Origin: Anolis carolinensis | Lineage: Eukaryota | Direction: 5' to 3' | Assembly (NCBI RefSeq): GCF_035594765.1 | Contig: NC_085845.1 | Location: forward strand, 123,210,897 to 123,274,896 | DNA length: 64,000 nt | Part shown: positions 1 through 64,000 of the stretch, in pieces | How the letters are laid out: every line of letters starts with the position of its first letter | Position numbering within the stretch: position 1 is the first letter of the stretch | Program-made: the position numbers and the translations under genes | Notes under the pieces: model-generated | What the model was told of the DNA's origin: nothing | The model's database searches: none | Seen by the model: the letters and a program-made list of their open reading frames with translations, nothing else

Positions 1-1644
1 GTTCAAACTGTATTTCAGAAACGTCAACATTCCCAGGAACAAACTGCTGTTTAAACTGCTGTTCCACAAATCCCCTTTCATCCTCATCAGACTGAACTAC
101 AACAGTGGTATTGTTGCTTAACCAAACAGCCAGTCTTTGCCCTACAGCAACATGCATATATCTTCTCCATTTAAAGTTATTCCTATATGTATACAGGAAC
201 AATTGGAGTTGAGTGTGATCTGTAGACCGTCCATGTTATGCAGACATATAACAGGGTTGGGATGACAATAGTTTTATAAGCAAGCACCTACAGATGCCCC
301 AAACCTCAAACACTGTCTGCTTCATTCAGAAGAATGCTGCACTCGCAGAGCTCAGGCGGTGTTGTATTTCAGTGTCAGTGTTGAGCTGTGGCTGCCAAGG
401 TAACGGAAATGGTCAATGTTTTCTAATGTTACACCATTAGGCTATATTTTTGGCATTGCAGAGGGATTGGCTGGTGCCTGCTGGAAGAGGGGGGAAATAC
501 TAAAAGATAGGTCAAGTCACTCTGTGCTATTTCTTCCTCCATTTCTGGATGTTCAGTCTGGATGTACAGGAATACAAATTTCATATACTGCTTCCTCTAC
601 TGCTAGCCCATGATAGTTTGCTGCTTCAAATCAGGGTCGAACAAATCTCACTCCTTATTAGGATGAAAACTATCCAGTAAAGTTGTAGTGTTCTTCTCCT
701 CCCAGATCCCAAAATGTTGCTAGATAATGCAGATTACTTGTTCCCACTTAAAGGTAAGGTCAGGCTGTTCATTTGAGGAGTCATGTCACAGGCCCATGGA
801 ATCAGGAAATTTCTCCCAGTGCGGAATCTGGAGGTAATGTTTTATTACCTATAACTACAGGACTCAAATAATCACATGTGGAGACTGGAGTCTGAATCCT
901 TTTTGTAGCCCCCAAGAGAATAAACCCATTAAGTCCATTTGTGAGTCGACCCTAAATTCCATTGAGTGTACATAGGTTGTCAACAATATTGAGACCAATG
1001 ATTGCAATGAAAATGACTAAAACAATTCTTGTTGAATGAGACAACACTGTCATTCATATTTATTCATTGACTGTTCACTGCATTGTGCTTAAATCTCATT
1101 GTGATATTAATTCACACCTCAAAGTTTTAAAATCAATCCAAATGCTTCATATCTATTCCTTAAGTGCATGAGCTTTTACTGTCAAGTAATACATCAAAAA
1201 GAAAATAAATAATGAAATCACTTATAAACAACCATCTGATTCAGATTTTCACAACAGCCTTTTTATAAACACGTTAATGACTATGGCAGTGTTTTTCACT
1301 GAGTATGCACCGAGGCATAATGAATTTAGGGCTTTAAACTGAAATATATTTTTCCCTAGCCATGCACAATCATTTAAACAACCATTGATTTGTTACCTGG
1401 TGCGTTAACACTTTATGATGAGTTTCTTCTAACCTGTCTTATCTTACTTTTTGGATAATAAATAATGCACGAGAGGAAGAAGGAGGAAATAGATTCTCGC
1501 AGGAAATGTTTTACTTTATTTTTCATTGTGGTTGCTTAGTTACAGCACAAAGAAATTGCTTTTGTTTTCTAACAAACTATTGATAATATTTATAAATCTA
1601 ATGTTTAATCACATTCCTGCAGAAATATCCTTACTACAACTACA

Positions 1645-1700
<56 letters not shown>

Positions 1701-1708
1701 CAACAACT
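1645..1708. repeat. (AAT)n/(AAC)n microsatellite
   Basis: Direct reading of the tandem repeat. Confidence 0.95.
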
Positions 1709-2289
1709 ATGGCAATATAATTTGTGGCAATACATGCAATCCTTGGACTGATAGGCTTCCAGATTAGCAAGAGTAATTGGCTTGCTATTTCTAAATGGGT
1801 AAAGATTGCAGCAGATTTTAAAGCCTGATATCTAGCGGGTTTTTTTCTCAATTTTCACCTACTTATTTCCTTTAATTCCCATTCAGGAATAGAAATGACA
1901 GCATGGAGAATGTATAACAATCTATATTCTAAGATATTTTTTTCTAAAGAATACCTTTATTGTTATCCAGTTTTAAAATAAGCTTTTAGAAATCTGCAAT
2001 TTTATTTGTAGGGAAATGATGAAACAATGTGTGTATTTCATCTCAAAGTATGCATGAATCAGAACAAGCTGATAAGCCAAAGAACCGGAATAAAGAGTTA
2101 CCCTCTAATCCGGTGTAACAGCTATCATGATTAAATTATAAAATCATGTGACAAATTGTATATTTTAAAAAAATTTAAAGGGGAATTTTTAAGGGTAAGG
2201 ATCATAAATATATTCTGTCTGGAAGGTTCAATTTCATACAATGTCTTCTGGCACTGCAGCAATGTTGGTAGACCCAGATGTTTTTGAAT

Positions 2290-2979
2290 TTCTGGTTTTT
2301 TTTTGGGGGGGTGCTCTTTTTCCCAAACCCGGGGGGGGCATTTACAGGGTTCTCCCACCCTCATTTCTTGAGCTATCCTCATCAAATGTGCAATGCCCTT
2401 GCAAGTTGTGCAAAGATACTTTGAAAACTAGAAATTCCCTTGCTAAGAGAAAGAACCAGCAACAAAACCCTAACCCTTTCTCCAAACCCCTCTGTGGGAA
2501 CAGCTAGACTGGGCCCTTTCAGCCTCTCTCTCCCTCAAGAGGCTTACTTGCTCTCCGTTTGCAGACCACCACCCTCTCCGTGCAAAGCCCAGCCCAGAAT
2601 GGCTTGCCTGGACTACATAACAGGCTTTTATGGCAATCTTCCACATGGACGCAGTGGACCCTAGCCCCCACCTTTGCGTCCATCGTGGAAGCTTCTGATT
2701 GGCCGGGGAGAGGCAGCCATGTTAGGCTGTGCTAAGCTCCCATTCAAGGTAGGTTGCAGAAACAAAAAAATTAAAAAAATTAAAAAATATATATTTTAAA
2801 AAAAATTGGGGGGGGAAAATAACAAAACATTAAGAGACAATTAGAGAATGGGCCAACAATGGTTCAAATTACATTGCTGGTTGCGCTGTGAGACAATGTC
2901 TTGGAATGCGTATCAAAAAGCGAGAACAATCCAAAATAAATCCAATATACGATTCAAAATAATTTTTTGGACACGTCTA
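2290..2979. mobile_element. Partial non-autonomous hAT-like DNA transposon
   Basis: Shares the block ctcattt.ttgagctatcct.at.aaat.tg with the TSD-flanked element at 54287-55091. The right end ggacacgtcta resembles that family's TIR; no left end found. Confidence 0.45.
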
Positions 2980-3736
2980 GTAGCTATAGAACATCCTTCT
3001 CAACTTCTTTTCTACCCATCATCACATCGCCATAATGCACATACCACATAAATCACTTTTCATGATCGGAGATCCATCTTGTGGAGGATGGGTCATTATG
3101 AAAAAATCCTGCTGTTTGGGAAGGGCAAGGAGAGATATCTATTTATCTAATGCCTATATTACTGGATCTTTCTGAAAACCTTTTGAGGAGAAAACCTGCC
3201 CCACCCCCATACCTTCAGGGCACATTACCAAAACTAAGTTTACTCACTTTGCTTGGAATTTAGCCAATGAATCTCTTTCTATATAAATATACATATTAAA
3301 CTGCCAGGCCAATTTCAAACCAGATGGATTTCTTCTAGGGATATTAAACTAGTGGACTAGTGAAATGCAAGTTTGCAGTAGAAACTGAATTAATTACTCA
3401 GGATACTCTTGCAAGGGGAAAAAGAAAATGTGCATTTATTGTCTCAAAAAATTAATCTTAGGAAATGAGAAAAAAGTTGACTTAGAGCTCATCAGTATTG
3501 GGCAGGTTAGTGTGGTATAAATCTGGTCGACAACAGCTCCAGATCCATCATATATGTACTGAATTTGGGGCTGTTGTCCAGATGGCCCAAGATCATATCA
3601 GATGAATTGGAGTGTCACCTCCATGTCACCACCATTGCTACTTCTATTTGGCCACAGAGCTCCATCGAAGAGCCAGTCCTAGTTACCCACACAGTCAGCA
3701 AGAAAGAGGAGACCAATCTCCCTCCCTTCTAGCTGT

Positions 3737-4075
3737 TGTTGTGACTCAGCTGGAACCTAAGATGGACTCTGATGAGGTTTACGGGATTCAGGTTCAAAAT
3801 CAGGTTCAAAATGTTCCTGTTGTAGAAGATGAGGAACAAAGAGTGCAAGTTCATTTTCCCACAGCAATGAATGATGTTGATGATACTGAAACTAGCCAGG
3901 TGCAAATTGACTTAGAAAAGGAGGACAGTTCTCAGTCTCATAGCAAGCAGGCTGACACTAATGAGCAGGCTGACCTTGATGAAACAGAATCTTTAGATCG
4001 AGCTGACCATTTGGAATTCAGGGTTTGAAGGAGTGTGAGAATAGCAAACTTTATAAAAGTGTTGATGACTTCTTG
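3737..4075 (+). mobile_element. Truncated Gypsy-type LTR (U3 to TATA region)
   Basis: Starts TGTTGTG, followed by an acidic open frame from nt 2, an RV*RSVRIAN motif and TTTATAAAA at ~4050. Same layout as the TSD-flanked LTRs; 3' end not found. Confidence 0.55.
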
Positions 4076-5028
4076 GTTCCAACACAGTTAAGTTCTGATC
4101 TCCATCTAAAACCAATTGTTGCAGATCACTTTGCTTCAGACAAGATTATGTAAAGACTGAATTCTTTAAGCATGCCTATACCTTCATTTGAATTGAATGC
4201 AAGAAATTTTATAGCCTCCTGTCTCTTCTCCTTTTTTCTTCATAGTAGAAAGCTAAATCTCACTTCCTATGAATATTTCTTGACATGTTAGGAGACAAGG
4301 ATTCTCAGTTTGAATACTGGCAAGATTTATTTTCACCCTCCTCTGGCTGCTCCTGCTTTGCTGACTTCCTGCTTTCGGGAAACTCTTTTGACATTAATTA
4401 CTCTGCTGAGGACATCAAAACAGGGAACTGTTGCATTATAGTGAACAATAAACAAGAACATTGAATCATACTGAAAGAAGTAGGGACGCCTAGTGAGAAC
4501 ATGTTAATCAACTCCATTAAATCAGATACAAGTCAAATCCATATGGAAAAGGAGATGTCTACAGACACAGAGATTAGAACCTAAAGTCTGTATTTAATAT
4601 TAAATTAATTTAAATATTAAAAACATAATATAAGAATTTAAAAGGTAAAAAGTATATTTTAAAGTAAAGATGGGAGGGAGGCACACTGTCTCAGCTAGCT
4701 TTCATTAAGTTTTATTTTCTCTGATAAGATTACAGAAAGGATCACAGAACATGGCACAATTTGAGATTCAAATGGCCAACAATATATATTATATTATTCA
4801 GCTTCCTGTCTTGCATTATTCACACGAAGGAAAGTATATGGGTCTCTGTACTTGTGAAAAGAAGTTCTCATGACATTTAGATTACAAAATTCCCCAAGCA
4901 GTGGGGAAAGAGAAAGAAAACAAAACAGTTTTGTCATTCAGAGAGTGATTTGTCATTGTCCCTGAAAATTAAAAATACATTATGCTCAACATTGTTCCAC
5001 AGTTGTATATTGCAAAAAAAATTGCTTG

Positions 5029-5029
5029 C

Positions 5030-5090
<61 letters not shown>
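5029..5090. repeat. (AAT)n microsatellite
   Basis: Direct reading. Confidence 0.95.
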
Positions 5091-5091
<1 letters not shown>

Positions 5092-5545
5092 AACCATCGT
5101 CTGTGGATTTTCTCCTTTCCTCCTACCTACAAGTTCTCATTTTCTGACTACAGTACCTCCAAAGAGGCATGAGGGCTAAATTTTTGCCAAGGAGTCTCTT
5201 TCGCCCCTCTGACTTTCCCCAGAGCTCTACAGAAGAAAGGAAATCTCACAAGCACATCAAGCAGTCAGGATACAAGTTTAAAAAAGCGTATACATAAATT
5301 TGAAAGTCTTTATTTTAAATAGGTAGTTATTTCACTTTTAAAAACAATGTACATGAAGGCAACCTTCCCCCAGGCATAGTACTAGAAGTTAGTAACCATT
5401 GTTCGGTCACATTCAGCCACGTTTGAAAAAAAAATTATAAAAAAAGAACTCTTAACATGACTCATCTATACATAGTTCCTTTTTTTTACTCTCCTAAAAG
5501 CTGACAGTATAATTTTCTGGTGTCATAGAGGGAAGTTAGAGCTCG

Positions 5546-5620
5546 TAGAGTTGGAAGAGACCTCATGGGCCATCCAGTCCAACCCCCTGCCAAGAAGCAG
5601 GATCCATGTCATTCAAGAGT
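5546..5620 (-). mobile_element. CR1 LINE 3' tail fragment
   Basis: Near-identical to the CR1 3' end at ~50841-50895 (agagttg.aagagacctcatgggccatccagtccaacccc). Confidence 0.8.
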
Positions 5621-5959
5621 TCTCAGTTGATTTGCCATCACATTGTAGAGATTTGTTCCTGCCCACTGTCCCTCCCCTGTTTTCTTTGTGAAAAGAAACA
5701 CCTCCTCTCCTGGACTATGATTTTTGTCCTGGGTTATAAATGTAATTTTTAATTGGTTCTACCATAAACACATGGAAAATGTTTATTAAACTGCAAAAGT
5801 TTTGTCATTGCAGGATGGACAGTTAATTGCTCTAGTTTCTAAATGATCCTCTCCGCCCCCCCCCCCCCCCCTTCTCTGTGTTGGAAGAAGGAAGGAGGGA
5901 AAGAAGGAGAGCGGGGAGTAACACATTGCACACACAATGCACAGAAAGAAGGAAGGCCC

Positions 5960-5960
<1 letters not shown>

Positions 5961-6005
<45 letters not shown>

Positions 6006-6089
6006 CCTAGATACTTGGGAAGTGTTCTACTTGTGATTTTGTGATATGAAATCCAGCATATCTATCTTGTTTGCTGTGTCATACAATAA

Positions 6090-6142
<53 letters not shown>
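5961..6142 (+). mobile_element. (TAA)n target, Dong/R4 3'-UTR-only insertion, then a (TAA)n tail
   Basis: 6007-6090 matches the Dong 3' UTR at 7320-7400 and lies between two (AAT)n tracts. Confidence 0.8.
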
Positions 6143-6144
<2 letters not shown>

Positions 6145-7434
6145 GTGCGGTTTTCTGGCATTGTATATTTTTGCCGCTTCTGTGACTGTTCATTTGGGTT
6201 TTGATGATTCCGTAGCCCACTTGTCGATGGATGTCCAGAATCAGCAGCATCCACCGCGGTCCTTTTTATCCTGGGCGACGACCGAGCCAGTATAGACTTC
6301 GTTTGGGTTTGATTCTCCATAATGCTAATGGGTTAGGTGCTCTTGGTTGTGCTCCTCAGCTGAGGCCTCTCTGGCTTGGTTGGACCTGCCGGTAGTTACA
6401 CTACCGCCAGCACAGCCCTCAGTCATCATTGGAGCAGCTAAGCCCCCCCACCACGTCAAGACACAAAAACACAGCAGACAAAAAACACAAAAAGACACCT
6501 CAAAACACAGCAGACAAAAAACCAGTACAAGAAAACCGCACTACAAACTAGAGCTGACAGCTGGCACAACAAAACACTGCATGGAAAGTTCCTTGACAAA
6601 ATTGAAGGAAAAGCTGATAAGGAGAAGACCTGGCTCTGGCTCACGAATGGGACCCTGAAGAAGGAGACAGAAGGCCTGATCCTTGCAGCCCAGGAGCAAG
6701 CCATCAGAACAAATGCAATTAAGGCCAAGATTGAAAAATCAGCTGATGACCCAAAATGCAGACTGTGCAAGGAAACCGACGAAACCATTGATCATATCCT
6801 CAGCTGCTGTAAGAAAATCGCACAGACAGACTACAAACAGAGGCACAACTATGTGGCCCAAATGATTCATTGGAACTTATGCCTCAAGTACCACCTCCCA
6901 GCAGCAAAGAACTGGTGGGATCACAAACCTGCAAAAGTATTGGAAAATGAGCACGCAAAGATATTGTGGGACTTCCGAATCCAGACTGACAAAGTTCTGG
7001 AACACAACACACCAGACATCACAGTTGTGGAAAAGAACAAGGTTTGGATCATTGATGTTGCCATCCCAGGTGACAGTTGCATAGATGAAAAACAACAGGA
7101 AAAACTCAGCCGCTATCAGGACCTCAAGATTGAACTTCAAAGACTCTGGCATAAACCAGTACAGGTGGTCCCGGTGGTGATGGGCACACTGGGTGCTGTG
7201 CCAAAAGATCTCAGCCGGCATTTGGAAACAATAGACATTGACAAAATCACCATCTGCCAACTGCAAAAGGCCACCCTACTGGGATCTGCACACATCATCA
7301 GAAAATACATCACACAGTCCTAGACACTTGGGAAGTGTTCGACTTGTGGTTTTGCAAAACGAAATCCAGCATATCTATCTTGTTTGCTGTGCCATACAAC
7401 GTCGTTGTGTTGATAATAATAATAATAATAATAA

Positions 7435-7436
<2 letters not shown>
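6143..7436 (+). mobile_element. Dong/R4-clade non-LTR retrotransposon, internally deleted, with an inverted 5' segment (6143-6460)
   Basis: Plus strand has a CCHC zinc knuckle and a PD..D restriction-like endonuclease, a 3' UTR and a (TAA)n tail. Minus strand 6320-6143 encodes MENQ...KRQKYTMPENRTI, an R4-like N-terminus. Confidence 0.85.
6499..7323 (+). pseudogene. Dong/R4 ORF C-terminal part (zinc knuckle plus REL endonuclease), open frame but 5'-truncated
   Basis: ...PKCRLCKETDETIDHILSCC...RHNYVAQ...PDITVV...IIDVAIP...EKLSRY..., in frame with ORF 6853..7323. Confidence 0.85.
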
Positions 7437-7465
<29 letters not shown>

Positions 7466-7920
7466 AAGAAGAAGAACTGGTGGGATCATAAGCCGGAAAA
7501 AGTTACAGAGAATGAACATGTCAAGCTACTCTGGGACTTCCAAATTCAGACAGAGTTTTGGAGCACAATACTCCTGACCTCATGACTGTGTTAAAAGCAA
7601 AGTATGGATTGTCAATGTTGCAATTCCAGGTGACAGCAGGATTGAGGAGAAACAACTGGAAAAGCTGACACGATATGAGGATTTAAAGATCGAATTACAA
7701 AGACTCTGGCACAAGCCAGTCAAGGTGGTCCCAGTGTGATCGGCACACTGGGTGCAGTGCCTAAAGACCCTGGCCTGCACTTAAACACAATAGGTGCTGA
7801 CAAAATTACCACCTGCCAGCTGCAGAAGGACACTTTACTGGGATCTGCATGCATTAATCGCCAATACATCACACAGTCCTAGACACTTGGGAAGTGTTAG
7901 ATGTATGATCCAATACAACA
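7437..7920 (+). mobile_element. (AAG)n followed by a third, diverged Dong/R4 3' fragment
   Basis: 7476-7900 is homologous to 6910-7345 (NWWDHKP...) with frameshifts. Confidence 0.85.
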
Positions 7921-9129
7921 CCCATTTCTCTCCCCTTCCTTCTTCAGTCACCTCATTGTTCTGGCCAGCATCACGCCAGATGACAATTGCCTGGCAGGAC
8001 CCATATTGTGCCCAGAGACTGCTGCACCAAGGAGAATGGGAGAGAACAGTAAGTGTCAGCTCATGTCCCCAGGCTGCCTGACTCCAGGAAACATGGGACA
8101 ACTATGTAAACAGTTACAGACGAGTCTGTCTCAGAGGTGGCCAGACTGTTTACATAGGGCCAAAACTGTGGTTTGCTCTGGATTCTGGGGAGAATTCAGA
8201 GCAACTAGAAATTTTGGTTAACACGGTTCAAGGCAACATTGAGCAGGTTTAGCCTGTATTGTCTTTGGTTAATTCAGTGCATTACCTGTTAATGGGAGAG
8301 AACCTTAGGACTTGTCTGCACTAGCTCAGAACACCAAAGTGGACCAGAAGTCTCTCCTAAATGTCCAAACAATGTCCAGGAATTTCCAATCTAAAATGCA
8401 AGGTAAAATGCCATCTTACCCCATCTTACACACAATCAAGGGATGCTTCTGACTTTTAGTGAGACTGGAGCAGTGGATGAGCATCTCCGCCCCCTGGTTG
8501 TAGGATTTTTTCTCTCACTTAAATCAGGCTGATATTTGAGATAGTAGAATGATATTAGAAACACACATCAATATGTATTTATGATTGTAGAATACTGCTC
8601 TCTATCTCCTCTTCTTGCTTTTTCTTTTCCTGGTATATATAGTTTAATTCTTTGACCCCCATTTACGAGGGAAAAGTCAACTAAATAAGGTGAACAATTT
8701 CAAATAACTATCTACAAAATCTTTTTAGCTTGATATAAAATTTCTCCCCGTGTTATGGTGCTATATTTAAGAGCCAAGAACTGCTTTCACAGCCCACATG
8801 GAAAGAAGGTCAATCTATATTTTGTTAGGTCCTAAAAGTCCTCACTGAAACCATGTCCTCTGTGCCCTTCCTGTACAGAAAATTGATTAAGATCCCTCTT
8901 GAACTGATTTATATTCTTTTGCTTTTATTATTGCCATAGTACAGTGCGTTATTCATTTCAACTATTCCGAGTAAGGGTGTTCAGCTTTCATCGCCTATAG
9001 GACTAATGCTATACTTAAAATCAGTGCACATTTCTATGTTTCAAATGAATTACAATTTAGGATAGGATCTTAAGATAACTCTCTGCTTTTTATTATTTGG
9101 ACAGACCTTTCCTATGATAAAAGGTTGGT

Positions 9130-10050
9130 TTTTTAAGTTTTTATAAGTTTTATTGAATAACAGTGAAGGAAAAAAGCTAATAAAACAAGAAAATGGAAAA
9201 AAAAGGAAATGTGTCTTAGGAAGTATATTTCATATGCATGGGTACATAGCAGCCATCTTCAATATTTTGAAATTATTTCTACAATCACAATAAAAGGATC
9301 ATTTAACACTTTATTATCATAGTGATAAAAATAATTTATTCCAGTAGAGGAAATGACTTATTATAATTGTATTATGCTGTACATAAAAATCAAATGTGGT
9401 AATGCTTACTAAATTATGCAGAAAGCTTCCAATTTTGGTTTTCCCAAATATAGTTACATCTGACATCTCAACCACCACTTCCTTTGGAATACTGGACTTT
9501 TCCTCAAAGTTGTCAGAGATGTTGTATTTAGGGAGAAAATGCATGTTTCAATGTATATGTCCTATTGATAATGTTTGAAAGATTTCTTAAAAGTAGTTCT
9601 TTAATATTTGGTGATGTCTGTCTATTACTTCACATACAGGGTCAGATGGTACCAGGTTACCTTGGTCATTTATCTATAAATATGTAAAACAAACATGCTG
9701 AGAATAGATGTCAATTAAAAAGTGGAACACATGTTGATTTTACCAATTAAAAAGTGGAAGACCTGTTGGGAAAATAGCCCCAAATTGTCTCTCTTCAAGA
9801 TTAGCTCCCTCCTGTAGGTTTTAAAATATTAGCTACATAGATCTTTTCCTAAACTTAGAAGTAAAATGGAGCAAAGGTGCAGAGCAGCAACCAAATCTGT
9901 TTGGAAAGTACTTTTCAGTTCACTAGGCTGTTTACTATCTTTCAGGAGTTTTGAAAATCTAGACACTGTAACAGATGAAGGGTGTAACACATTGACAGTT
10001 TGTCCAATATCTCATGATATCTTCAGAAGACTGATAAAATTATTCTAGGA
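9130..10050 (-). mobile_element. Old, degraded L1-like 3' fragment
   Basis: T-rich tail at ~9130 and weak L1 ORF2 C-terminal-like remnants; boundaries approximate. Confidence 0.35.
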
Positions 10051-10424
10051 ATGATTTCTTTTCTTGCAGCTTCTGGTTAAAGTAGAAGATATAAGCCTAT
10101 AATAAGAAACATATAATAAATACATTTACACAATACTGTTACAGCAGTTTGGTAGTGATACCACTTTAGGTAAAGGTAAAGGTAACGGTTTTCCCCTGAC
10201 ATTAAGTCTAGTTGGGTCCAACTCTGGTTGGTCTCATCTCCATTTCTAATCCGAAGAACTGGTGTTATCCGTAGACATGTCCAAGGTCATGTGGCCAGCA
10301 TGATTGCATGGAGCACTATTAGCTTCCTGCCAGAGCAGTACTAATCTATTCACATTTGTGTGTTTTTGAACTGCTAGACTGGCAGAAGCTGGGGCTAACA
10401 GTGGGATCTCACCCTACTCCCCAT

Positions 10425-10943
10425 GTTGTGGATGAGTCTCTGAGTAGTTGTAACAACAGGGAGTTGGAGAGTAGGCAGGCAGAAAGGTCTACTCCGGAAC
10501 AAGATCCTATAGAAGAGCAACAGCAGAAGAGGATTCGGAAAATACTTACTGAACCCACTGATGAGTCTTTTGAAGGGTTTGATGGGGATGATGGGTTTGA
10601 CAATGAAGCAGTTTCTATGAGAAGTGCTGGGAGTGACACTCATGAGGTTGTGGATGAGATGGAATGGACAAAAGTAGCAGAAGTAGGTGAGGAGCCTACA
10701 AGTAGTGGCACATTCAGAAGATCTGTTGGGAATGAAACTTGGAGGGAAGATAATTTGTCTGCTGTTTGGGAGGATGTAAGTAGAAGCAAGAGAAGGGCCG
10801 CTTGGCAGGCAAAGCAAAGAGCAGCTAGGGCAGCACAACTGGCAGCTGAGCATGGGGTGTTGTCTGATTCTAGTTTGGAGGAGAATGCAGGAGCAGCTGA
10901 GGGTGGGGCGCTGGGTGATTGCAACTCAGAGGAAGGTTTGTAA
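10425..10943 (+). other. 172-codon open frame in LTR U3; putative read-through C-terminal tail of Pol/integrase with an acidic FxGF motif
   Basis: Frame open from LTR nt 2 (part of ORF 10356..10943); contains TEPTDESFEGFDGDDGF and the basic stretch RSKRR. Function is inferred only. Confidence 0.4.
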
Positions 10944-11277
10944 TAAAAGGAGGGTTGGTTGCAATAGGAACCTTGTGACTGGCAAAGTGTATGCTGGGTC
11001 GTGATTCCTGTGAGCCCTGTGATTCCTAAACTTTGTGGATTCTTTGGGATTTGCTACTGTTCTTGGTTTGGACCTCGGATCACTTCTGGACATCGTGTTC
11101 GCTCTTGTGCCCTGACTTTGGATTGGACGTTTGACGTTGCTGCTGTATCCTGTTTGTTGTGGATGACCTCTGGACTGGCTTGACTACGACTTTACTTCAT
11201 CTTGGAACGTGTTCGCTGAAACGATAGTGAGTGTTTCTTCTCTGCCGGGTATTTTGGTTAGTGGGTTGGGATTTTTT

Positions 11278-11929
11278 TTAAAATTTTTATTAAGCTTTTA
11301 ATCTTGTAAAGTAGGATAAATTTACAACGAAAGAGTGAGAACATTTTGTTTGATAGAAAGTAGGAAAGTGAAAAAGAAAAAAGAGAGAGAGAATAGCGAA
11401 CAAAAAAAAGGGGGGGGGAGTTTTTTTGACTTCCTTCTTACTTGGATAGTCCTATAATCAATTTCCAGTCCATATTTCCTTGTTTTAATTCTACTTCCCC
11501 TCCGCCTTCTTCTTATCCCTAAGATTGTGTACTTTCAGCAAATGAGGTCTATCTTCATTTGTTTCAAGTAGTCTTTTACAATGTCCCAGTTTGTTTCTTT
11601 CTCAGGTAATCCATGGTTGGGCGTCAACCAGTATGTGAGTCTGTCCATGTTCATAATCTCCAACACTTTACACAACCAATCTACTTTTTTCGGTACCTCT
11701 GTTTGTCTCCAGTTTCTGGCGTAGACTATTCTGGCTGCAGTAACCAAAAAGTTAAATAAAATCTCTTTATTTTTATCTCTTTCTGTGTCTAACATTCCTA
11801 ATAAAAAGTATTCTGGTTCTCTTTGGATCTTCATTTTAAGTGTTTTCTGGATGGCTTCATGTATTTCTTTCCAATACTGTTGTGCTTTTGAGCACGTCCA
11901 CCAAGTGTGAAAGAAAGTTTCTTTCACAC
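11278..11929 (-). mobile_element. 5'-truncated L1 LINE (ORF2 C-terminus plus 3' UTR)
   Basis: ORF 11535..11927 reads TFFHTWWTC...TAARIVYARNW. ~20-bp TSD ttagtgggttgggatttttt at 11258-11277 and 11930-11949; A-rich tail. Confidence 0.9.
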
Positions 11930-13944
11930 TTAGTGGGTTGGGATTTTTTAGGACTTTGGCACTCTGTTTTACCTCCTTTTTGACCAGTTGGTCTGTGTTT
12001 GTTTTTGAATACTATTTTGCTGCTGTTAAGCATTTTTGATTCTTTTGAGCTGTATCTTCATTAAACTATTGTTACTTTGTACTTGGGACTGATTTCGTGG
12101 TATCTGTACCTTGACACCCCAGATTTGAACTACTAACCTTTTGGTCAGCAAGTTCAGCAGCTCAGCAGTTTAACCCACTGAATCACTGGGGGCTCCATTT
12201 TCACTATCATGAATCCACCCTCCAAAATCTTGGGATGCCTTGATTTAAATTTTATGCTGCAATAATCCAGAACATTTCTTTGAATTACTGCATTACAAGA
12301 GAACTCTAGTAGAGATGGCTTAATACTGTAGCAAGCTACCAATCCTAGGTTTGTATATGATGAAGTAGCCACAGTTAAGGTAGGATTTAAAACTAGCAGA
12401 ACTTTATACTGTAGATCTACTTTATAAGACAAAATTAAGAATGCAATCAAATCAGTTGAGGAGACTAGCTATTGTGCAGTTCTGTAAAAATATTTCCTAA
12501 AATTAGATCAAGAAAAGCAAATTGAAGATTCATGACATGCTCCTCCCCCCCCCCACACACACACTTTCACACAAAAAAAAATAGATTTTATTTCACCAAT
12601 ATTTTTGTATCTGGCAGAAGACCTGCACCATGTGATGAAATGAGATGAGAGGAAATGTTCAGTGTTCATGAAGCAGAAAATTGTATGTTGCAGTTATATA
12701 TAAAGCTTAACTTCTGGTCTACTAGGAATGTAGTTCACTGAAACTTATTTCATCGACAGCCTTCAGGCATCTGATCAGGATAAGATGTTCCAGTAAAGGA
12801 TGCAGTTGACTCTGGCCCCAGAAATGAAAGGCCAATGACTAATTTTCCAAGTTCATTGCCTGAGTATGTTCTCTTAGCCATTAGGAGAAAAACTACACAA
12901 CATAAAAGTAATCTCAGGAATGTAGGTCAGTTGGAATATTGCTGTACCGACACTTGTAAAGAAAAGGGTTGCAATGTATTTTAAAAATTCAAAGGGGCTT
13001 TTATATAGCTACTAATAAAAGATGCCAAAATGCTGTTAGCAGCAGATTTAAAGTGACTTATTGCTTGGGGTGATTAAACCCAGCAGGCTTCCTTGTTTTC
13101 ACAAGCAACATCTAGCTCTTTCTGTTTATAATTTGCCAAGATACAGGATGCATTTGCAGTTTAGAAATGTAGAGAATCTAAGCAGCAATCATAACACACT
13201 TGCTTAGTAGCAAGACATATTGAACTCCTTGGGCTTTTCTTCTGAATAAACAAAATGAGAATTATATGGTTCAAATTATTTCCCCAATGAAGCTTGGCTG
13301 CCCTTTCAAGCCTCTCCTAAGTTCATGGCTAAAGGTTTCAGCAAATCCACTGGTAGTCTTTGACTTTTTCTTCCAAAATAGAACATATCCCTCCCAAACC
13401 AAGTCAAAGATTGCTTATTGACTTGGCTTTTCATTCTGAAAATACCATTCGTTTTGTAACAGTTGCCACCAGAAGGAGGATGGTTGACATGAGAGGGCTT
13501 TTAAAAGAAGCAAAATAGTTAACAAAGACAACAAAACCTAGAAAGAGTCCTTATTCCATATTCGACTGCCCCACCACCCTTTCTGACATCAAATGGCAAA
13601 AAGGGGAGGAAAGTACAAGTAGCTTCATTGGAGCTACCCAAACTACACTTTTCTCCACTTTGGGAGGAATGTGGCAGGGGACTGCCGTGTATTGTGTGAT
13701 GGTGCACAGAAGACCCCATCCTTGCCATGCATAAAAGTGCCAAAATGGGGCAAAAATGCCCTTTGTAAAGAGATTACTAGTCCTGAATGGAGAGATCATA
13801 GGCTGAATCTGGCATATTCTTTTTTTAAAGAATGTGCTCCATTAATGAAGTGTGACCTTTCTCGAGAGTTCTCTAAACATACCAGCTTTTCCTCTTCCAT
13901 CTTCATCTACTTTGGACCTTTGACTCCTTTGTTTTGTTCATTTG

Positions 13945-14897
13945 TGTCACGACCCAGGCTGCAGAGCACCAATAACCATACACAGAGGCCAGAATCTATC
14001 TAATATCTTTATTAAGGAAATAAGTAAAGGCAATAAAAATAAGTGTAGAATATAGTTCAGAAGATAGTTCAAATATAGTCCAGGAAAACAATGTCCAATA
14101 TGAAATAGTAAGGTCCAAAGTTGTAATCCAGTAACCGAAACACTCACTTGCCAAGCAAAGTGAGGGGAGATGACAAGGTCCTTTAGTCCATGAAACTTAG
14201 ACAAGGCAAGGAAATAGCTTGATTCTTGGTACACAAAGCTTGATTCAAGGCAACAAGGAACGAGGAACAGGGACAAGATCCGTGGTAAATACTTGGCAAG
14301 GTCCGGGAAGCAAGGCAAGGTCCTGGAAAGCAAGGCTGAGTCCTAGGTAGCAAGGCAAGGTCCGTGGAGCAAAACAAGGCTGGAAACGGGAACGAAGGCT
14401 TGGAAACAGGAACGAAGGCTTGGAAGCGGGAGTAGCGCTGTCCACACACAACCTACTCCAGTTGCTGACGAATTGACTCCGCAAGATTCCTATGGGGCAA
14501 GGAACCTAAATAGGGTCTCGTTTTCCCACCAAAGAACACTTCTCTGGGGAACCAGAACCAAAAGTCAATCTCTGTGTCCAGATGCATGACTCCCTAAAGG
14601 TTCTCATGAAAGCAGTCTTAATCAGCTGAATGCCTGGCTGCGATTCTCAGGCTTCTGCGATTAGCCTGTTGAACTCCTTTTTGTTGTTGATAATAACTAC
14701 GGCGAGAAAATGGGGGAGATTCTGACTCAGGGCTTGTTTGGCAGATTTCTGGAAGGCAAACCTCCTGCAGGTGCAAGGGCTCCAATTCTGGCTGGGAAAG
14801 TCCCAATTCTGGCTGAAACGGTGGAAAAACCAAGTTTTCCTCTTCATCTGTCTCAACAGCGCTAGGAACGGGACTACATGGCCCATGAGTCATCACA
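13945..14897 (-). mobile_element. Solo Gypsy-type LTR
   Basis: TG...CA ends, 5-bp TSD ATTTG (13940-13944 and 14898-14902), minus-strand AATAAA at ~14010, internal short tandem repeats. Confidence 0.92.
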
Positions 14898-15054
14898 ATT
14901 TGTTTCATATTTCTTGCATATTGTCATTAGTGATGAATTAGGAAACTACTATTGTTAGGAAGAGTGATTTTATGTATTTGGATGAAAAACTATCTATGAA
15001 AGATGTGGTGATTGGGGGAGGGTTCTTAGTTTGGGAGGTGTGCACTTTGATAAC

Positions 15055-15475
15055 TTCTTTGGAACACCTTCCCCAGGGATATTAGGCAAACACCTACACA
15101 AATGTCTTTCAGGAAGGAACTGAAAACTTGGCTGTTCAAACAGGTCTTTGACAATGGTGATATGTAAGAACTTTGTATTAACTTTTGAATGAATTTTATG
15201 GTGTATTCTGATTAATGCAATGGGTTGGACATTAGCAGTGGTTAAAATTGTTTTAATTGTTTGTATTGTCTAATTGTTTAAATTGTTTATTGTTTCATTA
15301 TCATGGCTTATGTGCTGATCTGTCTTGTATTAATTTTGATTGTGTAATTGATTATGTTATTAATTGGATTGTCTATTTGTTATGTTTATGTCTGTATGGC
15401 ACTCTGACTCCCTTATTGGGCGATGGGGCAGGGTATAAATAAAGTTGTTGTTGTTGTTGTTGTTGTTGTTATTAT
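15055..15475 (+). mobile_element. L2 LINE 3' fragment
   Basis: LWNxLPxDIRQ...FRKELKTWLF-like ORF2 end, AT-rich UTR, terminal stem-loop and (GTT)n tail. Confidence 0.75.
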
Positions 15476-17059
15476 TAGCTGCATGTTTCACCAGAAAATA
15501 GCATTTTACTATTATCATTAACAACACCTTATGTAGTCCATTACATGTTACGCAATATTTTAATAATTGCTATTCCTATTACTTTTCTGACCCGTCTTCC
15601 CTCTGTCCCTTTTTTTAAAAAAGAAAAATCAATCTAAAGGAAAGGAGAGATTATTTCTTTTTGTGGTTGGGAGGGAGAATCTAAAAAATGACCTTAAAGC
15701 TAATGAGAAAAAGCGATTAGTAAATGTTCTCCAGTACTTGATAAAATATTCCCCATTATACATCATCTTATTTTATGCAAGGAATATTACTGGTGTGTCA
15801 TTACCTAATAAGGTAACATATTACATTTACAGTCCTTGCTGATAATACTTACTTTCTCTCCAAGCTTTACTCAGATGAGATGCCAATAGATGATATGGTA
15901 CAATACCTGCTGAGCTATCTTCATCAGTTTTTTTTATCTCTCAAGTGTGATTGAGGTATTAGAAATGGCAACAATGTTGTGTCCAGTAAAGGGGGCTTTC
16001 ATAAGTTTTCCTGGAACCTGAACTCAACAACAAAATGAAGACAAGGGACCATATCAGAAATGTCAGGCAAAGTGGGACAAAAGAAAGGAACAGCAGGGTG
16101 AATCCATTGCCACACTAACAGCTTCCTCCCGGAAATGTTTTCCCTATCGCAGGAAGTGTTGCCCTCCTGGGAAGCCTCCCATGTTCTGGGGGAAGCATCC
16201 AATGGCACTTTCCCCCCAGTTGAGGGCGGAGCCTCTGCCAGAAGCCACATGACATCAAGTGATGACTGGAGTAGGGATCCGTCCTGAAGTTGGCGAGGAA
16301 GCATCCTAGGACACTGGTTTCAGTAAGTATGATGAGGTCCAAGGTCCCTTTTTGTTATGCAGCACTAAATCCATTATTTAATGGTCTTGGCTGAAGGGAG
16401 GTTTCTAGTTGCTACTTTCTTTCCTGGGATTCATACCTTGTTTCTAAAATAAATGGCAAAAGGATATATATATATCACCTCCTTACTGCTTCAAAATATT
16501 TGGTTTGCTAGATACAGTAGTTGCCTCTTTCCTTTACAATGGATAGTTCATATCTCTGTTCATTGAAAACTCTGTTTTCCCATCCCTTCTGCTATTCACA
16601 AAAGATGTAAGTAGATTTCGAACTGGCAACAAACATTATATTTTTCTTCACAGTGGTTTCCTGCTGGGACATGCATGCATATACAGACACATACACATTC
16701 TGCCCACAGTCTTCTCCACCTGTTTTATTGACATATGTGCACACTCATTGCTACTTTGGTGGGAGGCAACAGGGAAAGCAATGTTTACATTGACAGCCTG
16801 GAGAACAGACTGTGAATATCATCTCTTTAGGGATGGAGTCCACCCTGTGATTCATTTCGTACTTGTGCATGGGTTTCACAATCCGTTGTAGACACCTTTT
16901 GAAAGTTGTATGCCAAGGTCCACAGTATGAAAGCCAAGAAAGAATATAGCTTATTAAAAAAATTCACAGAGAGTGATAAATGTATAAAGATACAGTTCAT
17001 CTGCTGCACCTATGATACAAAAGAGAAATATAGACTGTATCTGAATGGGATACATTCAA

Positions 17060-17253
17060 AGACACAGCCCTCCCCATGGATAACTGAAACTGTGCATAGT
17101 TGTAAACTCTGTATTTTGAGTATTCTAGTGTTGGAAGAATGCCATAGAATCACACTGGAGAACCTAGGAAGGCCTACAAACACTTTCAGGGTGCATAATT
17201 TTTTTAGCATAGATAAGTGAAACCATGGATATCAACACTGTGGATAAGGGGGC
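17060..17253. mobile_element. Tigger/pogo-like MITE remnant
   Basis: ggataa.tgaaac repeats and a gtggataagggggc terminus; resembles 32853-33069. Confidence 0.45.
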
Positions 17254-18291
17254 CAGAGCCAGACCTAGGTATTTTTCCAGTGTAGGCGAACAGAATTTTG
17301 GCACCCCCCCCCAAACCAATCACTGAATAATAAAAACGTTGGATAAGCGAAAATGTTGGATAATAAGGAGGGATTAAGGAAAAGCCTATTAAACATCAAA
17401 TTACATTACGATTTTACAAATTAAGCACCAAAACATCATGTTTTACAACAAATCAACAGAAAAAGCAGTTCAATACATGTTAATGTTATGTAGGAATTAC
17501 TATATTTGCGAATTTAGCACCAAACATTGAACAGGGATATTGGACAGTGTAGATAACCCAGATAGCCCCCGGTATTAAAAAAAACCCCTCTAAAATCAGG
17601 ACAATAAATAAAGAACAACACTCTGAAAACAGGAGAAAGACAGACAGTAAACCATCAGGGACAGCTAACACCTCCTAAAAATTCTCCCAGGCAAGAAGAA
17701 GCCAGGCCTTGAAGCCATAGGGCCATTAAATGCTAATCAAGGTGATTAATTAGAGTTCGTTCTCCCACCCTGGACCTTGTACAGATATATAAACCCCACT
17801 TACCTCACAATCTCTGAAGGCCCCAAAGGCATGGGCAGGCACGGGCACGCGGGCAGGCCTGGCATGGGCACGCGGGCAGGCCTGGCGTGGGCATGCGGGC
17901 AGGCCTGGCGTGGGCACACGGGCAGGCCCGGCATGGGCACCCAGGCAGGCCCAGCGCTCCAGCAAGCGCTGGGCTACCCGGTAAGTGCTGGGCCGCCCAG
18001 TGCTCGCCGGAGCACTGGGCAGAAGAGGAAGGCCTCGCTAGGAATGTGTTTGGCGGCTTCTCTGCAAAGACCTGAACGCCTTCCTGGCGAGAAGGAAGGT
18101 GTTTGGGGCTTTGCGGAGCAGAAAAGCACCGCTTCTCTGCTCCCCAAAGCGGCGACCCCGGCTCCTTCCTTGCGGAGGGAAGCGCAGCATTGGAGGCAGG
18201 CCGCAGGAGACAGGAGTTGCCTTGATGGTGCCCCCAACATGATGGCGCCACAGGCAACTGCCTAGTTGGCCTGGTGGTTGAACCCCCTCTG
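17254..18291. mobile_element. Composite non-autonomous hAT element (CAGGGCCGGCCC-type TIR) carrying mariner-MITE and Penelope fragments and a 23-bp GC tandem repeat
   Basis: Ends cagagccagacc...aaccccctctg; imperfect 8-bp TSD aagggggc/aaggggct. 17337-17525 is the reverse complement of the MITE at 21189; 17570-17815 is Penelope-like. Confidence 0.75.
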
Positions 18292-19311
18292 AAGGGGCTC
18301 ATAAAATTATATAAAAATTATAATTTCAGTGTCCTCCTTTCCTCAAGTAGGGGACTTTCAAAAGATCTAGATCAAGGCTTTTAAATTTTTTTATTTATGA
18401 CCCTTTTTTGGGATAAATTTTTACATGACCTCAGGGATATAAAATAGGCATATGAATATAGCATTTAATTATAAAGAAATTTATTTTAAAACATTTCTTT
18501 GGTGTAGGGGTGTTGGAGTCATACTTTTGTATGTATGTATTGATGAAATACATTGATATTACTTAAATAATATTTACTGCCTTCAGTGCATGGCAATGAT
18601 TTACACAATGTCACATTCTACACTTCAAGAAACTGTTTTTATTGATATAATTGTGTGTAAATATTTTAATATACAATCTAGTGTGGAAATTATAATACTT
18701 TGAGCCAATAGTAAACTATAATACCAGTGAACACTTTGAGAATCCAGTTGACTACATAATATTGTTTCTTACAATTGCTTGTTGTGGTTATACAATCCTG
18801 AAATACACTATCTTGCTGGATGGTTATCTCACATTTTGCATTAGAAGAGAAATGCCCTTTTGTTTTCATCTCACTTACGCTTTCTTATCTAGGTTGTGGC
18901 CCAAAGAAGAAAATCAAAATCAATGGAGCAGATGTTTTTCTATTTAGGTTCTTCATTTTGAAACTTAATGACTTGCTACAAGAGCAAACATCTGGCTATG
19001 TGCAGAAGTAGATTAACATGCTTCCTTTGATTCCTTCAGGACAGGTGTAACAAGCTTAAGGGGGGAAATCATGCCAGATTCCTCTTGGTTTTTAGTCGAG
19101 TGTAAAACAAAGAATGCCAATAAAAGGACAAAAGGTAGTTGCATATCTTAGCATATGTTTTTAATTTGTCTTTGAACAAACTGATTCATTCATGAAGTAG
19201 TCATTGTTCTGGGGTATCTGCTACTTTTGCTGTTGTTACATGTCTTCAAGTCAACTCCAGAATACAATAAATTTCTAATAGGGATTTAGTCAAAGGAGAT
19301 CATTGGTTTTG

Positions 19312-20174
19312 TGCTTGTGGTTGTTGCTGTTGTTATTATTTATTTATTTTTTAATATTGAGAAGTGTGACCATGGACATTATGCTTGCAAGAGGAATAGT
19401 CTGGAACAATGCATGTATACATTCTACATAGAGCTGATCTATTTAGAAAATGTTTACATATCTGATCTATTTAGAGGATGTTTATATATTTATCGAGCTT
19501 TGCTCAATACATATGCAGGGCCGGCCCCACTAATGAGGCACCTGACGCCGCCGCCTCGGGCGCAGGCCCGGGGGGGCGCCTCCCGCCCAGTGCGCCCTGG
19601 CCCGTCTGGCCTGCTAGAAAAGGCCAGACGGGCGAGCGGGAGTAGCGTGGGAGGCGGGGCCAGCTCTGACGCCGCTCCCCCCCCCCGCCCAGCGTGCCTT
19701 GGCCCTGCCTCCCACGCAGCGTGGGAGGCGGGGCCAAGGCACGCTGGGCGGGGGGGGGGGGGGAGCGGCGTCAGAGCTGGCCCCGCCTCCCACGCTACTC
19801 CCGCTCGCCCGTCTGGCCTTTTCTAGCAGGCCAGACGGGCCAGGGCGCACTGGGCGGGAGGCGGGGCACCGTCAGGGCGGTGCCCCGCCTCCCGCCCAGC
19901 CTGACGGCGCCCCCCCGGGCCTGCGCCCGAGGCGGCGGCGTCAGGTGCCTCATTAGTGGGGCCGGCCCTGCATATGTATTGAGCAAAGCTCGATAAATAT
20001 ATAAACATCCTCTAAATAGATCAGATATGTAAACATTTTCTAAATAGATCAGCTCTATGTAGAATGTATACATGCATTGTTCCAGACTATTCCTCTTGCA
20101 AGCATAATGTCCATGGTCACACTTCTCAATATTAAAAAATAAATAAATAATAACAACAGCAACAACCACAAGCA
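19312..20174. repeat. ~860-bp inverted duplication (palindrome centred at 19718)
   Basis: 19312-19579 is the reverse complement of 19907-20174, and the inner arms also pair. The right arm has a ~50-bp hairpin absent from the left arm. Confidence 0.95.
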
Positions 20175-20782
20175 GTCGCGGCCTGGAGAAACCTCCGCTG
20201 AGTCTGGCCTGCTACAAAAGGCCAGACGGGCGAGCGGGGGTAGCGTGGGAGGCGGGGCCAGCTCTGACGCCGCCCCCCCGCCCAGCGTGCCCTGGCCCCG
20301 CCTCCCACGTTGCGTGGGAGGCAGGGCCAAGGCACGCTGGGCGGGGGGGGGGAGCGGCGTCAGAGCTGGCCCCGCCTCCCACGCTACCCCCGCTCGCCCG
20401 TCTGGCCTTTTGTAGCAGGCCAGACTCAGCGGAGGTTTCTCCAGGCCGCGATTGCGGCCTGGAGGAACCTCCGCTGAAGTCTGGCCTGCTACAAAAGGCC
20501 AGACGGGCGAGCGGGGGTAGCGTGGGAGGCGGGGCCAACTCTGGCCCCGCCCCCCCGCCCAGCGTGCCCTGGCCCCGCCTCCCACGCTGCGTGGGAGGCG
20601 GGGCCAGGGCACGGGGGGCGGGGCCAACTCTGGCCCCGCCCCCTCACTATTCGCCCTGGCCCCGCCTCCCAAGCAGCGTGGGAGGCGGGGCCAGGGCACG
20701 CTGGGCGGGGCCAGGGCGCCGGTGGCGGGGGCGCTTTTCAGCACCCCCGCTTTACATCAAAAAATATCTCCGGCCGGCCCTG
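19516..20782. mobile_element. GC-rich non-autonomous hAT element, internally rearranged
   Basis: TIR CAGGGCCGGCC...GGCCGGCCCTG; perfect 8-bp TSD TACATATG (19508-19515 and 20783-20790). Confidence 0.92.
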
Positions 20783-21188
20783 TACATATGACTTGCAATC
20801 GGGCTTTTAGGCAGGGAAATGCACCCTGCCATAGTCTGAACAACAACAGGCTGGGTGGGGAGTGTTCTCCAATTCAGTTTCTAAAGATCTGTCAGATGCC
20901 ATCTGAGTATCAAAATTATTTAAATTTTTATTTGTTTCAATGTCTAGAAGTTCATCTTTGGTCATCAGGAGGTAGTCAGGCCATTCTAAATCTAGTGTGT
21001 GTTACTTCAGTATGTGGCCAGAATGAAATATTTGCCATCCTGTTTTTAAGGTAAATCTACAAGAAATTATTTTTAATGCGTACTTAGGGATTAGTCTCAG
21101 GGTTTGGTCTTTCAATGAACTCTCCCATCTCTCTGTCACACATACACAGATTCGCTACTCTTACACTATATACAGAAAAACTATGGTA

Positions 21189-21497
21189 CAGTAGAGTCTC
21201 ACTTATCCAACATTTGCTTATCCAACATTCTGGATTATCCAACTCATTTTTGTAGTCAATGTTCTCAATACATCATGATATTTTGGTGCTAAATTCGTAA
21301 ATACAGTAATTACTACGTAGCATTACTGCATATTGAACTACCTTTTCTGTCAAATTTGTTGTATGACATGATTTGGTGCTTAATTTGTAAAATCATAACC
21401 TAATTTGGTGTTTAATAGGCTTCTCCTTAATCTCTCCTTATTATCCAACATATTCGCTTATCCAACGTTCTGCGGGCCCATTTATGTTGAAGAGTGA
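21189..21497. mobile_element. Tc1/mariner-type MITE
   Basis: TA|CAGTAGAGTCTCACTTATCCAAC left TIR and internal ttatccaac repeats; right TIR degraded. Confidence 0.8.
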
Positions 21498-21884
21498 AAA
21501 AATTGTCTGGGGTTTTCTTTCTTTTTCCCCCCTGAGATTGGTCAGGTGAAACCATAATGTTTCTTGAATGCTGACAGTCTCCATTTCTGTTGTATTCTCC
21601 AGTCCCCACCCCATTTTAGATAACCCACCATAGGATGATTCCCAATTACCCAGACAAGCGTTTCACATCATCACAACAAAACTTGTCCTAGGTTTGAAAT
21701 GGCTAAATTGTCAGCAATTTTCTGCAGGATTATTGTGTGTGCATGTGAGGGGGGGGGGGGGGGTTCTTCCTAAATCACCTGAATTCCAAAGGCAATTGGC
21801 AGGCCTGATCCACATTGGAACCAATACCATCCCATCTTATCCCTAAATGATCCTAAAATGGATTAACTAATGGCGCATCTACAC

Positions 21885-22019
21885 CAATGGTTCTTAACCT
21901 GTGGGTTCTCAGGTGTTTTGGTCTACAACTCCAAGAAATCCCAGCCAGTTTACCATCTGTTAAGACTTCTGGGAGGTGAAGGCCAAAACATCTGGGGACC
22001 CAAAGATTGAGAACCACTT
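21885..22019. mobile_element. Palindromic hAT (Charlie/SPIN-like) MITE
   Basis: CA.TGGTTCT.AACC...TTGAGAACCACT TIRs, self-complementary body, degraded TSD atctacac/atctaact. Confidence 0.75.
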
Positions 22020-23122
22020 ATCTAACTATAGAATTAATGACATCACTTTAACTATTATTGCATGAAAACTGTAGTTTTACAATGTCTTTAGCTTCGTCTG
22101 CCAAGTAGAGATGATACCTCACCAAACTACAACCCCCATGATTCTATCACACTGAGTCATGGCAGTTAAAGTAGGGTTGACACAGTAGGTCTCAAGATCC
22201 AGCTCCCTCCTAAAACCTCACCTATGCAACCTCCCTTTTCCCCTGTTCCCTATCTATTTGTGTGTCTGTGATCTGATCTGACCAGTTTCCCTTTCCAAAA
22301 AACACAAATATAAGAAATAGTCTGATTCAGTAACTGCTCTTGTCATCACTCAGATGCCTGCAAAATGAAGCTCCAAAGAGTGCCTGTGAAGGTTTGGCAA
22401 GGCCTTGAAAAGGCTCCATCTCTTCCTGTATCATGTACAGAGCCACATGCCGCAATCTCTGGCCTCTATTCCTGGAGGCCATTAAATGCAAACTTTCCCT
22501 CAAGTGCCATTCATCACACAGGTACAGATATATATCTTTTCCTACAGAAATCTTCCCATAGCTTTGAGGTTGTAGTATATGTTCAATTCGTCATTCTGTT
22601 TAAAGCTAAGGAGGTCTTTGTGAAGGGACTATTTGGCTCACTTGTCTTTTCTTTGAAGTTAAATATTATAGTGCAGGCCAAGACAAATATTAAATTTTAG
22701 AATCTCTGGCGAACACCTTCGAGACATGGCATGATAAAGAATCATGAAGTGTCTTCTCATTCACCCAACAGAGAATCCTCAATTGGAGGCATTTCCTAGA
22801 AGGACTAACAAGGGATAACTCGCTCTACTGTTACTGACTGATCAACATCACAATTATGTTTACCAGATCTGGGAATCTGGCTGAGGTTGTATATGACATA
22901 ACACTGACCCATCAATATTTTGGCGTTGATATGTTTCACCGTAAATAGCTTTAAGAATGGTTTTTGGGGCAGCAGAGTTTGTTTCATTTGAGATTGATTT
23001 CATTTAAATTAAGTCCATTTTAAAATCCAATTTTATTCTCTTATCTTCATTTCCCTGTTGGGACGACAATGGCATTAGAAATGATAGCATATCACCATGA
23101 TTCTTTTGCTTCAAGAGTCATT

Positions 23123-24125
23123 TGTTTTTTATTAATTCATCAATCAAAATGTATAAGTTTACATTTTCCTCATTTTACAATATCTTAAACATATCATGTT
23201 GTATACAATCCTACAGTAAAAAAAATCAAGAACATCTTTAAGCATATTTCTTATCAATTTTAGACTTTTCCATTAAAACTTTACTACATATATCTCTGCT
23301 GCACCCTTTTATCAACTTAAACATGTTTTATTTATTTATTTATTATGGTTATACCTTTTTCCCCTCTTCCCTTCCCCTTATTTTGTGCCACCTTCACCAG
23401 GACCAACCAACTCATACTGTTTCACAAGTCCAAAATTTCATTGTCTCTGTTGCTGGTTTATACCCCTTTCCCTCATTAAAAATATACTCAATAAATTTTC
23501 TCCATATTGTCCAAAAATTTGTTTGTTTCGATATTTCCCTTTTAATTTTAATATTGCAAGTCAGCTTGTCATTAATTGCTATGTTCCAAATCTCCCTGTA
23601 CCATTCTTCTAATTGGATTTCCTTTTTTTCTTTCCAGTTTTTTGCTATTAGCAATTTTGCTGCAGTTATCAAATTAGAAACCAATTCTTTCTCCTCATGG
23701 GAGAGGATATTGTCATGCATAAGTAATAATGCTGATTTAGGTGTATTCATTATCTCTATTTTTATTATTGCTCTTATTTCTTTAAATATCATTTCCCAAA
23801 ATTTTTGTATAATTTTACATGACCACCACATATGAAGATATGTCCTTATTTCCTGACAGCCTCTCCAGTACTGATTTGTGTATTTTTTATCTATCTGATT
23901 TAATATAATGGGAGTTAGGTACCACCTCCATACCATTTTGTAATAATTTTCCTTAATTCTTATGGACATATTTTTTAATAATCTCATATTCCATATCCTT
24001 CCCTATTCTTGATTATTCAATTTCCCCCCCAAATCTACTTCCCATATTTCCTTCAAATGAACTTGTTCCTGTTCGTCTGTTAGTAGTAGTTTATAGATAT
24101 TGCTTACTGTACCTTTTAATCATTT
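23123..24125 (-). mobile_element. 5'-truncated L1 LINE
   Basis: ORF 23412..23987 reads KENYYKMVWRWYLTP...YLHMWWSC...TAAKLLIAKNWK (L1 ORF2 C-terminus); A-rich tail at ~23125. Confidence 0.88.
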
Positions 24126-24303
24126 GGAGCCTCATGAATAATGTTTGTCGTACTAGCTATAGCAGTAGGTTAGCTTCCTAGCTGCTCAGATTATCTTTTA
24201 CCATTTTGTAGTTGTTGTTGTGCTGCTGTTCTAAAAGACATCACTTGGATTCTTCAAGTGAGAATTCCAAAAGACATTTTGAGCTATACATTAGCCTGGG
24301 AGA

Positions 24304-24304
24304 T

Positions 24305-24347
<43 letters not shown>
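24304..24347. repeat. (GATA)n microsatellite
   Basis: Direct reading. Confidence 0.95.
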
Positions 24348-25494
24348 GCATTTGGAATTGAACTGAACATATTCCAAAATATTATGGTGTTCAATGCAAT
24401 TTGTTTTAGTTCTTCAGCTTGAATAGCTCAGTTCTGTCTTCCAAAATTCTTAATACTGAAAATCATGAGAATCATGTGGAAATGCAGATGGGCTATCACT
24501 TTTCACATATCATGAATATAATGAGAAAAAGGCAGAGCACCCAAGGAGAAATCACATGCTGTTTCAACACTGCCAAAATCCAGAAAAATGCTAATAATAG
24601 TGGCCCATATTATCATTTCTTCTGCTGCAGCAATGTGAGAGAGAATCTGGCTATGTCCCCATGTGAGCACATGTTGTGCTTGGAGTCACTGTTGCTTCCT
24701 TCAGGAAGGAACAATGCCTAAGGATTACTACAGGCTGATGCAAAATGACAAGCCAAGTCACATGCTGCATCTCACCATCTGCCAAGGCAGTCTAAAAAGG
24801 CCCCACACCAAGAAAAGTGAAAACATTCACACTGCGATAATGAAACTAGTGGAAACTGACATCTGATTATTGAATTCCACATGTTATGCTCAAGGAGGTA
24901 TGCTATTGACATAGGTAGACAGGGATTTCAAAGGGATAACTGAGCACATGTTCATATCTTCACACCTGAAAAAAGAGTGGTAGTATGATGGAACTTAGCT
25001 AACCATGTTATAAAGTGAGAAAGAGGAGGTCTTGTTTTCACTTATTTCTATCTATTGCTAGGATTTTTAATTTTTTTAAAATAAGATATGGTGCATAACT
25101 CATGACAAAAACAAAAACAGCTCAAATGGGTTATAACAAATATCACAAACTGTGTTTTGAGTTTGATTATGGTAGAAAGATGGTTTTTTTTTTTTTTACT
25201 TACATTTATGGTATAGTTTTATTCAATGCATCCAGCATAAAGGATGACTTTACATAATCCATTCTGCCATTCCTCTGTGTAAAAGCCTAGCTCTACTTCT
25301 ATAATATGCTCATATATTTGTCAAACAATGGAGATGGGAATTGCTAATTAATACAAGTAGATTCATATGCTTTCACAATTTAAAGGACATGGATTTGCCA
25401 CAGTCGTGCATGCAATCTTAAACTGATGTTACTAAATTGTTACTCAGGCTGTGATTGGCTGATTAAATTTGAGAATTTAGGGTTGGGCTGTGCT

Positions 25495-25969
25495 GGGCTG
25501 TGGCGCAGGCTGGTAAACAGCTGCTGCAATAAATCACTCTGACCATGAGGTCATGAGTTCAAGGCCAGCCCATGGCGGGGTGAGCACCCGTCAATTAAAA
25601 ATAAAATATAGCCCCTGCTCGTTGCTGACCTAGCAACCCGAAAGATAGTTGCTCTATCAAGTAGGAAATAAGGTACCACTTATAAAAGTGGGGAGGCAAG
25701 TTTAACTAATTTACAACGTTGGAATGAGGAAGTGAGGAAGTGCCATCATAGTGGATGATGACGCAGCTGCTCCCCCCTGTGGCCAGAATCGAACGTCCCC
25801 TCAGGAGAAGGTTAAATTGCCTCTGCGTCTGTCTGCCTGTTGTCTCTGCCTCGGTTCGATGTGTTTATGGGCATTGAATGTTTGCCCTATATGTACATAA
25901 TGTGATCCTCCCTGAGTCCCCTTCGGGGTGAGAAGGGAGGAATATAAATACTGTAAATAAATAAATAAT
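25495..25969 (+). mobile_element. tRNA-derived SINE with an L2-type 3' tail
   Basis: Pol III A box TGGCGCAGGCTGG, B box GAGTTCAAGGCC, tail ccctgagtccccttcggggtgagaaggg plus (TAAA)n, similar to the L2 end at ~39685. Confidence 0.8.
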
Positions 25970-28250
25970 AAAGACATCTTACAAAACTGGGGGAGCAATT
26001 TTTCCCCATTTCCAATTAGTCTTGGGAATGCTGTGTTGGAAATAGTCTCCTAATCGAGACTTAGTCGGGTGGATCAGTAAGTAAGACTAGCTTGTCAAAC
26101 AAGTGATCACTCTGGAAACTAATTAACCATAGTTAATGGGAACCGGGAACAGTATAGGAAGGCTTTACCAAGCACTCTAAAATTTCCTCTTCCATCTCCA
26201 TTTTGACACTATGTGATGTATGTGTTTCTGTGTAACTGAAGACAAATTTAAGTGATTTGAAATATCAAAGTGTGGTAGCCCTGGAATAATGGCCATGTCA
26301 CAGTTCAGTTTTAGTCTCCCTCACCCTAATTTCATAACTAATCTCATTTGTGAGCTGCCTTGGGTAACACTTCTGGAGAAAGGTGGTATATAAACCAGCC
26401 AAAAAAAAAAACCCTTGTTTAGACATTCTACAATTATAAACAACCCTTTGAAGACAACCATAAGGCTGGTGTGGACCTTGGTGAAATATGTTTGACACCC
26501 TGCTATGCCTTTACTCCGATTACTCCGATTACTATGAACAGCCAAGCATTAAAAGAAATGGGTCACTTGGCATAGAGTCGGTCTTTGTCTAGAAGCATGT
26601 GGAATGTGACAGCTTCTTTCTCTGTAAAACTTGTGAGAATGCAAAGGATAACCAGGGTTACCTACATTTCTTTAATGCCACCTCTGCTCTTCTGAGCATG
26701 CAAGGGAAAACCCTCCCTATGTGAATGAGGAAAAGACCTGTCAAACTGTTTAGAAAGTTGTATTTTATGCAAATATTATTTATATTAAAGCAATCTGGAC
26801 ATAATGTATAAATGTCTTGGATGCAACAACTCTGGACCTTCCTGGGTCATCTATTAATTTATTGCAGAGATCTAGTTGAAACCAGTGGGAGATCTCTAGC
26901 ATGCATAGTCTAACAACTTCACCCTAGTTTAAAATACTTTGTGAGCACTAATGTACTAAGATTTTGTTAGGTAGCTATAGGAAGCAAAAGATTGACAAAA
27001 GTTAATAATGTCCCCCTCTTAAACTATATATGGAATAATAAATTATAAAGTAATAAAACCTGTAGAGGAAGAACTCTGCCACAGAAATCATTGAAGGACT
27101 TATGACAAACATAAATGGTGCTCACTAAATATGGCATCATTAAAATCAAATTAGCTACATGTTTTGGTTTAATAAGGGTCTTAAAGCTGGTAGACTATTG
27201 CAGCTGCTGTAATGTTAAAGATTTTATGACAGAGAAGTTTCCCTGCTTTATATTGTTTCCCCATTTGGTTAGGTTCTTTTGATAAAAATTCATTTGTATT
27301 TCAAGTCTTGGATCTACAGTGACATCTTATGGAGTTACTTTGTCTATAAATTGTCTTATAAAATACTGCAGGTATAAACCATGATAACAATGAAGAATTT
27401 CTAAAGACATAAACAATTAAAATAATGCTACAAGACCTCTGAATTCACCCACTTTGATTAATGGGACAAGTTTCTGAGAAGATTCTCTATGTTGAATATG
27501 GTATGTTTTCTAGTAAATATTTTTGGGAATACAGTTAACATATTCTTAAAGTAAAAGTATTCTGTTTCTGTTACTAAGAATTCTCTTTCCCCCCTCCCCC
27601 ACACTTTTTACCCCTCTGAGTTTCATGGAGAATACTGTTATTAAAAGAACAATCGCTTAGTTTATTTATACAGAATAACTTCCCTGGATTAAGAATTATG
27701 ATCAGCAATGCTGAGTGCAATAAGCATTAGCAAGATGGCAGTGGCAGTCACACGTTTCCAGGAAAGTGATGAAGTATGGCATCTAGGCTTGGGCCCAAAT
27801 CAGTTTGAACGAAAATGATTTGTAGCATTCAGTGGGCTGTTTTATATGGTTTCCAAAAACAGAACTTCCTGATAAACAGAATGAGTTGCCAGCTGACATT
27901 GGATGCCTTTTGGCTGAATTGCACACTTGTAGTGTTATCGTGATATCAGTCCCGTATATTAGCCCAAAAATTAGCATGAGCGCAGAGCCTGTGGTGTGGT
28001 CCAGAGGAGTCAATGAACTGCTGATCAGGAGAATGAGTTATAGCCAACAGCCAAAAGAAGTGACCAGCCTGGGATTCTTTCATCTCACTCTGAGAACCCT
28101 ACTTCAACATATATATATTCCTTTCAGTCACTTCCAGATACAGTGCACACATACACATACACACACCAGTCCTCAGGGGCATTATTTCAGGAACTGGGGT
28201 AGAAAGAGACTGGAAAAGTCAACTTGCTCCTCCAATGTTTTTGAAGTGTG

Positions 28251-28430
28251 GATGCATTCCCCAAGTCTCTGGAAATCTCACACACTTGCTCTCTTTGAAA
28301 GCATAGAGGACATATGGAATAGTTGATCATCAATATGTTGATGCATTCCCCAAGTCTCTGGAAATCTCTCACTCCTGCTCTCTTTGAAAACATAGAGGAC
28401 ATATGGAATAGTTGATCATCAATATGTTGA
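28251..28430. repeat. 89-bp direct tandem duplication
   Basis: Two copies starting at 28251 and 28340, with about 4 mismatches. Confidence 0.95.
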
Positions 28431-28559
28431 AAGAAAATGCATCTTTAAAAAAAGACATGGGGGGGGGGGGGGTGATTGAATTGAACTATGGAACATATAG
28501 TAAACAAGGTAGATGTAATGGTCAGGAGTGCTTACTACCAGCTTTGGCTGACGCACCTT

Positions 28560-29420
28560 CCTAGAATTGGAGAACCTAAAGATGGTGGTGCACGCACTGG
28601 ACTTCTGCAATGTGCTGTACATTAGGCTACCTCTATACCAAAGTTGAACTCTCCAATTGGTTGAAAACATGGCAGCCAGATTGATTGCAGGAGCTTCTAG
28701 GAATGAGCATATCACACCCACGCTAAGGAGCCCCGGGTAGTTTAATGGGTTAAAGCCTTGTGACTTGAAAGTTGGGTTGCGGACTTGAAGGCTGCCAGGT
28801 TCGAATCCAACCTGGGGAAAGCATGGATGAGCTCCCTCTATCAGCTCCAGCTCCATGCAGGGACATGAGAGAAGCCTCCCACAAAGATGGTAAAAACATC
28901 AAAAAACATCCCGGCGTCCCCTGGGCAATGTCCTTGCAGACGGCCAATTTTCTCACACCAGAAGCGGCTTGCAGTTTCTCAAGTCACTCCTGACACACAC
29001 ACACACTTACACAAAAAACCATGCTAAAATTACTCCACTGATTGCCAGTTAGTGTCCAGGCAAAGTACAGAGTGTTGGTTATAACCTTTAAAGTCCTATG
29101 CAGTTTGGGTCCAGGTTACCTACAGGTTTGTGCCTTCTCCAACACAATCTGCCCCTTAGGACACCAAGATCCTTTTGAAGTTGCCTATTCCATTCAGCCA
29201 GAACCCAACTGACAACCGTTACCCAGAGGACCGTTTCATAAGCCACCCCAAGGTTGTGGAATGATCCAATGAAGAGATCTGACAGCTAAATGAGCCATCA
29301 GAATTTAAGACCCAACTGAAGACCATTATCTTCTGGCAGGCCTACCCCATCAAATTTGAATTATGAGTTTTGAATTTGCATTCTATTATAACATGTAGGT
29401 CTTTGTATCCTGTGTTTGGT
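28560..29420 (+). mobile_element. Degraded L2 ORF2 3' fragment split by a SINE
   Basis: LDFCNxLYIxLP...AARL...HITPTL|KLLH*LP motifs continue across the SINE. Confidence 0.8.
28727..29018 (+). mobile_element. tRNA-derived SINE (AnolisSINE2-like)
   Basis: B box GGTTCGAATCC; 9-bp TSD ccacgctaa/ccatgctaa; same family as 49862 and 51652. Confidence 0.85.
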
Positions 29421-30356
29421 TCATTCTGAGCATGTAACTGAACTTCTTCCTTTATAAAACAAAATAAAACCTTGAAAGCAAGCATTGAGAAACGTATTCC
29501 AAATAAAGACTATTGTATCAAGGGAGTGGAAATGCAATATTCGCCATCACTATTTATTTCCTGATATTTTCTTCCACTTGCAGACAGATTATAAAAGGTG
29601 CCAAAGGTCTCCACTTATATTAGAAAAGATTATTGTTCCTTTGCTATTTTTTATTATTATTATTGCTAAATATCATGTGTGGAAAATTTGGGAGAAGGAA
29701 GCAGAGAACTAAGTAAAATCTTCACATCTTGTATATGATGGACCCAGTTAAAATTGTGGGCTCACATGTTTATCTCCAAGTGAAAACTCCAACCAACCAA
29801 CAAAAGTTTTGCTCTTAAGTAGCTGGGCTGGGAAAAACAGCTTGAGTCCTTAGAGAACTAATTCTTGCCAGGCTTGATAATGTTGAGCTAGATAGACCAA
29901 TGATCACTATAAAGCAACTTCATGCATTTGTATAATTTCTTTGATGCACACCAGGGATGTTTACTTTCTATCAGTAGAACTTTATCGATAGAAAACTCCT
30001 GTAGCTGTTTGATATATTCTTTAGAAAGTTTCTCCTTTTTTCTTGTTCTTTTACTCATATTTTTGTCACATAAATTTTACTGAATTCAAAGCAAATTTTA
30101 AGATTGCTTCATATGGTAAACATCTGAGGAATTTGGGGAAAAGGTAAAAGATTTTTTTCAAACTGTGTGTCCTCATATTGGTAGTCCATCACCAATTTCA
30201 CATATAACATATTCAAAGAAAACAAACAGATGAGGCACTTCAGTGATTGAGGTTATAGCTTATCTTCAGATTGAAAAGTTTGTTCTTCATTCTTAGGCTA
30301 GTGTAATGTTTGATTGTACTTCATGCTCAAGCTAGAAGAAAGTTAGGAACTAGAAG

Positions 30357-30639
30357 CAGAGCCGGCCCTAAGTATTTTTCAAATGTAGGCAAGCAGAATT
30401 TTGCCCCCCCCCCCCCCAAACCAATCACTGAAAAAAAAAAGCATTGGATAAGTGAAAATGTTGGATAATGAGGGATTAAGGAAAATCCTATTAAACGTCA
30501 AATTACATTAGGATTTTGCAAATTAAGCACCAAAACATGTTTTACAAGAAATCAACAGAAAAAGCAGTCTCAACTGCGCCCCCATATGTTTTGCGCCCCA
30601 AGCGACCACTTAATTCGCCTCATTGTTGGACCGGCTCTG
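30357..30639. mobile_element. Non-autonomous hAT element with mariner-MITE cargo
   Basis: TIR CAGAGCCGG...CCGGCTCTG; perfect 8-bp TSD ACTAGAAG. Confidence 0.9.
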
Positions 30640-32852
30640 ACTAGAAGAAGCAAGTATATTTTTAAACTTTCTGTCTTATATCACTAACTCTGGGTGCTTT
30701 GTAGAGCTGCCCAAAGAGGGAGAAAGCTTGGTTAATAGCTATACCATCTGAGGCTGCTGAGAAGGCAAACTAATACAACTTCTGCTTCCAGACATTAGCA
30801 ATGCCCTTTTTTGCAGTCATAACAATATTGCAGCTTTTCTCACAACCTCTCATCTGAACTTTCCACTGTGCTTATCTGTCCTGCCTTGTTAGTAAATCCC
30901 CAAATAAATCAAATGTCAGACTTGCAAGGATAGAATTGGCAGCAAGAATTACACTTTCCCAGTGTCTATCTCTATATCGGCAGTTCTCAAAGTGTGCTCT
31001 GTTGAGACCTTGGGGCTCCACGAAGCATACTGAGGGGCTCTGCTCTTCCCTCCCCTTCCCCTTCTCCTCCTCTCCCCTCCTCCCCCTCCCACTCCATGCT
31101 TTCCTTCCTCTTTCTTGCTCCTTCCCCTTCCCCCAACTCTCAGCCTCAAAAGCCTTTTTTTCCTCTCCTCCCTCACCCCCAAAAGCTTTTTCCTTCTGCT
31201 TCCCTTGCCTTTTCCCCTTGCCTTCCTTGCAGAAAATAAACAGTTATCTTTACACATGATCATCCCAGCAAACGTTTTAATGTAGTAATCTTAATCTTAA
31301 ACTCCAAAACTGTATGAATCAAGGTATAGTATGTATTTTGTTTTCAATGTAAGCATAATTAATAGGGTTTTTTAAATGTTCTATTTTTTTCATTGGTGAA
31401 TTGTTTTGAAATCCCATTAAAGATACAGAGAACTAGTCAAGCATAGGTTAGAGTTACAATATAGAATGTTTTAGACATTGTCTGGATTTAACTTATCCTT
31501 CATGTTTAGATGAAGCAAAAAACAAACAAATGCCAAAAATACCCGAGTTTAAACAAAAACATCCTAGCTTAAACACACATTAAGTTTTCATTGAATTTTG
31601 TAATTCATGAAATTAAGAGTACAATGATTTTTGAAAAAATGTTTGCTCTCAATTACTTTTATATTCTTTTTTCCATTGCATCATACCATAGATTTCTGAT
31701 CCAGTCTGCTGTTTATATTGCCACTAACAACTAAAAGCAATAACATTTTATCAGAAACATAAAACCTTACGAACAAGTAAATTATTACTCTCTCCACTGT
31801 GCATTTCTTAAAAAAACTAGTTTTGAATACTTGGACAAGTTCTCTTAAAACAGCATACTGGAGTAAAGAATAAATCCTTTAAGTCCACCAATGAATATTT
31901 TTATAGAAGAAAGTGAACATAATACTCATAGTATGCAGCTTTGACACATTAAGGAGTCATTTCAGAAAATATAGCTGTATTTTTAGATTGCACTATAAGA
32001 CTATGGTTTAAGTACTTACTTAGATACTGGTGTCATCTTAAATTACTATAATCAATGATTCCTAAATAAAGGCTGTATTTAATAGTGTTCTTATACTATC
32101 CCCAAGGATTATGGAGTTGTCCTCTTAACATATTCCTAATTTTTCCCCAGTTGCTTATTAGACTCTACAGAGGAGATCTCTGGGTTGCATGGCTACAGGG
32201 GAAAACATGAGGCAGGCAAATATTCCACTGGATATGCCCATACGATTCAGTGTTCACAGTTCTCAAGGTAGCACTTATCTTTATTATCCAAAATGGAATA
32301 GGAGATAAGTTCTCAATGGACCACACAACAGAGTAAAGTACGGTTAGTTAGAATCACAGAAAATGGTTGGTTAGCAAGACTTGAACAAAACAATATGTAG
32401 ATGTGAAACTGTTTTGTTTTTTAAAAATAGGAATTTATTACAAGAAGATTGCCCAAACTGTTTGACCAGATACTTTCCTTAGAGGATGTTGATATTAGAA
32501 TAACTTGTGTGTTATTTAAATGGCAATGCTCTGCCATACAAACTCTTATGTAAAACAACCACAACTAGTGTGTCAGAATAAAATACATAAAGAACTTTTG
32601 CTCTTTTGCAAAACTGTTGGTTGAAAGACATTGGGAAGTCTTCACTACCTTGGTTTCATAGCTTCTGCTTCTTCTGATAGCCATCATAAAGTTTGGCTTT
32701 CTAGTTGCTCGTCAATTTTAGAGAAAGTAGAGAGAGAGGAGGATTTTTCATTTATTTCCTTGCTCTTATTATGACTAGTGGAAAAAGATATCAGACATCA
32801 GAGACACTAGAAAGATAGGACTCATGCATGTGAATATTAAGTATGTTAGTAA

Positions 32853-33069
32853 TACAGAACAATCCCGGTATCCTTAGGAAATGCATTCCAGAACTTGCCA
32901 GAGATATTCAAAACTGTAGATAATAAGGAACCCTCCTGAAATAAAGGACTTGTGCCCCAAGAATACCATAAGACTTAGAAAATGCCTTGAAAGGCAAATT
33001 TTGTCAAATGTGGATAGATGAAACTGGAGAATAGTTTCATGGACTATTTACAATAGGTTCATGTTGTAT
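32853..33069. mobile_element. Old Tigger-like MITE
   Basis: TACAG...cccggtatcc...ttccagaac start and ...TGTA end; degraded. Confidence 0.45.
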
Positions 33070-33725
33070 TTACAAAATTTCTCATTCTTAATGAGAGACA
33101 CTGCCTTGATACATGGAAACTGATGCATATTCTACAAATCAGACATAATCCCTTCATGACTGTGTTTCAGCACTTCAGGCACTCTTCGTCCACAGAGCAT
33201 CTTTCTCCACATTTTTCTTCCTCATTCTTGTGGACTTGGGGTAATAAATAATACTCAATACACACATGCTAAAGCAATGTCATTTATGTATATTTCTACA
33301 CAGTAGAATGTGCTTCTCTCTTCTCTATCATTTTCATTTCCTTCATGATCATCCATCACTTTCAAGAGCAACACAATATTTCATACAAGAGTATAGATAA
33401 TGCTTATATATGTCTGTAGAAAATAATCCTACAAGCATGTGCATTTCAAGAGTTGTGAATCATTCCCATGTCTGTTGGGGAAAACCATAGTTGAGGCTGT
33501 TGCTCCCTCAGGAAAGGGAAAATCAAGTATCGGTGGATCATATTGTGGCTTTCACAGGCATCCCTATTTATAGAACCTCCAATATTAGAGAATTCTCAGA
33601 TAACGTCGTTTTTGTTTAATGATGAGTTATCTTCAAAATCCATGTTTTTTTAAATTTTAAAGTGCTTGTTTTCCCTCTCCCCAGTATCAAATAAACCTCT
33701 CTTGCCCACTCTTTTTTGCTATATA

Positions 33726-34140
33726 CTCTGTTTCCCCTAAAATAAGACATCCCCAGAAAATAAGACCTAGTAGAGGTTTTGCTGAATTGCTAAATATAAG
33801 GCCTCCCCCGAAAGTAAGACCTATCAAAGTTTTTGTGTGGAAGCATGCCTGCGAAACAGAACACCAGAGCATGCAGGATTAGGAAATGTACATACCATAG
33901 TGTGTTGTACATGGAAATAATTGTAGTAACAAGAAATTCTTGATAGATTCAGTTTGGCTGGTTATGCTGGTTTGTGATGACAACTATTGTACAGTATATA
34001 ATAAAATGATCATTTTTTTGTTCAACAGTAAATGTGAATTCTTCTTCATGGAAAAATAAGATATCCCCTGAAAATGACCTAGAGCATCTTTGGGAGGAAA
34101 AATTAATATAAGACACTGTCTTATTTTCGGGGAAGCATGG
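33726..34140. mobile_element. Tigger/pogo-type MITE
   Basis: TIRs ctctgtttcccctaaaataagac and gtcttattttcggggaagcatgg, each flanked by TA. Confidence 0.85.
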
Positions 34141-34449
34141 TAGATCATTCACCAGTACTGTGAAAATCTTGTATCACTTCAACAAAATATGGCTGCTTTC
34201 AATCATATTGCTTGATCCATCCAGGAACAATGGACACAAAAACTGTTTTCATTTCTAGATAGATGACAATTTAATTTACTAATTGGCGCTGTGCTATGTA
34301 TCGCCCCAAAGTGATCGGGTGTATGTGTTCATGTATGTGTGTATGTATCTTCCTTAGTGACCATTATATGCATATATAGTCAGATGTGTATATTGGATGC
34401 CTGCAGTGAGAAATTACCCACCATAGTGTAGTGTCTTGAGCCTATCTTA

Positions 34450-35183
34450 GGGCCTTTCCACGTTGACCAAACTTTAAGAGAAGTCAACATTTAAAATGCT
34501 GATTCCCCTCGCATTCTGTTTCCAGACAGGGAGCAAAATCCCTTCCTTTTTGACTAGGCATGGCCAAATACCTACCTGTGCCAATTCACAATTGACACAG
34601 GTGGGCATGGGCATTGTACTCCTCCCAGCTGCCCATTTAACCTTTAAAAATAGAGGCAAGGTCTCAGTTTGATGACATGAGGCTTCCTTTAGCTTCATAG
34701 TGCTTGAAAATGAAACTACAGAACTTTGGGGGGGGGGGGATTCTCCCCTTCCCCTTTCCAAAGATCCGTAGTTTCCTTTTCAATGCCCAGAAAGCTAAGA
34801 CATGACTTATATCTCAATAGGGAAGCTTTGCCTCTATTTTTAAGTCCTGAATAGGAGCAAGAAGGGGAGGCTGACAATGCCATCCCTCCTCTCCAGGCTA
34901 CTTAAGCCTAGGGAGGAGCTATGGCTGTGGGTATGCCTTCTGGGCTTACAAATGGCAATCCCAGGAGACAATTCTTACTAGCTTCATACCTGTAAAGTTC
35001 TGGATTTTTCAGTAAGTACATATGTTTGTAGGTACCTTCTTAGTAGGTATTTTTAAACCTGGAATAAACTTGTATACTCAGGTTTATTTCAATTTGAATA
35101 AACGAGGGGTTACAGAGCATCATTTAGACACCCCAGGCTAACCTGTTTCCAATGGCATATTTTATTACTGTTTAGATGGGGCC
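34450..35183. mobile_element. Possible PIF/Harbinger-like non-autonomous element
   Basis: gggcctttcca...tagatggggcc ends with tta/tca flanks; degraded. Confidence 0.35.
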
Positions 35184-35655
35184 TCAGACTGTTTTAGAGA
35201 ATAAGGTGAATAAGCTCATATGACATATCAAGCACATTAAAAACAGGCAATGCATAGATAGCTGGAAATGATTGAAATGCATTTCTGGTTTGGAAGAGGA
35301 GGAAAAGTCACCAAGACTAAAACATCTGAAGTGATCAGGAGAATGTGGTGAGAATTTCAATAGAACAAATGACAGAGATACCATAAAGAGGGTATAGACT
35401 GTATAGGAGAATGTAAGTGAATTAGTGAATCCATGGATAGGTAAAACTGCAAATTATTTGAATACTGGGGTTGTACTGTAGTTAGTTTGAGATTTATACA
35501 TACACACACACACACACATATACATATATAAAAATATGTGTGGTGAAATATGTTACTGATACTCTTTTGGTTTAAATTTAAAGACAGTTTGTGTGCTAGC
35601 TCAGGCTCTCCCAACATATATAATTCATTACTGATAACCACATACTCTGTAAATT

Positions 35656-35761
35656 CCATACCTCACAACCTCTGAGGATGCCTGCCATAGATGTGGGTGA
35701 AACGTCAGGAGAGAATACTTCTGGAACATGGCCACACAGCCCGAAAGACATACAACAACCC
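35656..35761 (+). mobile_element. Penelope-like element terminal (pLTR) fragment
   Basis: Matches 50453-50557 (minus strand); 13-bp TSD tactctgtaaatt (35643-35655 and 35762-35774). Confidence 0.9.
35669..35709 (+). ncRNA. Minimal type I hammerhead ribozyme (Penelope-associated)
   Basis: CCU-CUGAGGA-U-GCCUGC(loop)GUGGGU-GAAA-C-GUC^AGG: conserved core, stem II, palindromic ACGU stem III; predicted cleavage after 35706. Confidence 0.75.
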
Positions 35762-36553
35762 TACTCTGTAAATTTTTATGTGCAAATTTTGTTTAAAATA
35801 AGCCTTGAAGATAGTCAGTTATATAATCTCTTTTGAATCTCATAATTTTTAAGACTTTGGAGAACTGTTGTGATTTCTAATATCTAATAAACACTATGTT
35901 TGTTACTACCAGATTCATTGTAACTGTTTTAGAGATTACAGCATGTTTAATTCCAATAAGACATGACATGATATCATTTTATTTAATGTCTATAAAGAGA
36001 GAACAGGCTGAAAAAAATGTTTTGAAATAAAGCTTGCTGAAAAGAGGTTCTCTAGCCTATAAACTGAGGAATATCAAGAGAAAGATTGAGGCTTCTGAAC
36101 CCAAAGCCCTTGAAGTACTTTCTCTAAGAAACTCTGTTAAGATCAGAAGCTCAAAGGGGAACATACTGTTCTTGCTTCGAACAAGAACCTTCTCTATTAC
36201 AAGTGAAAGCTTTTCAAGGGGTTACCAATAAACATCATATAAGAAAAAAATGGCAGTTACAATGAAGACATAGATGACTTCCAGCAACCTTCTCCTGAAG
36301 TACAATTCTTGTGTATATAGATATTTTACTTAACATTTCTGATATCTATCTATCATCTATCTATCTATCTATCTTTTAAAGTATTAACCCTGTTATCACT
36401 TAAGAAATGACAGGTCATTTACAAATCCTGATATGTGTGGCACTAGGTTTGGGATAGATAGTGTGTACTGTTACTGTCGTGTAGTTTTCCTGCTTTCAAG
36501 GGTCAGCAGCCAATATTTAGCTCTTAGGCTTGGACCGGTCGAAGGGTGATCAT

Positions 36554-37120
36554 CAGGGGCTGCCCTAGGTAATTTCGCTTTGTAAGCGAACCTAGTGGCC
36601 GCGCCCCCCCCCGTGAAATCACGCCCCCCACCCCCGCACATACCTGCTTCGGTGGCAGTGGCGGCGGCTTCGATGGCGGTGGCGGCTTCGGCGGCGGCGG
36701 CTTTGACAGCGGGGAGGACCATCGCCTCCCTCCCAGGTGAAGGCCTTCCACGTTTGCCAAGGAGGGAGGCGACGGTCCCGCCGCCGCCTCCACCCTCGGC
36801 AAACGGGGAAGGCCTACTGCGGCCTAGCTATTCTCACAAAGTCTCACGAGTCCTTGCAAGACGTCGCAAGTCCTCGCGAGAATAGCTAGGCCGCAGTAAG
36901 CCTTCCCCGTTCGCCAAGGAGGGAGGCTGCAGCAGGGACCATCACCTCCCTCTCAGGAGAAGGCCTTCCGCGTTTGCCAAGGAGGGAGGCAATGGTCCCC
37001 GCCACCTCCTCCCTCCTCGGTAAATTTACATGGGGGCATTGTCGAGGCCTCAACAGTGCCCCCCCCATGGCGTGCGCCCAAAGTGGCCGCTTAAGCGGCC
37101 TCCACGTTGGACCGGCCCTG
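36554..37120. mobile_element. GC-rich non-autonomous hAT element
   Basis: caggggctgccc...accggccctg ends; perfect 8-bp TSD GTGATCAT; internal direct repeats and a hairpin at 36805-36908. Confidence 0.9.
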
Positions 37121-39334
37121 GTGATCATTTGACCAGGCTCTGATTGTCCTACTTAGGTCCTATCCAGTTGTTCTTGAGCTTCCAAGTCTTGGAAATTCTC
37201 TCTCTGAGAGACAGGGGCTACAATGCTACTGGGCTATTAAAAGGGACATGATATACATTCCACTAATCTAGAATATATGGTTGAACTGCAACTTCCCTAT
37301 TTTCCCTGGCCCATTCTCTTTGCTATTGGCTCCAGCAAGATAGGAATGTGCGTGAAGTTGCTATGGCAGAGGCATGAGACTCTACTACATTATCATTGGG
37401 AAAAGATTATTATCAAGTTAGAGGAAGAAAGAACATCAAGAAAGCTGACTTGGTCTCATCAAGATCCAACATAGGTATGTTTATGGGAGATATTTATGCA
37501 ACATTATAGAATTTTGACCAGAGCTAGTGAGCCGTTTTGACATACAAATTTCTATTTCTGAGCTTTAAAAAAGCAATACTACATTTACATTGAAAAGGGT
37601 GAGAATGAATAAGAAAAATGTTAATGATAAGTTATCAGATTCTATAATATTTAAAGTTTAGTGCACAAAAAGTTTTGAATTTCATAACACAGTTTCCTCA
37701 CTTCCATTATATATATGCACTATGTAGATGGTTGCATTTTGTAATGATGAAATGATTTATATGCATACGTGTGACATACTGTAGAGTATTGATTCATTAC
37801 TCTTATCCATCACCTTTGAGTTTAGTTTTGTGAAGTTCTCATACCATGTATTATGTTTTAGGATGATACAGAGCTGTTTCAATTTTCCCCCTTGACAGAA
37901 TATACATTATCCAAGAGCTTATTAATCATCTGTGGTGCCACAAGTGCTTACATCTTAGACTAAAGATTTGATTTCTAGGTGTGAAAAGTTTTTTCAGACT
38001 TTGGTTGATCCTTAACAACTGATAGTATTTCCAATAGTCCAATCTGTCCTTTGAACCTTTCACACTATACAATGATTACATTCAACTGATTTGGTTTTCT
38101 TCTACGAAAACTACACTTTTGGCAGTGGCATTTACAATTCTCAGCCAGAGAACTCCCATGACTAACCAAACTACACCCCACCTCCTTCAGGTCCCACAGG
38201 ATATTGCCATGGCAGTCAAATTGAAATCCTATCCAGTTTGTCATTAATCTACTCCTTACCCCCCCTCCCCAAAAATTTTCAGGTTACAAAAAACCTGGTT
38301 TACTCATGAATTTTAACTGGTTAACCCAATCCTCATGCTAAGTCTATGAGAAGCAAAAAATTAAACAAGTCCCTCCAGAACTGCAAGCACTGTCTCAACC
38401 AAATTTTGACAATTTATTCACACTGTCATTACTTGCAGCAATAGCTGAAATAGTGGAAACAACCAAGTTGGTCCACCCATTAGGCTTGTGTGAGGATTTT
38501 GTTTCTCCTAATTTCCTCCATTTACTTCAGTATTTCGGAAGCTTGAAATGGCAAAGGTCCTCCCGGAATGAAAGCAAGAGTCAATATCGGCTCTTTCCTC
38601 CTTATTCAGGATCACAATTTAATCTTTTTGATTTCCCTTTATTTTCCGGATTCTTTTTTTATTTAGTTGGACTGATTGGGAGTAGGGGACCTGAGGGACG
38701 GTGGGTGGGGTGAGTGTGCGCGCTTAGGATCTTTCACCCTTTTAGCTTTTTTTCTCCTTTCCTTTCCTTCCTTTCCTTTGGGAAATACTTCTAAAAGATT
38801 ATTAATAATAATAGTAATGGCAGCAAAGAAAACAAGAAGCCTACGTCTCTTCTAGAGTAGACAGAGCTTTAAAGAAACAAAACCCCAAGCAGAAAGGAGA
38901 TTGCAGCCTTGCAGGCAAGTGAGGGGATTTTTAAGGTAATCCAGGGGGGATAGCCTGACTAAGTTCCAGGTCATTGCTCTTCCTTCTCTGGGTCTCCTTA
39001 AAACAAATTGGAAAGCTGCTAGTGCTGGGAGAGAAGAAGGTATGTACACCTGCCTCTCCTCTAGAATAAAACAGCTTTAAGAAGAAGTAAACCTTTTCTC
39101 CTCCTCTACAAACAGAAGGAAGAGTATCTAGAAATTTAAGATGGGTAACTCTGGTGCTTGTAATCCAGGCCTTAATGAAGGATATGGAAGGGGAGGCTGT
39201 GGAAAGTCCCCAACATAATGTGCTGGATATGGTGCTTTCTTAACCCCGTTGCTGACACTCAGGCTCCCTCAAAAGGAAGAAAGGAAAGACTACCGGGGAA
39301 AAGGGAGCCTCGTAACTTCCCCATTGCCACCAAT

Positions 39335-39732
39335 GCTCTCAGTCCCGCCTGCCTCACAGGCGCGGCTGGTGGGAACGAGGGACAGGGCCTTCTCGGTGGT
39401 GGCTCCCCGGCTATGGAACACCCTCCCCAGAGATATACGGCAAGCCCCAACCCTTTTGAGTTTTAGAAAAGCCTTAAAAACATGGCTTTGTGCCCAGACT
39501 TTTAATGAATAAATGATAAAGACGACCCAGATTGTTATATGGATAAAGTTGGAGGATATTGGACGAACGGATTTTAAACACGTTTTATGTTTTATATTTT
39601 ATACTGTATTTAATTGGTTGTATTTTTTATATGTTGTTGTTTTTAATGATGTATCGGCATCGAATTGTTGCCAATTGTACGCCGCCCTGAGTCCCTCCGG
39701 GTGAGAAGGGCGGGATAGAAATATTTGAAATA

Positions 39733-39736
<4 letters not shown>
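39335..39736 (+). mobile_element. L2 LINE 3' fragment
   Basis: RAFSVVAPRLWNTLPRDIRQAPTLLSFRKALKTWL followed by the 3' UTR and terminal stem-loop. Confidence 0.9.
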
Positions 39737-39792
<56 letters not shown>

Positions 39793-39800
39793 TCAAATAT
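39721..39800. repeat. (TA)n flanked by a perfect 16-bp inverted repeat
   Basis: atatttgaaataaatt (39721-39736) and aatttatttcaaatat (39785-39800). Confidence 0.9.
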
Positions 39801-40720
39801 ATAATTGGATGCTGAGTAAAAACTCCTGTTTTTGGAAGGCACTGGAAAATAGATATGGGGGGCTTCTGGTCTCTGGCAAGCAGAAACTGATAGCTATTTG
39901 GTTACCAAAATACACAAGCCATAACTGGCAAAGTCTAAGGCACCGGGGGGGGGGGATTTGAAGGCCCTCATGAAGGAAACCAGACTTGGTGGGTTGAGGC
40001 TAGTTGACAGGTGTGGATCTGCACACTATTTAAGGCTGCTCCGCCCTTCTGCTGTGCTCTTTCCTTCAACTTGAAGTAGGAGGCAGGATCCTAATGGGGC
40101 ATTAGGCCTTTCCCTCCTTGCTCCCTCCCCTCCCCTTTTCCAGAAGATAGTAGGGTTCCCATTGCTATGCCATTGCCCTACAATTTGGCATTTATTGGCA
40201 GGGATTTCCCAGCAGAGCATAAGAGCTTGGCTGGAGGTTTGGGTGACTGTACTAAGCAGTGTTCCCTTTCTAGATTGCCTCAAGGAAGGTACATTCTGTA
40301 GCAGCGGAGGTTTGCCCTCGCTCCCCACTTTAGAATAAACTGTTAATAAGAGGGCCTCCCCATGTGCAACATTAAGCAGTTTTACATTTTGCTGAACATT
40401 ACAGTGTGGTAGTGAGAACACTTGAAGAACTTAAAGAGAGTATACAACAATGAGACTTCTTCCTAAGCTAAACAACTTCTTTTAACTGTTCTAAATACTA
40501 AATTTGTAGTAACCATACACATTCTAAGAAAGCTAATGTTATCATCCCTTTAGCTTAGCAAAACATTGCAAAGTATAGATATGGACATTTTTGCTAGTCT
40601 TCAACATGTTGGTAGTCTCTTAGAAAAAGCCTGGGAGATGCACACAGAATTTGTGAAAGAATGTCAGGAGATCTTTGACATAGTAAGATCAGTGGTCCAT
40701 GGGTGGAAATGTGAGGATTC

Positions 40721-41353
40721 TGTCCTGTTTTGTCTGTTAAGAACAGCCTTAAAACAATGTGGTAAGTAAATGAAAACTGCTTTACTTCAGCAAAACATAA
40801 AGAACAGCAGTATAATGCAAAAGAAAGCAAGGAAGTCTTAGGGCAAACACAGTTCTTAGTCTCTGATGAATTCCCAAATCAAGTAGCAGTCTTTCTTCAG
40901 ACAAAGAAACAGCGATAATTCCTTAGGAGCCGTTTCCCAGATGCAGACTTGAAGCAGGCACAAGGGGAGCGAAGGCCTAGGCATTAGTGTCAGTTTGTTA
41001 CCAGGAAAAGCTGACTGCACCTGCTTCTACTTTATAACCCTGAGTCCCCTCACAGCTGCTAGAGCAGTTCCCAATTACTCAGCTGCATTTCTGGCAGCTA
41101 TTCTAGCTAAACAACATCTCTGTTTCCTTTTGCCTCTCCTGAAATGTGGGTACTTGCAAAATCTCCTCCTCAGATTCCAACTCCCCCTCAGCAAGAGGAA
41201 CATAGTATGGAGCAGCAGCAGCAGCAGCAGCAAGGCCTGTCCTCCTCGTTCGTTCTCTTCTGGCAGTGCCTCCAAATCAAGGTCCAGGCCTTGAGGCGGG
41301 GACTAGGACTCCTCTTCTTCTTCCCTCCTCCTCCTCATCAGGAGACCTCAACA
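40721..41353 (-). mobile_element. Old Gypsy-type LTR
   Basis: Minus strand reads TGTTGAG...CAGGACA with an acidic U3, an RCCLARIAAR motif, TTATAAA and AGTAAA; no TSD recognised. Confidence 0.5.
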
Positions 41354-41720
41354 GGCCTAGGCAGGCCAGGTGTTCCCTGAGGAAGAATGCCTCTCCAGAC
41401 TTGGCAGAGGTGCTGGGGGTGATGGAAAAGAGCCTCTACCATTTCAGAAGGGTCATGCTACTTCCTCCTTCGGCCCTGCCCCCTCCACCTCTCCAGAATG
41501 GCTGTTGGGGGGTACTGTAGCAGGGTGTGCTCCAATGCCCACAGGAGCATTTTTGGCAGTGGCAGTGATGGCAGAGAAGCCTTCCCTGCCAGATCTGGGC
41601 CAGGGCCCTGCTGCAATGCCCCCAGGGGCCTGACACCCATTCTGGGAAGGCAGCAACACAGCCCCTCTGAAATGGCCAATTCATGACCCCCAGGTTGAGA
41701 ACGGCTGCTCTAGGGAAAGG

Positions 41721-42012
41721 TAAAAGGTAAAGGTTTCCCCTGATATTAAGTCCAGTCATGTCTGACTCTGGAGGTTGGTGCTCATCTCCATTTCTAAGCC
41801 GAAGAGCCAGCGTTGTCCGTAGACACCTCCAAGGTCATGTGGCCGGCATGACTGCATGGAGCACCATTACCTTCCCGCCGGAGAAGTACCTATTGATCTA
41901 CTCACATTGGCATGTTTTCGAACAGCTAGGTTGGCAGGAGCTGGAGCCAACAGCGGCCGCTCCCGCCGCTCCCAGGGTTTGAACCTGGGACCTCTCGGTC
42001 TCCAGCTCAGTG
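41721..42012 (-). mobile_element. Sauria SINE (5'-truncated)
   Basis: Family sequence; 11-bp TSD ctagggaaagg. Confidence 0.92.
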
Positions 42013-42569
42013 CTAGGGAAAGGAGGAAGTGTTAAAACTCCTATGAAGTGATTCTATATCTTGCTTTTTAGAAGGCATTATAGAAAAAAGAGTATTTTTA
42101 AAGCACTGTAACAGAGGTTTCTCCAGACACAGATTGCCTTGAATAAATCCCTTTTCACCCAGGATGACATTAAAGAACCAATGGGAAGGATTCTTTTAGC
42201 AGAAGAAATAAATATTTCATGTGCCTTTTTAGTATTCTGCATAGAAGTAAAAGATTTCTTTTTTTAAAAAAAAATTGTGTTGTTTTAAGCAGGGCTACAG
42301 CAAGACTTATGCTGCAGTGTTATTTAACAATACAGCTTTCCTTTACCAGTTCCCTCCTTTTTAGCAGAGTCAGTGAAGTGAGTTGGGATTGCTCCAGGGG
42401 GATAAGAAGTGAGACTATTCCTTTGGAAGGATGCCTCACTTTCCTCTCTAGTACTCTGCTGGGAAGAAAACATATAATTACATCTAGCCATAAAAGAAGA
42501 AAAAATCTGAGATATTAGTGAATTCTTTTTAAAAAATAATAATAAAGGATTCTCTAGATATTACAAATG

Positions 42570-43377
42570 TGTTGGGATCCTGCAGCTCAGCCGCTGACTT
42601 GATCCTCTTTTTCACCCAAACACCACAGGATGAACAGGAATAGTAAGTTTATTACGAAAATTGTGTGTGTGTGTGTGTGTGTAGTTTCTAATATAAACCA
42701 GTTTCAAAATACATCCATGAGCTAGATATCCAGAAATTTAACAAAAAGCAATGACCAACTCTGAATATGAATTCCAAAAATCACTTAAAACAAAAGCAAG
42801 AAACTGTAATCCAAGGTTTGTTGCACTTAAACTAGAAATATATCCAAAAAGCTTGAAAGCATGAACATGACCATAATCCAAATGCTTGAAACTTGAAACA
42901 GAATTTAAACAGGAGGACAAGGAGGACCCAAGAACATAACTCCTAACTCGAAGCTCTGAAGACAAGCAACTTGACTCATTAAAATCCAACATTGATCTCC
43001 CCACCAAACATTGACTCCACTTCCTTAAGAATACTCCCTTTTGCTCATGACATCATGCTTTCTCACACCTGGGTTCCCTTTCTTTATCTTTCAGTCTTTG
43101 GGAGCAACTAATTTTTTTCTGTTTTACACTATCCTTTCTGAGCTGTAAACGCTGGGTTATTTGTAACTGTCCTCCACATTCCTTTCAGAGTCAACGTCTG
43201 GCCGGTTCTTATGATAATCACTGCCTGCTTCCCTGACAACAGATCTACCCAAAACATTCCCAATATCTCAAAAAAACCCCCACTTTTCTTTCTCTCATAG
43301 AAACACCAGGCTGAACTGGAAAATCCTTGTCCTCATCCTCAGAGGTTTCACAAGCCTCAGTATGGGATGTGGTAACA
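42570..43377 (-). mobile_element. Old Gypsy-type LTR
   Basis: Minus strand reads TGTTACC...CCCAACA, AATAAA at ~42650, acidic frame from nt 2 (VTTSHTEACETSEDEDKDF); no TSD recognised. Confidence 0.55.
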
Positions 43378-43707
43378 CTTGTTACTATACAATTCACTTT
43401 TTAAAAGATCTAAATAATGTTTTGATGATCATGCATTGTTTTAGACACTATCTCTCCATACTTTTCCTGTTTTCTGAAGATGAACTTTTATAAACTGATA
43501 TGTTTAAGCATCACATGATCAAAGTAGGCATGCTTAGTATTCCCTTGTTATTTCTACCCCCTGCCCTATTTTCCTTTACTACCCACTAAAGTTAATACTT
43601 TATTGTTTCTGTCTTGTTGAGTTCAATCTGATGTACAGCATGCCAGCATGCCAGATCAGGCCTGAAGAATGGCCCTGTATAGATGGGGCCTTGGAAAGGT
43701 TGGATCT

Positions 43708-43990
43708 GTTGCACTCCAGGCCTGGAAACACCCATGACCACCACACAATAGTCCAGGAATATAAGCAAACGGTTTATTGTAAAACACATATAAAAAGTAT
43801 ATAAAATCAGGAATAAGAAAGGAAGATACATAATCCAAAAAGGTTTGGCAAAAGGTGAGAACCATACAATAATTCAAATGTCTCATAAGGTTCCAAAGGT
43901 GACAAAGTCCAAGAACAGCCAGGAATCATAGATACAGAAAGGAAAAGATACTAGAAGCAAGGTTTCTTAAATCTGATGCTTTAACCCAGG
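43708..43990 (-). mobile_element. LTR 3' (R/U5) fragment
   Basis: Minus strand ends ...GCAACA with AATAAA ~65 nt upstream; layout resembles the end of the LTR at 13945. Confidence 0.4.
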
Positions 43991-45029
43991 GGCATCTGAA
44001 AGAGATTAAAGGGAAGGATACCAGATGCAGGGGTTTCTTAAGACAGATGCCCTAAAAATGATGGAAAGAGGGGTCTCTAAGTCCCCATTGCCGCCAATAG
44101 GTAAGATTTTCTCAGATCTTTTGGCTGCCAAATCTAAAAATGATTTTTTTCCCAGCCAAATATGGAGGCTCCCAAAAAACAGATAAATGGGCACACCAAA
44201 ATCCGGACAATGAACATGGCAAGGGATTTAACCGTATGGTGAAGGATAAAATTTGCACTCAATAGCTTGTTCATTGTTGTAGTAACAATTTTAAGTTAAC
44301 TCCAACTTGTTGTGGTCATTTCATTATGGTTTTCTTGACAGGATTTATTCAGAAGTCTGTCATTGATTTTCCCTGCATATTGCTTACATCACCTGCCATT
44401 CCCCAAGAGACTGCCTTCTAAGTACTAACCAGGCTTAGCAGCCAAGATGTGATGATCTAGTAGCTTCAGGGAATTTAGGATCTCACCGTTTTTCATCCTT
44501 TGCCTCAAAACCATCTTTGCAGCAAAAGAAACTTGCCTCTGCTTCCTTCTACTCTCTTTCTCTAATTGCTGCCTTGGGTCTTCTTGACCTCTGTCAATCT
44601 TTGACCATGTATCTGCTTCTGGTTCGTCTATCAACAGAAAAAGTGGCTGTTTAAGCTTAAACGCCTTTCAAAATATATCACTCTCTCTCCTTCAGCAGCT
44701 TGTGATGTTTGTTTCTCTCTGTGTGTGTTCTCAATTCACAGCCACCATTATTATTCCTCTTAAACTTTATCTTTCGCTGCCAACAATCCTTCATTCAGCC
44801 CCAATGTCGTCTTTATATTAATTGTGCCTGTTTTCAAAAGTTTGCAATCTTCAAGCTGGAAGGAAAAATGAACAATAACTCCACAGCTCATTTTGAAGCA
44901 TTGTATTTTATGTCCTTATCCACCTTAATCATATGATTTAAAAAGGTTTCCTCCAAAGAAAACTACATTCTTATATTTTTTAAACTTTTTTAAAAAAATC
45001 ATTTCATTAATAAATATTGACCTATATTG

Positions 45030-45353
45030 GGAGCCCCGGTGGCAAAGTGTATTAAAGCACTGAGCTGCTGAACTTGCGAACCGAAAGGTGCCAGGTTCAA
45101 ATCCTAGGAGCGGAATGAGAACCCGCTGTTATCCCCAACTCCTGCCAACCTAGCAGTTCGAAAAAATGCAAATGTGAGTAGATCAATAGGTACCGCTCCG
45201 GTGGGAAGGTAACGGCGCTCCATGAAGTCATGCCAGCCACATGACCTTGGAGGTGTCTATGGACAACGCCGGCTCTTTGGCTTAGAAATGGAGATGAGCA
45301 CTAACTCGCAGAGTCAAACATGACTGGACTTAACATCAGGGGAAAACCTAACC
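45030..45353 (+). mobile_element. Sauria SINE
   Basis: GGAGCCCC start, B box GGTTCAAATCC, family body and tail. Confidence 0.92.
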
Positions 45354-45820
45354 TATTGACAAAGTTGTAATATTTTTTTACTCTAAAATGAACTAATTGA
45401 AAAACCCATTTGGCATCATGTGTTTCTAAATGTCTTTGGAGTTTGTTTCATTTCTCCATGGTCACACTATTTAAATCAGGACGTGAAGAAGGCATTTGTT
45501 AGCATAACAAATGTTATACTGGCATTTTCTTTGGAATAATATCACAATTTAATGAAAATATTCCTGTCAATAGATGTGTTTTACATTTTTTTTAAGAAAA
45601 GTGAAAACAGAAGTAGTGTTTAAATATAAAAATGTATTGCTTTTTTAACAGGAAAATATAATCTTTTGTATCCTATTTGAAATGAGTAACTGCAGCTTCA
45701 GATTTAGTCTTCACATCTGCTGCAGACTTGAGAGGATGGGAAATGTTGTCTATTTTATTTTATTTGCAAAATGTCACTTTTCTACCATAATTAAAATGAG
45801 TTGCAGCTAGTAGGTTAAAT

Positions 45821-46857
45821 CCACTTAGTTTTCATGGCAAGAATACTGGGGTGGTTTGCCATTGCCTTCCCCAGGGATCGTATAAAGACCAAGTAGCCAC
45901 AGTAAGAACAGACCATGGAACAACAGACTTGTTCAAGATTGGGAAAGGAGTATGGCAGGGCTGTATACTATCGCCCTACCTATTCAACTTGCACGCAGAA
46001 CACATCATGCAACATGCAGGGCTTGACGAATCCAAGACTGGAGTAAAATTTTCTGGAAGAAACATTAACAACCTTAGGTATGCAGATGATACCACTCTGA
46101 TGGCTGAAAGTGAGGAAGAGCTGAGGAGCCTTATCACCAAGGTGAAAGAAGAAAGTGCAAAAGCTGGGTTGCAGTTTAAACGTCAAGAAAACCAAGATCA
46201 TGGCAACCAGACCGATTGGCAACTGGCAAATAGAGGGAGAAAACATGGAGGCAGTGACAGACTTTATATTTCTAGGTGCAAAGATCATTGCAGATGCAGA
46301 CTGCAGCCAGGAAATCAGAAGACGTCTACTTCTTGGGAGGCGAGCAATGGCCAACCTCGATAAAATACTGAAAAGCAGAGACATCACACTGGCAACGAAG
46401 GTCCGCATAGTCAAAGCAATGGTATTCCCCATAGTAACCTATGGCTGCGAGAGCTGGACCATAAGGAAGGCTGAGAGAAGGAAGATAGATGCTTTTAAAC
46501 TTTGGTGCTGGAGGAAAATCCTGAGAGTGCCTTGGACCGCAAGAAGATCCAACCAGCCCATCCTCCAGGAAATAATGCCCGGCTGCTCACTGGAGGGAAG
46601 GATATTAGAGGCAAAGCTGAAGTATTTTGGCCACATCATGAGAAGACAGGAAAGCTTGGAAAAGATCACGATGCTGGGGAAAATGGAAGGAAAAAGGAAG
46701 AAAGGCCGACCAAGGGCGAGATGGATGGATGGTATCCTTGAAGTGACTGGCTTGACCTTGAAGGAACTGGGGGCGGTGACGGCCGACAAGGAGCTCTGGC
46801 ATGGACTGGTCCATGAGGTCACAAAGAGTCGAAAACTACTGAATGAGTGAGATGATG
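45821..46857 (+). mobile_element. 5'-truncated BovB (RTE) LINE with a short inverted 5' segment
   Basis: 12-bp TSD agtaggttaaat (45809-45820 and 46858-46869); RT motifs present. Confidence 0.92.
45879..46850 (+). pseudogene. BovB/RTE reverse transcriptase C-terminal half, one frameshift at ~46178
   Basis: QGCILSPYLFN, LRYADD, LNVKKTKIM, YGCESWT and KLKYFGH across ORFs 45851..46363 and 46155..46850. Confidence 0.9.
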
Positions 46858-47599
46858 AGTAGGTTAAATGCGTTGCACGCCTTAGTCTGTTAAACCTAAG
46901 TGGAGAATTGTGAGTTCTACCATTAAGATTACATCTCCTTCCATTCAGGAAGGCATCTTGTATTTACTTGTGTAAAGCATAGAAGGCATAATATTTAACA
47001 AAATCATCTGAAATATGCTATAGACAGACTGATACCTTAAGATCACATGCTTTGCTTCTCTGAAACAGGATAGAGTGTTGAAAGTAGAGATCTGCAGAGG
47101 AATCCTGGGACCTTGTCACACGTGCTGCCGAAGATGTTCCGGATCACCGCGTTCCACCAGCAGTTGTGTAGGGGACACAGGGACCTGTCACTTCATGCCC
47201 TGTTCCTTCATGGCTTCCTCCCTTCTTCATCACATGGGATAAGCCCTTATTTGGCAGCTCAACCCATCTTTTCTTATGTAGTATTGTCTGTCTTCACCAT
47301 TTATTTTTTTTTGGCGTGGTAGCACTTCAGCCATGGAGCCTCCTTGGAAGTAGTTTTCTGGAGTGTTATGAGAGCCATTGGGATCCACAGCTGAACCCTA
47401 AAAATCCAGTTGCCACCCCAAAAAAAGGTACATGTGGAGGTCCCTGGAGACTATATTGAATGCTGTTAATGAAAACTAGGCAAAGGAAACTGGTAAATGG
47501 ATATTCTTCTAAGATGGACTTCTCTCTTGGGATAGATTCTTACAGCTGTAACCACTGGAGGTCTATTAGGTGATAAATCTGATGATTTCATTACTCCTG

Positions 47600-48520
47600 C
47601 CATATAATTGCTTTATTCCTATATTACCAGCTATTCAAAAGTGTATTTAAATTCCTTGTAAGAATTGGTTCTCATATAGATCAGGTATGATTCTGTTTAA
47701 TACTATAATCTTTACTAAAACTGGAGGCAAAATATCCATTAAGCATCTGTGCCCATACACCCAAGCTGTCTTAATATCTTTCCCATCCTTAGCGTATGAC
47801 TTCTTGGCTGACATCCAAAAAGTTACTTTACTTAGTCCAAAGGCTTATGCACATCGTTTGCATTTGAACACACACACACATATACATAAATTAGATTTCC
47901 ATATTGTAGACAATATTATCGTATTCCATCTAGTTAGTCTTCATTTAAAATACCTCCTCTACTATGTTCCTTGCAGTATTTTTCCCATATTCTATATAAT
48001 TGTCTTCTTCTACAGAAGTATCACATTAGTACAATTGGCAAAAGCCTAACCAGTGATATCAGTGGACCTTTCAACTAAATGTGTTTTACGGTTGGAGTAT
48101 AAAATGATTATTCATCCAGTCAAATTCAATCCTTCTGCCTCATGTTGTTTCCTCTGCATTCTAAGCTTGCTTAGAATGCAGATTGTACATAACATATGCA
48201 CAGTTGACTTAAATTTTTTTTTTGCCATTTTCAGCATTCAAGCCTATAAGTCTTTGGGCCAGTTCACCTCATTAACCTGAATTGCTTCATAGGGGGAAAT
48301 ATACCTTTAGAAAATCAAATTTCATAGTTGCAGCTTCAGTTCAACTTGCCCTTCCAATCTAATAACATCAAAACAATGTTTGATCACTGAACCCAAAGTT
48401 ATTTCCAGGAGTAATTTTCCCCATTGTGTTCATATTATTCACCTGAATTATTTTTCTCCTTGTTGTTCAATTTAAGATTTGATCTTGTGGTAAATAATGT
48501 GTGACATCAGCAATAGTTGG
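47600..48520 (-). mobile_element. Old L1-like ORF2 remnant
   Basis: Weak degraded motifs (SAKKSYAK, resembling TAARxxxAxxWK); boundaries approximate. Confidence 0.3.
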
Positions 48521-49106
48521 AAAAGCTGGATCCAACTATTGCTGTATAAAAATATGACAGTATTTTTTTTTAAAGATGACCGATTTACTGTTTCTTACTG
48601 TATGTTTTTTAATATTTCTGAAGAAGTCCAAACAGACAAAAGATCTATTGTATTGTGATCAAGACACTTTTATTTGTTAATTTGAGTTAAAAGGCAAAGA
48701 AGGTTTTTTAAAAAAACAAACAAACAAACAAACAAACAAAAACGATTATTTCCAATATTTGAGAGTTATTTGTTCACACATGCCATTATGTGAAATTATT
48801 GCAGTATATCCCATGGTCCATTCTTCTATTTCCTATCGGTATCTGTTCCTTTATTCAGTTCTGATTCCTTTCCTTGTGAGAGATTGTAAATCATGGTTAT
48901 GTTTGCTGAGGTTAGACTGGGGTATCCAGCCATATGATTAACAGAGATAGGGGTGCTCTACTTCTTCTTTGTTGATCATATGCATGCTTTATTATGACCT
49001 TAGCAAATATGACAAGTGATTTCCAGTCTCTCCCAGAGCAGAAGCAGTGACACAAGTACAAGGAGACAGACCAGCAAGAGGAGAGAACCAACTTGACATG
49101 TATTTA

Positions 49107-49423
49107 AAAAGGTAAAGGTTTCCCCTGATGTTAAGTCCATTCATGTCTGACTCTGGGGGTTGGTGCTCATCTCCATTTCTAAGCCAAAGAGCTGGCGTTG
49201 TCCGTAGACACCTCCAAGGTCATGTGGCCGGCATGACTGCATGGAGCGCCGTTACCTTCCCGCTGGAGCAGTACCTATTGATCCACTCACATTGGCATGT
49301 TTTCGAACTGCTAGGTTGGCAGGAGCTGGAGCTAACAGCGGCCACTCACGCTGCTCCCGGGGTTTGAACCTGGGACCTTTCAGTCTCCAGTCAGTGCTTT
49401 AACGCACTTCGCCACTGGGGCTC
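49107..49423 (-). mobile_element. Sauria SINE
   Basis: Family sequence; tattta on both flanks. Confidence 0.92.
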
Positions 49424-49861
49424 TATTTAGGAATGTCCAAAACACAAATGCGCTGGATTAACCTGATCCATATATGCACATCCTCAGAAAACTTTGAATG
49501 AAGGAGAAAGTTGCTAAAATTTCTTATTACTACCTTTAAGGAAAAAATAGTGAAGAATTAACATTCTGAAGAACCCCGTGAGGACTTTGCCATACACATT
49601 CCAGAAGTGGATTGGGCATTAGAGGTATACAGCAAATCAAAAATCTGCTTCATTTGTATTTATGAAATTTGTGCAACCCCTGTTTTGATTCTAAAGTGTT
49701 TTTGAAAAATTTGTAAGAGATCGGTGCCAAATGTATTATAGAATTCCAAAAATTTCCTTAGTTTTTTGTTATGTTATTTATTTTTTTAAAAAAACTACAA
49801 CAGCTAAGCTAATGATTGAGAAGGAGGCACCACAGGGCTTGGCGTTGCTCTTCTTTATCTG

Positions 49862-50116
49862 CTACCTCTGGTGGCCTAGGGGATAAAAGCCTTGTGACTT
49901 GAAGGTTGGGTTGCTGACCTGAAAGCTGCCAGGTTCGAATCCCACCCAGGGAGAGCGCAGATCAGCTCCCTCTTTCAGCTCCAGCTCAATGCGGGGACAT
50001 GAGAGAAGCCTCCCACAAGGATGGTAAAACATCAAAACATCCGGGCGTCCCTGTGGCAACGTCCTTGCAGACGGCCAATTCTCTCACTCCAGAAGCAACT
50101 CTGGTTGCTCCTGACA
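49862..50116 (+). mobile_element. tRNA-derived SINE (AnolisSINE2-like)
   Basis: B box GGTTCGAATCC; homologous to 28727-29018. Confidence 0.85.
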
Positions 50117-50452
50117 GTACTAGCATGGGAAGTAATCAGTGGAGCCTCCTCCCCAGTCAGGCATGCAGCTTGCCCCAGGTCCAGCACAGGATAGGGTCTG
50201 CTTGAAGCCATTGCCAGAGCCTCCTCCTGTGCCAGGCACATGGCTTGCCAACATTGAGTGGGAAAGAGAGGAGCCCTGCCACTGCCACAAGGGCACAACG
50301 AAGGAGATAAAGGACATACAAACCAAATAACTTAAATGAAAACTCAGAGGTGACTATTTTGATCCATTTGTGTTCGACGGGAGCTGGCTCTGGGAGTTGT
50401 AAATCTGATTTTAAGTACAGATTTAGCAAAACACTAAATTTTACAACGCTCT

Positions 50453-51650
50453 GGGTTGTTGTATGTCTTTCGGGCTGTGTGGCCATGTTCCGGAAGTATT
50501 CTCTCCTGATGTTTCACCCACATCTATGGCAGGCATCCTCAGAGTTGTGAGGCATGGATAAACTAGGCAAGGAAAGGAAAAAATATATATCTGTGGAGAG
50601 TCCTTTGTCAGTTGGAAGCCAGCATTAATGTTTCAGTTAATCACCCTAATTAGCATTGGAAAGGTTTGTCTCTTGCCTTTGTTCAGTCATTAGCCGTCCT
50701 TGGGGCTGCTCTGCCCTCAGAGAGTTGGTTCCCATCTACTGTTTTGATTTTAGAGTTTTTTAATACTGGTAGCCAGATTTTGTTCATTTTCATGGTTTCC
50801 TCCTTTCTGTTGAAGTTGTGCACATAGAATCATAGAATCATAGAGTTGAAAGAGACCTCATGGGCCATCCAGTCCAACCCCCTGCAAGAAGCAGGAAATC
50901 GTATTCAAAGCACCCCTGACAGATGGCCATCCAGCCTCTGTTTAAAAGCTTCCAAAGAAGGAGCCTCCACCACAGTCTGGGGGAAAGAGTTCCACAGCCG
51001 AACAGCCCTCACAGTGAGGAAGTTCTTCCTGATGTTCAGGAGGAATCTCCTTTCCTGTAGTTTAAAGCCATTGTTCCGTGTCCTAGTCTGCAGGGCAGCA
51101 GAAAAAAAGCTTGCTCCCTCCTCCCTATGACTTCCCCTCACATATTTGTACATGGCTATCATGTCTCCTCTTAGCCTTCTCTTCTTCAGGCTAAACATGC
51201 CCAGTTCTTTAAGCCTCTCCTCATAGGGCTTGTTCTCCAGACCCTTCATCATTTTAGTCGCCCTCCTCTGGACGCTTTCCAGCTTGTCAACATCTCCCTT
51301 CAACTGCGGTGCCCAGAATTGGACACAGTATTCCAGGTGTGGTCTGACCAAGGCAGAATAGAGGGGGAGCATGACTTTCCTGGATCTGGATGCTATACCC
51401 CTATTGATGCAGGCCAGAATCCCATTGGCTTTCTTAGCAGCCGCATCACATTGCTGGCTCATGTTTAACTTGTTGTCCACATGCTTGTGGATTTCGATGG
51501 CTTCTCTGTGTAGTCTGACATGATAGTTGTTGGAGTGGTCCAGCATTTCTGTGTTCTCAGATAATATACTGTGTCCAGGCTGGTTCATCAAGTGCTCTGC
51601 TATGGCTGATTTCTCTGGTTGAATTAGTCTGCAGTGCCTTTCATGTTCTT
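50453..51650 (-). mobile_element. Penelope-like element 3' part (GIY-YIG C-terminus plus pLTR) split by CR1
   Basis: EHERHCRL...KSAIAEH...[12 protein letters not shown]; degraded hammerhead at 50505-50545. Confidence 0.9.
50826..51471 (-). mobile_element. 5'-truncated CR1 LINE
   Basis: KLNMSQQC...[15 protein letters not shown]...RRLRGDMI; (ATTCTATG)n tail; TSD gttgtgcacat/gttgtccacat. Confidence 0.95.
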
Positions 51651-51651
51651 G

Positions 51652-51841
51652 ACTCCCACCCGAGGAGAGCGTGGATGAGCTCCCTCTATCAGCTCCAGCT
51701 CCATGCGGGGACACTAGAGAAGCCTCCCACAAGGATGGTAAAACATCAAAACATCCGGGCGTCACCTGGGCAACGTCCTTGCAGACGGCCAATTCTCTCA
51801 ATCCAGAAGTAACTCCAGTTGCTCCTGAGACAAAAAAAAAA
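51652..51841 (+). mobile_element. AnolisSINE2-like SINE, 5' part missing
   Basis: Homologous to 49940-50115; A tail. Confidence 0.85.
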
Positions 51842-52952
51842 GTCTCTTACAATTTTTTGCACAGACCTATTGGTCATAGAAAACTTGGACATTGGATCCC
51901 TGCCTTTAGATCCCTGAAAAAACAGAAACCAACATCAATTAGCTGGTGTGGTTTTCCTCCCCTCAGTAAGAGATGTGCAACAGCCAGTCAAATTGCCTGA
52001 GAATATGACTTTCATCCTTCCCTCCCCACATTCTACAGGATGAAAACACGAGTCTAGGGTAAGTCGGTACTGAGGCTTAATCATGCACCCAAATAGACAT
52101 GCATGTCAGTTGTAATTGCGATGGGAAGAGAACTACAATCTTGCAGTATAACCAACAGCCCTATTTGTGTTTTTATCTCATCAGTGTGTGTGTATATGTA
52201 TTCATCTGCTCTGTAATTTACAAGAAAGAAAACACTTACATTGAAAATGAAGGCATGTTACAAAGGTCCAAAAATAACCAGCCATAGAATAAAATGCTCT
52301 AGCAATTTTCCACAAGTAATATTGAGCAATTCAGATACAGCAAATTCTATGGGCTTTCTTAGTCATGTCTTATACCCTTTGGAGAAGGGGCACATGGAGA
52401 ATGCAAATCAATGATGCAGGGACACAAGTCTGTTGAAAATGCAATAATTGAAGAACAATCACAAGCAGCTGACATGAAAAGAGTCTGTAACATAACATGG
52501 CATTGTTTATATTTGTTTTTCCTCAGAGGGATGTGGTAGAAAGTGGGGAGGGGAAAGTATGAACTTATTTAAACAATAAGCACATGCTAAGCCAGCTGGT
52601 GCAGTCTGCAGGGACAGAATATATGGGTCAGCATATTCCATCATCAGCATTTTTCTATTCTGGTAAAGCACCTGCTTGAGTAAACAGACAACATGGGGCC
52701 CCAGTGCAGCAAAATTACATTATTAAAGAGACAGCTTCCCAAATTTGTGGCCTACTTAGATTTTTCTCTCTCTAGAAACAAGCTAAATCTTGTCAAAAGG
52801 AAGCCCTGTGCTTTATAAACATGCTTCAATCAGACACCGAATTCCTTTAACTGTTGCACACATAACAAATAGCATCAAAGATACTATAATTACATTAGAT
52901 AGTGAACTTCTGTGGCATTTTGTTTACGTCATCTGAGACAATTTATTAGTGT

Positions 52953-53270
52953 AAAAAGGTAAAGGTTTTCCCCTGACGTTAAGTCCAGTCGTGACCGACT
53001 CTGGGGGTTGGTGCTCATCTCCATTTCTAAGTCGAAGAGCCGGCGTTGTCCGTAGACACCTCCAAGGTCATGTGGCCGGCATGACTGCATGGAGCACCGT
53101 TACCTTCCCGCCAGAGCAATAGCTATTGATCTACTCACATTTGCATGTTTTCAAATTTCTAGGTTGGCAGGAGCTGGGGCTAACAGCGGGCGCTCATTCC
53201 GCTCCTGGGATTTGAACCTGGGACCTTTTGGTCCGCAAGTTCAGCAGCTCAGTGCTTTAACACACTGTGT
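52953..53270 (-). mobile_element. Sauria SINE
   Basis: Family sequence with an (AAAGGT) tail. Confidence 0.92.
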
Positions 53271-53322
53271 CATTTATTAATGACAGTCATATTATGTTAT
53301 AGTATACTATATGTTATAGAAT

Positions 53323-53634
53323 GGAGCTTCCGGTGGTGCAGGTGGTTAAACTGTTGAGCTGCTGAACTTGCTGACTGAAAGGTTGGTGGTTCAAATCCGG
53401 GGATTGGGTGAGCTCCCGCTGGTAGCCCCAGCTTCTGACAACTTAGCAGTATGGAAACATGCACATGTGAGTTGATCAATAGGTACCACTCCAATGGGAA
53501 GGTAACGGCACTCCATGCAGTTATGCCGGCCTCATGATCTTGGAGACATCTTCGGCTTAGAAATGGAGATGAGCACCAACCCCCAGAGTTGGACATGACT
53601 AGACTTAATGTAAGGGGAAAACCTTTACCTTTAC
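53323..53634 (+). mobile_element. Sauria SINE
   Basis: 13-bp TSD tatgttatagaat; (ACCTTT)n tail. Confidence 0.92.
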
Positions 53635-54286
53635 TATGTTATAGAATACAATGTGCTTAAATAGATTTTCCTGTTACAGTTTTAGTTAAGACAAGAGAAC
53701 TGCCTGATTGGTTAGTTAAGTTGAGAGAACACTTTTTCAAAGAACTACCCAATGAATTCCAGCTCTGAATGATTCTATATAGTCTCTCCCTCCTCCTCCC
53801 CCTTTTCCTCTTGGAATGATGAGAGGTGTTTGGCTGGGGGTGATGTCATTCATTTTTTGTCCTGGGTGTGTGTTTTTGATGCTTTTTAATATTCTAATTT
53901 CATGGTTTAAATGATGACACAAAGCATTCATTTAATGACATAATGTGTTCATTGTTTTTATTTTTTATATTTAAATGTTATGCATTTAAATGTTTTAATC
54001 AGCACTGTGTCATGTTTATTGTTAGCTGTCTTGAGCCTCTATATCAGGAGAAAGGAGGGATAAAACTAAAGTAAATAAACAAAAAAAAATTGAAAATCTT
54101 CCATGCCATGCTTTAGAGCAGTGGAAGAAGCTGAAATTCCATGGATAACATTTGTGTGTGTGTGTGTGTGTGTTTAAACTACAAGACACTGAGCCCTTCT
54201 GAGAATGGGGCAGGTCTGTTGTCAGGCCAATGTGCTCGTAACAGTCTGGTTGACCCTGTAATATGTACATATATGCATGTACATAT

Positions 54287-55091
54287 TAGGCATGTGCGAT
54301 CCATGAAAAAAATGCTTCAATACTCGCTTCAAAAGTAGGGGGTGCTGGCACTTCGTTTCTAAAGTCATTTCTGAATTTTGAAGCAAAAAAACTTTCTGAA
54401 GCTTTCCGAAGCTTCGTATGTACTTCGTTAATGGCAGATGCGCATGTGTGTAAAGGAAAACATTATCGTCAATGGGGAAAATTGAGGGGCCCCTTTCTCC
54501 CTCATTTTTTGAGCTATCCTAATGAAATTTGCTACAGTGGTAGAACAGGGTGATAGTTTGCTTTCCCTGCCCATTGGGTGGAGAGTTGTAGTTTGGGGTT
54601 TTGCCAGCACACTGGGATTGATTCCCCCTTTCCTCACTTAATGTTTCTTGCAAAAGCAGGAGAGGTTTTGCAAGGGAGATCCTGCAGAGGCAAAGCCCTG
54701 CAATTATCAGGCTCTCTCCCTTCCCTGTCTCTCTTCTGCAAGCCCCAGGTTTATCCTCCCTCCACTTTTGCAAGCCTGGGTTTAAGTGTGGGAAGACGAA
54801 GATCCAGGCTCTCTTCACTTCTGGAAGCCGATTGAAGCGCCCCATAGAAAGCAACCACTCCAAAACGGGATGGGGGATTTCTCACCTGAATAGCAAAAAG
54901 TTGGTTGAATTAAAACACTTTCCTATATATCCGAAAGGTTATCCGAAGGTATTTAGAGGCATGGGCACCAATGCTTCGAATTGGAAGGTTAATTCTGTAG
55001 CGCCATACCATCTTGGAAACCCCTTCGGATCTATTTTGAATAATGAATTAATTACGATAAACGACTTCTTCCGAAGATTTGCCCATCCCTA
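54287..55091. mobile_element. Non-autonomous hAT element (TAGG-type TIR)
   Basis: taggcatgtgc...gcccatcccta ends; 8-bp TSD gtacatat/gtacgtat; subterminal ttcgaa-like repeats. Confidence 0.85.
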
Positions 55092-55332
55092 GTACGTATG
55101 TGTGTATTCTGGTGATCCAAGCATTTTCCAAGCTAGCCTATGCAGTTTTGTAGGGGAAATTGTGATGGCATTTATCATTAAGTTCAGAAGAGAAATGCAG
55201 AAAAATTTCAAGTGCAACAAGGCTCGTAGACAATGTGTAACAGACTAAGAAACTAACAATATAACGCCAATGAAACATAGCTGCTCAGAATGAGAAATAT
55301 ATGTGAAGCTCATCAGTTAGGCAATAGGTATG

Positions 55333-55410
55333 AAAAGATCCAACTATATAGTAGACATCATTCTCAGGTGTAAAAGAACCAACTATATAGGAGGCATCAT
55401 TCTCAGGTGT
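55333..55410. repeat. 39-bp tandem duplication
   Basis: aaaaga.ccaactatatag.ag.catcattctcaggtgt twice. Confidence 0.9.
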
Positions 55411-56759
55411 TCAGGAGCTGGCAAGAGACCCCAGTGATATATTGCTACAACAAGACACATTTTGATTGGAAATGGGCTCAACAATTTATCCTATTCAGTC
55501 TGTTGTTTTCACCAGGGAGTTCAACTATTCAGTATATATAAATTTACACCTTTGGCTTTACATTATATATGCTGAGACGAACAAGTCCAGATGATTGTAA
55601 AAGATCCACTACTCCAGTTACAAGCTTTTATTAAACTGAAATCTCCTAATTATTAAAGGTCACCTTTGTCACTGAAGTCCTTTGATTGCCGAATCAGTAT
55701 GCTTGCCACAAATAAAGTCAAGTGACTCAGCTTCCTTCACTTCAATGCAACTAATCATTAAAATCAATTTTCCTTAGAATATCAGGTTTCTAGAGAACTG
55801 AGTTAGTCTAGTTTTCCCAAAGCACCTGGTTTGGGTCACTCAGGTCTCCTTTTCATTGCCAAGCCAAAGACTTTGAATGACACTCCTCCTGCAATAATAA
55901 CAAAAAGATTTTCTTTATCCTGGCTTCATATGAGGACGGATCTAATAATAAAACAGATATGGTATCTTTCATGTTCTGAATATAGTTTCCCTAAACATGT
56001 TAACTTCTACCTCTCTCCTTGCCTTTCCTTTCCCTTTCTTTTTTGCATGGGGATAGCATGTAGTATGGTTGTATCTGTGTTCAGAAATACTCCTGGAGTC
56101 TTGCTTTTAGCAATCGCCTGAGATCGAGAAACTTTCAGCTACTAAGAAATAAGATTGAGTGAGTGTGTAGTTTTAAGTACCCATGGGTGGCATTTTAAGC
56201 CTCGGGTACTAAATCTGATCACTATATCTCAACGGCAAGCATAAGTGAGAGGTCTGCTAATAATATCCCAAAATTCTATAAAACTAGGGGAGGCTTATAT
56301 AGCCCCACAGTGTTGAAATTGTTTAAAGCAAAAACAATCCTGCAATTAGCTTATGGTTCTTTTCTGGGATTTACTTCTTTATCATTTGTCCCACTAGAAA
56401 GAGTGCAATCTAAGTTTCTAAGATCGCTTATGCAGAATCTCAATGATATTTCTAATTCATGATCAGGCTTGAAACTAGAAGCATGCCTATCTATGGGATG
56501 AAAAAATGATGTGAATAAAGAATTTAATGGACAAATAATAAGAGCCAGCCTTTTAGCAATGTGGAAAAAGTACAAGAAGGGGATAGAGCCAAAAACTCCC
56601 TTATGGCTGTATCCACTGGAAGCAGTCCTAAGACAGACCACACACAATTGAACCTGGAATGTACAATGAATATTTGGTCAAAGAGAAAATGCAATGGATA
56701 CATAAGGGCAGAGAAGAATCTGGAACAATGCTGTTACATTTTACTTTGTATACTAACCT

Positions 56760-57506
56760 AAAACTTGGTCACAGAGGTCCATGCTCTTGTTACATCCTGA
56801 ATTGACTACTCTAACAAACTCTACATAGGGTTGCCTTTGAAGACTGTTTGGAAGTTTCAAGTGGTCCAACAGGCGGCAGCCACATTGGAGCGATGTACAG
56901 GGAGCATACAACCCCCTGTTGCGTCAGCTCCACTGGCTGCCAGTCTGCTACTGAGCACAATTCAAAGTGCCAGCTTTAGCCTATAAAGCCCTACATGATT
57001 CTGGCCCAGCTTACCTGTCTGAATGTATCTCCCTCTATGATCCACCTCGGAGGTTAAGATCATCAGGGGAGACCCTGCTCTTGGTCCCACCCCACTTGCA
57101 AGCGCAACTGGTGGGGACAAGAGACAGGGCCTTCTCAGTGGTGGCCCCTTGTCTGTGGAACTCCCTCCCCAATGAAATCAGATCAGCCCCTTCTCCCTTG
57201 ACCTTCAAGAAAAAAACTTAAGATGTAACTTTGGAACCAATTCTTTCACCAGTAATTGGAGCAGTGAAATAAATGACTGCGAATTAATGTGATTGACAAA
57301 TGGAATCGCCCTGGATTATGATTTGGATTGTTTGATTTTAATTGATGTTTTTAATAATTGATGTATTAAGTGCTTGCATTTTAACTGTATTTGTTAATTT
57401 TATTGATATATATGTGTATGGCATCAAATTGCTGCCTGTTGTAAGGCTGCCATAATTCCCCTTTGGGTTGAGAATGGTGGGATACAAAGTGGTAAATAAA
57501 TAAATA
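56760..57506 (+). mobile_element. L2 LINE 3' fragment
   Basis: HALVTS.IDYSN...LHWLP...RAFSVVAPCLWNSLP, 3' UTR, (TAAA)n tail. Confidence 0.9.
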
Positions 57507-57642
57507 ATATAATATAACCACCGCACCAATGTGGATGAATGATATTTACTGTTTGTTAACCGTAAATATCAATTTGATTTGATTTGACTTCTAGTTCTGC
57601 TTGTAACCAATTTAATGGAATTTGCATTTTAGTACAATGTAA

Positions 57643-57950
57643 AGGAGCCCCGGTGGCGAAGTGCGTTAAAGCACTGAGCTGGAGACCGAAAGGTCCCAGG
57701 TTCAAACCCCGGGAGCGGCGGGGGCGGCCGCTGTTAGCACCAGCTCCTGCCAACCTAGTAGCTCGAAAACATGCCAATGTAAGTAGATCAATAGGTACCG
57801 CTCCGGTGGGAAGGTAATCATGCCGGCCACATGACCTTGGAGGTGTCTACAGTCATTGCCGGCTCTTCAGCTTAGAAATGGAGATGAGCACCAACCCACA
57901 GAGTCAGACTTGACTGGACTTAACATCAGGGGAAACCTTTACCTTTACCT
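57643..57950 (+). mobile_element. Sauria SINE
   Basis: Family sequence with an (ACCTTT)n tail. Confidence 0.92.
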
Positions 57951-57952
57951 AA

Positions 57953-58268
57953 CAGTGTGTTAAAGCGCTGAGCTACTGAACTTGCAGAGCAAAAGGTCGC
58001 AGGTTTGAATCTGGGGAGTGGAGTGAGAGCCTGCTGTTAGCTCCAGCTTCTGCCAACTTAGCAGTTTGAAAACATGCAAATGTGAGTAGATCACTAGGTA
58101 CCGCTCCGGCGGGCAGGTAACAGCGCTCCATGCAGTCATGCCAGCCACATGACCTTGGAGGTATCTACGGACAACTCTGGCTCTTTGGCTTAGAAATGGA
58201 GATTAGCACCAACCTCCAGAGTTGGACACGACTGGACTTAACGTCAGAGGAAACTTTTACCTTTACCT
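57953..58268 (+). mobile_element. Sauria SINE (tandem copy, extreme 5' end missing)
   Basis: Family sequence directly after the previous copy. Confidence 0.92.
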
Positions 58269-59656
58269 ACATTGTATCTCTATTTAGATAGTGGAAAAAT
58301 TGCCTAGGGTCCATTTTCATTGCTGTGTTGCTTCCATCCCTTTTAGGATCTCTTAGGAGTTCCTGTAAAATTTGGGTGTCAAAAGCTTTGTCAAATCACT
58401 AGAGAATAACATTTATTCCCCCACCTCCCCTCCTGTTTATTTATTGCTCTAAAGACTAGAATCTTAGTTAAATTAGCTGTTGTAAGTTTCCATTAATTCA
58501 CATTTTATCCAAATACAACTGTGCAATATGTTATTTATATTCCACACTGCTTGTTTTGAACAGTGAATATGCTTCCAATATTAATTTTCCCATTTTGAAG
58601 GATTTGTGGATTTTCATAATGTTTATTTAATTCTGTGCCTTGTATGCCTGAAATGCATGCAATTGTCCATGACACAGTCATGGACCAACTGATACCCTCT
58701 TAGAATTCATGTCACTGTATAATTGAATGCCTTTTCCCCATCTCTATGCAAAATATAAACATTTGCCTTGTGCCAGTTGTCCATCATTTACAAAATTTCA
58801 TTAATTTTTTCTTGGTCAATGATCCACTGTCAAATAAGATTCCCAGGATATTAGCAAATATGATTCTATAGTATGTTCTATTACCAGGAGTCTGGTTCAA
58901 AAATTCTAAAGTTTGTGATCCGCCAACTAAATTAGCATGCTATCCCCATGTCAGATGATATTTTAGGATATGGAAGTTTTCATTATAATGTTAGAATCAT
59001 GACAGAACATTAAGAAATGTTGAAGATGTAGTTTTCCCGTGATAATCTCACGCGAACTGTTTTTGATGCCTAAAAGCTAAATATATACAGTGTCTGTCTT
59101 GTGAAGTGTTGTTTGTTTGGTGTTGTAAGGAAGTATCAGTCAGCTAATTAAAAGACTTTAAAAGTATGTTTTATCCTTTATAGATGTAAGGCAGATATAC
59201 AAGAGCATGACTGAGAGCAAAAATGCAATAAATATGCAAAACAAAATAAATGTAATGCCAAAAAAAGCAACTAAATACGAACATATTCCTAAGCAAACAA
59301 AAATATATTGCTGTTGGGGAATACTATTTGCACTGTTGGTGGCAGCTTTATTTCATGGAGAAAATATTTCATAAACAAGGCAGCCCAGCTAATAAGTTTA
59401 TCATCCTTGCTGCCACATAACATATCCGAAGTCCCTGCAGAACAATCTCAAATGTCCAGCCATGAGCAGTGTAGCACAAGAAGAGGCATTCCTGTTGGTA
59501 TTTTGAACACAGGACATCTGAGTCCTGAAAGCATCTTGAATTCACCCTCCTGAGATGTTGGGTTGGAGTCCACATCGTCCAGGAGGGACTGTCGCCTCTA
59601 CCTCTGTTGCTATTCCTGGATGGCTGCTGAGCCCTTCTGGCCATTTAAGACAAACA

Positions 59657-59809
59657 GGGCTCTTCCAGACAGACCCTATATCCCAGGATCTGATCCCAGG
59701 TTTTTTTTGCTTTAAACTGGATAATATGAGTCCTAACTGTCAGATAATTTAGGATAACCAGAAAACCTGGGATCAGATCCTGGGATATCGGGCCTGTCTG
59801 GAATGGCCC
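59657..59809. mobile_element. Palindromic MITE (PIF/Harbinger-like)
   Basis: ~50-bp arms: gggctcttccagacag...atatcccaggatctgatcccagg and cctgggatcagatcctgggatat...ctgtctggaatggccc. Confidence 0.75.
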
Positions 59810-60649
59810 TTAGTACTGATATCAGCAGAGACATCTGCATGACCAGAAAAAAGGAAGGATCCAGTCTCCTCACTTTTTTTCCTGGTCATGTAGGCACTTC
59901 TGCTGCTGTCAGCAATAGGCAACCAAGACAGCAAGGACCTCATATGGATTTCTGAGGCTGTGTGGGAGTGGTGATGACAGCAATGTTGGCATGACCCATC
60001 CCTCTTTTTTGCACTGGTTAGCGAAATGGCATCACTGCCACATATAAACAGCAGACCAGTTCAAATTTGACCCATTCCTGCTATCTTCACTGCCTCAAAT
60101 CTGTGAGGTTACTTCAAAGTTTCAAGAATATCCCCACATACACAACAATGACTGTAATTCACGGAAATGATGAATTAGTGAATGAGCCTCTGTGGCCAGA
60201 GTTTTCCAGTTCAAGTATGATCATAGTTAGTGAAACAAATATAACTGGTAAAAGGTAATCTTGATCACGGAATCCCCCTGAAGCAAAGCTGTATTGGATT
60301 GTACCTACCAAACTTTATGTCAATTATTTCAAGGGGAATGAAGAAGTTCAACAAATTCATAAACCTCCTACCCACCAGGCTTCAATGTGCCTGCCTTCAC
60401 TCAGCAAACTGTAAATAAGACACTTATATCAATTTATTTTAATCATAAGATAAGGAATAGTATTTGCTGAAACAATTCCAATGGTCAACAATATGTCTCA
60501 AGGTAGAATACAAAGTGCTGAGTATAACCTGTGGAACTTAGCTTGAATCCAGACTATTTGAAAAACTACATCCCTCTCTATGAGTCTACTTCTGCAGAGG
60601 AAAGCCTTCTCTCAGTGCCAACACCATACAAGGTCACATCTATACTGAC

Positions 60650-61095
60650 CAGGGCTGGCCCTAGGTAATTTTCATGTGTAGGTGAACAGAATTTTGGTGC
60701 CCCCCCAGCCGGCCCCTCCTCCTCCTCCTCTTCCTATGGAGCCCGGTGCGGACAATGGCATAGTAGGGACACCGCTGGTGTGAGAAGAAGGAGGAGGGGG
60801 CGGGGGCGGCTGGAAGTGGGCAGCGCTGCGCCAGTGAAGGTCTCTCTTGTTGTCCCTCTGGGCGCACCTCTGGCAGCAAGTCTAGGAGGAGGAGGAGGTG
60901 GGGGTGCACGTGCATGCATGCATGCATGCGCACACACAGGAGGGTGTGCCCCCTCCCAGCGGAGAGGGGAAAAAAGAAAAAAAAGACAAGAAGCTGCTCA
61001 ACTTGAAGGCACCTCAAGAGGTGCCTCAACTACGCCCCCCAGAGCATGGCACCTTTAGCAACCGCCTAGTTGTCCTAACGGGTGAACCGCCCTTG
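60650..61095. mobile_element. Non-autonomous hAT element (CAGGGC-type TIR)
   Basis: cagggctggcc...accgcccttg ends; TSD atactgac/atactggc; left end matches the elements at 17254 and 30357. Confidence 0.85.
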
Positions 61096-63229
61096 ATACT
61101 GGCCACTTAATGTAAAAGGTCTCTTTATCAGCTGTATGATATTCAAATTTGGCCTTGATCTGCATTAACCAAAGTTGGAGTATACTCTGAATTCTAGCCC
61201 AGAATTTGGAGTATATCCTGATTTTGGGTTCATGTAAACAGTTGGGTCAATTCCTAGATAGAACCAGCCACAACACTTTACACTGCTCAGATGGCATGAG
61301 GACATGAGAGGGTGCTAACTATACATATGTTCTTTGTGTTGTGTTCTCTAGACATGATATAATCCTACCCATTGGCCACAGCCAGCAGCAATGTAAGCTG
61401 GGGTGACTGGGGTGACTGGGGGAGGAAGGGAGAGAGGATGTGTGATTCCTCTACTGTCCTCCCTCATACCCTAAATAATGCCATTGAAGGTGATGGCTGA
61501 CTGGTAAGACCCATAATGTGTACAGAAACCATCATAACTCTGAGAACAGAAGAGGGTGGTGAAGGTAGCCATTTAGTGAGGCTGAAGCAGATTCAGTGCT
61601 GCTGGGTTCTTGGGGCTCTTTCCTGCCTCTGCAAAGGGCAAAGGGCTTCCTGTAGTGAATTGGACTGCAATGTAGTGGATATGCCCCCAAATAGCAGATT
61701 GGTGTAGATCTACCCAATCTAGGGTGGCCATCAGAAAAAATCTTATCCACGACTATTCCTAAGTTATACTACTTCACCAGGAGGTCATGTTATTCTTCTC
61801 CTTGATCTCTTACTGCTAGAGGGTAAATATATATTTTTATTTAAAATAGCTTTTGGGTTTTACTGTGTTGTGGCAAATAGGAAATGTGCTGTGTTTTTTT
61901 TGTTATATTTTAAAAATCTTTTAATGCTGTTTTCACTTGATTTTGTTTTAACTTGTGTATTACGAAATTTGAAATTGTATTGTGCTTTTAAAATATCGTA
62001 CACTGTCTTGGGACCCATGCTGGGAGAAAGGTGGGGGTGTAACATATCTTAGGTGTGACATTTCAATGCAAGCAACCAGATGTTGCAGTGACATGTGGCT
62101 GAAAATCAATATGTAAACCAACCCTAGTCATCTGGCATCCATGGCTCTGAAAAATTATACAGCTGAAATATAGATGGCATGACAATAACTATATACTTTC
62201 TGCACAAAATCTAGTGCTTTTGTGTAATAAGCATACAAAATCTAAGAAGAAGGTACACAGATTAGGAGAAAAGAAAAATGAACAAAAAAAAACACCAATG
62301 ATAAGCACCCTGCCTGCACAGAAACAATCAAAGTAATTGGAAACAGATGGGCTAAGCAAAATGCAGTACCAGTGTGAATAGGACCTAAAAGACCACATGA
62401 AAATCTGAAAGTCAAAGCTATTATCTCTGGAATGACTTGTTATGGGTTGGCCAGAAATGAAAGCTCTTGATGGTTAGAAGGCTAGTTCAAGATCTAGGTT
62501 TTGTGAATTAATCAACATATTCATGTGATGGGAAAAGTTATCCAAGGCATAGTGCTGGCTGCATATTAATTTATGAGATTAGTCTCCGCTCTGCCAAAAT
62601 GGTGATTCAAATCTTTAAATGGAAACAAAAAAGTATGAAAATGTAATTGTTACATTCTCCCAGATTTTTTTTTTTTAAAAAAAAAACCTTTCCCATCAAA
62701 TTGATCCTTTTTTTCATTTGGATTAAGATGACTGCAATTTATCTTGATTGATGCTGTTGGGTCCAGAGTTGCAAGAATACAGGAGGGAACATGCTTTGGC
62801 AGTAGTTCTTTTGTAATTTTGGCTGCATTACAAATTTCAGCAAACATATTTTTGCTGGGAATATGATAACAGCACATGAGACATTATTGATATATATGCA
62901 GGGGACATCTTTTTGTGAAACATTTGTTATTTTTAAAACAATTGTGGGCTTGTCTATCAAGAAATTGTAGACTATACAGAAATATGACGTATGAATCAGT
63001 ATCATTTTATATTTCATTCAGCAGCACTGCTGTTTGTTTGCAAAGGGCAGGATACTACGTTTCTGAATATTTCAAACAGGAGAAAAAGAATGAAAAAAGT
63101 TGGGCGACAATTTGATGGGGAGAGAGATAAATGGGAAATCTGAAACAGTTCACTGATCACAGATCACATCCATGTTATCTTTCAATGGCAAGTGCCACTG
63201 CATGGCTTGCTCCCATAAATGAGTTGTCA

Positions 63230-63425
63230 CAATTTAAAAACACATCTGAAGACTTATCTCTTCTGGCAGGCCTATCCAGTCAGTTTTAATCATGAATTCT
63301 AAACTCATGTCTTGTGTTCACTATATTTTAATCATTGTTTCCTGTATTTTAATTTATGTATTTTGTAGCAATACAATGTGTATTTTATATAATGATTATG
63401 TATTTTTAGCTATGTTGTAACCCAC
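63230..63425 (+). mobile_element. L2 3' tail remnant
   Basis: ctgaagac.t.tctcttctggcaggccta matches ~29317-29345. Confidence 0.6.
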
Positions 63426-64000
63426 TTTCACTTGTGTGCTAGATGCAGAAACTCAAACAGGAATGAGCCTGATGATCTTACTCAGGCAACAGATTAGTAG
63501 AAAAGGAAAACATCTTCTTACCTTCTTTTAGTAGAATCAGTGAAATTTCTTGGGAGGGAATCATAACGTACTGTAACTTAATTTAGCCTAAAACAGAATT
63601 CAAAGCAAATGTGAAGTCTGTGTAGTGATATACAAGCAGGAATTCTAAGAGAACTAAACTAACTTTGATAAGGTTAGCAGAATATTCAGGTTTCCTACAT
63701 CCGCAGTAGTTGCAAAAATACTGATATCTCATGGGATGGTTGGAAGGGTACAGAGTAAAAGTGAAAAATGTCTAGCCTATTGAGGGGTTTTATTAACAAA
63801 CCTGAATATCTCTGAGGAAATTCTGTAGCTTTTGTTTTGTCCTACTCTTTTTGAATGACCAATGACATTTTACTTCACATGGCAGCTAGCTAAAATTTAT
63901 ATTTTATCCCAATATCTGCTGGAAAGAAAGGTAATTTGATGTGATAGTTGCTGGAAAACTGGTAGATGGTGCATATATTGGATTTTTGATGGATGGAATA

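Follow-up and report, generated by a model that had tools for sequence, protein, structure and literature searches.

A conserved FxGF module resembling LEDGF ligands in the LTR-coded integrase tail of anole Ty3/Gypsy retrotransposons

The FxGF motif in a solo LTR of Anolis carolinensis is a real TIM-like module that is under selection in an LTR-coded integrase tail. The LTR lies in the stretch of 64,000 nucleotides that we analysed (the window), and the features we discuss are collected in Table 1. We think that the tail probably tethers the integrase to the integrase-binding domain (IBD) of host LEDGF/p75 or HRP2. The copy in the window is a dead solo-LTR remnant homologous to this tail. In intact relatives the tail is read in frame with pol and stands where the chromodomain is missing; it would stay on the integrase after protease cleavage. 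It could then bind the IBD, perhaps more or less tightly depending on whether CK2 has phosphorylated the linker, and the bound tail would bring the integration complex to transcribed chromatin that carries H3K36 methylation and so bias insertion.

Table 1. Positions of the LTR, its reading frame and neighbouring repeats in the window.
Feature	Position	Strand	Remarks
Solo LTR, Ty3/Gypsy (chromovirus-related), subfamily A	10424..12116	+	TGT..ACA ends, 5-bp duplication
Left-hand CCCCA target duplication	10419..10423	+	
Right-hand CCCCA target duplication	12117..12121	+	
Later insertion in the LTR: LINE 3' fragment	11278..11929	-	20-bp duplication flanks
SINE copy, 5' part, target of the LTR insertion	10178..10423	+	
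SINE copy, 3' part, same SINE as 10178..10423	12122..12180	+	
Solo LTR of family H (contains DEEENLVF)	13945..14897	-	chromodomain-bearing relative, tail without FxGF
172-codon frame with its TAA TAA; homologous to the integrase tail that the LTRs of sister subfamilies encode	10425..10946	+	
Repeat 1, TIM/IBM-like: predicted helix end IRKIL, then linker TEPTDES and FEGF	10533..10580	+	
Decayed repeat 2, ends TFRRS	10674..10724	+	

We labelled the related LTR frames in the genome A (the window type), B, C, C2, D, E, F and G. The first-pass annotation had described the window copy as a solo LTR with a 172-codon stop-free frame and an FEGF motif, and all of this stands: the LTR runs from TGT to ACA with CCCCA at each flank, the frame holds 172 codons up to TAA TAA, and EPTDESFEGFDGDDGF begins at 10551, which puts FEGF at 10569-10580. 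A perfect 5-bp target duplication was also found in 22 of the best 30 LTR copies. The frame begins at LTR base 2 (10425), and from stop to stop it measures 206 codons. Its first in-frame ATG, at 10617, is 3' of the motif, so the motif could be produced solely as the end of a longer protein. Without the later insert, a subfamily A LTR is about 1.02 kb long. The inserted fragment, presumably L1-like, gave no significant Pfam match (its 20-bp duplication is at 11258-11277 and 11930-11949), and the SINE that the LTR split is one that we take to be Sauria-SINE-like.

The window copy is not the best example of its subfamily. The linker of its repeat 1 has 7 residues, one acidic residue short of the 8 in most A copies, and the CK2 consensus (S/T-x-x-D/E) that most A copies carry, present in the linker of the common A form and of E, is lost. 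At the position matching its decayed repeat 2, subfamily B reads FRGF, and D and G read FMGF or FVGF. A Pfam search of the frame, itself a low-complexity acidic tail, returned no match, and none of 2,795 candidates was a longer homologue of the 172-residue frame, which is weak evidence.

Bare FxGF arises readily by chance, with 19 places in the six frames of the window and 101 hits in 20,000 shuffles of the motif frame. The full pattern, which we defined post hoc as a hydrophobic pair, an acidic linker of 7-10 residues and FxGF, came up in 6 of 20,000 shuffles of the window frame. A stricter pattern is absent from the remaining 124,610 translated residues of the window, and also from 138,610 residues of other host DNA. 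The weaker look-alikes that had been proposed did not hold up: none of the three is an FxGF motif. DEEENLVF and DSDEVYGI are present in the window, and EEKWGF is found near 43288 in a minus-strand frame full of stops. DEEENLVF is also not a variant of the motif, as it belongs to the chromodomain-bearing family H. The DSDEVYGI frame, at about 3750-4060 (+), is acidic and LTR-like and ends near an RSVRI motif. Elsewhere in the window, 19312-20790 is GC-rich and MITE-like, with nested near-perfect inverted repeats whose 269-bp arms are 100% complementary.

Subfamilies A and B are small and old. None of 59 exact A/B LTR starts was paired within element length, and purine-tract and TGG primer-site patterns beside the LTRs led to no A/B internal region. 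One pattern search covering both C and D found no internal region for these either. Four long open frames are chimeras with LINE pieces or flanks and not pol, and a match from an rve family search belongs to an unrelated env-bearing endogenous retrovirus. Loci L092-L121 (for example, C1:344650734-344654018) hold a young endogenous retrovirus of high copy number, in which an env-like frame comes after a pol frame of 1187 codons. Subfamily E is young, and its best 40 matches are all 99-100% identical. Full-length E copies have LTRs 5.18 kb apart, with gag and then protease-RT-RNase H-integrase between them, and a target duplication. At L143-L145, L272-L274 and similar loci, E elements stand in tandem arrays with shared LTRs and a spacing of about 5.2 kb.

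It is in E that the tail can be read as part of pol. At locus L153, a 1214-codon pol crosses the polypurine tract without a stop and enters the 3' LTR in the same phase as the window frame; about 60 of the 150 rows from the E search carry the same frame, counted by eye. The integrase end is joined to FxGF at 19 of 25 loci (two stop early and four are unparsed), and a pattern of tract plus LTR gave 19 matches, six of them with integrase upstream. Of these six, four keep integrase and LTR in one frame, namely L166 and L173 of F and L170 and L175 of G, and two are frameshifted, L162 of C2 and L177 of G. The first-pass idea depended on a motif in frame with pol, and this is what we found in the sister subfamilies E, F and G. 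Subfamily A, we infer, carried such a fusion in the past, and so probably did B, C and D.

The E pol matches protease, RT, RNase H, integrase and an SH3 module in Pfam, and neither this pol nor two further E tails match Chromo in Pfam. Family H shares the tract and has its own LTR-coded tail in frame, and it keeps the chromodomain, which is also present in Podarcis relatives. The tails of H are acidic, turn basic at their end and lack FxGF, and FxGF was found in the tail of none of 25 chromodomain-type loci. Since H and the motif clade both run pol into the LTR, what sets the clade apart is the lack of the chromodomain and the presence of the repeats. Family H is therefore a natural control, having the chromodomain and not the motif. 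Very abundant young chromodomain Gypsy families whose pol runs into the 3' LTR and has a conserved RRSxRI end were also seen at the family H position in the window and at L198-L217 and L287-L311. In trees of RT, RNase H and integrase, E, F, G and C2 form one supported clade (100/99 for RT, 95/98 for RNase H and 100/99-100 for integrase). The clade lies among chromodomain-bearing rows, with Podarcis P0004 as its sister at 84/87, in trees that had no non-chromovirus outgroup.

For the codon comparison we used one copy per subfamily from eight subfamilies, giving 28 pairs that are not independent. Over the whole frame, dN/dS is 0.18-0.51 in 25 pairs, saturated in two, and 0.71 for A-B, where selection is weak; A copies decay neutrally. 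In the module around repeat 1 (residues 25-52), which was chosen after the alignment had been viewed, pN is 0.06-0.26 and pS 0.29-1.05. In all 28 pairs pN is lower inside the module than outside it, so the motif is conserved at the protein level across subfamilies, as the first-pass annotation had needed it to be. By these codon counts, repeat 1 is under purifying selection across the eight subfamilies.

This bears on the possibility that the motif reflects a DNA or RNA signal conserved in the LTR, or has arisen by chance in a purine-rich U3. The sequence must double as an LTR, and B has amplified without repeat 1, both of which would fit. However, the synonymous sites of the module are near saturation and its amino acids are kept, and this contrast between pS and pN largely refutes the idea. 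B also retains repeat 2, and shuffles yield the pattern in just 2-26 of 20,000 cases. We consider a by-product or chance origin highly improbable.

The repeats show both conservation and turnover. FxGF is present in 41 of 46 A copies and at 30 of 30 E loci. Our first alignment (A2) was selected with a pattern that required FxG, so its invariant columns carry no proof. The acidic linker is 8 residues long in most A copies and in C-G, and an I-R-x-I-L/F pattern is kept across subfamilies and aligns to JPO2, a likeness of sequence in which the helix is predicted. The tails of sister subfamilies have one to three units of helix, acidic linker and FxGF, with two in D and three in G. A and B have kept different units: repeat 1 is found in 41/46 A copies and 0/8 B copies, which share a deletion, and repeat 2 in 0/46 and 7/8 (L086 was assigned to B by its deletion). 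One F copy (L163) reads FEDF and another (L166) is cut within the motif. Besides FxGF, several tryptophans and a basic cluster are invariant in the tail, and basic clusters precede repeat 1.

The ligands of TFIIS-N-terminal domains (TNDs) are described as combining a short helix anchored by hydrophobic residues (F/V/L/I) with an acidic linker that spans 8-16 residues and with FxGF, the last being required by all known LEDGF/HRP2 partners (PMC9987994). Fly JIL-1 is described as binding the LEDGF orthologue through FxGF (PMC6877644). We built a profile from 20 element repeats only and searched it against 177,635 PDB sequences, which gave three matches at E<=10. The first is the LEDGF IBD with JPO2 motif 1 (6EMO, E=0.0037), the second is KMT2A (2MSR, E=0.12), and the third is an unrelated protein (E=2.1). 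A single-peptide search of the PDB gave no matches, so these ligands were found by the profile alone. In the host, CDCA7 and CDCA7L read EIFKEDSDDESFCGF and DVFNAPSDDEDFFGF, and E reads DIFAEPSDEDSFEGF; the spacing of the host motifs is the same as that of the element repeats in two of three cases. The host genome has PSIP1 and a paralogue. Matches to named proteins agree with the green anole as host: the pol match is 96% identical, and one PSIP1 exon has 100% identity to two Anolis species. There is also an intronless, stop-containing PSIP1/LEDGF copy at L155 (C2:143718346-143718648), apparently a processed pseudogene.

Modelling the peptide with the lizard IBD, as had been suggested, gave a result in the expected direction that amounts to weak support. 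The window peptide with the anole LEDGF IBD scored 0.44 vs 0.01 for the best control, the runs agreed in at least 98% of contacts, and the partner pLDDT was at least 59. The model gave no interface bearing on the helix of the repeat. In calibration, 51 of 78 solved pairs and 2 of 108 mismatched ones reached the mark. At scores of 0.60 or under, only 5 of those 78 passed, whereas every one of the 4 passing mismatches fell in this range; the model was run without alignments, and this calibration does not cover peptides. Because similar complexes have already been solved, a pass shows likeness rather than binding.

With a modest PDB match (E=0.0037) and a weak complex score, one could argue that the tail is a generic acidic-aromatic disordered segment, made up of an NLS and activation-domain-like residues, and that FxGF is kept for a partner outside the TND proteins. 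The tryptophans and basic cluster are, after all, also invariant, and the tails of H share the acidic character and basic end yet have no FxGF. We find this reading quite unlikely, because the whole arrangement of helix, linker and FxGF is kept and duplicated as a unit, and because the top two PDB matches are both LEDGF ligands. The arrangement also occurs twice in each of two distant Gypsy integrases.

One of these is Podarcis P0013, in which a near FxGF motif and a full one come after the chromodomain, so chromodomain and motif are not strictly exclusive. The other came from a profile search of 1.84 billion proteins, which returned five matches, four from the motif clade and one from a distant Gypsy. 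This element (P0151/P0152, from Logan) has an integrase C-terminus (SH3_Tf2-1, Integrase_p58_C) with two repeats of helix, acidic stretch and FLGF at its end. In the protein atlas, P0152 matches integrase SH3 clusters alone, and its tail by itself stays below 0.8. As for an independent origin of the Podarcis motif, monophyly with the anole clade was not rejected (AU p=0.31). A recent capture from host CDCA7 or CDCA7L has left no DNA trace: 77 codons are identical among 167 shared residues vs about 67 expected, and identity outside the core is 0.17-0.43. The motif may have arisen by convergence or by an older capture from a host gene. It is possible, though we would not bet on it, that Ty3/Gypsy integrases in three lineages have repeatedly gained host-mimicking FxGF motifs to dock onto LEDGF-family H3K36me3 readers, with the chromodomain lost in the anole clade, and that this could account for a preference for gene bodies among LTR elements at large.

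The genomic location of the insertions shows no sign of a bias toward gene-dense regions at a coarse scale (chromosome class and flank GC). Outside the six large chromosomes we counted 10 of 104 E insertions vs 3 of 74 H insertions (p=0.24), and 1 of 59 for A/B. Flank GC is equal at 0.389, 0.391 and 0.394. These proxies are coarse, and fixed copies have already been filtered by selection; fixed insertions can hide the original preference, according to a study in flies (PMC10018349). Two uneven distributions were seen along the way. The interval C5:123.3-142 Mb, which was picked post hoc, holds 13 of 110 other A/B copies in 1% of the genome, with no cluster of the control family H. Along C1, among the first 100 of 436 matches, C/D-type LTRs are absent from 216.4-256.1 Mb and dense at 280-310 Mb.

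The missing bias at this scale would also fit repeats that bind LEDGF/HRP2, or another TND protein such as TFIIS, IWS1, Elongin A, MED26 or PNUTS, for a purpose other than site choice. This could be chromatin retention, stabilising the integrase, repair of the insertion gap, or keeping new copies transcribed. The sequence evidence is identical to that for tethering, and serial repeats are described as able to engage different TND proteins (PMC9987994). On the other hand, the tail occupies the position of the targeting domain of chromoviruses (PMC3059260), and FxGF is described as special to LEDGF/HRP2 ligands (PMC9987994). We regard binding for another purpose as unlikely.

We return to tethering by LEDGF or HRP2 as the preferred reading. 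A literature search covering titles and the beginnings of abstracts, mostly of open papers, found no description of an FxGF motif in a transposable element. To our knowledge, LEDGF interaction is regarded as specific to lentiviruses among integrases. A selected and repeated motif in a young vertebrate Gypsy makes a LEDGF-like route testable, and the same genome offers a matched control family with a chromodomain and no motif. If the reading is correct, one retrotransposon lineage has exchanged its chromatin reader for another.

Other integrases that find their sites through host proteins offer several points of comparison. The Ty5 integrase binds Sir4 through a targeting motif in its disordered C-terminus, and MLV with BET proteins is a further case of targeting. 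Ty1 and Ty5 belong to another superfamily than the anole Gypsy and use other host partners, and their targeting was shown by experiment. The Ty1 integrase uses a short motif in its disordered C-terminus to bind the host chromatin protein AC40, much like the putative role of the anole tail, and this motif is described as lying within a bipartite NLS (PMC7459421); the anole tail, too, has basic clusters before repeat 1. In group A chromoviruses of the CRM type, a putative targeting domain in the 3' LTR replaces the chromodomain (PMC3059260). We liken its CR motif to the anole tail by placement and claim no likeness of sequence; unlike the anole tail, the CR motif goes with a centromeric location in plants, and the account available to us gives it no identified partner (PMC3059260). 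Active chromoviruses are known in reptiles (PMC3670739). Fly LTR retrotransposons are reported to favour H3K36me3, and the authors propose a LEDGF-like route, stating that they have no data for such an interaction and, in the text available, naming no motif (PMC10018349).

The host proteins JPO2 (CDCA7L), KMT2A, IWS1, DPF3a and JIL-1 share with the element repeats the hydrophobic anchors, set in a helix that is predicted for the elements, FxGF, an acidic Ser/Thr linker of about 8 residues and, in several, motifs in series, as described for their TIM/IBM regions (PMC9987994, PMC6877644). Unlike in these proteins, the motif here sits in a retrotransposon integrase tail and is known from sequence, and the linker in the window has 7 residues. 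The comparison with lentiviruses concerns the host side, where the IBD and the predicted outcome would be the same. HIV integrase binds LEDGF through its folded core and not through an FxGF linear motif. Set beside lentiviral tethering as described in PMC9987994, the anole tail could, if the less likely idea of repeated gains is correct, be a retrotransposon counterpart that works by linear-motif mimicry.

Follow-up and report, generated by a model that had tools for sequence, protein, structure and literature searches.

Fold-back rearrangements in a young hAT-type transposon family of Anolis carolinensis, some with a third terminal inverted repeat and captured host flank

Copies of a young hAT-type transposon family in Anolis carolinensis have been rebuilt around their own hairpins. 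The window analysed is a stretch of 64,000 nucleotides (NCBI RefSeq assembly GCF_035594765.1, contig NC_085845.1, positions 123,210,897 to 123,274,896, forward strand), in which one copy contains an inverted duplicate of its left end together with adjoining host DNA. Six independent fold-backs, each with its own intact target site duplication (TSD), are present in ~440 copies of the family (~1%); they include the window copy, which was given as the starting point, and a copy (L060) whose left end lies outside the 445 left ends counted below. The preferred reading, with a probability of roughly 0.55, is that each of the six arose when a resident copy was broken at the tip of a hairpin and its left broken end folded back and primed synthesis on its own strand. 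The products, their recurrence, the local origin of the template and the letters at the junctions are direct observations.

The window element (19516-20782, 1,267 bp) is, judged by its sequence, a non-autonomous hAT-type element with a perfect 8-bp TSD (Table 1). The first-pass annotation had described intact TSD and terminal inverted repeats (TIRs), a palindrome of ~860 bp with three TIRs, an exact reverse complement of the left flank behind the internal TIR and a hairpin of ~50 bp in the right arm alone. All these features are found in the assembly sequence, where the palindrome measures 863 bp (19312-20174) and the small hairpin lies at 19850-19899. Positions 19312-19580 and 19906-20174 are 100% complementary over 269 nt. 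At the return junction the letters GCA are common to flank and element, and 22-25 bp of the left arm of the family hairpin H2 are missing if the ancestor was the 1.0-kb form. The captured flank at 19997-20052 and its template hold a 28-bp tandem duplication (89%). No host gene was identified, with no Pfam match for the 65 of 178 open frames examined, and 17000-23000 has no Rfam match. Window positions 36001-37000 and 41001-42000 are GC-rich (0.49 and 0.55) and may be promoters.

Table 1. Features of the rearranged element and its flanks, in window positions.
Feature	Position	Strand	Remark
Host flank, template of the copy, 204 bp including left TSD	19312..19515	+	sequence comparison
Left TSD TACATATG	19508..19515	+	single copy at the empty site in run X15
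Left TIR, 11 bp common to right end	19516..19526	+	
Mini-element, 455 bp, two left ends	19516..19970	.	none found at other sites
CGCC microhomology	19577..19580	+	scar of 46-bp deletion private to left arm
Family hairpin H1, arms ~115 bp, centre 19718	19604..19836	.	first switch in right arm, 19731-19836
Inverted copy: left end (46 bp retained), TIR, flank	19837..20174	-	minimum newly synthesised, 338 nt
Third TIR, internal	19960..19970	-	inverted left TIR
Captured inverted host flank, 204 bp	19971..20174	-	exact
GCA microhomology, return junction	20172..20174	+	on H2 loop
Rest of element	20175..20782	+	98-99% identity to many other copies
Right TIR	20772..20782	-	
Right TSD TACATATG	20783..20790	+	

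The family is marked by a perfect 8-bp TSD in all 34 distinct copies that show both ends (two further loci, with one end outside the view, are left out of the count) and by short TIRs that start with CAG and have 11 terminal letters common to both ends. Copies are mostly ~1,000 or 1,277 bp long, i.e. about 1,000 + 277n. H1 and H2, two strong hairpins, alternate along their interior with a period of 277 bp, and the family form of H1 has a predicted energy of -167 kcal/mol. An exact left-end 20-mer occurs 445 times in the genome, a figure that includes at least 7 extra ends within rearranged copies and misses older ends. Many loci match the right 608 bp of the window element at 98-99%, and terminal divergence has a median of 1.8% (45 copies).

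Orphan families described from the same species, hAT-N6/N7/N8_AC, are young, have an 8-bp TSD and no known transposase, and measure 810, 288 and 329 bp, as given in the passages on them in Novick et al. 2010 (PMC3014272). By these descriptions the present family resembles them in its 8-bp TSD and its youth, and differs in its lengths of ~1,000 + 277n; its TIR agrees with 11 of the 12 letters of CAGAGSCGGYCC, the comparison being one of descriptions only. The ordinary element may itself have descended from a fold-back, because its second H1 unit mirrors the first and its H2 loops run in both directions (66 AATC and 32 GATT in 45 elements).

Other rearrangements are also found in the family. Nested inserts are present in the three long copies examined. 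L046 (1629-3795; G000:C1:243.88 Mb) has three tandem left ends with a period of 373-375 bp within one TSD pair, as well as a deletion from just beyond an H1 loop to an H2 loop. The left terminus of L047 is tandemly duplicated over 22 bp (1996-2041), and in L049 (838-7501) a stretch of 2.3 kb or more, covering the left part of the element and its flank, is directly repeated with an offset of 4.3 kb, an identical 8 bp adjoining both left ends. Long inserts between near-identical direct repeats of ~980 and ~970 bp, respectively, interrupt copies at L048:1618-8049 and L050:1998 to L051:5870; they are probably LTR retroelements and occupy nearby positions of the 277-bp unit. L042 is truncated at an H1 loop (3336-3343), its right end being absent within the 7 kb in view.

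Recurrence of the fold-back was found in several ways. Among 30 loci matching the right part of the window element, one (L041) has a left end facing the wrong way, with the same design and a different TSD, and a genome-wide pattern for mirroring about H1 matches two places, the window and L041. A head-to-head pair of left ends (L055) was found among 374 of the 445 left ends, and a genome-wide pattern for mirroring about H2 matches four places (L055, L059, L060 and L062). Left-end fold-backs with deeper axes were covered by the same 374 left ends, read by eye, with two head-to-head pairs closer than 1 kb; fold-backs of the right end gave 0 matches in a genome-wide pattern for the two outermost right hairpins. 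Mirroring is about H1 or H2 in all six copies. Four of them have a duplicated TIR and captured flank, of 204 bp (window), 186 bp (L041), 10 bp (L055) and 5 bp (L059), and in L060 and L062 the inverted copies end inside the element, at positions 24 and 21. At L055:5200-5600, ~1.3 kb from the fold-back copy, the sequence resembles, by eye, coding DNA for cadherin repeats.

Nesting of one copy within another is ruled out by the flank that follows the internal TIR and by the two cases that stop inside the element. Inverted triplication is likewise rejected: there is no third, direct copy, and the element sequence resumes in 6/6. Double elements formed by alternative transposition have a new junction exactly at the TIR, with a new TSD; the inverted copies here do not fit this, as they extend 204, 186, 10 or 5 bp beyond the TIR or stop within the element, at positions 21 and 24.

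The 5-6 events in ~0.5 Mb of family sequence may be set against ~0.17/Mb for human-chimp events, a figure derived from PMC5453318 and a 3-Gb genome; species and methods differ, and the argument does not lean on this comparison.

The first-pass annotation had seen in the window copy a new mini-element and a route for cargo acquisition. Both exist as structures, and no moved copy of mini-element or cargo was found: every match to the genome-wide patterns has its own flanks, with no rearranged copy at a second site. Its proposed search for other copies carrying the 204-bp cargo found none elsewhere among the candidates scored, the two genome matches both being this locus (1.85 Gb; 40 of 513 candidates scored).

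The template of the inverted copies can be traced through private variants. L059 has one at position 22, present in each of its two left ends (2 of the 55 ends examined), and L062 has one at position 36 (1 of 55), read by eye; because these variants are mirrored in both arms, the template is the same locus. The copied TIR of L059 contains one substitution. Overlaps at the return junctions of the six copies are 3, 3, ~3 with a short templated insertion (L055), 0, 3 and 2 bp. Post-insertion fold-back synthesis, as the first-pass annotation had suggested, gains support from the five further copies, the mirrored private variants and these microhomologies of 0-3 bp.

The points of return are concentrated at hairpin loops. 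Four of the six copies return at or within ~4 nt of a major loop: the window copy and L062 on it, L059 3 nt short of it and L060 1-4 nt past it. Under uniform landing with a 5-nt tolerance, a null that takes no account of sequence biases, this has P ~0.002. L059, L060 and L062, found after the idea of loops arose and before it was put in writing, fit in 3/3 cases (P ~0.001). The returns of L041, 10-13 nt past the loop, and of L055, at a minor hairpin loop, are away from major loops and count against the preferred reading.

Internal deletions follow the same pattern. A survey of 39 of 48 elements aligned to a long copy (the six fold-backs, the reference and two copies >1,600 bp being left out) yields seven with deletions of at least 60 bp that are neither whole units nor 9-bp slippage (L003, L004, L006, L008, L028, L029 and L054). 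In 7/7 the sequence resumes at most 3 nt from a major loop, and these loop-to-loop deletions have overlaps of 0-2 bp. The junctions were read from the letters, since in L006, L008 and L028 the alignment program had broken up gaps or put them in the wrong place. L003, L004 and L008 had been chosen for their likeness to the window junction, L003 and L004 having one shared junction, and the other four copies are at loops in 4/4. Ordinary 78-bp slippage deletions at a 9-bp repeat are present in L023, L049 and L058.

The two arms of the window palindrome differ by the small hairpin. It is kept in all ten ordinary copies aligned, and the left arm has therefore lost 46 bp at CGCC; on this comparison the right arm represents the ancestral form and the left arm the deleted form, which has a single occurrence in the genome. 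A gain of the hairpin in the right arm is ruled out by its presence in ordinary copies and the uniqueness of the deleted form, and a subfamily lacking it by the ten ordinary copies and the same uniqueness. The centre of H1 has three asymmetries that stay in the family's forward orientation, so the switch took place in the right arm of H1 and not at the axis. The first-pass annotation had set the symmetry axis on a recurrent hairpin of the element at 19718; an inner hairpin is indeed centred there, and it is the placing of the fold-back exactly at this axis that the forward asymmetries rule out. Given the switch interval, the inverted copy is 338-444 nt long.

The preferred reading would bring these features together in five steps. 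The resident copy would break at the H2 loop. After resection, the right arm of H1 would pair with its left arm and an unpaired tail of 22-25 nt would be trimmed. Synthesis of 338-444 nt would then run backward, copying left end, TIR and flank in turn, and the new strand would be released and joined to the right broken end at GCA. Finally, slippage would remove 46 bp of the left arm, either in the course of fill-in or at a later time. We infer the break, the enzymes and an independence from transposase; initiation by a break is argued from the fold-back and deletion junctions at loops. A plain intramolecular fold-back leaves the loss of 46 bp from the template arm only unexplained, so that the extra slip is needed. 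The H2 loops in both orientations also speak against this reading, as a route of inter-strand switching may be open in the family; spacer inversion requires such switching, according to the section of PMC5453318 on the switching model.

Public sequence from other animals was consulted as the first-pass annotation had proposed, with four runs from four studies, as Logan contigs on 19880-20300 (32 of 1,621 pieces listed). The right flank adjoins a single TSD in run X15, which is an empty site, and the insertion is therefore polymorphic. A 1,670-letter contig of run X18 crosses the site without entering the element. In run X1 a contig leads from the left end of the element through the flank and continues unbroken for 294 letters after 20174; depth in this run is flat as far as 20164. 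This suggests that X1 carries a simple insertion allele, contigs being evidence of presence and not of absence, and both contig and depth are as expected of such an allele. No piece bridging the junction 20174/20175 is among the 32 of 1,621 pieces listed for the four runs, a point against the preferred reading, and support for the rearranged allele comes entirely from the assembly.

Abortive gap repair following excision by transposase has a minor but appreciable chance of being the right account. The element would leave one chromatid, both flank ends would copy the sister, the new left strand would fold back at the hairpin and copy into the flank, and the ends would join. Such a process would suit a family as young as this one (median 1.8%) at a polymorphic site (empty in X15), with TSDs intact in 6/6. 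Folded new strands opened at the tip would likewise end at loops, and PMC8277862 describes capture by the filling of gaps that excision leaves. The same source would lead one to expect larger gaps and breakpoints nearer the ends, whereas the window copy has lost just 22-25 bp; a transposase partner would moreover be required. From the final sequence, gap repair and a break at the hairpin tip are not separable.

A template switch at a replication fork, with no break, is doubtful. Its four points, in the order 3-2-1-4, would have the new strand leave H1 in its right arm for the other parental strand, copy backward along that strand, and return downstream. This order is the one seen here, and it makes up 31% of high-confidence human-chimp events in the results reported in PMC5453318. 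An inter-strand template would account in one event for the 46 bp kept in the copy and lost in the left arm, and inverted loops are common in the family. Returns at loops are not predicted by such a switch, nor are deletions from one loop to another with overlaps of 0-2 bp, and the short templated insertion of L055 would rather resemble end joining. The fork switch is thus simpler for the one-sided loss but without account of the loops, and a break is favoured over it because the copy rejoins the element at the loop of a hairpin.

An artefact of assembly or library, arising in a GC-rich hairpin, would fit the lack of a bridging piece among those listed for the four runs and the origin of all six cases in one assembly, but is unlikely to the point of being improbable, given arms that differ by a 46-bp deletion unique in the genome, one substitution in the copied TIR of L059, re-entry into the forward strand at a second junction in each case, six different flank lengths, and runs that may be from other animals with different alleles, with rare paths dropped from Logan contigs.

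Hairpin fold-back repair is known mainly from induced yeast breaks and cancer genomes. The ~440 near-identical, still polymorphic copies of this family form a natural vertebrate reporter, in which fold-backs and deletions land on hairpin loops. They also offer a concrete route by which a DNA transposon gains adjacent host DNA and a third end, within the limits of a cargo without known function and of rearranged copies of which no moved one was found. Recurrent capture of flank by fold-back in one transposon family was not found described in a full-text search by titles and abstract starts, most subscription journals, and with them the earlier studies of double Ds in maize and niv-525 in snapdragon, being outside its scope. 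In the literature searched, the recurrence in one family with copied TIR, captured flank and loop junctions is undescribed, the class of mechanism having been described already; the same literature gave no answer as to whether a pair of left ends is enough for a hAT element to move. A more speculative and rather improbable extension is that of a self-breaking transposon, whose hairpin tips would be cut in the germ line often enough for ~1% of copies to be rebuilt with a third TIR and host flank, giving a steady source of mobile carriers of cargo and of long hairpins, like that of Mu killer, that would silence their own family.

Several known systems resemble parts of this structure. In maize Mu killer, two identical transposon ends face each other around an inverted duplication, as they do in four of the six copies here. 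Mu killer contains transposase sequence and silences MuDR, whereas the present copies have no coding sequence and keep their right end; the likeness is one of shape only, as far as the description in Skibbe et al. 2012 (PMC3440606) goes. Small inverted triplications are of similar size and involve fold-back or strand invasion at a palindrome and later loss by slippage, in the portion of Lei et al. 2026 (PMC13334657) on their formation. They have a third, direct copy (DUP/IN/DUP), which is present in 0/6 copies here. The four-point switch 3-2-1-4 shares with the window copy its order of switch points and an inverted repeat product. Its events, looked for in a search of unmasked sequence, are short, and the model, in the sections of Loytynoja and Goldman 2017 (PMC5453318) that set it out, is silent on cause and loops.

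Single-copy Pack-TIRs are similar in that, once inserted, they capture nearby host DNA, show microhomology and a small deletion, and do not spread further, as presented in parts of Tan et al. 2021 (PMC8277862). They are recognized by non-element DNA with a parental copy nearby; here this DNA measures 204 bp, its template directly adjoins it, and there are two matches. Unlike Pack-TIRs in that description, the cargo is inverted, continuous with a copied TIR and recurrent in one family. For the lizard assembly anoCar2, the table in PMC8277862 gives 0 Pack-TIRs and 0 hAT consensus sequences.

The closest likeness in mechanism is to local foldback inversions, proposed to arise at yeast breaks by the same steps in the relevant passages of Yu et al. 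2024 (PMC11724301) and Al-Zain et al. 2023 (PMC10622511). As described in PMC11724301, an inverted repeat near the break, trimming of a short tail, synthesis templated by the strand itself and a join with the other end are common to both, and microhomology at the second junction is 0-5 bp in yeast and 0-3 bp in 6/6 copies here. The yeast events, in the same passages, are mostly 5-34 bp, up to >150, and arise at induced breaks, whereas those described here are at least 111-338 nt, natural, in a vertebrate, and seeded by the transposon's own 115-bp arms, with TIR and flank copied. By analogy, the window copy may be regarded as a special case of a single-copy Pack-TIR that would work like a foldback inversion.
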